Source: Callorhinchus milii (taxonomy: Eukaryota). From it: DNA of 64,000 bases. Within the stretch, counting starts at the first letter, position 1; every line of letters begins with the position of its first letter. A model generated the notes under the pieces. It worked only from the letters and a program-made list of their open reading frames with translations, was not told where the DNA came from and searched no databases. The position numbers and the translations under genes are program-made. Below are positions 1 to 64,000 of the stretch, one piece after another. The DNA lies in contig NW_024704742.1 of the NCBI RefSeq assembly GCF_018977255.1, positions 14,696,001 to 14,760,000 of the forward strand. The letters run 5' to 3'.

Positions 1-1059
1 TGTGTCATCAGGTACTCACAGAGGCCTGGGTCCTTGACACTGGGAACTTGGAAGGATGGCTTAGCATAGGGTGGACTCTGACTTGCCTTGTCTCATCCCT
101 GCAAGCCAAAGCCTTAATGGATAGGTTGGTACTAGGCAGGTAGTGGGAAGCTTGCCAGGCAGTGTTTCTAAAGGCAAACTATGCAGTTAAAGCTGGTTAC
201 ACTTCAACAGATGCAATGCATACTCTGGGGCTTCCATTCTGCAATGCTCTGAAATTAGGTAAGTAGGATGCATTGTCTTGATAGCAAGAAATCTAAATAA
301 GAACTCACTTTTTTAAAAGTCTTTACTTATAAAGTCATAGAAGTTATGTAATTTGTTTTCCAGATTACATTTATATAATTGAATATATTGCTAAGCAACT
401 TGCCTTTATATAGTACCTTTTGGAGAGGTGGAGTAGGGGTCTCGATAGGTTGCAAGGTGGGCTTAGGAAAGAGTTGACTATCAACAGGGAAACTTTTTAG
501 AATGGTTTGAAAACAAAGAGGGAGAGTGTGAGGCAGAGTTCCAGACAGTATGAACAAAATTACGAAAATCTCACCCACTGAAGATGGGGAGGAGGGGGCG
601 GGGGGGGGGGGGGGGGGGTGCATGAAGCAGGCAGCTGGAAGAGTCAGAAGTGGGTGTGGAGTAAGATCCCAGGAGATCCCAGATGTAGAGTTGAGGCAAG
701 GCCATGGAGGAATTTGGAGAGAAGAATGAGGAACTTAAAGTTGAATAGGGATCCAATGGAGTCTGACAAGATTGATGGTGATGGGCTTGCAGATGGTTTT
801 GAAAGCAAACGGGAAAGGTTTTAGGGAAAACATGGGCAGACAAAGAGGCTGAAAATTCACCGAATGATGGTCAGAAATGGGACAGTGTAGGGTTGTAGAG
901 CAGGCCTGAGTTAGAATCCTGCTTCAGTTTCTTGATATCCATTTCAATCATAAGGTTTGTTTACATCAGAAGCTTCCTGTCCACAAAACATTTAGGTTAA
1001 CTTGTAAGCAAATGTAAATTGTAATTAGGCTAGAGATAACAATTTAAAACATTAAATTA

Positions 1060-1376
1060 TAATAATAATAATCCTTGCATTTGATATAGCGCTTTCCACC
1101 TCTTCTCGACGTCTCAAAGTGCTTCACAAAATATACTGTAAGGTGAATTGACTGTATATCTGTGGGCAAAAATGTGGCAGCCAATTGCACACAGCAGTGT
1201 CCTACAAACAGTCGTGGATTGAAAATTACCAATTTATTATTGTTTTTTTTGTGTTGGAGGAATTATTATTAGGCGTGTGGAGTAAGGAAACTTGCCCAAG
1301 GTTTCGCCCTGCCTGGAATTGAACCCAAGCACTCGCTTGCAAGGCAAGTGCTCTAACCACTGAGCTACAGGACTCC
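1060..1376 (-). mobile_element. tRNA-headed Deu-domain SINE, short form, full length
   Basis: Head ggagtcctgtagctcagtggttagagc (A box) ... ggttcaattcc (B box); Deu-like core ggacactgctgtgtgcaattggctgcc; hairpin tail and (TTA)n. Confidence 0.88.
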
Positions 1377-1815
1377 ATAATTGCTCAGCAGGAAAAACGA
1401 GTGACTGAAAATCACTCTCTACTCGTTGCCCTATCTCATGCCCTATCCTCCTGGGGTGAAGGAGGAGGAAAGTGTGATCTGCTTGAAGCCGAGCTGCCTT
1501 TAAAATGACATGAAATATTGGTGTTGAGTCAACACATCATAGTGGCTTAGGTGGTCAATTCCTCAGCCAAGCAGGTCACCAATACTCCAGGGCACTGCTA
1601 TGACAGATCAGCCAGGACAGCTCATCAGCAGATTTGGAGTAGGCAGACCAGTCACTGGGAGCAGGGTTCTTCCCACTTCATCTCATGCAACCCAAACCCT
1701 TATAGGGTTCTAGCTGGAAAAGCAGGACAAAGCTACATAATATTAGATGGTTAAACTCAGGAGTACCCCAACTGCACAGTTTGGGGTGCCCAAGCCTTGG
1801 CTTTTGCCAACATCT

Positions 1816-2126
1816 GAGTCCTGTAGCTCAGTGGCTAGAGCATTCGCCTCAAAAGTAAGACACCTGGGTTCGATTCCCGGCAGGGCGAAACCTTGGGTGA
1901 GTTTCCTTACTCCACACGCCTAATAATAATCCTTTAAAAAAGAACAATAACAAAATTGGTCTCTTTAATCCACGACTGTCTGTCGGACACTGCTGTGTGC
2001 AATTGGCTGCCGCGTTTCCCCAACAAATATACAGTCAATTCACTTTACAGTATATTCTGTGAAGTGCTTTGAGACGTCTAGAAGATGCAAAAAACGCTAT
2101 ATCAAATGCAAGGATTATTATTATTA
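1816..2126 (+). mobile_element. tRNA-headed Deu-domain SINE, short form, full length
   Basis: Same head, core and tail; inverted relative to the 1060-1376 copy. Confidence 0.88.
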
Positions 2127-2169
2127 ATGGAATTAGAGGTCTGCATCTCTCCAGGGCAGATATTTGCAA

Positions 2170-2800
2170 CAACTGGCATTTATAAAGTGCCCCTCACACA
2201 GGGTAGCGTCCCAGAGAGCTTGACATTGGCGGAGCAAGGTGGTGACCGTAGGCACTGTCAAATAGGAAGGTCTTCAGGAGCAACTCAAAGACGGGGAAGC
2301 AAGGGGCAAGGCGGAGGGATCAAGGAAAAGTGTTTCAGAGTTTCAGGGCCTAGCGGCTGAAAGCTTGGCCAAGAATTGAGGGCACGAGGGACATGTAGAA
2401 GGCTGGTTCCAACAACAACTTGCACTTATATAGCACCCTCCAAGCAGACTAAGGTCTCAGAGCACTTAACAGTGGTGGAGCTTGACTCCGGGGGTTGATG
2501 GTGGTTAGTGTCCGTAAGCACAGTCAAAAAGGAAGGTTTTCAGGCGGGACATGAAAAAGGGGAGGGGGCAAGGCGGAGGGATTGAGGAAGAGTGTTCCAC
2601 AGTTTCAGGGTGTAGTGGCTGAAAGTGTGGCCTCCAATGGTGGGGCGGAGGGTGCGAGGGACAAATAGGAGGCCGGTGTCAGTCGAGCGAGCGGTGGTTG
2701 GAGAGGTAGTGAGGTGCAGGGAGTGAATGGATTTGAACACGAGCGTGAGGATCTTGATCCGTTTGGTGATGGAGAGCCAGTGGAGCCTGGTCAGAACTCA
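2170..2800 (-). mobile_element. Two adjacent 5'-truncated L2 3' fragments
   Basis: caacaac tails; translation RPTIGGHTFS...LWNTLPQSLR resembles the L2 C-terminus. Confidence 0.75.
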
Positions 2801-3104
2801 TGAGATGGGGGTACAGAAATTGGTCCGGGTAAGTATGGCAGTCGAACGGAGGCAGTGGGTTGTGGGGTAAGCAGGTCGGAGAGGGAGGGAGGGAGGGAAG
2901 GAGGGAGGTACCAGGGCTTGAAGGGATCTGCATTCCAGACACAGGAGTTTCAATGGCTAAGTGGTGTACAACAACAACAAGAAGATTACACTTGTATAGC
3001 GGCTTTCACGTCGGGAGGACGTCCCAAGGTGCTGAAAAATTGTGGGTGAAACACGGCAGCCAATTGCACACAGCAGTGTCCCACAGACAGTCCTGGAGAG
3101 AGGT

Positions 3105-3995
3105 ACAGACCCACGTGTAGGTACTGTGTACACAGGTGTAGCCACGTGATGCTCTCGCCGCGGTGTGGATACCCCTGAACAATGTAATGAGGTGCCGCTC
3201 GTGTCACGTGATCAACTCCCCCCCTTTCAGACCGCAGCACAGACAAAACACAACAAAATCACGTGACCGGAACTCAGGGGCGGCGCAGTGCGCGTGCGCG
3301 AGACAGTGGGGCTGTGTTATTGTGACGCGTAGGCGGTGGTGGCGGTTTCCTCGCTCGAGCGGTGGCGGTTGGCGGGCGCGTTCCGCCGGATTCTCGAGCT
3401 GTGTCCGACTGTTGGTCGCACTGAGCGCTGGGAGTCGGCGCGGGTGGACGGACGGACATTCAGTCAGTGCGCGTCCAGCGGGAGGAAGTGGGTCCCACTC
3501 CGTCTCTCTCACATACAGGGGTTGGCGTAAAAGGGGCAAACCGCCGGAGCTATTGCCAAGCTCGGGGCATGCGGGGACAGGGAGCCGAGAAGGTGAGGTG
3601 ATCCGAGGAGGACTATTTCCCCCCACACCCTGCTCACCGGCAAGGGGGGGGCCATGAGCTTGACTTGAAGACGGCGCCGGCCTCACCTGCGTGTGCACCA
3701 GGGCCGCTCCCTCACCTCCACCGCCTCGGCGGCCCCCGGGCCGCTCCACTCCCGCACTCGCTGCTCTCCTCCCCTCTCCCGGGCGGCTGAAGAGCGCCCG
3801 GTCTTTTACTTCGTTTGTCGATCTCGGGGTCCGCGGGAAAAGGGGGATGGCCTGGGTCAGGCTGCTGCTGAAGCCCGGGGGCAACCTGCGGAGCGGCTAC
3901 CAGCCCGGCAGTATGCTCTCCCTGGCCCCCACCAAGGGACTGCTCAACGGACCCGGCGAGAACAGCTGCTTCCTCAACAGCGCGGTGCAGGTAAG
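3105..3995 (+). promoter_or_regulatory. USP53 CpG island / promoter and 5' UTR
   Basis: GC- and CpG-dense; CACGTG at 3112, 3143, 3205, 3260; ETS-like CCGGAA 3267; GC box GGGGCGG 3277; NRF1-type TGCGCGTGCGCG 3289-3300; TGACG 3323. Confidence 0.85.
3847..3990 (+). CDS. USP53: USP53 coding exon 1 (48 aa, Cys box NSCFLNS)
   Basis: ATG in GGGATGG context; [48 protein letters not shown]; donor CAG|GTAAGA. Confidence 0.95.
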
Positions 3996-6900
3996 AGGGT
4001 GTTCACTCACATCTGTATAGTGTATATCAGATAACCCCATTACACATCGTATCGCACAGTGTAGTACAGGTAAGTGTATTACGCTACTGTATAGGTAGGA
4101 CATGTTCACATATATACTGGATTTATTACACAGTGTTCACACCCTCCACAGGGTGAAACATTGTGCAAGTTTCCTTACACACGCCTTTGTTTACTGAGCA
4201 GTAAGTAGGAACCTGGTTGTTAGTCGATTGGTGGATCGCTTTTCCGGGGATGATGATGATGATAATAATAAAACAATATTGCTTGCATTTGATTTAGCGA
4301 TTTTCATGTCTTCCAGATGTCTCAAAACAGCTTCACAGAATATACTGTGAAGTGACTTGATTGTGTATATTTGTGGGTGAAACGCGGCAGCCAATTGCAC
4401 GCAACAGTGTCCTATAAACAGTCGTGGATTGAAGTAACCAATTTCTTATTTTTTTTCTCGAGGGATTATTATCAGGTTTGTGGGTGGAGTAAGGAAACTT
4501 GCCCAAGGTTTTGCTCTGCTGGGAATCGAGGCCAGGTCTTTCCAAAAACAATTATTTGATCACTCAATCCACGACTGTTTGTGGGACACTGCTGTGCACA
4601 AATGTTTTGCCCACAAATATATATTAAACAGTATTTACAGGCAAGAATGTATTCAGATATTATACATAGTATCACAGTAGTACAGTTAATACTATACACA
4701 TTTAGATAGAACATGTGTCAGTGTGTGTGCATAAAACACATATTATCACACAATGGTATAAGTAAGAATATAATCATATATATTGCACATTGTATGGTAT
4801 CGGAAAGAGTATTTGTATATATTACACAGTACACAGTGGCACAGATATGAGTGTATTAATATATACATAGGACTCATAGTATCACACAGTGTGAAGCAGA
4901 TCAACGTGTTCATATATAATACATTATAGAATAGTAATTCTTAAAATGTAATAACGCCCTTTCATGTCCCCTGCCTCGCCTGCCGTACCATTGGTGGGCC
5001 TTCAGCCACTTTGCCCCCACCCTCTGGAACTCCACCCCTCAGTCCCTCTGCCTCAACCCCTCCCTTGCCTCCTTCAAGACACGTTTCAAGACCCTCCGAC
5101 CGTGCCTTTGATCACCCTCCTTCCCCTCCACCCTCCTTGATCCTGACCTCCAGTTCGCGTCTGAAACACTGATTGTCCAGCACCTTGGGACTTCCTCCTG
5201 ACGTGAAAGGCGTTCTACTAATGTTGTTGTTTCTACATCTAGGCTCGACTGCGGCAACTCCCTGCTTGTTGGCCTTCCCAACCCTTTCCTCCATACGCTG
5301 CAGATTTTCTGGATCTCCAGCTCGTTTCCTCCAGCACCAGTCTGCATGGCCCTATCACCACCACCCAAGCCTGGCTCCCCATTCCCCAGAGGATAGAGTT
5401 CAAAATTCTCATCCTCAAGACCCTCCTTCCTGCCTCAGTGACCTGCTAACCCCTTATCAACCTGTCCGCTCCCTCCGCTCAGCAGGCTGTGGCCTGATCT
5501 CAGCCCCCCAGCCTGCCCCTCCATAGGTGGTCAAGCCTTCAACTTCTCTGCACCCATCCTTTGGAACTCCATCCCACAATCCATTTGTCTTGCTCCCTCC
5601 CTTACCTCCTTCAAAGCATGTCTCAAGACCCTCCTCTTCGACTGCTCATTCGACCACCCTCCTACCCTTACCCTCCATGCACTCCATCCCTCCTGATCCC
5701 AACCCCCTGCTTGGTTCCAAATCCCTGACTGTCCAGCACCTTTGAATGTCCTCCCATCTTGAAAGGCACTTTACAAATGTAATTTGTTTGTTTCATGTTG
5801 GGCAACTGTCTCAAAGTGCTTCTCAGGGTTTAGTGTAAAGGGTTGTGATTGTGGGTTTTTTGGGCAAATATATTACACAGTATGGGGTAGGTAAGAATGT
5901 AGTTTTCTCTTTATAGAATATATATTCCTTTCCTTATACATAATGTGGTGTAGATGAGAGGAGATTCATACAATCCAATCCTGTCACAATAGGGTATTTG
6001 GAGATCTTGTCATGCGACCCAGTGTTGTAATAGAATTGTTATACTGCAGCTGCTGATACGCATCTCCAGGGTTGCTGCTGATATTACTGAGCCTGGTGCA
6101 CCAGCACGTAATGTGCAGGATGTGTACCACACTTCAGTGCCTTATGGGGCTACACTATTTCCACGTTGTAGCTGATCCAGCATTATACTCGCCCACAAAA
6201 TATATTGTCAATTCACTTTACGGTATATTCTGTGAAGCGCTTTGAGACGTCTAAATACGTGATAAGGTGCCTATGTCAAATGCAAGGATTATTGTTATAA
6301 CTAGGTCAGACTGTAGGTAGACAGTGTGGTGCAGGCCTGAGTGTGTGTATACACATACACACACACACGCACCCGCACAATGATACAGCATTGTTCTATA
6401 TTGTGCTGCCTTGTGTTTAGTGAAGGTCTGCTGAGGACCCATACTAACTGAAAGTGTGGTGTATCTGCCTTATGATGCTATTATAAGACAGGTGAACTAC
6501 ATCCCATCAAAAGACCTTCCTTTTTGATCGTGCTTACGGTTACCTCCCGCTCACCCTGGCTCAGTGTCAGACTCTGCCACTCTCAAGCTCTCTGGGCTGC
6601 TACCCCATGTGAAGGGCGCTATATAAATGCAAGTTGTTGTTTTTACACTGAGCTTCCCATGTTAGAAAGGTGTGCCCTCTATCAATATGGAGTCCTGTAG
6701 CTCAGTGGTTAGAGCACTTGGCTGGCAAGTGACTGATCTGGGTTTAGTTCCCAGCAGGGCAAAATGTTGGGCCACTTTTCTTACAACACACACCTCTGTT
6801 TACCTAGGGTAGGAACACGGTTGTTAGTCCATTGGAGGATTGCTTTTCCGAGGATAATAATTCCTTTAAAAATATTAATAATAATAATAAATTGGTCACT

Positions 6901-9900
6901 TCAATCCATGACTGTTTGTGGGACACTGCTGGGGGCATTTGCCTGCTGCATTTCACGCATAAGTCTATTCACTTTACAGTATATTCTGTGAAGGACTTTG
7001 AGATGTCTTGAAGATGTGCTAAGATGCTATATAAAATGCAAGGATTATTATTATTATCTACCCATCTGCTATCAATCCCGTGTGTTGAAGGTAAAAGTAT
7101 ATTCTTCAGTGTACACACAGTATTGTGCAGGTGAAAATTCAAATTATGTTCATATAGAAACTCGAAATGTAACCAGTAGAGAAGTCCTATCTGATGAAGC
7201 AACTTGAAGCTTGCCAGCCATTTACATTGCCAAGCTATATGGTTATATTAACTGTATAATTAAATTCCTGTGTGTAGTTGGTTTGCTGCATTCACCTAGA
7301 AGTATACAGTCACTCCACTTAATAAAATCTTGTGAAGCACTTTAAGACTTACTCCTGAAGTGAAAGGTGCATTATAATTTTTGCTATTAATATTAAGTTC
7401 CATTTAATATGGTGCTGTCACCGTTTTTTAGCCCTATGTGCAGGAAGCACAGCTGATGTTACTTCCTAGACTTGCTGAAACACCCTCTGGGGTCCCTAAA
7501 CATTGGCTCTTGCTAACCCGTGCCTAAACTCTAGATTAGATGAGAAGGATGCAACCTCTTTATTCCGTACCGGATAAATGGAAACCACGAATATGTGGAA
7601 CTCTCAGCAATTTGGTTTGGAGACTCATGTATGGTGATGGGATTTCTGAATGTGCTATACACCTGGCAAACTAAATCTCTCACAACACATAGTGGTAAAA
7701 CTAAGACTGAAAGTATTTTAGACACTTGCACAGTGGAGTGCTGAGATTGATAACTAGTGCAACAGCGTATTGCAGATAAGGATTGAGTCCGTTCCTCAGT
7801 TTTGGTATACATGGCATTGTCAGTATGGCTCAATTTGTAGCACTCAGTAAGACAGTTATGGTTTCAAGGTCCACGTTAGGGTTTGAATTCATAGATTAAT
7901 TTTAAGTCTTTCATCTGGTCTTTGAACAAGTCTGCTTTCCTCCATCCCTGTAAAATCATCTGCCTCCACGCCTACTTCACCATCAATCAATGCAGCCAAA
8001 CCCTCATCCTTGTCTTCATCGTTTCTGATGCGCTCCTTTGCTCGCCATTTCAGGCTTTCTCTCCACCCTGCAGAACTCTGTAGTTTGTTTCCTTTCTCTA
8101 CCAGGCTCTGCACGCCAGCAGCCGATCCTCACCAAGTTCCACTGGCTTCCCATTTCCATCAGATTAACCAAGATCCTCATAACTTTCAGAAGCTTCCACT
8201 TCCTTACCCACCCTCCTAATTTCCTGCAGTCATACTTTCCCGTGGTCTAGTACTTGACCTGCTCCATGTCCTCTTTCATGCCCCCTGACCTGTGTCTGAC
8301 TGTTCGGTGAGCAAGTCTTCAGCCATCTTGTCCCCATTTTCTTGAACTCTCTCTCTATTTCTCCATTTTGAACCTTCCCTCTCTGCTTTCAAACAGTTCC
8401 AAAGCCTACCTTTTAGGCTGCTCTTTATTTATCTTTCTCCTACTTAAATCGGCTGCAACATTCGCCCACAGCTTTCACATTAACTACTTTCTAATATATC
8501 CTGTGAAAGACTTTGCGATGAACTCCCTATGTGAAAAACTCTTATCAAATGCAACATTCCTCCTATACAGTTTCGTCCCTCTCATGAACATCATTGAGCA
8601 GCTCCATCTACCAGCTCTTACTCAGCTCAAACATGCTACTTAGTTTCTCCTGCTCAACACTGGCACTGCTTTTGCTTGTAATTTGATATAGCAATGTTTC
8701 ATTTACGCCCCTCTGCCCCACCCCCATCTGGTTCCTGTTGTAAAGAATGCATTCACACCTTTACTAACTATGTTTAGGCCACACACAAAGTAAATCCAAC
8801 CCACTTTTCAACAGAGCTCACAAATGTGATTTTTCTTGTTTTGTATGTATGCTTTTACTTTTGATTGACGATACCATTATTATGTCAATAATGCTTCTCC
8901 AGGATTTGCACTCTTGCATTGCCTAAATATATGAATAAAAGTGAATTAAATTCCAAAATTCTCTTCTGGAACAATACACATGCACACAGCTGTGTGCAAT
9001 TGGTTGCCACCTTTCGCTCACAAAATAAACAGTCAATTCACTTAACACTACATTCTGTGTAGCGCTTTGAGATGTTGCAAAGACGTGATAAGGCTCTATA
9101 TCAAATGCAAGGATTATTATTATCACATCTTCAAGACATCTCAAAGTGCTTCAGCAGCAGTGTCCCATAGACAGTCGTGGATTGAGTGACCAATTTATTT
9201 TTTATAAAAATTCTTAAGGAAATGTTACCCCCAGAAAAGCAATGCGCCAACAGACTAACAACCGGGTTCCTACTTACTGCTAAGTAAACAGGTATCATGG
9301 GCATGTGGAGTAAGGAAGCTTGTCCACGTCTTGCTCTGTTGGGAATCTAACCCAGGTCTCTCACTTGCGAGGCGCATGCTCTAACCGCTGAGCTACAGGA
9401 CTCCATATAATTCCTATGATAAAATCACACTGTCGATTACAATTCTGCTATGTTTTGTCCTTGGAGATAATTTGTGCAGAGTAAATTCCTTTTGGTGAAG
9501 TCATATTAAAGGAAAATTCCCAGTTGCAAATGCTTGAAGTGGCACCATAAGGAAAGGGAGGGGTTCGCTAGCTCTTGCTGGAAGGGTCAGGTCTTGCTGA
9601 AGAATGGCTAAATCAACATTTCATAGCTATTTCTACGTCATGTGACCAATTCTTAAATTGCCCAAGCGATACTAGAGTAATTAATTTAGCACAGCAGATT
9701 TTGTGATGTTAGTAGTAATAATTTTTGTATTTGATATAGATATATATTTTTATATATAAATATTTGTTTCATGTAGAGAAAATGTCAAAGTGCTTCACAG
9801 GACATACTGTAAAGTGTAATGACTGTATTTTGACCTCAAGCATGACAATCTGTTGCACACACCATTGTGTTACAAACTTCCATGACATTTATTTTGGAAG

Positions 9901-12900
9901 ATTGTTGTCTAGGAGAAAGATCTATTTTCGGATCGTCCCATTGGATCTTTTTGCACTTACCTGAATGGGCCGATGGGTTCTTGTATACTTGGTGCAAATG
10001 TCTTAACGATTGATGGTTGCTTTATATGATTGAGAGGAGTGTTTACCTAGTACCTTTTTTTTAAATAACTCTTAATCTATACACTGAAAATAATTCAACA
10101 ACAGCTTGTATTTATAAAGTATCCTTCATGCAGGGTAGTGGCTCATTGCACTTTATATTCTCCTATTTCCAGCTTCTGCTGGCCTTTGTTGACGTCTGCT
10201 ATTTCAGGAATTCTTGCATCAGTTAATGGGCACATCAGGAAACCAGTTTTGCCAACTATCTGTGGGATTAACAATTGCTTGTTAAGGATTATTGGAACAA
10301 GTGTTGTACTGTGTTACAGTTTGGGAATTCTGGGTTTTGCCAATAAGTGCAGTTTCTCTGACTTTCTGTGCCTCTAGCAATTGCTTTGATCTGAATCTAA
10401 GGATGTCTGTCCTTGTTGCAGTTAATTACACTGTTTTGCCATATATGTACCTATTCACCTTTATTTTTGGACACTAAATTTCCAGTTGTTTATAGAACTG
10501 TTAAATCTTGATGATTTTACTCTTTAAAGGAAACTAACACAGCAGGTGATAATAGTAATTACATTCAGCACAGAAATGGTGTTTTGACTTACAGTAATTG
10601 ACATCAATTGAAATGGAGAATTTACAAACTAACCTCTGGATGTACAGACTTGCAGAACATAATAATAATCGCTGCATTTGATATAGTGTCTTATCACATT
10701 TTCTAGATGTGTCAAAGTGCTTCCAGAATATACTGTAAAGTGAATTAACTGTATTTTGTGGGTGAAATACAGCAGCCAATTGTGCACAGCAGTGTCCCAC
10801 AAACAGTTGTGGATTGAGTGACCAAATTATTATTATTTTTTTGGAAGGGATTATTATCCCCAGAAAAGCAAACCTAATAAACAGACACAATGGGCTGAAT
10901 GGCCTCCTTCTGTGCTATAAGATTCTGTGATTTAGTGCTAGGTAAATAGAGGCTTGTGGAGTAAGGAAACTTCCACCCTGTCCAGGAATTAAACCCAGGT
11001 CATCTTGCTTGCGAGGCAAGTGCTCTAACCACTAAGCTACAGGACTGCACAATAATAATTAACTATTCACTGCAAAATTATAATTTTTAGTTTTGAGAAT
11101 CACCTTATGCAGCATAACAGCTGATTCTATCTAATCAAATTGGATTCATTGAACAATAAAAGTATGGATCTATAAATATATAAAATGTGAACAGAGGCTC
11201 CTGGAAGTGTCAGTGAGTTCGTAACACATTAAATAAGGTTCAGTGGATATCATTAACTCCCACTTGCTTAGGCTATGTTTACAGCCTGCAAACTATGCTA
11301 ATCTATATACTGTAGTCAACAACAACAACTTGCATTTATATAGCACCCTCACGCAGTGTAGCATCCCAGTGCGCTTGACAGTGGCTTTTTTAATAATAAT
11401 AATCCTTGTATTTGATACAGCATCTCATCGCATTTTTGTGACGCATTACATTTTTCTCACATTGGGATGCAGGCAGGACTCTGGGATTGTGGCAATTGAC
11501 TTTACGAAACAATTGATTTGGTGGGAGAAATTACTCCAGGTTCTAGATTTACTCGTATTTAGTTAGATTTCAGATGTTGACAACACTTTGTCACTGACCC
11601 ATCTTGATATATTTCCAGTACATTTATTCTATAAATAAGATGCCATGTAGGATATGTATACTGATTAACTTGAGTAAATTGACCTACCAAAAATCTTACC
11701 TCAACGGAAGGGGTTATTGTGCTGATGGTATCGGGTATCTGCAATGAATGCAAACTCAATAAGTACAATAAGAAGATAGTTTTATATTTTAAGTATATTT
11801 TATATTTGATGGCAATGGTATTTTTGGAAATTAGTTTTTTTTACCTGAAGAACTGCTGTTTATATAGTAATTTTGTTTTGTAGGTTCTATGGCACCTAGA
11901 TATTTTTAGACGAAGTTTGAGACAGCTTCCGGGACACGTGTGCTTGGGAAACGCTTGCATATTTTGTGCTTTGAAGGTAAAGTTGATCTTTAATGTTCAT
12001 TGATTGTTCCAACTATGGAATAACCAATTAATTATTTTCCATTTCTGTACAGTTAACTATCCCAGGAAGTACAACTTTGTATTTTCAGCACTGACATTTC
12101 AAATCTTGATGTTGGTCTGCTTTTAATCAACAAATCAATAGTAATGGATTTTATTAACAATGGATGAATTTTAAATTAAATTCCATACCTAACATTTTTC
12201 GGAAAGAGAAAAAGCTTGTGCTTTTTAGTACGTCTTGCTGATCTTATAAATGCCTCTTGTTTTATTTGTTCTGAAAGATGGATGTTGATTCATTCTTTAA
12301 TTTTATTCTTCATCCCATGAATATGCCTATTTGGTTGTGTACCCTCTGATTTTGGGTTGGTTGGCTGTAGATTCCTCTAATAATGGCCAGCAAATTCAAG
12401 AAGCATGTTCATCAGATGATGAAACCACATGTGCCCAACCGCATGTTCGAGCACAGTGGCAACGCAGTGATGTAGAGGCGTGAAACCAGTAGTTTTATGT
12501 TGAAATCATTGCATTTTAATTCTTTGGTCTAAATAAAATGGATTGTTATATATTCTTGGTGCCCTTTTTACACTTGCAAATTTTTTATATTCACTTTTCT
12601 TGCAGAATATATTTTCTCAATTTCAACATAGCAGGGAAAAAGCCCTCCCATCAGATGCTTTACGTAGTGCTTTGGCTGAAAGCTTCAAAGATGAGCATCG
12701 TTTTCAGCTAGGTCTAATGGATGATGCAGCAGAATGTTTTGTAAGTAGTGCAGGGATTTTATCTTATTCCTCAACAGGTCCCAAACATTGCCATCTTACT
12801 TTAGTGTTGTACACTAGAACTAATGTTTTGCTACTTAATTGTTTATATTTAGTGCATTGGGATTTATAATTTCATCGGAACAGGCAGATGAGAATAGTTG

Positions 12901-15900
12901 ACTTTATTTGAAGAAGCTTGCCAACTGGGGTGTTGGTCTTGAATATTAGCTCACTAAGTAAAATTGCGTTGAAAGATGTCGGTGTTGCATTAATGGGTGA
13001 ATCTTCTTCAGGATAACTACTGGCAGCGGTTTTGAAACTTTTGTGTTTTTGCTTATGTGGACAATACCCATATTATGCTCTTTCAACCATTTCATCAACT
13101 TTGGTGTAAGAATAGATGTGGAGGAATTGAGATTCTAATTTTCTCCCTACCTTCTCTATCCGCATCCATCTCATTTGAAGTGTACTTTGCCTGGCACTAT
13201 TTTGGGGAAGGGCTCACTCACAACCCCTGGTATTCTGAATCAGGTTATTGTGCGCATAGCTTAGATTGAAAATTCTAAAATCAGATTTTTATAAGGTGGA
13301 GCATTGTCATAGAAGTTTCAACAATATGAGTATTTATGTCAAAAATATTTCTTTATGTGTTTTAATTAAGTATTCACATTATTACATAGTTCCAACTAGA
13401 ATTATAATAATAATCCCTCAAGAAAAAAAACAATAATAAAAAATTGTTCACTTCAATCCATGACTGTTTGTGGGACACTGCTATGTGCAATTGGCTGCCA
13501 CGTTTCGCCCACAAATATACAGTCAATTCGCTTTATTCTTTGAAGTGCTTTGAGATGTCTAGAAGACATGAAAAGCACTATATCAAATGCAAGGATTCTT
13601 ATTATAGTAGAATTGAGTGGGATATATGATCCTGAATGAGAATGCAAAGTTTGCATTGTTACAAAGAGTTAAAACAATGATATTCTGATGATGCCTTAAA
13701 TCATGAGAGTATGTTGCAAATCTGTAAAATGCACTTGTACCTTATTTTATTTTGATTTGTCATCAACACTGATTTCCAAGATGCAAAACTAGATTGAGTT
13801 TTAGATCTCTTGAGCTTGAGAGTTTTAACTTCTCACCATTTAATTTTGAGATCACATCATGGTGCATATTTTCTTATGTAGATGTTGCTCGTGTGATTTT
13901 CATGCTTGTTGAACTTGATGTGGATGTCTTTCTGCATTTTGCAGAACTTGTATCAGTGAAGTTTGCCTTGATGTGTGATGAATACTTAAGATTAGTTATT
14001 GTAATATAATTATAGGAGAAATAATTAGAATTTGAAGGATGTCCTGTGTCTTCCGCTAATAATTTGTTGCAGATCAAAATCACCATTTCCACTTGTGAGC
14101 TTACAATTGTATTTTTAAAGGGAATATGTAAGTGAGAATCCAGGAGGCAGTATATGTGAATGTTTACTGTGTGTGTGCAAAAATGTAGATTGTAGAACTA
14201 TATTTCTATTTTGTCAAATTTGTTTTCTTTGGACGTAAAGATAATCAATTACTATCTTACATGAACTGTAGGACTCTTAAGTTTTTGCATGATTAGAGCA
14301 CTGAATATCAACAACAACTTGCATTTATATATTACTCTTTGCACGGGTAGCATCGCAGAGCGCTTAATACAAATGCCTTGTTTTATTTTCCCTCAGGAGA
14401 ATATTCTGGAGAGAATACATTTGCACATAGTGTCAGACAATGAAGTAGATACCTGCACAATCAAATCCTGCATTACTCACCAGAAGTTTGCCATGACCCT
14501 TTATGAGCAGGTTAGATATGAAATTCCTTCATTATAACCATCCTAGAATTAATTAACTGACAATAGTCTTCAGAACATATAGGCATCTTAATTTTATGAG
14601 AGCAGATATTGGATTGCTAACTTTGTGATGTACTTGGTGGGCAATGACTTTCAGCATTGCATGAGTAGATGACCTTTTTGGCGAATGAAGTTGTTGAGCT
14701 AAATTTTTTAAACTTTATCAAAGTTTAGAGCAATGCTAAATGGTTATTAAATGCGCAAATTTGTTTTCATTAATTTCAGAACTCTTCTAGGCACATATTT
14801 GCACATTCTAATAATAATAATCGGATTTTAGTGAAAAAAGCTAAAGAATTGCTTCCAATTTGGGTACCCATTGCTCCCCTTGAGCAGATCCTGGTGTGAA
14901 AGTTGTTTTTTGACTACTTTGTAATGACCTTATTGCACTCTTGCTTTTTTTCTTATAAATATGAAAATTAGGGGAGGGTTTCCTTAAAATTAACTGACTT
15001 GTAATTGGAACAATATGGTAACAGTTTTTTAAGAAAAGTGGTTTAAATTATTGTTCCTGAGGTTATGCTGCTGCATTCATTGTTGGTGTCAGTTGTTTGG
15101 TGCCTGACATTCTGATACTTGATTCTTAATAGACTTTCATTATGAAAAATAGTGATGCCCTCTTAATTGGCAGACATAAACCTTTTTTAATGAGTAACTT
15201 TGATAAATAACTTAAATTGTTGTATCTTGCTTTGCTGCAGAGTGTATGCTATAGCTGTGGAGCCACTTCAGATCCTTTACCTTTCACTGAGCTGGTGCAT
15301 TATGTGTCAATAACAGCCCTGTGGTAAGTAATGCTTTGGTTTATGGCAATCAGTTCTTCAGAACTTAATAAGAAATTGAAAAAAAAAGTAATATACGTTT
15401 TTTGTTTATTAAATAGTAATCAGGTAGAGAGGATGGTGGAAAGAAATGAACGTCCCAGACCAGAAATGTTTGCAGAACTACTTCAAGCAGCAAGTACAAT
15501 TGGTGATTTTAGGAATTGTCCGGTAAGAGAACTTCAGGTTTAATAGGAAATATAGCCCAGTTTTTTTCTTCGTTGCCCATGTAAAATATTGTTTCTGAAT
15601 TGAACCATGTAAAATGCATGCCAGATGTGCTTAAAAGTGCAATTGTTTCCAAAAATTAGCTAACAATAGATGATGTCAATAATTGTGGGAACAATTTATA
15701 TTTACCTAACGGCCTTCACATAGGAAGTGACACACAGTGACGGGCTGGATGCTGAGCTAAGATGAAGGGGAGGAGGGAAGGTGACCGTAGGTGCAGTAGA
15801 AGAGATATGTTTTAAGGTGGATTTGAAGATGATAGAAAAGGGGTGAGGTAGATGAATAGAGGCAGAAAGTTCGACAGTTTGGGAGCACAATGACTGATGG

Positions 15901-18900
15901 CTCGGCCACCAGTATTGGCACAGAGAGGGGTGGAGTATTCCATATTAAGTGAGTATATAGGGTGTGGGCAGTGGGATACAAGGAGATCAGAGAGAGTGGG
16001 GGACAAGCTGGGGTGTGAAGCAATTTGTATGTGTGGCTGAGGACCTTCAAGTCGGTCTGTTCAAAAACTTACTTTTGTCTTAATTGCATCATAGTTTGGG
16101 TTGTGGATTGATTGTATTATGTTGTACAAACTTGTCTAGGATTATTTTCAAATAGTTCCAATATGAAACACTCAGCTCGCTTGCTCCAGGCTGCTACACC
16201 ATTCTCTTCAGCAGAATCTCTTGTTTGTGACATTGATATGGTGGAACCTACGAATCTTCCCTTTGTTAAGATCAGTTATTTCAGTTTAAGCCTTGTGTTA
16301 AATACCCTATGATGTCTTCTGAGTTGCTTGATAATATAATTGCATATTAATAAACTGAGTTGTTTTTATAGCAAAAAAAAGAAGTTAAAGATCATTTGTT
16401 CACTGACATATTATCCTGATGTTTTGCATCTATTTTTACAGAAATAATAGTCAAATTTGATTTTCAAGTAATATTTATCACATAGAGTGGACCAGAGGTG
16501 GATCCTTTTGTGTGACTCATTTCTCAATGGTGAAATGACATAAACTGAATCTGCAGTATTGGATTTGCTGATTTCAGACTTTCACCTCAAGTCGCCAGGA
16601 TGCGAATTTAGATTTTTTGTGAGTTTTCCCCACAATTAATAAACACAGAAATTCAGAATCAATTTTTTAATCGGTGATCCAGTAATTTTGAAAACAAGCT
16701 TCTACTCTCAACACTATTTCTAATAATTTGCTACAGAATCCTTGTTTGTCTTTTTGGCATACACGGTACAGTGGAACCTTGATACAAGACGATCACTATA
16801 GAACAAATTTGGTCGCATTGGGCACACCATTCATTGTGCAAGTGCCCAGCCAACCTACTTGTTTGCCATATGCTTGCTGGCTTTTTGCATTAAAATAGCT
16901 AACTTTAAGATCATTAGGTTGCCTCCCAATGTTGCTTCTTGCTTTGCAGCGCGCGTGGATTGGGATTTTGTGGATTCAAAACATTGTGTATAATGACTTC
17001 ACTGTACTTTACAATTTTATTCTAAGGGAATTCTTTATTTATGGCGTAAATTAAATTGACTGAATTACTGAACTGACATTTTTGAAATGCTAAATCGGCT
17101 TTCATATTGACAGCATTAAAAGGCTTATGGATGTTTTAGCCTCAAGTACTTTATTCATATTGCACATTAATCAATTTAATTTAGTGCTGAGTGGGGCACA
17201 TTTACTTCTAAATCCTATTGTTGCTTCTATTAGTTGGTATTAAATAATTGCTTAGTTTAATGGTTGATTGGCAAAAGATTTCTAAGGTATTTTGCCTGCA
17301 GCCCCACTCTTATTTTTATTTGGGGCTAGAAATGAATAATTTGACTACTTCATAGTGATATCAATATTCTACAAAATGTGGATGTTGTCATCGTCCTATA
17401 AATAATTAACTATTGCAACATTTATAGCTGTGTAAACTTAAGAGTGAATGCAAATTATTTTAAACTTATTAATTTTTCACTCACTTTTGAATTCAAATAG
17501 ATACCTTGAGTGATTTACAAGCGAGTAATCTAATTGAAGGGTTCAGATAATACCCAAAACCATAAGTGCAAAACTTGATTGGTTGGTAAGTCATCTGAGG
17601 CTGAGCTTAGAATACGGTCTTGAAATTGCTTCATTTGATTTTTACTTTAATTGGTTGCTTTTTTTAATTATATATATGTGTCTGATATATAATATATGGA
17701 TATCTATAGTAGATGTTTTTTTTTTAATTTGCATCGTTATTGCTGATTGTAAATTTCCTTTGTGGTATTGATCTGATTTGCATTGCATGGGCAGAACAGT
17801 TATGGGAACAGTTAATGGTAATAATGCTCTCACATTTCATGTTGTGGGAAGATGGATAGTAGCAATAATCTCACATTTCATGCTGTGGTTTTAGTTTGCT
17901 AGATTAATACATGGATTGAAGGGGCTTAATTATGCTTGCATTTGGTATAATGCTTTATCATGTGTCAGTCACAAAGCACTTCACAAGATTTTACAGTAAA
18001 GTATAGTGTAGTGATTGTATTTGTAAGCGAACACTACGGCCAATTTGTGCCAAGCAATGTCCCACAAATAATCATGACCAATTTTATCTGGGGGATTGTT
18101 TGCCCAGATCCAGGTGAAACTCCCTTCTCTTTGAGAGTAGTGTCATGGGATCATCCTTAACATCCACCAACCAGGCATATAAGACATTGGTTTAAGGTCT
18201 CATCCGAAGTATGGCACCTCCAACAATGTAGGACAACCCCAATAGTTCAACAGAATGTTAGTGTAATAATAATAATCCTTGCATTTGATATAGTGCTTTT
18301 CACGTCTTCTCGACGTCTCAAAGCGCTTCACAGAATAGACTGTAAAGTGAATTGACTGTATATTTGTAGGTGAAACAGCCTAAACAGTGAGTTCAAACAC
18401 CTGACGTGGGGCTTGAACCCACAACCTTTGAATTCTTAGATAAGAGTGCTACACCCTACCACCCACCCAAGTTTTGTGTCATCTACAAATTTTAACATGC
18501 CTATATCTGAGTCCAAGTCACTTATATGTGGCAAACAGTTGTGGTCCCAATCCAGATCTCTGTGAAACACCACTTCCTACCTGTTGCCAACCTGAAAAAA
18601 TGCCCTTAACACATTTGCTTTTGGTTTTCTAACCATTCTTTATTCTGCTAATTCTCCTACAACTCCATATGCCCTGGTTTTAGTTGTGAGTCTCTTGTTT
18701 GTCATGTGTCAAGACCTTCTGGAAATTCAAATACACTACATCTACTGCATTTCCCTTGTCTACTTTATCTGTTACATCTTGAAAGAATTTGATAAGGTTT
18801 GTCAAGCATAACATTTCAGATTTCATATTGTGTAACATTGCACATGTATATTATGTATTCCTCTGCTGAAACATTCTGACATTCATATGTGTGTTGACCA

Positions 18901-21900
18901 ACTTTTTTGAAGTTGGGGGTGGGGTTGAGCCAGATCATGATTAAAAGACACCTTGCAAGGATCAGTGGATACCTCTCACAATGGGGAATACTGGATGAAC
19001 CTTCTGTAACCATGGTTCTCAGACTAATTTAAACTGCCCTCCTGCTGCTCAGACTGGTTACTTAGCTTAAACTAGGAATTGAACCTAGGCATCTTCTTAA
19101 CCTTTATGGCACAACTACTTGTGAATATAATCGTGCTGAACCATTGGTGGAGCCTGTGCACTCATTTTTATATGTACGGTTTATGAAACATACCACAAAA
19201 TATTGTTTAGCTAATGCATGCTGTAGGCAAAGTAAGATCTCATTGCACAAGTTCTTGTTGCATGTTTTCCTACAGTTATCGTTTCTCTTCCAACCTTTTG
19301 TCCTCAAACTTATATTGTCTCATGCACGTAAGTTATTACATTTCCTCCCCACTTCATTTACAGCAAAAAAAACATAGATGCAAATATTTTTCAGTTGTAC
19401 TGGCAAAATACAAATGCATTGTGGAATATGCAAACTGTATCCTTTTGTTTCAGAGCAACTGTGGACAAAAGATCAAAATCAGGCGTGTGCTGATGAATTG
19501 CCCAGAGATTGTCACTATTGGCCTGGTGTGGGACTCGGAGCATTCAGATCTCACGTTGGATGTGATTCGATATCTGGCGCCACAGCTCTACCTCCCTGGA
19601 GTGAGTAAAGTGAAGTTGCTCTTAATTTCTGACAAATACGAAGCAAAATGAGGACTTCTGTCGTTTTAATTCACTTTTGTGAACTGAATATGTTTTCATT
19701 CTAGATGGGATATAGGGGAAAGGTGATGTACTCTTTGTGACATGTGTCTGAACTGTAATGCAGATGAACCAAATAGTATCCTTTATCTTAATTTAGTGGA
19801 TGCATGGTGATGGGTTTCTGCATGTGTCAGACACCGGCCTGACCAAAAAACGTAGTGCAGAAGTTCAGAGCAGGATTCTTCCCACTCAGCTCCTGTTAAT
19901 CCTTAAATTAGAAGCCCTAGTTTACCAGACGGTGCTCTCAATGGCATATTATGCAGTTTTAGCTTGTTAAACCCCAGCAGTACATATGCCTAATACATTC
20001 AAGAATTAGGTAAGCTGGGTGTCCTTCGAAGGATAAAGTACATTTCATTTAGACACACGGAAGATTCTTTGTGTAGGTGATGTACACATGTGGAGGTCTC
20101 AGGCTGGTTGAGATACTTTTAAGCATAGTGATAGATTTCCATGTGTGTCAGGCACCTGGCTGACCCCCAAAAAGTGCAGGATTTCAGATGTTTAATAGTG
20201 AATACAGACCGTTTCTGTTTAATCTTGGCCTTTTCAGCAAGTGGCCTTGTAATACATTAGTTCCAAAATGATTGGTATTGGCTGTTTTTAACATGTTTTA
20301 GTTAAATAAATATTTTGATATGACACTAAAAATCATCAGGGCAGTTGCTCTATATTAAAAGCAGTGCAACCTTCTCTGCTTTGAGCTTTGACAGTATTGA
20401 ATTCAGCAATTAAATTGTCATCTAAATTTTGGAATATAATAATATGTCTCTTTATTTAAAGCTTTTCTACAGGGCAACTGATGAACGGGCTAAGAGAAGT
20501 GAATTGATCCTTGTAGGAATGGTGTGTTATTCCAATAAACACTATTGCACTTTTGCCTTTCATACTAAAAGCTCCAAATGGGTTTTCTTTGATGATGCTA
20601 CTGTTAAAGAGGTAAGTTTTAAATATGTGCCTTGCACATAGTTGAAAAATGCATCTAATGTGGGAATTATTTTAGCATTAATTAGAATTTGTAATGCATT
20701 TTGGAATAACTTATCTAATTACAAAATTCTGCATTTGAAATTCTCTTGAGAGAACAAGAATTGTTTACTGTAGGCTTGCGACTCTAGGGATTGTATTCTT
20801 GGGAGTGTTTTAATATCTGACATAGTTTGTTGAAGAGGGGATTGGAAAGGCAGTTGGAAAGGCATTTGGCAGAGAAGGAGATTGGGGATCGAAGTACGTG
20901 AGATGGGGAGAGATGGTATCTAAAACTGAGACTGGCGAGTTGGACTAACGTTTTTTTATCATTGCTGCACATTCCTGTATTTTTAACTAGTTGCATTTAG
21001 AAAGCAGTGGAGTTCCAACTTTTTTTATATAGGTACATACAGTTTATTTCCCATTATAATGCAACTGTTTGGGTCCATAAAACCATAAAGTCACAAGTTT
21101 CTTCCTCCATGTGCACTACACATGTGAAACCAGCCAGTCAGTGCTGCAAATGTAGTGCACTTCCAGTGCTGTAAAATTAACTCGTGCTATACCATGGTTG
21201 TATCAGAAAATTTTAAATTTCAAAGTATGCTTTAGTTTCCATGGTTTCTTAGTTTGCATCCTTTCAGTGCTTACGCACTCCAGAACGCTACCCCGTGTGA
21301 AGGACTTGATATAAATGCAAGTTGCTGTTTCATTTTTTTTCCTAGGTTAATTGCTGGTGCAAAGAAATCCAATGGTCTATATGCCAGTCTGAAGTGTCAG
21401 ACTATTAATAGTATATGGAGAAAGTGCAGGACTGTGTGACATGACTCCTTTCATGTTGGTATTGTCATTAGAGTGGCCCAGCAATTATGGAGACTCACCC
21501 TAAGGTTTCAAGACACATCTGCTAAAAATGAATCTTTATAATTCTCATTTTGTTCTAAAGATAGATAAATATTTAAAATTATTTATCCCAGATCTTCTTT
21601 ATCTTTGGCCTCATAGAAAGCCTTGGGATTGTTCATGTTTTATTCTAATTACAGTTTAAGAAAGTGCTGATGTCACAATAATAGTATAGGATGGTAATCT
21701 ATTGCTACATTATAAAAAATGTCAAGTAGGGAAAAAAATTACAACATGATAATACTGAGAAAAAATCAGTTGTCTTTGTCAACTATAAACTTCATTTATT
21801 CACTCTTGATTTGACCTAAAGCCTATATTCTGTAACTAGCTCATATCCTTTAATCTATATGCTTACATAACTGTTGAGTTTAAAAATGATTATTCGTCTG

Positions 21901-24900
21901 TCTGATAGGTTGGATCAAAATGGAAAGATGTGGTTTCCAAGTGCATTCGAGGTCATTTCCAACCATTGCTGCTGTTCTATGCTAATCCCAGTGGTGTGCC
22001 CGTCTCTACAGAGGATGCACCCACACAGGTCATTCAATCTGTTCAGTGTGCTCATTATAAAATGTCACAGGTTGGTGAAGATTCAGGTGAGTCTCAGTAT
22101 CAGAAATAACTCCATAAATCATATTTTTCCATATCTTCAATTGTATCAACGAATCAATACAATCGTTTTTTATTCTACTTGCATATTATCCACAATTAAC
22201 AATTTTTCTGTTCGTTTTACAACAAAGATCTATAATCTGTTTATCTTTTTAGAAGACTGGTGTTGATCCTTTTGCGTACTATTTTGCCAGTTGCAGGCAA
22301 CTAATACTAATAGTTTTACTATTATTACATTTTTGCCCATAAATATATGGTTAATTCACTTTACAGTCTATTCTGTGAAGCGCTTTGAGACATCGAGAAG
22401 ACGTGAAAAGTGCTATATGAAATGCAAGGATTATTATTTATTACTATATATTAACTTTAAAAATATTTTTTTATGCCAGATACAGTACTTGAGTACTGAG
22501 GAGTACCAAGGAGTTCCAGTTTGAAACTTCAAAATGCACTGGTGACAGCAGTTTGCCACTTTACCATTTTCTTCTCAATTGTTCTAGAAGCTGTCTGAAA
22601 AATTACCTATATCAATGTCTTGTGATAAGGAAGAAAACTATCTTTAATATGTAATTTTTCTCTATCAGTGAGAAGTAGTTTGAGTCATGTGTGACTAACA
22701 AATTTTGTGTATTTGGTTTAACAGAAAGAGAACTGCCAGTTTCTCCAGATAAATTGGTAGAGCATCCTAGGGAAAATGGAACTGGAGGATACTCATCACA
22801 GATCAGGAATGAAAGAATGCTGCTAAAAGAGCCATCCCATTCCAGAGGCTTTCAGAGGGGCTTTATTCAAGACAGCAGAGGCCGAGGGCTAAGTAAGTAA
22901 CTGTCTCCTATGTGCAATTAGTTGCTTATTAGAATCTTTGGCTTGTTTTTTTTTAAATTCAGCAGAAAGAAAACCTTGCCAGTAACACTTGATTTGTTAA
23001 AAGGATTATTAAATGCTTTAATGGTTTGGCAAACATAACCAACTTGTTAACTCTTAGTTTCTTATGAACGAATCCTCAATCGTAGGTGCCTGTAGTTTTG
23101 TACCCCTTGGTACCCATTTTGCCTGCAAATATACAGTCAATTCACTTTACAGTATATTCTGTGAAGCGTTTTGAGATGTCTGGAAAACGTGATAAGGCAC
23201 TATATCAAATGCAAGGTTTACTATTCAAAACTAATGAGAAGCTGTGCCAGCTGTTGTCAAGAGTGCATTGTTTTATAGTAACTTGTGTGTGTTAATGTTG
23301 CGTGAATAATAAAAATCCTTGTATTTGGTATAGCAACTTTCACATTGGAAGGACACCCTAAAGAGCTAACATGATATACTGTGATGAGCTGTTAAGTGCA
23401 GTGAATGTGTATTTTGTGAGCTAATGTGGCACTGCAATGTACGCACTGCAATGTCCCACAAACCACCATGAAGTGAATGACCAAGTTTAGTTGGGGAATT
23501 GTTGACCAGGACCCAAAGTTGTTTTCAATTGTATGAAAGTCATATTGAATTTGCTTCCAACTATATTAAAAAAAAGCCCGACTTGAAGCATTCTACTAAT
23601 ACAAAGTAACTGGTAACTGAAATTTAACTGATGTTGGAAGAACAATCCCTCACTATTGATCTTTTAGTCGAGCAATGTTTTATACTTATTACATCTATAA
23701 CAAATTGTCAGCTTGGTTTAGTTGATGGCACACTCACATTTGGGTCAGAAAGATGCATTTCTGAAGCCCCACATGGGGACTTTGAGCTCATATTCTAGGC
23801 TCATCTTCAAGTTAAGTGCTGTCATTTGGATAAGTTGTTAAACCTGTTCAGGTTGAGCATTAACGATCCCAGGAGGCTATTGGCAAAGAGAATGTTTCTC
23901 CCAGTGGCCTCCTTCCCAACAATCCTAGAGGTAAATTGGTCAGATAAATGGGCCAGCAATCCTCTAGATAAAATTAGTCATTCACTACATGGCTGTTTGT
24001 GGGATAACATTGCATGCAAACTGGCTGCTCTATCTGCCTGTAAATAAAGTATACTTGAAGTGCTACACCTGACAGCAATTATCTGTGAAGCACTTTGAGA
24101 TGATTTGATATTATAGATTTGTATTGTAAGTGTTGATCAGCATTTTAGTGTTCTACAGTTGTTGAATTGTTTACAGTTAAAGTGCTGCCAGATGAAAAAG
24201 CATTTCGTTTACGAGACCGTTCCAGAGACCGTGCTCAAAAGCCAAATAATGCAAGGAACTCTCCGCACCATCAGAAAAAAGAAAGTGACAAGCCAATGAG
24301 AAAGAATGACTATAGCAGGCAGAGGGGTTAGTATTCTCGTACTTTTTCAAATTTAATTTCACTTGAGCAATAAATTGTGAGCCATAATATCGTTGTATTC
24401 TTAAACCTTAAAATTAGTATAAGAAGTAACATTATTTCTCTGGTATTTTACCTACATTTAAGTGCCCAGTGAGCTTTGTTTTTGTTCACTTATTCTATTG
24501 TGAATATACATGTATAATTTTTTTTTCTCCTGATTATACTTCTACTCCTTATAGTGCTTATTTTGCTGGAAGTCTCACTGCAAATAGTTTGCTCTATTAT
24601 ACTGAGCAATGGCACAATCAAGTTTCATATTCACTTGTCTGAATCTTTATTTAAACAGATGCTTGCTTGAACAACATGCAAAGTTAATAAACTTCATTCA
24701 TGGTTAATGAATAATGTATCTGTCAGGTGGATGAAGCTATAGCCATCTCCTGTACCTTATGACCCTTGTGGCTCCCTAAAATAGTTTCTGTATAACATGG
24801 GTCTTGTGGAAAAAATTGTAGTTCAGGTTAATCCACAACCTTGGGCACTTTCTACTGCTGTATTGTGTATTCTGCTCAGTGGGATTAGGGTTTTACCATG

Positions 24901-27900
24901 TTATCTAGATTACTGAAGGAACTTCGCCAAATGGTATATTTAGCAAACCAAATTTAAGAAATGATAATGTTAAACTATTGAGTAAATTGAGTTGCAGACC
25001 CCGTCTCTTGGCTTGGCCACCTGCCTGGGCAGAAACTGCCGATGAAAGTTACTACTGAATTGCAAGCTGCTCTTTGAGCTAACATACATTGGCATGCTGT
25101 TGCAACAGTCTTCTATGCTTTTTCAAGACTTTTTTTTAAGCTCTCTGTGCAAATGCCAAGAAGTTTAGTGCCACTGTGTTTCTAAGTAGCCTAAAATTTT
25201 ACTCCATAAATCTGCTGCTACTATCTCGTGATATGTACTCTCATGATATACCTATTTTACATGGTTGAACAAATGAGGATTCACTTTCACATGTCTTCCT
25301 CATTCTTTGAAGTTTAATCTCAACATGCAAATCTCACTCCTAGCGAATTCATGGTCTTTCTTTTCTGGTATTTGTTTTTCCTCCACACACAGAACACTCA
25401 TTAAAGTTGATAGAAAACTTACCTTAAATGGAAAATATCCAAAAGGGAGTCTCAAAGCTTTCTATTTCCATTCTATTCCCCTCCCACACCCATCAATATC
25501 AAACATGTTTATTTAATCTTTTCTTTATCCCACTACCCTTTCCTACCCACAGAATGGAGAGAATTCCTATTGATATGCAGAGGTTGAACTTGAAACAAAA
25601 CTAACCTCAATAATTTATTTTTTTAAAACATTGTGCTATAAGTGGTGTCTTGAAGTTGTATGTCTGATGCATTAATCCTTGCATTTTTATATAGTGCCTT
25701 ATTGTGCTCTTCACAGAATATACTGTATAGTAAATTGACTATATTTTGGGTGCAAAATGCAGCACAGCAGTGTCCCACGAACAGTCATGAATTGAGTGAC
25801 CAAACTTGTTATTTTTTGGAAGGGATTATTATCCCCAGAAATGTGATCTGCCAATCGACTTAACAACCGGATTCCTACTTACTGCTAGATGAACAGAGAC
25901 GTGTGAAGTAATGAAACTTGCTTAACATTTCCCCTGCCAAGAATTGAACCCAGGTCTTCTCGCTTGTGAGGCGAGTGCTCTAACCACTAAGCTGCAGGAC
26001 TTCACTGACCACTTTTTACATTTATTAGATTAAAACTACCATCGTTCATACTATGATCATGTTTGTTTTCCCTCAGAGGACCGATCTCCTTCAAAGTCTG
26101 GGACTCCACCTTCCAGCAGCGGTCTGAGGCAATTCTGGGATCAGCATGTGTACAATAGTCAAGGAAAAGGATCTTCAAGCCAAAGCAAAACTAATTCACA
26201 AGGCAGGGGAACAACAGAGAAAATCACTTACGCATCTGATTGTGTGCAGCACAAAAATAAGAACAGTGGCTATGACACTGACACCAGTCAGGAGTCGAGG
26301 GAGAAAAGCAGTGGCAAGAGCAGGAGTAAGGCAAAAGGTTGGAAACCCTCCCGAGAGATTCTAAATGTGGACAGTATTTTTGAGAGTGAACGAAGGCAAG
26401 GCAGTCCAAAACATAAGACAAACTCTGCTGACAAGCAGCTACACAGCAAAGAGCTCATCTCCAAAGATGTGTTGAGTGAGCACCGAAAGCATAGAGGCTT
26501 AATGACCATATATGAAGATGAATTCAGACTTGAAAGTGGAAGCCGAAGTTCGTCAATGGAATTTGATGGGAAAACAAATGTAGAAAAAGAAAAGGCCAGT
26601 GTCAATGCCAACTTGAAATGTCATGGTGAAGCCTGGCAGGTACAGAGGACTGAGTCTGGGTATGAGAGCAGTGATCGACTCAGTAATGGCTCCACTGGTC
26701 TTGACTCTCCAGGCGTGGAAGTTTCCAATGCAAAAGATGTGAGATTTGTTCCAGAATCTTTTTCTGAAAGGTAATTATCTTTATAAAAATGGCCTTGTGT
26801 CAAACTTGGAAAAATGATAAGTGGTAAATTGATTTCAAACCAATTCTTTGACTTAAGGCGTGCAGTTCTGTCCCTTAAACAAGCTGCCTTAGCTATCGTT
26901 TGTAAATGTTTGGGTTAATTTCACATCTTTAGCCTGCATGACTTGTATTTCAATGGTATCCATTAGAAATTATCACCTTCCAATGTAATTATAATAATCT
27001 CCCTTTTAAAAAAAAATTCTGTAAATAAAATAATCCTGGATTCTTAATGAAGTACAAGTATCTTAATACACTTTGTATAAATATCTTGACTGTTTTCTTA
27101 GCTGTTGAAGTACCAGTTGAAAAATTTTTACACTTCAAATTTATTTTTTGGGGTTCATCAAATTATGTGATTATAATAATAGGAATAGTAGTTTATTAAG
27201 TTCTATTTCAGATAAAATACTCACCAAAATTAGACCCAATTAATACTTATGCATGCACACACTGTCTATCCCTCGATATTTGCAGCTATAGTACTCATTA
27301 CCAAATGTTAACATGGAACAAATATTTGTACAGTAAAGCTTCCTTTACGCTGTTCCTGAAGTCAGCTAACTCAGTTGGGTCTAGGTCAGATCATTTTGTT
27401 TTTGAATCTTGGTAGATCTGTGTAACCCATCACCTTTCTGAGGTTGATAAAGTGAGTACGATAAATGTAACTAATTAGGAAGAGATTTTGACCCATCCTT
27501 TTCAAAGTATACATCAATTATGTTTTGAAATGTTCAAAGAAATGTACACAAATACTAAATACTTTGGTAGTAAAGAAAGTGCTGATCTTGCCTTCGAACT
27601 TGGTTTGCAGGATCCAGGTTCTGTCTACAAATTTGCCAGAATTATTTCTATGAATGGTAGTTTACCAACCTTGAAGAGTCAATGTCTGAGTGGGCCTGCC
27701 CTGCCATTCAATCATGGCTGATCTTCTAATCTAACTCCAGCTAATAACCTAACCCTGCCTTATTCCCATATCCCATAATCCCTTTTGCAATAAGACATTT
27801 TATCTATTTCAGTCTTGAATATGTTCAAGGACTGAGCATCAACAGCTCTTTGGGGTAGAGAGTTCCATACATTCACCACCCTTTGAGTGAAGAAGTTCTT

Positions 27901-30900
27901 CTTCAACTCAGTGCGAAAGGGCTGCCTCTGATTTTAAGGTTGTGACCCCTGGTTTTAGTTTCTCCAACCAGGGGAAACAATCTCCCACTATCTACTCTAT
28001 CATGCCCTTTGATGATCTTACAGGTTTCTATAAGATCCCCTCTAATTCTTCTATATATCTGATTGTGGAGTCCTGTAGCTCAGTGGTTAGAGCACTCACC
28101 TCGCAGGCGAGAGACCTGGGTTCTATTCCTGTCAGGGTGAAATGTTGGGCAAGTTTCCTTACTCCACACGCCTCTGTTTACCTACCAGTAAGTAGGAACT
28201 GGATTGTTAGTTGATTGGCAGATTGCTTTTCTGGGATAATAATCCCTCAAAAAACACAATAATTTGGTCACTCAATCCACGACTGATTGTGGGACACTGC
28301 TGTGCGCAATTGGCTGCCGCGTTTCACCCACAAATATACAGTCAATTCACTTCACAGTATATTCTGTGGAAGCGCTTTGAGACATCTAGGAGACATGAAA
28401 AACGCTATATCAAATGCGAGGATTATTATTATTAAAATCTATTTGGGAAGGCAATTTCAGTTTAATATAGAAATATATAGCTTTTTTTAAAAAGGATAAT
28501 GCTGAGTTTATAACTTCCAATATTATTGTATTCCAGGGATCAGCAAGCGCCACATAAAGTTGATGCACATTCCATTCAGATGCAAGGTTATAAAGTTTCA
28601 CGTGATGATGGTAAAATTTGTGCTTTATTTTACTCTCTTGTTGTTTGAAGTACAAAAGGACCTGATTATTATGGTATTAGAAGCAAAATGTGGAAAAAAA
28701 ATGACTGTTGGGTCACCACTGATTTTACACTTGTGCACAGTAGCAAGCAGGACGTGATGTCAGAAGAAACCTCAGGACCGAGATCTTGGGCAGTTTTTTT
28801 TATAGCATGGAAAGCCAGCTAATCAGAATCAGAAGTCAGGTTAGCTCCAGTCCACGGGTCACAAGGCTATACCGGAAGTATTAGAATGGAGTGCCTTATA
28901 TTTGATAAATTTCTATTTCCCTACTGGGGAGTGGGGCGAGATGAGTAATTGGCAAACATATTGAAAGGAATGATTTGAAATGTGTACTATGACAAAGAAA
29001 CCGTTTCCAGAATGTGTAGTGAATCTTTTAGTTACCTTAATTTACATCTGTTTTACAAGACTAATGATATTTTTAACCACACTTGTATGTGTAAAGCAGT
29101 TGAAGACCACTTGTAAGTTGCAAAGATAATATAGTAGAATCTACTAATACAGCAGTGTTTAAAATTATGATAGGGATTCATAAGAATACATAAATAGGTT
29201 TTCCACTTGTTAATGAATCCGTAACAAGGGAGCAGCAATATAAGATACCCAATTAGCAGGTCTAAAGCAGTGTTAGGGGGATATTTACACAGAAGTTAGC
29301 GAGAAGGTACAACTCCCTTCCAGAAATGTATTGAAGCAGAAAGTATCGCTTATAGTGAACCCTGGCTTACTCCTGAAAATCCCCCAAACTGGAGGCCTAA
29401 CTTTCTACCACAAGTAATTTGGCAGTGACCTGATTACCCAGAGTCACCCATTTTTAAGCAGGGGAGCTATGTGCATTGCAGTGAATATAACGTCACTGAC
29501 TAGTGATCATGGCCCTGATTATAAGGCAGATTGGGATTTTATATACCCCTCAATCAATAAAGGGGTTCTACCAGAGTTGTTGCTCAAACCTAATTGTTGG
29601 TAGTGTAAAACCCTATTTCTTCAATTGGAAATTAGTGAGCCTGAGATGTTCACTAATAGTGTGTGTTTTGAGGAAGAAAGAGAAAAGCTGACATTGTGTG
29701 GTACAGTAATGCTTCCTGGTGGAAGAAGCTTTTGGTTAGTCCTGTAACTGTATTCAAGACAAACTTCCTCTTTCTTCCACTATGTATACAAGCATTTGCA
29801 TGTATGCACAGTTGAAGAGGAAGTTTAATGAATTGTGATTTGTATTAGTAATTGGAATTCCATAACAACTTCAAAGTTGATATTCTGGATCATGATAATT
29901 TTTAAACAGATACCCAGACATGTTTTTCTAATACTTCCTGAAATCCGATATCCAAATGAATCGTAACCCAGAAACAATCTGATTTATTTTTCTTACTTAC
30001 CCAATTTATTTTGATGTACTGACAAACAAATCTTCTCAGCCAGGTCCTTTGATGTCATTTTCTTTAAAGGAAACTTTTATTTAAAAATATCTTGGGTCAA
30101 CAGTTTCACACTCGACCAGTTAATTGCAACATGTCCATGTCAGTGGAAACCCAATTATCTTTCTTCATGGCACAAAGCAGATTAACACCCACTTGTAAAC
30201 TGTACGTTGTACATACTATTCAACAAGCTCCTGTCATATTCCTTCCTGACATCTGTCTTTTTTGGGGGGTTATCTGAGCACCAGGCCAATCGTTACTGTA
30301 AAAATCACTTGCTGCTTTTAGCCATGCATGGTTCTGTTGTCAGTTATTTCTCTCTTCTGCTATTTATAAAGAAGGTGGAATTAATTCTATGTGCAGTCCT
30401 TGAGACTGCTTGCAGCTTGACAGCCTGATGAGATTTTTTTGTAAGGCTCTGCTGCCTCCAAATGTTAACTTTATGCTACTGCTTTGTAATTGAATATATA
30501 TTTCAATGTGACAATAGTTTTTATAAATCATATTTACTCAAGGACCAGTCTTAATGCATTGCGCTAAGACCATATAAATTATTTATTGTCGGTTAGGACC
30601 TATTTTAAATTAAAATAGCTTACTTATGACTGGAACCATAATGTTTAGCTAATCTGTGTTTGCGTTCACTGTATTTTTCTTAGAATGTGTAAGTGTAAAA
30701 TATTGGTGCCTTGGGAAGTTAATTTTTAAGTATGGAACTGTTGTGAATATGGCTGTACACCAAGTAGTGGAACTTTACACTTTTTTTAAAAAAATTCTCA
30801 GAATTAAAGGTGCTTGAAGTGAAAATTTCACAAGAATAAAAAGTTGCACTTAACTTTGCTTTGTCAAGACCTGCAAGTAGGCTTTCTGTTGTATAGCGTT

Positions 30901-33900
30901 AGGCACTTAAACTGTTTTTTTTGTGTTGCCATGTACACTGTTCAGACATGAAATCTGATATGGCGTCATGAGAAGAGTATTTTCATTCCACAAGGAGTGA
31001 AGTATAATTAGCTCCGTCCAAGAACACAAGCTGGCAATTTGGTCAAGATCAACATGCTGTGCTGTTACTGTCAGTGTAGTGGTAAAGCTAGTAAGTAGCT
31101 AGTTAAGTGGCTCAGCGACCAGCTCCCAAGCACTAAAGAATAGCCCACTTCCACGTCAATCATAGCTGCTAACAATATCACTTATGTGTTGATAATGTGC
31201 AGGGGCAGACCACCCAGAATGTAACCTACCCATGCGAACAAGTTAATTGTGTATGACAAGGCCGTACGCAATATGAAAAAAGTAATAGTGATCTAATGAC
31301 CTGGAAGACAGCCATTTGGGAGCATGGGAAACTGGCTGGCATTTTGGATGTGTAATTTGTGATGTCACTACGTGGAAGAGCTGACCAGTGGGTTTTTAAG
31401 GACATGCCCCTGACCTCCCAATCAGTGCTTTATAAAAGGGTTCATGTTTTACTGTATTGAGAATTCCTGCATGACCAAGTGGAAGTTAGATAACTATTAA
31501 TTTGATTATGTAGCGTTAGCAACATTTGGAAACCACCAATACATTTTCAACCTTCATAATTCATTTCGAGTAACTTTAGATGCTTAGTTACCAAAATTGT
31601 AAACCAGCCATTTAAAATCATTAGACTTATTGATGGGTTGGCGTGTTTGGATAGTGAGGTAACTGAGCTATACAGGCTTCGCTGGCAATGTCTCATGTTT
31701 GGTTCTGGATTTTGCTGAGTTAGTTGATCTCAGCCTGGTTGGCAATAAGAATCCCTGGTTAGGGAGAGAAATATTATTCTGGAGTTCCCTCCCCTGATTC
31801 CTTTCCAGCAATTGCTGGATGTGGACATCTTAAAAAGGCCAGGTTGAGACACCCCCATTGAATAGCTTATTGACATTCATAATCAACTTCACACCTGAAT
31901 AATGGACACCAGGGAGCAACTTCATTCAGCCATGAATGGAAAAGGAAATCTCAACACCAGAAGGAGAAAATTGGTGGAGGAAATAAATTAAATGCAGATT
32001 AATTACTAAACTTTATTTTCTTGTTTGACCAAATAAACCAGATGTCAATTTTAGAACCAAAAGATTAATGAATGTTATTCAAAATATGGTTTCAGCAAAA
32101 CTAAATGGCTGTTGATGAATATATAATACAGCCACATTATTACATCCTTCTTTATAGAGCAGGCTGGTTGTAATGCAGTTGCAGTGTGGACCCCATTCAT
32201 TATCCGGTGCCTCTGGCCTTCTTGATTCCCATGCGCCAGCTGGCTCTTTTTAAAGCAGCTTTTCCACTTGCATGTCTGAAAGAAGTTACCATCTACTATT
32301 CTTTCTTTTTAAATGGAATTTTTGGAGGGAAATAAATTATTTAGATTGAAAATAAATCTTACTTTCCCCATGGTAGTTACCATTCTTTCAATTGTATTGA
32401 ACTTTGCTGGGACAAAAAGTAAAACCACTACTACTGATAGCAAATGGTAGATGTTACGTGACAAAGTACCATAATTATGTCTAGTAAGCCATAAGCCATG
32501 AACTTGTGAATGTTCAGTGACCATAACTTTGTTAACTTTTCAACTAGTGATTGAATAGAATTGGTGTCCTAAATATTATTTGAATAAAGAAAATTGTGTG
32601 TTTTTGGTGTTTAATTATGTCATTAATTACTCTTCTCTTCACAAGCTGCAGATCATCCAAAACTCTGCAGCTCGTGTACTCTCATGCACCAGGCTCCGAG
32701 ACCCCATCACTCCCACCCTCGCCCGACTCCACTGGCTCCCCATCCCCCAAAGGATCGAGTTCAAGATCCTCATCCTCACTTTCAAGGCCATCCATGGCCT
32801 TGCCCCCTCCTACCTCTCTGACCTGCTGACTCCCTACCAACCTGCCCACTCCCTCCGTTCAATGGGCTCTGGTCTGCTCCATGTCTCCCGCCTGACCCGC
32901 ACTACCATCGGTGGCCGGGCTTTCAGCCTCTCTGCCCCCACTCTCTGGAACTCCATCCCATGGTCCCTTCGCCTCGCTTCCTCCCTTGCCTCCTTCAAGG
33001 CCGGTCTCAAGACCCTTCTTGAGTGTCTTTGTCTTTGGTCTCCCTCCCACCACTCTGCCTTCCCTCACCCCTACACCACCCCTCCCCCATGCTTGAGCCC
33101 CGACACCTGACTGTTCAGTGCTTTGGGATGTCCTCCTGATGTGAAAGGTGCTCTATAAATGTAATTTTGTTGTTGTTGTCAGTTTGACTCACTTGTTAGC
33201 ATTCTCACCTCTGGGTCAAAAGGTTGTGGGTTCAAGCCCCACATCAGGACTTTGACGTTGTAGTCTTGGCAAGTGCTGAAGGTGTGCTGCATTGTCTTTG
33301 GATAAAATGTTAGAGAAGCCCTGTTTGAATGTTCAGGTAGAAGTTGAGATTCTATGATCCTATTTGAAAAAAATTCTCTTGGTGTCCTGCCCAACAATCC
33401 TCCAGATAAAATTAGGTTTTCACATCTTGGCTGTTTGTGGTACATTACTGGCAAATTGACACAACAGTATACCACAAACTCCCTTTTTTGGGGAAGTGTA
33501 GATATACTTATTGCATAGAAAAAATATACCAGCTTAATTCTGTTTTGTACTTCCTCCATTTTGTTATGACTTTTAGCACACTTATTTCATCATGGTTTCC
33601 TCCTCAACCTAGAAGGGTAGCATAGTCTGGGCACTAAACCTAATAGCTGGCTGGAGGAACACTGGAACAATACTTTTCCAGCTCTATTGATCAGAAAGTG
33701 AGAATTTCCAGTTGGAGTTGTTACTAAGATGTTGTTATGATGATGGTCTATATGAACCCCTGAAAAAGCAATTGGCAGATCGCTTCTCTGCGTGTAATAA
33801 TCCCTCAAGAAAAAAACAATAATAATTTGGTCACTCAATCCACAACTGTTTGTGGGACGCTCTGTGCACAATTGACTGCTGTGTTTTGCCCACAGATATT

Positions 33901-36900
33901 CAGTCAATTCACTTTACTGTTGTTGTTTACTAGTGTTTACTTTGTTGTTGTTGTTTACAGTATATTCCGTGACACGCTTTGAGATGTCTAGAAGACATGA
34001 AAAGCACTATATCAAATGCTATTATTATTGCACCCATTTACATATTGCCAAAGATACACACACACTTACATAAATTACATTTTACGCAAGTGTGTGTGTA
34101 TTGTGGAACTAGAGGAAATGTTCTGCTTGGAGTGCAAGTGCACCTCAAAAATCTGACTCATTACTGATGCCTCATCAAACCCGAGCCAACCACCATTTCT
34201 GGCCATCACAACAGATTTGACAGCCAGAAATTGCACACAAATGCAAATTTTACAAGTTTGCTATATTAAGTACTGATGATGAAAAATTATCTTTATAAAA
34301 ATAATTTATATTTCACATTTTAATTCCTGAAATGATGAATGCATCTGGGGACTATAGGAACCCATACAAGTACAGGACAAATGCTATTTGTTTTTTCTTG
34401 AGTGCTGAAGTAGATGGCGGCCACTTTTGTATTAAAAATGTAATTCACTGCTGATAGTGTTAAGGAATTGTAACAACACCTGTTTCGGCAATTGAAAATA
34501 AAGATTGCTGAAAATAAGGAGATGCTATTTACTGGGAACCTGACTAGATTAACATCCTACACCAACTTCAGCAATAAGCTATCTAAAGTGCTCAACATTT
34601 AAAATTTAACACAAGCACATATGAGAATGGTTTATCAGATGAATGCACATAACTGCATCAGTAAGCTGTGCTATCCATGAAAAAGTAGAGGAACATTCCA
34701 TCCATTGGATGCTGACGTGAAAGGTGCTATATAAATGTAATTTGTTGTTGTTGCTATTACAATTCAGTTTTCAACTTTATTAATGAAGCAAACTACAGTG
34801 CAGGAAGAAAATCATGTCATTACTGTTCTCTTCTACTCTGGATCTCAAAGGACATTTTGTTTCAGAACATTGCAGTGTGATCAGTCATATTATTTCTCAC
34901 CAGTCATGCCATTTAAGCAGCTATTAAATCTATTTTTGAATATGACATTGGGTACTCATCATTCAATGAATTTTCATACCAGTGGCTTTGTGCAACATAT
35001 GTTGCTAAATGTGTTCTCATCTACAGCACAGAGGTACATGAGACCAAAGGAGGCAGTATATCCTGCTTTGATTATGCACAGAATAATTCATGTTAGAGAT
35101 TGAATACAAGGTAATCATCCACTTACAAATTTGAAATGACAACTAACACCAATGGGGCAATTATATCTGACTCACAAGATTAAATTGTTGCTTTCAATAA
35201 GCATTTTAGAAAGATACTGAGATGTTATTTCACCTCCTCTGGTACTTCAACAAATGATCTATAGGCATGTCAGATTCAAATCTCTACATGAAATGATTCA
35301 TCACTTCAATAGAAGATTAAAGCATTTTAGAGTTGCAGTTATTCAAACTAACAGAATATTTTCTGTTTATTTTTCATTAGGTGCATGGCAAGTCAAGAGT
35401 GGTTTGGAAAATTCTAAGTCGTGGGACCAGAGTGTTCAGAGACCTAACTTTCAGAGGTAATGCCTATGGTGAGGGTAAATCCTTTATAGGAGCAAGAAAA
35501 AAGCTTGAATAAAATTGTGCTCTTAAAAATTGTTACTAGCAAGAATTTGTTTTTCAATTGGTGTGTAAATTAGCTTTAATTAAAACCCAGTACAGTGGAG
35601 AGCTGATGATCCACGCTAATTAGGATTCTAGATGTGTTGAATGGTTGAGTTGAAAGTTGAATAGTTTACTGAGTAATAATGAGATTTAAGGTTCAGGTTC
35701 TTTTAATAAAGGGACCTGTTTTCTACCAGAAATCTTGTTTATTTTGATCTCTAAACTGAGATTACTTTTCAATTTTCCTTTAACAAATTATTAGAACTAC
35801 ATGGTGCAAAAAATACTTTTATTCCAAGATATCACATTATCTCCAGATTGATGCAGCTTTAAATGATTGGTGCGATAAACTAGTTACAGTAACTGCATTT
35901 TACTAATAGATTATCGTTAAACTACTGGCTTTGCACATCTTTTTTACTTCACAAAATAGTGTCAAAAATCCTATGAGCGGAAATTTTTATCCAATTCAAC
36001 AACAACAACAACAAGATTCCATTTATAGAGCGCCTTTCACGTCAGGAGGACGTCCCAAGGCGCTGCACAGTTGGGTCATGACCCGAGCAGGGGGGAAATG
36101 GTCAGGGTGAGGGGAGGGAAGGGAGGGAGAGAGGAGGGGGGAAATGGTCAGGGTGAGGGGAGGGAAGGGAGGGAGCGAGGAGGAGGAAGAGAGTCGAGAG
36201 GGGAGCTGAAGGCACGGTCAAAGAGAAAGGTTTTGAGACCGGCCTTGAAGGAGGAAAGGGAGGAAGCAAGGCGAAGGCACTGGGGGATGGAGTTCCAGAG
36301 CCTCGGGGCTGAGAGGCTGAAGGCCCGACCACCGATAGTAGGGCGGTTGGGGCGGGGGACGTGGAGCAGACCGGAGCCAGAGGAACGGAGGGTACGGGCA
36401 GGTAGGTAGGGGGATAGTAGGTTGGAGAGGTAGGAGGGAGCAAGGCCGTGAATGGCCTTGTAGGTGAGGATGAGGATCTTGAAATCAATCCTCTGGGGGA
36501 TGGGGAGCCAGTGGAGGCGAGCGAGGGTGGGAGTGATGTGGTCCCGAAGCCTGGTGCGGGACAGTACACGAGCTGCAGAGTTCTGAATGACCTGCAGCTT
36601 GTGGAGGGAGGTGGCGGGAAGGCCGGCGAGGAGAGAGTTCCCATAGTCCAGCCTTGAGGTGACAAAGGCGTGAACCAGGGTTTCAGCAGCGTGAGGGGTG
36701 AGGTAGTGCCGTAGTATGGCGATGTTCCGGAGGTGATGGAAGGCGGTGCCAGTTGTGGTGCGGATGTGAGGGAGAAAGGACAGCTCAGGGTCGAACAAAA
36801 CGCCGAGGTTCCTGACTGGCTTTGAGAGGTGGAGAGTGCAGCCTTGGATGCTGATGGTGTCAGCGCCTGAGGTGCGGAGGCGCTGACGTGAGCCAATCAG

Positions 36901-39900
36901 GAGGGCCTCGGTTTTTCGCACGTTGAGCTGAAGAAAGTTGTCTCTCGTCCAGGACTCGATGTCGGACAGGCAGGCTGTCAGGACATCGGTGGTCGTGGAG
37001 TTGAGAGTAGAGGAGGAAAGGTAGAGTTGGGTGTCATCCGCATACATGTGGAAGTTAACCCCATGTTTGCGGATGATGTCACCGAGGGGGAGCATATAGA
37101 GGGTGAAGAGGAGGGGACCGAGGACAGAGCCCTGAGGGACACCACATGAGACAGTACGGGGGGTGGAGGAGAAGCCATTCGTTGAGACGAAGTGAAGACG
37201 GTGGGAAAGGTAAGAGCTAAACCATTCAAGGACAGTGCCTTGAAGGTTGAGGTGGGAGGACAAGCGGTGGAGTAGGATAGCGTGGTCGACCGTATCGAAT
37301 GCTGCCGATAGGTCGAGGAGGACGAGGAGACAGAGGGAGCCCTGGTCACAGATAGTCAGGATATCATTGGTGACCTTGACCAGGGCAGTTTCTGTGCTAT
37401 GAGCAGCACGGAAACCTGACTGAAGGGGTTCAAAAAGAGAATGGGTGGAGAGGAAAGAGCGCAGTTGGGAGGCGACAACTCTTTCCAAGACCTTGGAGAG
37501 AAAGGGGAGGTTGGAGATGGGCCGGTAGCTTGATAGCTGCGACGCATCAAGGGAGGGTTTTTTCAGGGTGGGCGTGATGATGGCAGTTTTTAATGGAATG
37601 GGGACAGAGCCAGAGGAGAGGGACAGGTTTATGATGTCAGTGATGTGTGGGGCAAGAAAATGGAGCTGGGAGATAAGGAGTGGAGTGGGGATGGGGTCAA
37701 GGGAGCAGGTGGTTGGTTTTAGGGATAGGATGAGTTCAGTGACAGAGGGTGGGGAAACGGGTACGAAGGTGTGTAGGGGAGGATGGGTAGGAGTCGGAGT
37801 GTGGGAGGGAAGGGGTGGGTGGTGGGTGGAAGTTGGAGGGGAAGTGACCGCGGAGCGGATTCCCTTGATCTTGGATTCAAGGAAATCCAGCATCTCCTCG
37901 CAGTGAAGGTTGGAGGAGATGACCTGCGCGGGGTGGCGGGGGGACGGAGGAGTCGGGATGTGGTGGAAAACAGTAGCCTGGGGTTGTTCTTCGCCTCCAG
38001 GATTATCCTGGAGTAGAAGGACGACTTGGCCGAGGCTAGAGTGGAGCGGTAAATTTTGAGGAGGTCCAGCCAGATTTGTCGGTGGACCGTTAAGCCGGAT
38101 TTGACAAAGGTGCGCTCAGCAGCCCGCACCTGGCATTTCAGTGAGCGGAGGTGGGTGGTGTACCAGGGGGAGGAGCGGGAGTAGGAGACAGTGCGGGAAG
38201 TGATGGGGGCAAGAGTATCGAGTGTGGAGGAGAGGATATTGTGGAGGAGGGAGAGAGGAGAAGAGGGGTCGGTGAGGGTTGAAGGCCAGAGGGAGAGGAG
38301 TTCAGAGGACTCCAAGGCATCGGTTAGGGATTGTGGGGGTAACTTCTTCCAAGGGCGGTAGAAGATGGTGGTGGGTCTGGTGGAGGTGGGGAGGGGGGTG
38401 GAGGTGGTGAAGGAGATGAAGTAGTGGTCGGAGATGGCCTTGTCGGTAATAGTGACATCCGAGACACTGAGGCCCCGGGTGATCACCAAATCGAGTGGGT
38501 GGCCGTGACTGTGAGTGGGGGAGTTTATGTGTAGGGAGAGGTTGAGTGAGGAGAGCAGGGAAGAGAAGTCTGTGGAGATGGAGCAGGAGGGGGTGAAGTG
38601 TAGGTTAAAGTCGCCCAGGATGATGAGGCGATCAGAGGAGAGGCAAAGAGATGTGAGGAGTGTTGAAATGTCAGAGATGAAGGTGGGAGAGGTTTTAGGG
38701 GGCCGGTAGAGGAGGAGGATTTTAAGGGAGAGGAATGAGGGGTGGGAGAGGGTGAGGTGCTCGAAGGAGGGGAAAGAGCCAGAGGAGTAGGGGGATAGGG
38801 CAAGTGGTGTCCTTGAGATAAGGGCAACACCACCGCCACGGCGGTTGGGGCGGGGGATGTGGTGGGAGGTGTAGCCGGGTGGCGTGGCCTCCGTGAGGGG
38901 GAAGGTGTCGCCTGGGGTGAGCCACGTTTCTGTCAAGGCCATGATATCAACGTTCTCATCAAGGATGAGATCGTTGATGACCAGGGCCTTGTTGCAGAGG
39001 GAGCGGACATTTTGCAGTCCGATGTGGAGGGAGCGGTTGACAGAAGGGTGTGTGGGAGGGGAGGGGGGTCCAGGTTGTGAGGCAGGGGTGGGGGAGATGG
39101 GGATGAGGGAGGAGAGGTTGACTCCCCGGGTCTGTGTCCGGGGTGGCTGGCGAGAGTGGTGGGGAATGGGGCAGTCGGTGTGGCTGCTGCTGGACAGCCA
39201 ACGCCGAGTGCCGCGGTGAGCCCGGCGGAGGATTCCCAGACTGGAACAGAGGGAGGTTGTGGGAGGGTCAAGTGGGGATAGAAGACGAGAGGGACGGAGA
39301 GAGAGGAGGAGAGAGCGGGAGAGATGGAGAGGGGGGAGGGTTTGGGGGGAGAGAGGAGGGGGGTGGGAGGGAGGGGGTGAGGGGGCTCGGGTCAAAGCGG
39401 CAGCCATAGGGACCGGGAGCGAGCGGTCAGGTGGATGGCATTATCCCGCAGATTGGGGCATCGAACCCAACAGGACCATAGTGGGCTCTGATGTGAGCCC
39501 TGGGGGGGGGGGGGGGGCGCAGAGGGTTTTTTTTTTTTTTTTTTTTTTTGTGCGCGCGCACTCACCTGAAAACTAATCTATGACGTCGCAGTTCCCCGCT
39601 CCGCCCCCACACCTCCCTCCACTGCCTAGCTGCACTCGCTCCGGCGTCGAGTTTAAGTACCTGGGTCAGTAGGCCCAGGCTCCTCCCCGCGCTCTCCTGC
39701 TGCCGCTCCCCGACTGGCTGCACTCGCTCCGGCGTCGAGTTTAAGTACCTGGGTCAGTAGGCCCAGGCTCCTCCCCGCGCTCTCCTGCCGCCGCTCCCCG
39801 ACTGAAGACCGATTGAAGAATATTGTGGAAGTGTAATACTTAATTGATCAGAATATGAACAGCTACTAAATTAGAACAAGCTGTGTAAAATCAATCTTAT

Positions 39901-42011
39901 TTTAATGCTTGTTTTTAGATCACAGATTGGTGCAGAGAAGTTTGATAAAAGTCAACCATTGGAAAAAATTGGAAAAGGTGCACTTTCCCCTCAACCCAAG
40001 CGTGTGGTTTATGACTCGGCAGGGATGAGGGTACAGAATAGGCAATACAAGGATGATGAAAGCTCACCGCAACATCAGCTAAAGCAAACTTATACAGACC
40101 CAGCTATTCTAAGCTCCTCTGCAGATACCAGCATTAGGGATAGATTTGTGCCACCAGAACCTCATAAAACTTCAATTGGAGATGTTGAAAAACTTTCACT
40201 TGGTCCTTATCAACAAACTTCCAGCGTTCAAGCAAAATCAAGTTCTGCAGTTCCTTTGTTTCCTCCCCATTATCAGGATATGGAAATCGATGCACTAGAA
40301 TCACAGCAGGGATCTTCAGCCCATTTGAATCCAGGTTATCATTCACCTGAAAATCCCCAAATTAGACAACACCCTCCCTCTGGAGGAGCACAGTCACACC
40401 ACGTTTATGAAAACCGAGAGAACTTCCAGGAACCTGTTCATGAAGTAAGATCATCGCCACCACCTCTGCCTCCAAAGATGTATGCTCGGAGAGGCCAAAC
40501 CAATTTGAAGAATAACTTATTAAATACAAGACCACTACCTGAGCCAAGGGAAGAAATGGCAAATGCTAAAAAAATATTAGGTCAAAGGCGTGATGACAAT
40601 TTTGATCCCGTGTTTTCACATGATAGACAAACGAAAGCTGCGTCTGACAATTATCTAAAGCTTGAAACTGATGCTGCTTCATCAAGGCTATTTAGTGCCT
40701 GCACACCGGGACTACCTAATGATGTTGCCCCAACTACTTATTTTTCTGTGGATAGTTGCATGACTGACACGTATAGAGTCAAGTACCACGAGAGACCTAA
40801 ACTTTATTTTGCCGATATGAAAGCTAATGAATTCCCGCCGGGGGGGCATTCCTTTCAAGGTGAGTTGGATTTGAAAAAATATGAACCTGCTACTTATACT
40901 GTTGTGTGGCTTCCAGAACAATGCAATGGCACCAATGTGGTATCGGATTATTTTTATTTGGGTCATATGACATGGGTATGTTCCCATCACTTTCCTCTGA
41001 GCATTTTAGTTTAAATTTAAAACTGAAAATAGCAATGCGAAATAAATTCTGCTCCTACTAAATTCACCACTTTTGATGATAATAATAATAATCCTTGCAT
41101 TTATATAGCGCTTTTCATGTCTTCTAGATGTCTCAAAGCGCTTCACAGAATATGCTGTAAAGTGAATTGTCTGTATATTTTGTGGGCAAAACGCGGCAGC
41201 CAATTGCACACAGCGGTGTCCCACAAACGGTTATGGATTGAAGTGACCAAATTATTTTTTTGTTGAGGGATTATTATCAGGCATGTGAAGTAAGGAAACT
41301 TGCCCATAGTTTTGCCCTTTGATGACCAGGAATTGAAAATTCAGGGAGGAATCATTGCTAGGCTGCTATTAGGTGCTTCTTAATGTTACTGGAAATGGGC
41401 TTTGCATGGTTTTCTTGCTAATTTTGCAAGCAATGTCACATTTTAACACCACCATTTCAACAATTTTATTTTTAAATTGTGTTGTGTGATCCAGGTTAAC
41501 TGTTGAAATATTCTGTCTTTACGGTATCTCTTGTGTAAATTGTTGTGCAATTAATTACAAAAGAAAGTTGGTGGCTATTTGAAACAGATTTTCATTTTAC
41601 CTCTTTATTAAGTCAGAATCGGAGAAATTTTCAGCACAAAAGGAGACCACTCTTGTCAGTGCCCCGAAATTCCCCCTAATATTCCAAAGTCTTTGTAATG
41701 TTGCTGTAACTGAATCCAATACGGCATTAGGATACTAATTTTGAATTTGAAAGTTAGGAGTAAGAAGGGAAATCTGGTGGAATATTTACACAAAGTACTT
41801 CTGGAGTGATTTATTTGAAGGCAGATGAAGTAGATGGTATAAAAGTCTGTGTGACTTTGACTAAGTGATTAGCAGCTGTGATGTATTGCCTTATTGATGC
41901 TATTGATCATTTCACATTTTTTTTTAACTCTGAGCTGTTTTTCGTACAGGTTCAGTTGTAAATCCATCTCAAACGATGTACAGTCCTAGAAAAGGAACAC
42001 CCCACTTGTAG
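3847..42011 (+). CDS. USP53: Ubiquitin-specific peptidase 53, multi-exon gene model: 3847-3990, 11884-11976, 12606-12740, 14397-14510, 15241-15323, 15417-15522, 19454-19600, 20462-20611, 21909-22086, 22725-22892, 24177-24326, 26077-26770, 28537-28610, 35381-35456, 39919-40859, 41950-42011 (3315 nt, 1104 aa); alternative end at 43235
   Basis: Translated exons closely match recalled vertebrate USP53 ([154 protein letters not shown]). All introns are GT-AG and phases join without frameshift. Confidence 0.95.
4150..4625. mobile_element. Nested Deu-SINE pieces (+ copy interrupted by a - copy at ~4262-4540)
   Basis: Match to the SINE consensus in both orientations. Confidence 0.75.
4955..5790 (+). 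mobile_element. Two tandem L2 3' fragments
   Basis: ctctggaactcc, ccttcaag and tails gacgtgaaaggcg...ttgttgtt like the full L2. Confidence 0.78.
6689..7057 (+). mobile_element. Deu-SINE, long form
   Basis: tRNA head, internal tctgtttacc...gcttttcc segment, Deu core, (TTA)n tail. Confidence 0.85.
8980..9404. mobile_element. Tail-to-tail Deu-SINEs (+ 3' half 8980-9123; - long form 9124-9404)
   Basis: Match to the SINE consensus. Confidence 0.8.
10660..11046 (-). mobile_element. Deu-SINE, long form, with a ~45-bp CR1-type tail inserted at ~10889-10932
   Basis: SINE consensus interrupted by aatgggctgaatggcctccttctgtgctataagattctgtgatt. Confidence 0.8.
11884..11976 (+). CDS. USP53: USP53 coding exon 2
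   Basis: ttttgtag acceptor; [40 protein letters not shown]. Confidence 0.93.
12606..12740 (+). CDS. USP53: USP53 coding exon 3
   Basis: cttgcag acceptor; [54 protein letters not shown]. Confidence 0.95.
13402..13606 (+). mobile_element. Deu-SINE 3' half
   Basis: Core and tail match. Confidence 0.8.
14397..14510 (+). CDS. USP53: USP53 coding exon 4
   Basis: ccctcag acceptor; [47 protein letters not shown]. Confidence 0.94.
15241..15323 (+). CDS. USP53: USP53 coding exon 5
   Basis: gctgcag acceptor; [27 protein letters not shown](C); TG|GTAAGT, phase 2. Confidence 0.93.
15417..15522 (+). CDS. USP53: USP53 coding exon 6 (follows a 93-nt intron)
   Basis: aaatag acceptor; [44 protein letters not shown]. 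Confidence 0.93.
15690..16055 (-). mobile_element. Old L2 3' fragment
   Basis: Degenerate similarity to the L2 3' end ([12 protein letters not shown]). Confidence 0.6.
16767..17006. mobile_element. Degenerate Tigger/pogo-like MITE
   Basis: TA-CAGTGGAACCTTGATACA ... TGTATAATGACTTCACTG-TA imperfect terminal inverted repeats with TA ends. Confidence 0.5.
17935..18452 (-). mobile_element. Older SacSINE1-like Deu-SINE with a younger SINE tail inserted (18264-18375)
   Basis: ggggcttgaacccacaacctt head, catgggatc and ggtttaaggtctcatccgaag core. Confidence 0.65.
18470..18815 (-). mobile_element. CR1 reverse transcriptase fragment
   Basis: Minus strand reads [11 protein letters not shown] and [10 protein letters not shown] (CR1 KFADDTKLGG motif). 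Confidence 0.7.
19454..19600 (+). CDS. USP53: USP53 coding exon 7
   Basis: tttcag acceptor; [58 protein letters not shown]. Confidence 0.95.
20462..20611 (+). CDS. USP53: USP53 coding exon 8 (His/Asp box)
   Basis: tttaaag acceptor; [59 protein letters not shown]. Confidence 0.94.
21909..22086 (+). CDS. USP53: USP53 coding exon 9
   Basis: ctgatag acceptor; [41 protein letters not shown]...; CAG|GTGAGT, phase 1. Confidence 0.93.
22725..22892 (+). CDS. USP53: USP53 coding exon 10
   Basis: ttaacag acceptor; [22 protein letters not shown]...GRGL; A|GTAAGT; phase 1-1, open frame; ENG motif as in human. Confidence 0.82.
23706..24105 (+). mobile_element. Older SacSINE1-like Deu-SINE
   Basis: gtcagcttggtttagttgatggcaca head; ggctgtttgtgggataacattgcatgcaaactggctgct Deu core. 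Confidence 0.6.
24177..24326 (+). CDS. USP53: USP53 coding exon 11
   Basis: tttacag acceptor; [57 protein letters not shown]; phase 1-1; weak similarity to the recalled human segment. Confidence 0.8.
25674..26003 (-). mobile_element. Deu-SINE, long form
   Basis: Head, internal segment, core and tail match. Confidence 0.82.
26077..26770 (+). CDS. USP53: USP53 coding exon 12 (large)
   Basis: ccctcag acceptor; contains [63 protein letters not shown], phase 2. Confidence 0.93.
27690..28055 (-). mobile_element. CR1 3' fragment
   Basis: Minus strand gaacttcttcactcaaagggtggtgaatgtatggaactctctacccc ([14 protein letters not shown]). Confidence 0.75.
28067..28434 (+). mobile_element. Deu-SINE, long form, full length
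   Basis: Complete head, internal segment, core and tail. Confidence 0.88.
28537..28610 (+). CDS. USP53: USP53 coding exon 13 (predicted)
   Basis: attccag acceptor; (R)[24 protein letters not shown](G); G|GTAAAA; supplies the phase 2 to 1 bridge needed between exons 12 and 14. Confidence 0.65.
32630..33178 (+). mobile_element. 5'-truncated young L2
   Basis: [44 protein letters not shown] nearly identical to the C-terminus of the full L2; (TTG)n tail. Confidence 0.92.
33178..33470 (+). mobile_element. Older SacSINE1-like Deu-SINE
   Basis: ctcacctctgggtcaaaaggttgtgggttcaagccccac head. Confidence 0.65.
33770..34030 (+). mobile_element. Deu-SINE 3' part
   Basis: Core and tail match. Confidence 0.75.
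35381..35456 (+). CDS. USP53: USP53 coding exon 14 (predicted)
   Basis: long polypyrimidine tract ending cattag; [25 protein letters not shown](R); AG|GTAATG; phase 1 to 2 fits exon 15. Confidence 0.68.
35997..39804 (-). mobile_element. Near full-length L2-clade LINE (single ORF: APE endonuclease + reverse transcriptase) in USP53 intron 14, one frameshift
   Basis: ORF 37719-39407 has APE motifs ([37 protein letters not shown]); ORF 36148-37893 has RT motifs ([51 protein letters not shown]) and L2 C-terminal LHWLP; 3' hairpin plus (TTG)n tail. Confidence 0.95.
39629..39804. repeat. Two tandem 88-bp GC-rich monomers at the 5' end of the L2 element
   Basis: 39629-39716 and 39717-39804 are identical apart from tgctgcc vs tgccgcc. 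Confidence 0.9.
39919..40859 (+). CDS. USP53: USP53 coding exon 15 (large C-terminal exon; frame stays open to TAA at 41014 if unspliced)
   Basis: tttttag acceptor; contains SPPPLPPK and [24 protein letters not shown]; strong donor AAG|GTGAGT at 40859/40860. Confidence 0.88.
41078..41320 (-). mobile_element. Deu-SINE, short form, head truncated
   Basis: Match to the SINE consensus. Confidence 0.82.
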
Positions 42012-42036
42012 CTAGGACTGCAAAAACATGAAACAG
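41950..42036 (+). CDS. USP53: USP53 predicted exon 16 (87 nt, in-frame TAG at 42009-42011)
   Basis: gtttttcgtacag acceptor; [20 protein letters not shown]; donor CAG|GTATTT at 42036. Confidence 0.55.
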
Positions 42037-43155
42037 GTATTTACCAACAATTGAAGCATAATTGCATAAATTTGGGTAACTACTATGGAAGATGGTAAAC
42101 ATGATGTACATGTTTCAATTCATGACTACCATTCCTTTCAGTTACAGGAGAAGAGTTTTAAACACCTTCCTTGAACAAGTGGCCCAGTGATTTGTGGGGA
42201 TAGGGTAGAGGCAAATTGTTCACTTTTAGACGTGAAAACTGTCTGAGATTGACCTTTTTGGGTCTGTGTTCAGAAGCTTTCTTGTCCAACTACTTCTGTG
42301 ATATCCTGCAGTTCAACTCCCCCATTCACACTTTTTGCTCTACACTCAGGCTTGCTTCACATCCCCCACTCCCCCTCCCCTGCGTACTTTCTCCTCCCCC
42401 AACCCCACTCCAGAAGCTGGTCATTTTGGGTTATTTTTAATGGAAACTTACTGGGAAAGTGACTATATTTTGCAAGGTACAGTAATTTTTTAAAAAACTG
42501 CTCCATGTGCACAGAACGATGCACAACCAAATCATTAGAATAGTGTGGGAATGCTTCCACTCTCCATTATACATTTGCAACACAAGGATAAGCCTGTGCT
42601 GCTCTAGTCTTCTAAAGGTCAGTTGAGGAGCAGCTTTAGCCTGAGAGTACTGCTCATGTTGTTGGTGGTGGGCGATAGGGTAATGTTAAATTAAACTTTC
42701 AGAAAAGCCCCAAAATTTGAAAATCATGTGTCTAAATTGCAGTGCAGCACTAATTTTTGCATCAGGCTTTAAAACCTTGCTGCTGTAAATGGCAGTGAGT
42801 TAGCATTGGGAACATTTTGTAATGTGGCTGTCAGAATTTTCTCTTTTCCACATTTTTTAAGGAGAAATGTGGGACCTAAAAATGAGTACTTCTGTTTTAT
42901 TTATAGCACCTCATTATCAAACGATGTAAATATCAAACTCACTGTTCCAAAGCTTTATATTTATGTAGGTCCTAATTGAGCAGTGTGAATATATTTGAAG
43001 TTGTAATATTTGTTTTAGCCTAAGTTACTGCTTTGATATGTTTCTGACGTCCTGACTTTGAGGATAGACTGGGTTTATTCCATGGTGGCTTAGGTTTTCA
43101 TTGTTTTAAATGGGTTAGGTCCTTCTGAGTTACACAATTGACCTTTTGTTTTCAG

Positions 43156-43235
43156 ATGCAAACCATGGATCAGGCTTGTCTGCACCAGTGATGTATCAAC
43201 AACCTGAAAAGTTACGAAGTGCAAGAAACTATTAA
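43156..43235 (+). CDS. USP53: USP53 predicted terminal exon, coding part (DANHGSGLSAPVMYQQPEKLRSARNY*), followed by AT-rich 3' UTR
   Basis: branch-like ttgac plus cttttgttttcag acceptor; open in phase 1 matching the donors of exons 15 and 16; followed by ~2.8 kb largely TE-free AT-rich sequence. Confidence 0.55.
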
Positions 43236-45993
43236 CAAAACTGTTTGGTCATTATGGAGATTGGGCCTACCTTCAACAATAAACTAGTTTTAAAAAGACT
43301 GGATAGTTGAATAACCAAAGGCAAGAGAAAAACTGCACAAAAACCTTCCGAAGACATTGGGTAAAGTTTCAGAAATTGGCCAATAGAGGGCAGCTACCAG
43401 TCGGGATGGCAGGCAGTGAAAATAAATGTATTTATTTGTTCCTTGTCACAGATACTGTAAATAGTGAAGATATGCAACTATTTAAAAAACAGACAAGAAC
43501 TGTTTATATTGTACACTTTAAGCTCCAGATTTATAACTTTCTAACTTTGTATAAACTGTAATTTTGGTCTTTATATGAAAGTATTTTCAAGGTTTCCTGT
43601 CTTTGATCCTATGCCACTAATTTACAAGTTAGTAAACACTATGCTACTAATTCACTTGTGGTTAAATCCTAAGAAAAAGTTACTATAAAATACACCAGTA
43701 GCAATTTCAGAGTTTCAGATAAGTACCTTATTTGTTTACTATAAAGTATTTTTTTACTATTTTAATGTATGGACTTTAAAAATCAATTGATTGCCATAAG
43801 GAGTATAGGTATTGCCTAAAATTTTCATAAAAGAAAAACTTATTAGTTACAAATATCATCCAAGTTTAATTTAGAAGGGAAAAACACTAGTGATTTATCT
43901 TCAAAGCAGTATAGAAAGCAATATTTTTGACAATTGTGGTTTATCGATATTTTGTAATCCTGAAAAAAAGAAGCCTCCTTTGCAATAAACCAGAATGTTA
44001 ATTGTGAACAGTATAATGTAATTCAGAGTGGAGAATCCAAATCTCCCAATATCACGTTTGCCTTTAAAATGGTGCCATTTCGAAAAATTTGTATGAAGTG
44101 ATTCTATTATCGATGAATTGAATTAGCAGAAAGCTCAGCCACCCATAACTAAAAATGATTCACAGGAAGTCTCAATGAGAATGTTTAAGAAGTTAATGCA
44201 GATTAAGTTAGATTGTCTTTCCAGGACCACCAAGCTCTCAAAAACACTAAACCCACTAAAACATAACTTTTGTTAATCTCAAAAATTACTTCCTTTCCAA
44301 TATTCTAGGGAAAATATTTTTGTATTAACACTTATGAAACGAAAATTATTCTGTGTAGGCAGTAGAAACATTTGGAGCTTTCTCTGATGATAGCCAGTAG
44401 GTAAAGGCAATATGAAGTGCAGCATTAGGCAATCCAACCGTGTACCACAAGTACTAAAACTGATCAGAATTGGAAATTTAAATTCCGTCTTCCAGCAACT
44501 AATCTAATACTCTCAGCCAGAGTATTATCATGTGACCTCAGTGTCCCTATATTAGGTAGGGGGAATTCAACCATGGTTCCAGCTCCTAATTGCTACCAAT
44601 AGACAAACCTCTGCTGGAATGTGTGGATGTCTGGTAAGGAGTGGATTAGGTTTGGCTGTGGAGCCCCCCAAATCGAACTGTCTGCTAGCATTCACTAAAG
44701 TGATGACCATTTGGACAAGGTACCAAGTGTGTCCATGGAACTGCCCCAAGTAGGAGTCGACTCTTTCAGAAAAACATGAAAGAGAATTTTCTGAGGTACT
44801 GTAATTTAAGAAAAAAATGAACAATTAATTTGTAGGGACATTTAATCTAAGTTTTTATACGTTTTTCCCCCATGTGAATTTTTTTTTTTGGTGGATCTCA
44901 AATAATTGTTCATATAAAAGTTTTTTTCAGCTTCCAGGAGATGCGCACATCAATCACAGCCCTAACTATAAACACAAATTATGCGCTCTGAGGTGACTTC
45001 TGACCTCTGTGATGCCAAGTATTCCATTTTGTTCCAGAGTTGCTTGTAGTTAACGATCAGAGAATGAAGGTGCTTTAGCATTGTGCTGTGAATTTTTGGT
45101 ATTCTATTCTACCTTTACCTGTTATACCTTTTATAATGGGTATATAACACAATATTGTTTTCCTGAGATTTTTTCCATTGAATTTACCCACATCACTTTT
45201 TTCCCCCCTCTACCCTTTTTTTTTTAACATGAAAATTAAACTCTGATTAAATAGTTTATTTTGTGGATAAAAAGACATCCATGGTCCTTATACATGTATT
45301 TCCCTATTCTCCCAACAAAATATTATTTACCTTATATAGACAAAGCAATGTTTTCTTGGATATCTGTTTGAAATATTTACCTTAAATTGTCATGTGGATG
45401 GCATAAGAGTTTGCATTGTGAGAGCAGTTTTGACATTTTTGTCAAAATAGATTTTTTTCTATTTGCTGGCTTTACAGCAAAAATTGCATTGCCATTAATG
45501 GCTGCACCATCTTTAGAACTGTCATTCAATTGTGAATGTAAAGAGGATTTGTATCTGTTTAACTAACTGAACCTTGCCCTAAACATTAATCTTGTGCTGC
45601 CATCTAAACTTTAATTTATGCAACAGATTTCTGATGTACCATTTTATAATTTTAACTACTTATAGAAATATCTAAAATGATGGCCTTAAGAATTTAAATA
45701 TAATTTGTAATAAATTCATGCCATAATTACAAATATACTGTTAAAATTTCTACACTTGACATTAATTTATGCAGTTAATAGAACAGTCAAACCTAAGGAC
45801 ATTTAAAGACCAAATTGTGACTGATACTAAGTGCCTATTTATTTTTCTATGTAAAAATGAGCAAATATTTGTAACACACTGATTTATGCTTTGGATACAT
45901 ATTTTGAGAAATATATTTACATATATGTATAAAAAGGTTTCCATTTACGTGCATTAACATTTTTCCTAGCAGCAAATAAGTATGAAGAGTTTA

Positions 45994-45999
45994 AATAAA
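45994..45999 (+). terminator. Candidate USP53 polyadenylation signal AATAAA
   Basis: AATAAA at the end of the AT-rich UTR-like block, followed by a GT/T-rich element (atgttgtctttt); other AATAAA copies exist upstream. Confidence 0.45.
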
Positions 46000-46231
46000 C
46001 TATGTTAATTCTATTTTTAGATGTTGTCTTTACTTGCATTGTGAGCTTATACAACCTCATGGTCCAGCTTCATCCTGAAATATATACACATCACATACCA
46101 CTCTCGGTCCTTATATGTACAAGCTTCAGTAACAGTAAATTATTTTAAATTGATGAATACTTTAATTAGATTTTACTGATGGCACAATCACCATGACTAT
46201 GGGTGAAAACTCATTCATACATACAAAACTT

Positions 46232-46445
46232 ATTCATTATACAGCACAGAAGAAGATCATTTGGCCCATCATGTCTGTGGCAGCTCTTTGGAAAGAACTA
46301 TTCAATCCCACACCCCCACTCTCTCCCCATAGCCCTGCAAACTTGTCCTCCCCAAATAATTATCTACTTCCCTTAAGTTCTTATCAAATCAGCTTCCACC
46401 ACCCTTTCAGGCAATGCATTCCAACAAACAACTCGCCATGTGAAA
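46232..46445 (-). mobile_element. CR1 3' tail fragment
   Basis: acagcacagaagaagatcatttggcccatcatgtctgtggcagctct; related tails at 57535-57760 (+) and 62615-62720 (-). Confidence 0.6.
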
Positions 46446-47360
46446 AATTGATAATTAATAGCAATTGATTGCTTAATTTTGCCTTTGTTTAGATACCTCA
46501 TTGTGGAGGGTGGAGTTTTAATCGCTGTCAATTTCAAATGATAGAATAGAGCTGAACAGTAGTACCTTTTAGGAAAATTCTTTGGACGAGTTAAAGATCA
46601 GATCTTGGGTGAAGAAACTGCTTATTAAACAGTTTAATTTCTCTTCCTTACATTTTCATTAACACAATACTATAAAATTAGACAGTAAAGTTATCCTATA
46701 ATGTATTGCTCACTTCAATGATCTCCAGTTCATTGTATACAAATGTGCCTCTATTCCAATACCTATATGTAAACTTCAACTGTGAAGCAGTATGCAAAAA
46801 AAGTCAAATTAAGCATGCAATGTAAAACTTCTTCACAGAGCAGCATTATTCAGCATATGCTAAGGCGAAAAGAAGATCTGTTTATATTTACTGGTCCTTT
46901 GATAAGATTTCTATATTTCTGGTAATATCTATAGATGCTTTGTATGCATTTGAGTGCACCATCTGTACTCACACTTCAGTTGAATTGATAACAGGAATTT
47001 TAATGATACCCTGTGATTTTCTATTCCTAGTGAAGGGTTAAGTCATGACATGTTACCTTTTTGATTCTCTGCTTTCAAAATGGGATTAGACATTCAGAAA
47101 AAGTTCAATAAAAGGATATGGGAAAATGGCAGAATTGGATGAAAACGCATTCAAAGGCATCCCAGGCTTAAGGCCCTTTACTGTAATTTCTATACTTCTA
47201 AAACTCAAACTATGCCATTTTGGATTTGAGTCTATTTAACCAAATGGTTAATTACATATAAAAAGCATTAACTTGCAGATCAATAACAAGCATCCAGCTG
47301 TCGCTCCATGGTGTATGGTTTTTAAAAATGCTATTAAACCTGGAGATTCACTCCCTTCAC

Positions 47361-47700
47361 TGTCAGCCCAGCTCAGTTGATAGCATTTGTCTCTGAATTA
47401 GAAGCTTGTGGTTCATAATCTAGGATGAGATTTGGAGTGCTGCATCGCCAGAGGTGCCATCCTTTAGATGAGATGTTAAAGCAAACCCCTCTTCCTGTTC
47501 AGGTAGAGACTAAAGATCCCATATTCAAAACAGAGTTGCTCCTGGCATCCTGGCTAACCATCCCCAGATAAAATAATTAGTCATTCCCTTTGTAGCCTAA
47601 TTCTGTGTGCAAATTAGCTGTTGTGTATTTGCCTTCAAATGGTTACACCTATGAATCATGTGAAGTGCATTCAGACATTTGACATGATACTATATCAACT
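47361..47700 (+). mobile_element. Older SacSINE1-like Deu-SINE
   Basis: gtcagcccagctcagttgatagca head; gaggtgccatcctttagatgagatgttaaa and aaagatcccat core. Confidence 0.65.
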
Positions 47701-48159
47701 GCAAGGATTAGCCTGTAAACAGCTAAAAGTGCCATGTTCGTCTTCCTTGTGTGGAACTGAATGACTACTCTCACCCCAGAGGAATGTGCTCAGTTTAGCC
47801 AATTCCAAGAAGTATTTGATGCAAGAGCCCGCCTGTGGATTGGAAAGCTGCTGGAGTTTAAAACCAGCTGAAACCATAGCTTGCTTGTTCAGCTGTACAA
47901 CCCTATCTGTTATGCTGCTGGGTTACATGGTTAATAGGAGCTGAGTGGGAGAAATCCCTGCTTCAAAGGACTGGTCTCCACTGTCCTGCTGACCAGGCTT
48001 CCATTACCAAGCGCTATGGAGCCATTGTACCCCAAATAAGTCCTCTCTTTCTATGCTACTGCCCACCCATAAGCCAATCTGGTTTACATTACCAACCTGA
48101 AGAAAGGACAAGGCAAAGTAGCATTTGCATATTTTTTCCCCCAGAGGCCCTTCTTCCCT

Positions 48160-48590
48160 CCATAGACTGCAGATCATCCAGTCTCTGTAACCTGTGTCAC
48201 CAGGCTCCATAACCCTATCACCCTAGTTCAAGATCCTGGTCCTCACCTTCAAAGCCCTCCATGGCCTTGCTCCCCCCTACCTCTGCAACCTCCTAACACC
48301 CTACCATCCTGCCCACTCCCTTCACTGAGCAGGCTCTGACCTGCTTCATGTACCCCACCTCACCTGCCCCACCATTGGCAGGCATGCCTTCTGCCACCCT
48401 CTGAAACTCCCATCTGCCTTGCCACCTCCTTCAAAACCCTCCTCTTCAACCATGCCTTCGATCACTCTCCTTCCCCCACTGTCCTCCACCCTCCCCAACC
48501 GCCAGCTCAGGTCCGAAACACTGACTGTCCAGCGCCTTGGGACGTCCTTCCAACGTGAAAGGCGCTATACAAATGTAATTTTGTTGTTCT
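48160..48590 (+). mobile_element. L2 3' fragment
   Basis: ttcaagatcctggtcctcaccttcaaagccctccatggccttgc and hairpin tail. Confidence 0.8.
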
Positions 48591-48689
48591 TCAAAGCAAC
48601 AATGAAAGTTCAAGGTGTAACATTTGTCAAATATGCTACTCCACGTACACATCCAAAAATAAATTCAACAGCACAAATTCAGCAGAGTG

Positions 48690-48946
48690 AAATTTAATGT
48701 TTATGGCAATTTGCCTGCTATTACCATAAATCACTTGCAGTCTTAGAGAAACAGTTTGTTAGTAAAGAGAAGGGATCAGGACCCTGGTCTTCACAAGACA
48801 TTCAGAAACATCGTGACTTTGGAATGTTGGAACGTCTGTCAAATGCTCCACTCTATAAACGTGCAGTTGTTCCCATTTGTTGATCTGTAAACATGGAAAT
48901 CCACAGCGATAAAAGTCTCTGACATGCATCACTTCCAAGGTAACCA
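48690..48946 (-). other. Candidate non-coding 3' exon of C4orf3 (distal end uncertain)
   Basis: Minus-strand acceptor tctttatttttcag ending at 48947; candidate donor CGG|GTAGGT at 55118/55117; ATTAAA near 48695 on -; unique non-repeat sequence. Confidence 0.35.
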
Positions 48947-49469
48947 CTGAAAAATAAAGAACATTTCATCAGAATAATTAGATAATAAAGATACAATTTA
49001 CTTTGCAAACTAAGTGTTAAAAAACAAACTTCTGCAGAATTTATTTGACCCTTTATATAGGTGCTTGAACGTATGCTGCAGCCTACATTGTAGTATTATT
49101 TGTTCCATTTATTCTGTTCAGCAGATCTCACAGCACCATCTGCAAACAGAAACTACACAAATGCAGTTATCTCTAACTTACCAACAAACTTTCATGTCTG
49201 TCGAATTTCTGGGTAAGATTGGTATTATAGTATAAAACAGTTTAGTGGCAAGAAAATGGCATGGTTGTCGAGTAAAACATTTCTCAAGATAGACCTCCGT
49301 TTGTGTATTTTGAGAGGGAAGAAACTATGTTCAAAAGAGAGCACCAGGTGCATATCAAGTCAGGATAGATAAAACTCAAAAAGAGTCTCGAGTGTACCTT
49401 ATTGTGCAGGTTAGTATTTGTTCAGTTTAGCAGGGCACTAGGGAAACTTTCCATCATCTTGCAGCCAGC

Positions 49470-50510
49470 AATAACAATAACTTGCATTTATACAGTGCCC
49501 CTCACACAGGATAGCATCCCCGAGCGCTTGACAGAGGTGGAGGTGACTAGGCATGGTCAAAGAGGAGGGTTTTCAGACACACAATCTGAAGATGGGGAAG
49601 GAAGGAGCAAGGCGGAGAGACAAAGAGTTTCAGAGTTTTGGGGCATAGTGGCTGAAAACACGGCCACTGATGGTGGAACGGAGAGCACAGGGGACATGCA
49701 GGAAGTTGGAGACAGTCGAGTGGAGACAGTGGGTAGTGGGTTGGGGAATAAGTAGGTCGGAGAGTTAGGGCACGAAGGGATTTAAAAAATGAGTGTGAGG
49801 ATCTTGAAATCAATCCATTTGGCAATAGGGAGCCAGTGGAGCCTGGCTAGAACTGGTATGATGGGAGTACGGAATTTAATAAGGGTGAGTATCTGGGTGG
49901 CAGTTTTGGATCAGCTGGTTCTTGTAGACGGTGGAGCTGGGGAGACTGTTGAGGAAGGCATTTGTAAAAGTCGATTCGGGAGGTGATGGACACATGCATG
50001 AGTGTTTTGGCTGTGTCTGGGGTAAGGTACGATTAGATGCGAGCAATGTTGCGGAGTTGGAGGAAGGCGGTCCTGGTCAGGGACCGGATGTGGGGAAGAA
50101 AGGATTTAAAATTTAATTTAAACTTGTTTTACAGCTAGAGTTGTGTCCTATCTTTTATATTGCTCTATATGCTCCCTCTTAATTTAATTTAAATGTAGGT
50201 TGAATCTAACGCTTAGGTTGCGCACCGGTTCAGTGAGTCTGAGTGATAGGCCAGGGAGGTTGAGGTCAGAGCCGCAGAATAGAAGACATTGTCGGGAGCC
50301 TATGAGTATGGCTTCCGTCTGATCAACATTTAGTTGCAAGAAGTTTGTGCTCATCCAGGCCCTGCTGTCAGTCAGACAAGCCGACAGGACATCGGTGGAC
50401 CTCGAGTCGCAGCTGGAGAAGTAGATTTGTGTGTCATCCACATACATGTGGAAGTTTACCCCGTGTCTGCAGATGACATCGCCAAGAGGGAGCATATAGA
50501 GCAATATAAA
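49470..50510 (-). mobile_element. L2 RT to 3' fragment, interrupted at ~50105-50200
   Basis: [26 protein letters not shown]...[18 protein letters not shown]. Confidence 0.85.
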
Positions 50511-50959
50511 AGATAGGACACAACTCTTGCTGTAAAACAAGTTTAACAATTAGAAATCCAATAGTAGAAATAATTCAACGACAACATCTAAATAATTCTA
50601 CACTTCTCTTTTTGTTCTATGTTCACTTACACATTCAACACAGAGTTGTGTTTGGACACTTGTCAGAGACAAAAGGTAAAACCAAGTTTGCTTCAAAATC
50701 AAGGAAATGACTCTACTAAGTTGCTGTTTCTCTACATATAAAATAATACATTTTTTAACAAATCTTTGTGGACAGAATATTTTCCACAGAAGAGGTTAAA
50801 AAGCATATCTGTTGAAAAACAAACCTATGACAATTCTTTATTGATGGACAATGACACGAGAAATGTGGCTAGGATCTTGCACATATTCACTGTATTGAAC
50901 AATCTTAAAGTCATAAGGCGTAGATATTTAACTGTATAGAGAAGTATAAAAAATATTTT

Positions 50960-51715
50960 ACATCTTGAGGATATCTGGAAGTGTTTCACAAGATACACAA
51001 TAAAATGGAGTGACTGTTTTTTGTGGGCAAACATGTCCCACAAACAGTCAAGGAAGTGAATAACATTTGAAGGAATTGTTCTTTTCGAATAGTGAGATGG
51101 GATCTATAACCTCTATCTGAATAGGCAGATGGAGCCCCCGTTGAACATCTCATCCAAAGGACGGTTCCTGACAATGTGGGATATCTCCAGCGCTGCATGG
51201 AGTGTATCAGTTGCAGTTATACAACTATTGTCAATAATATAAAGAGGTTCAGTGGACTTGGAGGAGCAATGTAGTTCAACTTCCAAAACATTCAGTTATG
51301 CAAGGAAAGGCCTGAGAAATTATGGGCAATCTTCACTCACATTCAGTGAAGCTGGACTGAAACATTGCAATCATCCAAACTCAGTTGGCTGCACGAGCCT
51401 GAGGCTCTTTCCATTCTTATGGTTTAAAACTTCACATGTTATAAATAATCTTTGCATTTCATATAGCAGCTTACTGAGTCATTGAATGATCTCACTGTGC
51501 TTCATAGGATTTACTGTAAAGCACGAGTGTGTATATTTTTAGGGGAACATGGCAACCAATTTTTGTATATAGCAAAGCTCCACAAACCATCCAGTGAATG
51601 ACAAGTTTTATTTGTGAGATTGTTGGCCAGGACACTGGAAGAAATGCCTTTCTCTTTTCGAATAGTACCATAGGATCTGTAACATCCACCTGAACAGGAC
51701 ACAGGACCCCAGTTT
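50960..51715 (-). mobile_element. Two older SacSINE1-like fragments (~50960-51205, ~51450-51715)
   Basis: tcttttcgaatagt, ggatct and catctcatccaaaggacgg motifs. Confidence 0.55.
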
Positions 51716-52146
51716 ATAATAAATCATTGTATTCAATATAGTACCTTGCACGTCAGGAGGGAGTCTCAAAACGCTTTACAGGATTTGTGAACTGTTTTAA
51801 TGAAGGATGTCAACCCTCACCTAAAACTGCACTACAATAATCATTACAGTCTAAATAAATCCCCTCTCACAATTGAAACATGGCACATTTGTATACAATG
51901 AACTAGAGATAATTGAAGTGAGCAATAACTGTCTAATTTAGAAGTATTTTGTTAATGAAAATTTAAGGAAGGGAAATTCAAAGGTCTAATAAGCAGTTTC
52001 TTCACTTACTCACTGCTACTGAGCACTGTTGCAATAGCTTCAATTTATTGTCAATCAGGATCCCCAGGTCCTTTTCGATTTCTGTACAGATTTGAAATTA
52101 AATAATAGTCCCTTCCTGGATTTTGCATCCCCATGTGAAACACTGT

Positions 52147-52401
52147 AGGGCGAAACCTTGGGCAAGTTTCCTTACTCCACACACCTAATAATAATCCCTC
52201 CAAAAAAACAAAACAATAATAATAAATTGGTCATTTTCAATCTACGACTGTTTGTGGGACATTGCTGTGCGCAATTGGCTGCCGCGTTCGCCCACAAATA
52301 TACAGTCAATTCACTTTACAGTGTGTTCTGTGAAGCGCTTTGGGACGTTCTCCTGACGTGAAAAGCGCTATATCAAATGCAAGGATTATTATTATTATTA
52401 T
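52147..52401 (+). mobile_element. Deu-SINE, short form, head truncated
   Basis: Match to the SINE consensus; nearly identical to 53281-53524. Confidence 0.88.
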
Positions 52402-53210
52402 TCCCTGTACCACCTTCTGGGTTTTATCGGTCAGCCAATTATGTATCCATTGTAAGACACTTCCTCTGATTCCTGCTTTCTTTATTTTCAGTACCAGCCT
52501 TTCATGAAGAACTGTATCAAAGGCCTTACTGAAATCCAGATATACAACATCCACTGCCTTACCCTTATCAAGCTCCTTTGTCACACCATCAAAGAAAAAC
52601 AGTAAATTAGTTTGATGGGATCTCCCTTTAATAAATCCATATTGGCTAACCTTTCTCATTTTATTATTGTCCAGATGCCCAATGATCTTATTTTTTAATA
52701 AGAATCTCCATAACTTTACCCACAATGGATGTCAAACTCACTGGGCTAGAGTTTTCTGGGTCACTTTTGCTACCTTTTTTAAAAATAGGACAGGATAAAT
52801 AGTAAAGAACATCTGCCTTTCTCCAGCCCCCAGGAACCTCTCCAGTATCCAGTGATTTCTGAAAGATTTGTGACAGAATTCCTGCAATTTCCTCCCTTAG
52901 TTCCTTAAGGATCCTTGGATGCAATTTATCTGGCCTTTGTTTACCTTAAGTTTGTGCAGTTGTTTGGCAACCATGCTGGTAGTGATATGTATAGTGTCAC
53001 AACTTGCCTCTGCAACACTGCTGCGTTCTCTTTCCAGATCCAATAAATTTCCTGTTTCCTCTTTACTAAAAACTGAGGCAAAAATTTATTTTGTACTTCT
53101 GCAGCTTGTGTAACATGATTTGTCATATCCTCACCCGATCCTATCTTCAATGGCCCTATTCCATCCTTCGTTTTTCTTTTTCTCTTAATGTAACTTAATG
53201 TACTTTAACT

Positions 53211-53524
53211 GGAGTCCTGTAGCTCAGTGGTTAGAGCACTCGCTTTGCAAGTGAGAGACCTGAGTTCAATTCCAGGCAGAGGGCGAAACCGTGGGCAAGT
53301 TTCCTTACTCCACACACCTAATAATAATCCCTCCAAAACAAAACAATAATAAATTGGTCATTTTCAATCTACGACTGTTTGTGGGACATTGCTGTGCGCA
53401 ATTGGCTGCCGCGTTCGCCCACAAATATACAGTCAATTCACTTTACAGTGTGTTCTGTGAAGCGCTTTGGGACGTCCTCCCGACGTGAAAAGCGCTATAT
53501 CAAATGCAAGGATTATTATTATTA
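53211..53524 (+). mobile_element. Deu-SINE, short form, full length
   Basis: Head ggagtcctgtagctcagtggttagagc through (TTA)n tail. Confidence 0.9.
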
Positions 53525-53710
53525 TCCTTCACAGATTTTGCCTTTCTTCACATATTTTGCCTTTCTGTTCTAGTTTGTAAACTGGATGAAAACAATTCCA
53601 CATTACAGCAAAGGCCGGTTGTAGTTAGAGCCTTGCCTGGCAAGCGCGAGACCTGGGTTTGATTCCCGACAGGGCAAAATGTTGGGCAAGTTTCCTTACT
53701 CCACATACCT

Positions 53711-54610
53711 CTCTCTCTCGCTCTCACCGCCTCACTCTCGCTCTCACCGCCTCACTCTCGCTCTCACCGCCTCACTCTCGCTCTCACCGCCTCACTCTCG
53801 CTCTCACCGCCTCTCTCTCGCTCTCACCGCCTCACTCTCGCTCTCACCGCCTCTCTCTCGCTCTCACCGCCTCACTCTCGCTCTCACCGCCTCTCTCTCG
53901 CTCTCACCGCCTCTCTCTCGCTCTCACCGCCTCACTCTCGCTCTCACCGCCTCTCTCTCGCTCTCACCGCCTCTCTCTCGCTCTCACCGCCTCACTCTCG
54001 CTCTCACCGCCTCTCTCTCGCTCTCACCGCCTCACTCTCGCTCTCACCGCCTCACTCTCGCTCTCACCGCCTCACTCTCGCTCTCACCGCCTCACTCTCG
54101 CTCTCACCGCCTCTCTCTCGCTCTCACCGCCTCACTCTCGCTCTCACCGCCTCTCTCTCGCTCTCACCGCCTCTCTCTCGCTCTCACCGCCTCACTCTCG
54201 CTCTCACCGCCTCACTCTCGCTCTCACCGCCTCACTCTCGCTCTCACCGCCTCACTCTCGCTCTCACCGCCTCACTCTCGCTCTCACCGCCTCACTCTCG
54301 CTCTCACCGCCTCACTCTCGCTCTCACCGCCTCACTCTCGCTCTCACCGCCTCACTCTCGCTCTCACCGCCTCACTCTCGCTCTCACCGCCTCACTCTCG
54401 CTCTCACCGCCTCACTCTCGCTCTCACCGCCTCTCTCTCGCTCTCACCGCCTCTTTCTCTCACCGCCACTCTCTCGCTCTCACCGCCTCTCTCTCTCGCT
54501 CGCTCTCACCGCCTCTCTCTCTCACCGCCTCTCTCTCTCTCTCTCTCTCTCACCGCCTCTCGCTCTCACCGCCTCTTTTTCTCGCTCTCACCGCCTCTCT
54601 CTCTCTCTCG
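53711..54610. repeat. 20-bp minisatellite (ctctcaccgcctc[a/t]ctctcg)n, ~37 regular units then degenerate CT-rich units
   Basis: Directly visible periodicity; begins where a SINE head fragment (~53615-53710) ends. Confidence 0.97.
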
Positions 54611-55110
54611 GAGGTGGGAGGGGCGGTTGGGGGTGAGGAGGGGGTTTGGGGAGTGAGCTGTGTGGAGTGGGGTTTGGGGTGAGGAGTTGGAGGGGGTTGG
54701 GGGGGTGAGCTGTGTGGAGGGGGTGAGGAGGGGGGGTTGGGGGGTGAGGAGGGGGGTTGGGGGGTGAGGAGGTGGGAGAGGGGGTTGGGGGGTGAGGAGG
54801 AGGGGGGTTGTGGGGGTGAGGAGGAGGGGGGGTGGGGGGGGTGAGCTGTGTGGAGGGGGGTTGGAGGGGGGTTGGGGGGTGAGGAGGAGGGGGGGTGGGG
54901 GGGGGTGAGCTGTGTGGAGGGGGGGTTGGAGGGGGGGTTGGGGGGGTGAGGAGGGGGGGTTGGGGGGTGAGGAGGGGGGGTTGGGGGTGAGGAGGGGGGT
55001 TGGGGGGTGAGGAGGAGGGGGGTTGGGGGGGGTGAGCTGTGTGGAGGGGGGTTGGGGGGTGAGGAGGGGGGGTTGGGAGGGGGGGGGGTGAGCTGTGTGG
55101 AGTGAGGGGG
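54611..55110. repeat. G-rich tandem repeat (GGGGGGTGAGGAGG / GGGGTT / GGTGAGCTGTGTGGA units)
   Basis: Directly visible; dense G-runs. Confidence 0.93.
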
Positions 55111-55210
55111 AACCTACCCGCCAGTCGGGGAGTGGAGCCGAAACCAACTTTCCCCGAGCGCGGTGTCGGGAGGAGGCGGTCCGTGGGTTTCCGGGGTCGG
55201 GGTCGGGCGG

Positions 55211-55423
55211 TCACAGTAGGTAAACGATGGCAAACAGCACCAGGTCGAAGAGCACAAAGAGCCACAAGTCGAACCAGTAGGAATGGACGGCCAGAGCGAG
55301 CGGGCAGTTGGGATGGGGCGGGGCTCCCGGCCGCTCCTGGTGCTGACGCTGGAGCTCGAGCTCGAGCTCTTGCTGCTGCTGTTGCTGGCGGCGCTGCAGC
55401 TTCTCCTGCTCGGGCGGCTCCAT
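55211..55423 (-). CDS. C4orf3: C4orf3 / allregulin (another-regulin, ALN) ortholog, 70-aa tail-anchored SERCA-regulin micropeptide
   Basis: GCCATGG Kozak context; C-terminus HSYWFDLWLFVLFDLVLFAIVYLL resembles recalled human HSYWLDLWLFILFDVVVFLFVYFLP; lies in a CpG island convergent with USP53 as in human. Confidence 0.9.
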   Translation of the reverse strand: MEPPEQEKLQRRQQQQQQELELELQRQHQERPGAPPHPNCPLALAVHSYWFDLWLFVLFDLVLFAIVYLL

Positions 55424-55690
55424 GGCCCTCACACTCACTGTCAGCCTCAGCCTCGCGGACCCCCCGCGCTCACACTCCACGCCCCGCCCCCGCCATAGCG
55501 TCACAATCGGAAGAGCGTCCCGCGCAGCCAATCACAACGCGCAATCCTCGGGTCTCGCGCCTCGCTCGCGGTTGGTGCGGCTTCACGTCAATCACCGCGA
55601 CCGTGGCCTCCGATTGGCTGGTTCTTCTCTGGAGGCGTGGCTGCCGTGACGTGCTCTGGAGCGATGTGCGCAAATTGTGCGGCCTGTTAC
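55424..55690 (-). promoter_or_regulatory. C4orf3 CpG-island promoter / 5' UTR
   Basis: CpG-rich; GC boxes ~55481-55493; CCAAT at 55529 and ATTGG at 55613; TGACGTG motifs at ~55583-55590 (-) and ~55647-55653 (+). Confidence 0.75.
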
Positions 55691-55710
55691 AGCTGTCAAT
55701 AAATCAGCTT

Positions 55711-55890
55711 TAGTACTACAGTAATACTAATAATAGTAATAGTAATAATAATACTACTAATACTAATAATACTATTACTACTACTGCTACTAATACTAAT
55801 AGTACTAATACTACTACTACTAATAATAATACTAATAATACTAATAATACTAATAAAACTAATAGTACTAATACTACTACTAATAATAAT
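55711..55890. repeat. Compound (TAA/TAC/TAG)n microsatellite, the expanded tail of a - strand SINE
   Basis: Contiguous with the SINE tail at 55890. Confidence 0.92.
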
Positions 55891-56568
55891 CCTTGCGTTT
55901 GATATAGCGCTTTCCATGTCCCCAAGACATCTCAAAGCACTTCACAGAATATACCGTAAAGTGAATTGACTGCACCTCCTCCCGCTCTGACCTGCTGCCT
56001 CCCTCCCAACCTGCCCGCTCCCTCCGCTCAGTGGGCTCCGGTCTGCTCCGTGTCTCCCGCCTGACCCGCCCTACCATCGGTGGTCGGGCTTTCAGCCTCT
56101 CTGCCCCCACTCTCTGGAACTCCATCCCTCGGTCCCTTCTCCTCGCTTCCTCTTTTGCCTCCTTCAAGGCTGATCTCAAGACCCTTCTCTTTGATGGTGC
56201 ATCCGTTCGCCCTCCAACCTCCGCCTTCCCTCACCCCACCCCTACACCCCCCCCCTCCCCCCCCCACCCCCCCATGCTCGGGCCCCGACACCTAACTGTT
56301 CAGGGCTTTGGGACGTCCTCCCGATTTGAAAAGCGCTCTATAAATGTCATTTTATTGTTGTATATCTGTGGGCGAAACACAGCAGCCAATTACGCACCGC
56401 AGTGTCCCACAAACAGTCGTGAATTGAAAATGACTAATTTATTATTGCTTTGTTTTGGAGGGATTATTATTAGGCGTGTGGAGTAAGGAAGGTTTCACTC
56501 TGCCTGGAATTGAACCCCGGTCTCTCGCTTGCAAGGCAAGTGCTCTACCCACTGAGCTACAGGATTCC
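55880..56568 (-). mobile_element. Deu-SINE, short form, split by a + strand L2 3' fragment (55973-56360)
   Basis: SINE consensus gtgaattgactg|tatat is split exactly at the insertion; insert translates [32 protein letters not shown]. Confidence 0.9.
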
Positions 56569-57269
56569 ACGAATGGGTGGATGCCTCACTTTTAATTTTT
56601 TAAATTTAAAACCAGCAAAACTTTTTTTTAAAACCTTTTTTTTAAACACGGCTTCAAATGCAGTGACTCTGAATTGGCCACTTTGCTGCAACCCAAAGGA
56701 GGCGATGCATAATATTGAGCTAGTGTTTGGTAGACTTTGGGCTCTTAATCTATTTCAATTCCTGGCAAACCCAGCCCCACACTGTCCCTGCATGAGATCA
56801 GGGCAGATTGCACCACTGCACCCAGATTGTGACATACAGTTCAGGAAGGTGTGACTAAAGGCGGAATGAAAAAAAAACCTTTTGTGCATAAAAACAAATC
56901 AGAGGTTCAGGGAAAAAACAGCGCTCGGGGACGCTACCCCCTATGAAAGGCATCCACCCATTTGTTGTTTTTGTTCGGTAAAACAGACAACAATTTTACA
57001 TTTATTTTGTGAAAGCGGCTTTAGCTGGACACCGCAAAACCCCAGCCGCTGGGTGACTCAAACCAACCACCTGACCCCAATTCATTTATATTCTTACCTG
57101 TTTTTAATCACCTCGGAGCTAATTGGTCCTCTTCCAGTCCAATGGGAATAGCAATGGGAAGGAGAAAGCACCACCCTTGCTCCTCTGCTGGGCGGGAAGA
57201 AATAAGAAAAGTTTGGTTAACCTCAACCTGGACAAAATGTCTGGCCCCGATTTGTCCAGCTTAAGCGGC

Positions 57270-57965
57270 TTCCACTATACAGTGCCATGAAACTATGGAA
57301 CTCTCTGCCTCAATGTCTCCGATTTGCTACCTCACCTTGCTTATCTTCAGATCACACCTGAAGAGCTTCCTCTTCAACCGTGCCTTCAGTCACCTCCCCT
57401 CCCCCCCAGCTCAGCGTCAGGCTCCGCCACTGTTAAGTGCTCAGAGATGCTAGCCCTCATAAAGGATGCTATATAAATGCAAGTTATTGTTGTTCATAGT
57501 GTCTTTCACATCAGGAGAGCTTTTAAAGAGCAAACTGTGAGCCCAAGCTTTTTCACTCAAGAGAGTTTTGGGGATATGGAATAACCTGTAAAGTAAGGTG
57601 AGCAGAGTCCATTGTGGGTTGCAAGAGGGAAGTAGACAGGTTTATGAAAGATAGAGGCTTGAAGAGCAGTGGAATTGAATTATCAGCTTGCTCTGAGAGC
57701 TGGTGTAGATTCAAATTGGCCAAATGGCCTCTTTCTGCACCGTAAATTTCTATGATTCTAGGGGGGCGATGGTGGGTAGCTGATCAAAAGGGCAATTGAA
57801 AAGGTCTTGAAGCAAGCTTTAAAGGTGCGGAAATAAGCAGTGAGGTAGAAGGACTCTGGCATACAGTTCCAGGGAGTGAGGATGCAACTCAGATAGATCA
57901 CCCACTGGTGATGAGGCTGTTTGGGCAGGGGAACATGAAGCAGGCAGATGTTCACTGAGCAGAGT
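57270..57965. mobile_element. Cluster: L2 tail (+, ~57270-57495), CR1 tail (+, ~57535-57760), L2 fragment (-, ~57760-57965)
   Basis: Similarity to other copies in the window. Confidence 0.65.
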
Positions 57966-58869
57966 TAATGGCCACAGTTGCAAGAGGTCAGAGAAGTTAG
58001 GTCATAAATCACGAGATTGCAGACTAACACGTTATTTGCCTATTGTGGAAAATCTTTTGGAAATAACAGATGAAATTGGTGGATTTGGGTTATCATTGGG
58101 TAGATTTTTATTTGAGAACCGTTTATTTAATACAGCTTGATAAACTGGGGATTCAAGTCTTCTATTTTGTCAACAGAGATTGTCTTAGATAAAACGTTTT
58201 TTTTTAAAAAACAGTGAAAGCATTGCTTATTTTAAAGACAAGAGAATCCAACTCTGACTTTACAGGGTTTCAGTGCCCTATTTGTTCTTTCAGATGAACA
58301 AAATATTAGTAATGGTGGCAAAGGTATCAGAGAAAATAAAGGGCGTGCTGGCCACATGGGAGAGGAGCCAGCAATCTTGAAATGTTTCAAAGCTTTCAAT
58401 TAGGATATCAAGACAATAAGTATAGCGTTAAACTCGCATGGGATCTTAAAGCAATCTTGCATTTGATCCATTGCCATCATGCCTTAACACATCAAAACAT
58501 CTCAAAGCATTTTAAAGAGGTTTTTTGTAAAGTCTAATGAGTGTATATTTCTAGGCAAACAAAGCTACCAATGTGTGCAGAACAATATCTCAGAAACACC
58601 ATGACCTTTTTTTTATCTGGGAGATTGTTGGCCAGGACACTAGGATATCCTTTTCATTTCAAGAAGTTAATCTACAAATATACAGTCACAATACACAAAC
58701 ACACAGTAAAATCCTGTGAAGTGCTTTGAAACATCTGGATGGCATGATAAAGCATTATATAAAATCCAAGGGTTGCATGGAAACATGGAATCTCTATTGT
58801 TAACCTGAACGTGCAAACTAGACCTTGTTTTAAAGTTTCATCCAAAGTCAGTACCTCTGACAATGGGTT

Positions 58870-59250
58870 AAGCAGAGAACAGAAATTAAGTTTCTCACAT
58901 TTGAGGGGATTTTGACGAATTAGATTCACCATTGCATGATTAAAATGTATGGACAGTTATGTGTTGATTTGAGTACTGAAAGATGCTGCGTAAATCATAA
59001 AAAGTGAGAAACTGAACTTTAAGATAGGTCTTGCAGCAGCCGGCAGGCGAGAGCTGTTAAAGAAGAGAATACACGAAAGGTTGACAAACTGATTCTCAAA
59101 GATCGATACATCAGTGTGAGGTGAGTGAGTCTTGGTATTGGCATCATGCCCTAGAGATCTATTGGTAACTTTGGTTACTCTAAAGTTTGTACTCTGTGGG
59201 TTGCATAAATGTTAACTGTGCTTCACAAGGAAACCAAAAAGCCATTTGCA
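58870..59250 (+). mobile_element. Fossil mariner (Tc1/mariner) transposase, N-terminal DNA-binding region
   Basis: One frame with several stops: KQRTEIKFLTFEG..IHHCMIKMYGQLCVDLST..ETEL*DRSCSSRQARAVKEENTRKVDKLILKDRYISVR..LGIG..GYSKVCTLWVA*MLT; resembles mariner KQRAVIEFL, RSGRP, DRRITV and GYRKVCARWVPRLLT. Confidence 0.8.
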
Positions 59251-60964
59251 CATCACTTTACCATGACTGCATACTGGCACTGGTTCCACATTGGTGCAAG
59301 TGTGTATACAACAGAATACAAATAACATTTGTATAGTGCCTTTCACTTCGGGTGTAGATCATGATGGTGACTTTGTAGAAAAATAACTGCACTACTGTAT
59401 TTAAAAAAGTTTATTTTGTGTCGATGTTAAGTTTTGTAAGTTATCAATTAAAGAATTTTTGAAGAGATAGAAAGGAGACATTGCCTTTAATGTGTCCCTT
59501 GTATTTAGTTGACTGTAAATTTCTTCTCCTTCTTTTGCTGCTACCAAGCAACAGATTCTATTGTCTTCATTTACACCACTTATAACAGTCAAAAACACAT
59601 GGTGGCTGTGATCTTTGCCATGCTTTTGAGGAGGCGTTGAGTCAAGGTTAAGTGCTTCATTTCATAAAAGGAAGGAAACTTCAGCTAGTCACTCTAGGCC
59701 ACCTCTCACATCTACGTCAATAACTGGATTGGAATAGGATTGGGTTTTAGTACGAGTAGACAATGACAAGATAAAATAACATTAAGAGTAGGAGGTATGA
59801 TAAAGAGGAAAATGTAAATATACTCTGCAAAGTGCTTTTGGGGTGAGGTTGAAATTTGACAGTAGGCAGGAAACTAGGGCCATGGCACTCCCTGATTCAA
59901 AATCTCTAAAATAAGTGAATAGTTGTGGATTGTGTGAAACTAAAACAAGGATTATATATATATATATATAGCACATTGTACTAAAACAAACTTCTTATTT
60001 TGAAAACAATAATGGGTAATAATGGTTAATTATTCCTCATCTGTATTTTTTCTCATTCTTTTTAATTTTTTTGTTCATTATCCGTTTTAACTTCCGTGTT
60101 TTATTGTTACAGTACTCCTTATCTTTTTTCCTGTCAAACAAACATTTCTAAAACGTTCTCCAATTTCTTTTCATCACTGTTTCTCTAACCCTCTCCTGTC
60201 AGGCAAAGGCACGGTTGAATCGCCATGGCAAAGTAAAAGTAGGTCATCAGCACAGCTTTAAACAACGAGGTGCCAAAAAATCCTGACTGTCCAGCGCCCT
60301 GAGATGTCTTTCTGACGTGAAGAGTGCTATACAAGTGCAAGTTGTTGTTGTTGTTGCCAGGGATTGCTGTCTTCATCCCTTTTAACCGCCATCCTCATCA
60401 TCCTCTTCATCTCATGTTCTTCTCATACTACCCTGACTTGTGATGCTTAGGTAATAGTAACATACGGTTGCTGTTGAATTTGAAGTAATAGTCAGTCTGA
60501 CTTAGTTGGTAGTACTCTCGGGGGGTGGGGGAGGGGGGAGGGGGGGAGAAATTTCTTGTTTAATGTCTTGCCTTTGTTGGGTAAACTACAGAAATTACTT
60601 TTGAGTCTTGAGACCTGGTTCCAAGCAGCAAATTGTGTATGACAGCCTAAGTTTGAAGATGAAGAATTCACAGAACGTCTGTTTCAGCTATTTACACTTT
60701 ACTGTCTCGGGTGTGCCAGACCATCAGTCTCCTCCAGGTTAGATAACAGTATTGATGATGCTGACCTTCATGCGACTTGCTTTATGTGAGTGTGACCCTG
60801 AGATTCCAAATAACATACCTAACTCCATTGTGCCAGTGACATGCCTCCAAGAACCGCAGCAACAAAAGTCAAGCTCGCCATCACCTTCTCAGGGTGGAAA
60901 ATTGACTATGTCCCCCAAATATTGAGAATGAATGAAAAAAATCACATCCTGCTTTACAATACAA

Positions 60965-61285
60965 TTTGCATTGACGTGCAGTGTCTTTCAAATCGGGAAG
61001 ATGTCTCAAAGTGCTTTGTATTGCTAGCTGGGCACCTGAGCTAGGGATGGGGGTCAAGGGCGGTGAGGGATGGGAAAGATGATCGAAATAGTGGTCAAAC
61101 AGGTACTTTTTGAAATGTGCCTTGAAAGAGGGGAGGGAGGAAACGAATTGGAGGGATTCCAGGATGGAATTCCAAAGAGCAGAGGCTGAATGGCTGAAAA
61201 CCTGCCCCCTGATGGTGGGCCAGATAGGGTCGGGAACATGAAGCAGTACAGTGATCTCAGAGTGAAGGGAATGTCCGGGTCAGTA
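60965..61285 (-). mobile_element. Old L2 3' fragment
   Basis: ggaattccaaagagcagaggctgaatggctgaaaacctgcccccctgatggtgggc resembles the L2 3' end. Confidence 0.65.
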
Positions 61286-62180
61286 GGGTTGAAGTAGATC
61301 ACGGTCATGTCACGATGTGATATTGGGCAGAACTAGTCAAGGTAAGATGAAGGATAAGTGGAATGGAAAGGAGAAAAAGCAGGGAAGTAGCATTAAAAGA
61401 TTTGTTGTAATTGAATAGACCGGCAGAGAAGGCTCGATAGGTTAAATAGCCTCATCCTGTTCCCACATTTCAATGTTCCTAAGGCACAATTTGAACATGG
61501 CCTTTTGGCTTAGAGACAATTATTATAGATTTCCGTAGACAGAGGACATCCCAACATCTGCTTCACAGCATTTCTTCCTTTCCAAGTTTCCTGCGTTCTA
61601 AAGGAAGTCAGGAATCAATGCAGATGAAGGAAGGATATTCCATGTTACCATTTCTATAATATTACCAACATATCAGCAGACATTTGAAATAGTTACTGGG
61701 GATCCTGGAAAAAATATGCAATTTCTCAGGAATTCATAGCAGCAAATTTATTGAGCCTTCTGTGTTGAAGGCAAGAGTGCTGCTAACTGAGCCAGGCCGA
61801 CATCCTCATATATTTCTCTGGATTCATATTTTGTGGCTACACTGTGATCATATACATCATTTACAATTTGAACATGTTAACCACAATCGCCAATTTATTT
61901 TAACAATATGGACAACTTTATTTCCAGTTAAAAATAAACAAGTACTTCAAGATCTTTTGAGCTGAAAGGCCTTTATGTTATACAGAATTTCCAAATATAT
62001 TCAAGTTAGATTCAAATTTTATTTTGAAAGAAAACAAGACAGCAGAGCTAATAGGATAAACTTTATTCGAAAGTGTTGTAATGAGACAAACTTCAAGTTT
62101 ATTCTTTCTTGAAGATTCTCTTTGCATCAACTCCTTCGTAGCTGTATGACTGCAAGAAATGTAATATGTATTATTGTAGT

Positions 62181-62325
62181 GATAATAATAATAATCCTTG
62201 CATTTGATATAGGAGGACCTTATCACATCATTGAGATGTCTCAAAGCACTTCACAGAATATACTGTAAAGTGAATTGACTGTATATATTTTGTTGGCGAA
62301 ATGCAGCAGCCGATTGCACGTAGTA
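62181..62325 (-). mobile_element. Deu-SINE 3' half
   Basis: Tail and core match; similar tail-only copies at ~6190-6297, 22333-22443 and 23116-23222 (+). Confidence 0.78.
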
Positions 62326-64000
62326 GTTTATAAAGGTAATAGTTAGATAATAGATGTCCTTGTGATGCGCTCCGAGATGTTATCCTACCTGAAGGAAGCT
62401 ATAAAAATACAGGTTGTTGTATTGTTCCTTTATGCCTCTGAGGTTTTAGCAATAGATGCTTGATTGGAAATTATGTTAAATTTTATCTTTAGGCTTTAAG
62501 ATAGCCAGAAAACCTCAATTTGAAGTTTTGGCATTGTGACCTGATGGTTCTGTACATCAGGTCATGTGACCAATATTACACCTGAAACATCACTCAAACA
62601 TCATGATATAGAATAAAAGAATCATAGAATCTTACAGCACAGAGGAGGCTGTTCAGCCCATCGTGCATGTTGCTGACTGTTTGAAAGAGCCATCCCACTA
62701 GTCCTACTTCTCCACAGAATCGTTTTGGGGATTGTTAATTGGGATCATGTAGAATCATATATTTGCTAATTTACACTATTTTAATATTGGGTGAAAAATT
62801 ATGGTGTTTGGAAGCATAATGCAATCTTGAATTATCCACAATGATTACTTGAATTTTGACCATGTAAGCTCTTAAGTATTTGAATATGGTAAAATGCTAT
62901 TTAAAATAAAATATTTCAAACCTCATTCATCCTTATAGACCTTAATTTTTTTTAACAACTCTTCAAGTATGCATGTGCAAAATTGTGATGTGTATAACCT
63001 CAATAACTGATCAAACGCTCAGAAATTGTAAGGATTATTATTACAGTTATAGAACAACTATTAATATTAAGAACCAGATTTACCTGAACCATTTCACCCC
63101 CAACAATATCTCTCACTGTTGTGAGTACTTTGCCATTGTCTTTCCTGCTGAATTTTCCCACAAGTTTGTCTCCATCGGTTTCCCACGAGCCCTAAAATGA
63201 AAAAAAATTCCTTTTAGTCCCAACATACACAATATATTTGTTTCCAGAAAATATTATATGAATTGCTCAATAAAATCATGATTATGTGAACTCTAAGCTA
63301 GACATAAAGATAAATGATAATGCTATGAGAAAATAGATATTAAGAAGAAAGTTATTTCTAATTTCTGAACTTTGCATGGTTTTCTACTGTCAAACATACA
63401 CGTTGACTGCCGCAACATGTTGGAGAGTTAGCATTTTGGCGGAGAAATTTACCCTGAATATAGATTTACTTTATATTCTTAGGCCAGGATATGGCAAATT
63501 CTAAATTTTTAAGCAATTTTTCTCCAAGTTTTTTGAGGAATTATAGAATCCGGCTTCAAAGTCAAGATGCAATTAAAAAATTTATCAAATTTTGCAAATT
63601 CTAAATTGCTACATAACAGGAGTAAATCTAGGGCCAGGTGGAATTTCTCTCCACTTATGAAATGAGATGTGAGATGAGAGAAATCTCATCAGGGTGACAT
63701 TGGGTGGAGATAAGATGCTTTCTTCGAGGAGGGGAAGTAGCTCAAACCTACATGGTTTCCTCCCCTATTTATGTGGTTCAGAGGCTTGGAAGTGGCAAGA
63801 TAGAACCTTAGGTGGGAGAAAATATGATGCGCTAGGTTGTTGGAGGATGTAAATAAAGACACACTACGTGTGTGTTGGCTATAGGTAAATCTGGCTACAG
63901 AGAAGGTGTATCCATTGTTTGAATGGTTACCAATTATTGATCTTTATTGGCCTATCTTGCCATACAGTATGGGGCAGAACAGGAGTGAATGGTCCACAAT

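Follow-up and report, generated by a model that had tools for sequence, protein, structure and literature searches.

The TAG-CTAG end of elephant-shark USP53 is most likely an ordinary, conserved stop in a cassette exon

The 3' end of USP53 in the elephant shark Callorhinchus milii most likely is an ordinary one, in which a conserved C-terminal tail and a normal TAG stop codon are encoded by a cassette exon and the CTAG directly behind the stop is fortuitous. USP53 is a tight-junction-associated pseudo-deubiquitinase. A sequence-only reading of the window (the whole 64,000-nt stretch of contig NW_024704742.1 that was analysed) had put this stop forward as a candidate for readthrough. The CTAG context that it had noticed stands. 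A meaningful readthrough is not borne out, as UAG is the weaker stop in this context, the open frame can be accounted for by chance or by an exon-skipped isoform, and no RNA structure stands out 3' of the stop. The case is of use for calibration, since a stop with CTAG and an open frame resembles programmed readthrough, yet this TAG is a long-conserved normal stop. In scans of sequence alone, stop-carrying exons with a length divisible by three (3n) and a 3'UTR intron close behind the stop will regularly pass for readthrough candidates.

The gene assignment made from the letters was right: the translated large exon matches A0A4W3GQQ3 of C. milii at 100% identity, and Ensembl names the locus usp53b. 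The UniRef cluster of this protein also contains XP_007889687.1 (NCBI, 1104 aa) and A0A4W3GSC1, which both end in ...GTPHL at the TAG at 42009-42011. All features are on the forward strand. The large coding exon, third from last, spans 39919-40859 (acceptor AG at 39917-18, open frame throughout) and ends in ...GGHSFQ plus one base (phase 1); RNA contigs of four runs cover 39917-40857/61. It is followed by a GT..AG intron of 1090 nt (40860-41949), whose joint was found in 4/4 runs. This intron contains a very high-copy interspersed repeat at ~41008-41309, and the depth in those bins was ~10^5. The 87-nt cassette exon (41950-42036; acceptor AG at 41948-49, donor GT at 42037-38) is 3n in length with phase 1 on both sides, so that skipping it keeps the frame. 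Besides the conserved 20-residue tail and the stop, it contains 25 nt of 3'UTR, with the CTAG at 42012-42015 as part of CTAGGA (42012-17). A second GT..AG intron, of 1119 nt (42037-43155; joint in 4/4 runs), lies in the 3'UTR of the exon-included mRNA and leads to the terminal exon, which starts at 43156 behind an acceptor AG at 43154-55. Its stretch 43156-43235 is 3'UTR in the main mRNA; translated, it reads ANHGSGLSAPVMYQQPEKLRSARNY up to a TAA at 43233-35. The 3'UTR continues over 43236-44300, with contigs contiguous over 43153-44300 in four runs, and record 8 of sequencing run X1 extends it ~1.8 kb further than 44300. SNPs and indels were observed in this 3'UTR at 43394-43860 in the RNA contigs. 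The 87-nt exon and the C-terminal motif, for which a paralog was sought as an internal comparison, are single-copy in the 991-Mb assembly.

The sequencing runs used carry no record as RNA, and their GT..AG joints show that they contain spliced RNA. Both joints proposed for checking, 40859|41950 and 42036|43156, were present in RNA contigs of 4/4 runs from two studies, and single contigs of run X3 (1757 nt) and run X5 (4384 nt) span all three exons. The coordinates and translation of the 87-nt exon, its TAG followed by CTAG, and the in-frame splice to the TAA were reproduced, as was the distance of 25 nt from the stop to the last junction. Between TAG and TAA we counted 34 in-frame codons on the spliced sequence; added to the 1104 aa of XP_007889687.1 and one residue at the stop itself, they give the 1139 aa that had been predicted for the longer form.

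Comparison with elasmobranchs indicated what the stop is. Among 46 elasmobranch sequences examined, 18 (from 9 shark genera) carry the 20-residue tail GSSVNTSQMMHSPRKGNSH[S/L/F] with the same end position, and another 15 end in ...FQG[Y/N]G or ...FQGD. We conclude from these sequences that the TAG evidently is the normal end of elephant-shark USP53, anciently conserved at the protein level and situated in a small, alternatively spliced exon. In Carcharodon as in Cetorhinus, the isoforms X1 and X3 are exactly 17 aa apart in length (20 minus 3), which is the difference predicted by exon skipping, and the annotated skipped Callorhinchus model A0A4W3GQQ3 is the analogue of these short-tail isoforms. 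Other holocephalans did not appear in any of the three protein searches: the longer-protein search turned up, besides Callorhinchus, sharks and rays only, and other holocephalans were also missing from the 15 matches of the tail-region search and the 18 matches, all tetrapod-like, of the near-length search. Batoid annotations were seen to be without even the canonical tail, which suggests a loose constraint on the USP53 C-terminus.

The ordinary 3' end that we favour would work as follows. The 87-nt cassette exon would encode the conserved tail together with the TAG, and the mRNA would be spliced 25 nt past this stop, across the 1119-nt 3'UTR intron, to the long terminal exon. Stops less than 50-55 nt upstream of the last exon junction are NMD-insensitive, and the exon-included mRNA should for this reason escape NMD. 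The downstream frame would be open because a run of 34 codons is unremarkable and because the cassette exon is 3n, which puts the skipped isoform in the same terminal-exon frame. Indeed, 12-14% of the stop triplets in the local 3'UTR, in the introns and in the window have 34 or more open codons behind them, and the open run is weak evidence for readthrough. The CTAG itself is most likely there by chance and may have been retained as the 3' arm of an exon hairpin. It may permit an incidental leak, which mammalian reporter data would place in the order of 1% or less.

The putative hairpin corresponds to a perfect 9-bp inverted repeat, CAGTCCTAG / CTAGGACTG, at 41981-42020 (arms of 9 nt, 100% complementary, 22-nt loop), whose loop contains the stop and whose 3' arm contains the CTAG. 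The minimum free energy of the 87-nt exon is -19.3 kcal/mol (z -2.78), and 3/200 shuffles fold as well. A comparable inverted repeat occurred in 107/20000 shuffles and in 50/2204 87-nt tiles of the window, and the hairpin was observed post hoc.

A possible, if rather doubtful, alternative is that the terminal-exon frame is coding by way of exon skipping only. USP53 would then carry one of two mutually exclusive tails, of 20 aa or 26 aa, with no readthrough at all, and the CTAG and hairpin would regulate splicing of the cassette. The annotated skipped isoform does encode (D)ANHGSGLSAPVMYQQPEKLRSARNY followed by the TAA, which is the same stretch that the hypothetical readthrough tail would use. 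In favour of such a swap are the Ensembl/UniProt model A0A4W3GQQ3, which skips the exon in frame, the annotation of both forms by NCBI in Carcharodon and Cetorhinus, the 3n length with equal phases, and the unusually stable fold of the exon around the stop. The transcripts are less favourable: the skipping joint 40859|43156 is absent among the 15 joints listed for the four runs, beyond which lie 11 more joints, and rare variants are lost in contigs. At present, the skipped Callorhinchus isoform is known from annotation only. Moreover, the 15 matches of the tail search contain the 26-aa tail once only (1/15), in the Callorhinchus model itself and in no other species, and the elasmobranch counterpart of this tail has only 2-3 residues. 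The post hoc nature of the hairpin also weighs against this alternative. A literature search on alternative splicing, isoforms or the C-terminus of USP53 returned nothing on tail isoforms in the matches listed.

Two ideas on the ancestry of the tails were dropped. BLAST extensions had suggested an exon duplication, with the terminal-exon tail derived from the cassette tail by divergence, and shuffle tests gave this no support (p 0.71 against the cassette tail of Callorhinchus itself, 0.03-0.46 against shark tails, where the summed score had 0.044, and 0.23 for the nucleotide comparison). Neither the canonical tails (p 0.03-0.99) nor the skipped tail (p 0.57-0.99) is claimed to be homologous to the C-termini of tetrapod USP53.

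Programmed, functional readthrough is much less probable than a swap of tails, and we regard it as improbable in absolute terms as well. Here, the UAG-CUAG would be decoded by a near-cognate tRNA to give a 1139-aa USP53, whose 35-residue extension would have a role of its own. Its best argument is the context, since a stop followed by CUAG is the leaky context of vertebrates (Loughran 2014, 2018) and CTAG follows the USP53 stop directly. In human cells, 17/17 UGA_CUAG contexts tested gave 1.3-6.7% readthrough, and the most efficient case, OPRL1 (CUAGGC), lay above these (Loughran 2014, 2018). The CTAGGA of USP53 matches 5/6 bases of the OPRL1 motif, and CTAG follows only 0-0.3% of the stop triplets in the window. 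Since the motif is this rare, was leaky in every human context tested and is here close to the OPRL1 version, some leak is likely, and a small, incidental leak at the USP53 TAG is plausible. In addition, the 34 open codons run across the junction, and the position of the stop 25 nt from that junction would provide a stable mRNA that ribosomes reach. The 105 nt of the extension showed no polymorphism in four runs, though only ~1 would be expected at the 3'UTR rate.

Against these points stands, first of all, the stop itself, which is UAG, whereas every validated CUAG case in vertebrates has UGA. Changing UGA to UAG in OPRL1 lowered readthrough ~3-fold, so that about one third of the UGA level was kept (Loughran 2014, 2018). 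A stop with CTAG is rare per gene, but tens of genes in a genome should have one. Human UGA_CUAG is depleted, with 23 cases observed against 39 expected, and shows coding-type conservation downstream in only 4/23 (Loughran 2014, 2018). The open frame has the 12-14% chance expectation given above. Furthermore, the long extension looks unconserved in elasmobranchs because their short-tail isoforms are annotated to end after 2-3 residues, presumably in the same terminal-exon frame, a comparison that assumes a terminal exon shared by short- and long-tail isoforms and a 3n cassette exon there as well. The sequence-only reading had named an unconserved downstream frame as a finding that would speak against it, and the annotations point to this, albeit indirectly: the elasmobranch frame appears to close after 2-3 terminal-exon codons. 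Also unfavourable are the terminal-exon tail, which does not significantly resemble tetrapod USP53 tails and occurs only once among the 15 search matches, and the batoid annotations, which do not include the canonical tail. Inspected by eye, the tail shows no ending that resembles a PTS1 or a class I PDZ ligand, and the sequence 3' of the stop gave no sign of a stimulatory structure (z +0.88 for 60 nt, -0.3 for 100 nt and +0.56 for 150 nt). A literature search on USP53 and readthrough gave no match with either term in title or abstract. That a leak at USP53 is selected or functional, or that the longer protein is made on purpose, is unsupported.

The remaining explanation, raised in essence by the sequence-only reading itself, treats the TAG as a nonsense change of recent date, or as an error of assembly or base calling, in a codon that is normally sense, with the true protein running into the terminal exon. 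It is refuted by three observations: RNA contigs of four runs from two studies contain 0 differing letters over 41948-42036 including the TAG, which excludes a base-call error; the NCBI and Ensembl models end there; and 18 shark proteins from 9 genera stop at the same codon of the tail.

It would be a different matter if the UAG-CUAG of Callorhinchus USP53 were functional. The gene would then have three C-termini, namely the 20-aa tail, the 26-aa tail by skipping, and both in tandem by readthrough, and the 9-bp hairpin, in which the CTAG is buried, might have a part in adjusting splicing or termination. We hold this for very unlikely. If true, the vertebrate CUAG class would gain in USP53 its first member with UAG and its first from a cartilaginous fish; a leak that is real and selected would add a third C-terminal form of USP53 and extend the CUAG class to UAG and to chondrichthyans.

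Set against known systems, Callorhinchus USP53 shares with OPRL1, OPRK1, AQP4 and MAPK10, and with MDH1, LDHB and VDR, a CUAG immediately 3' of the stop and an in-frame extension, and its first five bases after the stop are the CUAGG of OPRL1. It differs in that the validated vertebrate CUAG cases all have UGA, whereas its own stop is UAG, ~3-fold weaker in the OPRL1 context. In the validated cases the motif is kept throughout vertebrates, and four have a downstream coding signature, whereas the USP53 extension appears unconserved. Among NMD-insensitive mRNAs with a 3'UTR intron, Callorhinchus USP53 fits well, as the 25 nt from the TAG to the 42036|43156 junction are confirmed in RNA, its NMD status following from the rule only. 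With regard to the USP53-like isoforms X1 and X3 of Carcharodon carcharias and Cetorhinus maximus, the skipped Callorhinchus form would differ in reading 26 codons in the terminal exon, against 2-3 in the two sharks, and in that its joint is not among the contig joints listed. The likeness lies in the cassette exon: both sharks have a homologous exon for a 20-residue tail, which carries a stop of its own at the same place, and a shorter isoform without the tail, and Callorhinchus has models of both forms.

The 3' end of USP53 in the window lies on the plus strand and comprises a large exon (39919-40859) that ends in phase 1, an 87-nt exon (41950-42036) that is in phase 1 on both sides, and a terminal exon. 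The 87-nt exon is flanked by an acceptor AG at 41948-49 and a GT donor at 42037, and the AG acceptor of the terminal exon lies at 43154-55, all by sequence reading. On translation, the 87-nt exon together with one base of the upstream exon encodes 20 residues, followed by a TAG stop (42009-11), CTAGGA and five and a third more codons before the donor. The terminal exon keeps the frame, completing a split Asp codon and adding ANHGSGLSAPVMYQQPEKLRSARNY up to a second stop, TAA (43233-35), leaving 34 codons between the two stops as counted on the spliced sequence. Re-reading the sequence reproduced exactly the coordinates and frame that a sequence-only reading had proposed for this region. A LINE-type retroelement occupies 36148-39440 on the minus strand, in the intron that precedes the large exon; its endonuclease domain (Exo_endo_phos, in a 573-aa frame) and its reverse transcriptase domain (RVT_1, in an overlapping 655-aa frame) lie in different frames.

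A protein search with the large exon gave 153 matches among 1826 candidates. Among the best 120 of these 153, the exon was 100% identical to the Callorhinchus milii protein A0A4W3GQQ3 (UniRef), followed by shark and ray 'inactive ubiquitin carboxyl-terminal hydrolase 53-like' proteins (35-44% identity) and then by tetrapod USP53. Four proteins make up the Callorhinchus 90% cluster: NCBI XP_007889687.1 (1104 aa), which ends at the TAG of the 87-nt exon; the Ensembl-derived A0A4W3GSC1, with an identical C-terminus; A0A4W3GQQ3, which is without the 87-nt exon and ends ...SFQDANHGSGLSAPVMYQQPEKLRSARNY; and an N-terminal fragment of 333 aa that bears the name 'ubiquitin specific peptidase 53b'. Since two members end at the TAG, the 1104-aa product predicted earlier and its stop are existing annotation, the product matching XP_007889687.1.

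We consider it very likely that this is an ordinary gene end of that annotated kind. In this reading the conserved TAG sits in a 3n tail exon that is subject to alternative splicing, a 3'UTR intron begins 25 nt downstream of it, as the correct earlier argument for escape from NMD requires, and the leak-prone CTAG context would be fortuitous. Functional readthrough of the TAG, as originally proposed, is by comparison highly improbable. The CTAG after the stop is indeed present and is the one feature in its favor, but the open frame has ordinary reasons. At least 34 open in-frame codons follow 12-14% of stop triplets in the local 3'UTR, two introns and the whole window, so the length of this run is unremarkable. 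Moreover, because the exon is 87 nt long with phase 1 on both sides, a readthrough ribosome and an mRNA skipping this cassette would read the terminal exon in the identical frame; skipping leaves unexplained just the openness of the eight and a third codons from TAG to donor. A search that took the final 60 residues of the skipped model as query recovered the tail in that model only (1 of 15 matches), and no similarity of the tail to those of tetrapod USP53 reached significance.

The C-termini of 46 elasmobranch sequences (representatives of the protein search and members of their clusters) bear on both readings. Eighteen, from nine shark genera (Heptranchias, Pristiophorus, Heterodontus, Cetorhinus, Carcharodon, Stegostoma, Rhincodon, Chiloscyllium and Hemiscyllium), end ...FQ-GSSVNTSQMMHSPRKGNSH[S/L/F] or nearly so. 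At 20 residues, this tail is as long as that of Callorhinchus, which places the shark stop at the same codon and refutes a recent nonsense change as the origin of the TAG. Another 15 end ...FQG[Y/N]G or ...FQGD (Carcharodon X3, Cetorhinus X3, Pristis, Scyliorhinus canicula, Amblyraja, Leucoraja, Mustelus and three Logan transcripts). The remainder are four myliobatiform ray sequences ending ...ANES[V/E]W, other short ends in Scyliorhinus torazame (two), Rhinoraja (one) and Narcine (one), four Logan ORFs that run into the intron, and one unrelated fragment. In both Carcharodon and Cetorhinus, the lengths of NCBI isoforms X1 and X3 are exactly 17 residues apart (20 minus 3), the value expected from tail-exon skipping. 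Together, the shared tail and this gap indicate that a tail exon with its own stop is older than the split between holocephalans and elasmobranchs and that it behaves as a cassette. The short-tail isoforms terminate after two or three residues, and this early stop points, indirectly, against a conserved extension; given an orthologous terminal exon and a 3n cassette, an elasmobranch readthrough extension would be about 11 residues long and unrelated to the 26-residue Callorhinchus tail. Databases carry both exon-included and exon-skipped USP53 C-termini in cartilaginous fishes (Callorhinchus, lamniform sharks). Batoid annotations do not include the 20-residue tail at all, which suggests its loss or a missing annotation in that group.

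Logan contigs from four runs of two studies, whose RNA kind was guessed by the tool, were compared with 39800-44300. The joints 40859|41950 (GT..AG, 1090 nt skipped) and 42036|43156 (GT..AG, 1119 nt skipped) were found in all four runs, and one contig each in runs X3 (1757 nt) and X5 (4384 nt) spans all three exons. These joints, the database matches and the annotation bear out the proposed gene model. Contig pieces over 41948-42036 had no letters differing from the assembly; the TAG is therefore present in RNA of several samples, which disposes of a base-call error. Among the 15 joints listed of 26 in the four runs, the skip joint 40859|43156 was absent, contigs being prone to lose rare variants. 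The terminal exon continues unbroken to at least 44300, one contig adding about 1.8 kb, and low-depth contigs entering both introns look like unspliced precursor. Assembly and RNA contigs show no differences between 42012 and 43393; beyond that, starting at 43394, there are 7 substitutions and 5 indels, with SNPs and 1-2-nt indels clustering at 43394-43860 in the 3'UTR. At about 41008-41309, within the 1090-nt intron, is a very high-copy interspersed repeat where the summed contig depth comes to about 10^5 in each of the four runs and where short joints and loose ends are numerous.

An unplanned, post hoc observation was a perfect 9-bp inverted repeat that puts the TAG in a 22-nt loop (5' arm CAGTCCTAG, 41981-89; 3' arm CTAGGACTG, 42012-20, including the CTAG). 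Folding of the exon is more stable than that of its shuffles (z -2.78; 3 of 200 as good), and 0.5% of shuffles and 2.3% of the window's 87-nt tiles contain a repeat of such size. For a ribosome that holds the stop in its A site, the 3' arm would be within the ribosome and the 5' arm immediately behind, so the hairpin cannot be a classical downstream stimulator; it could have a role in cassette-exon splicing or be due to chance. The spliced RNA 3' of the TAG had no unusual structure (z +0.88, -0.3 and +0.56).

CTAG directly follows only 0-0.3% of stop triplets here, and the tetramer itself is under-represented (0.0016 per position observed versus 0.0036 expected). Loughran et al. 2014 (PMC4132726) and Loughran et al. 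2018 (PMC5868278) describe efficient readthrough at UGA_CUAG for OPRL1, OPRK1, AQP4 and MAPK10, about 1.5% for UGA-CUA alone, and 1.3-6.7% for every one of 17 other human UGA_CUAG contexts tested, versus 0.7% for UGA_C. According to these papers, the motif occurs in only 23 human genes (39 expected), and only four of the 23 have a coding signature downstream. The CTAG motif alone is no indication of a selected extension. Whereas the OPRL1 stop followed by CUAG is UGA, that of Callorhinchus USP53 is UAG, and changing the OPRL1 stop to UAG lowered readthrough about 3-fold (PMC4132726). By analogy, a vertebrate UAG_CUAG stop would likely leak at roughly 0.5-2%.
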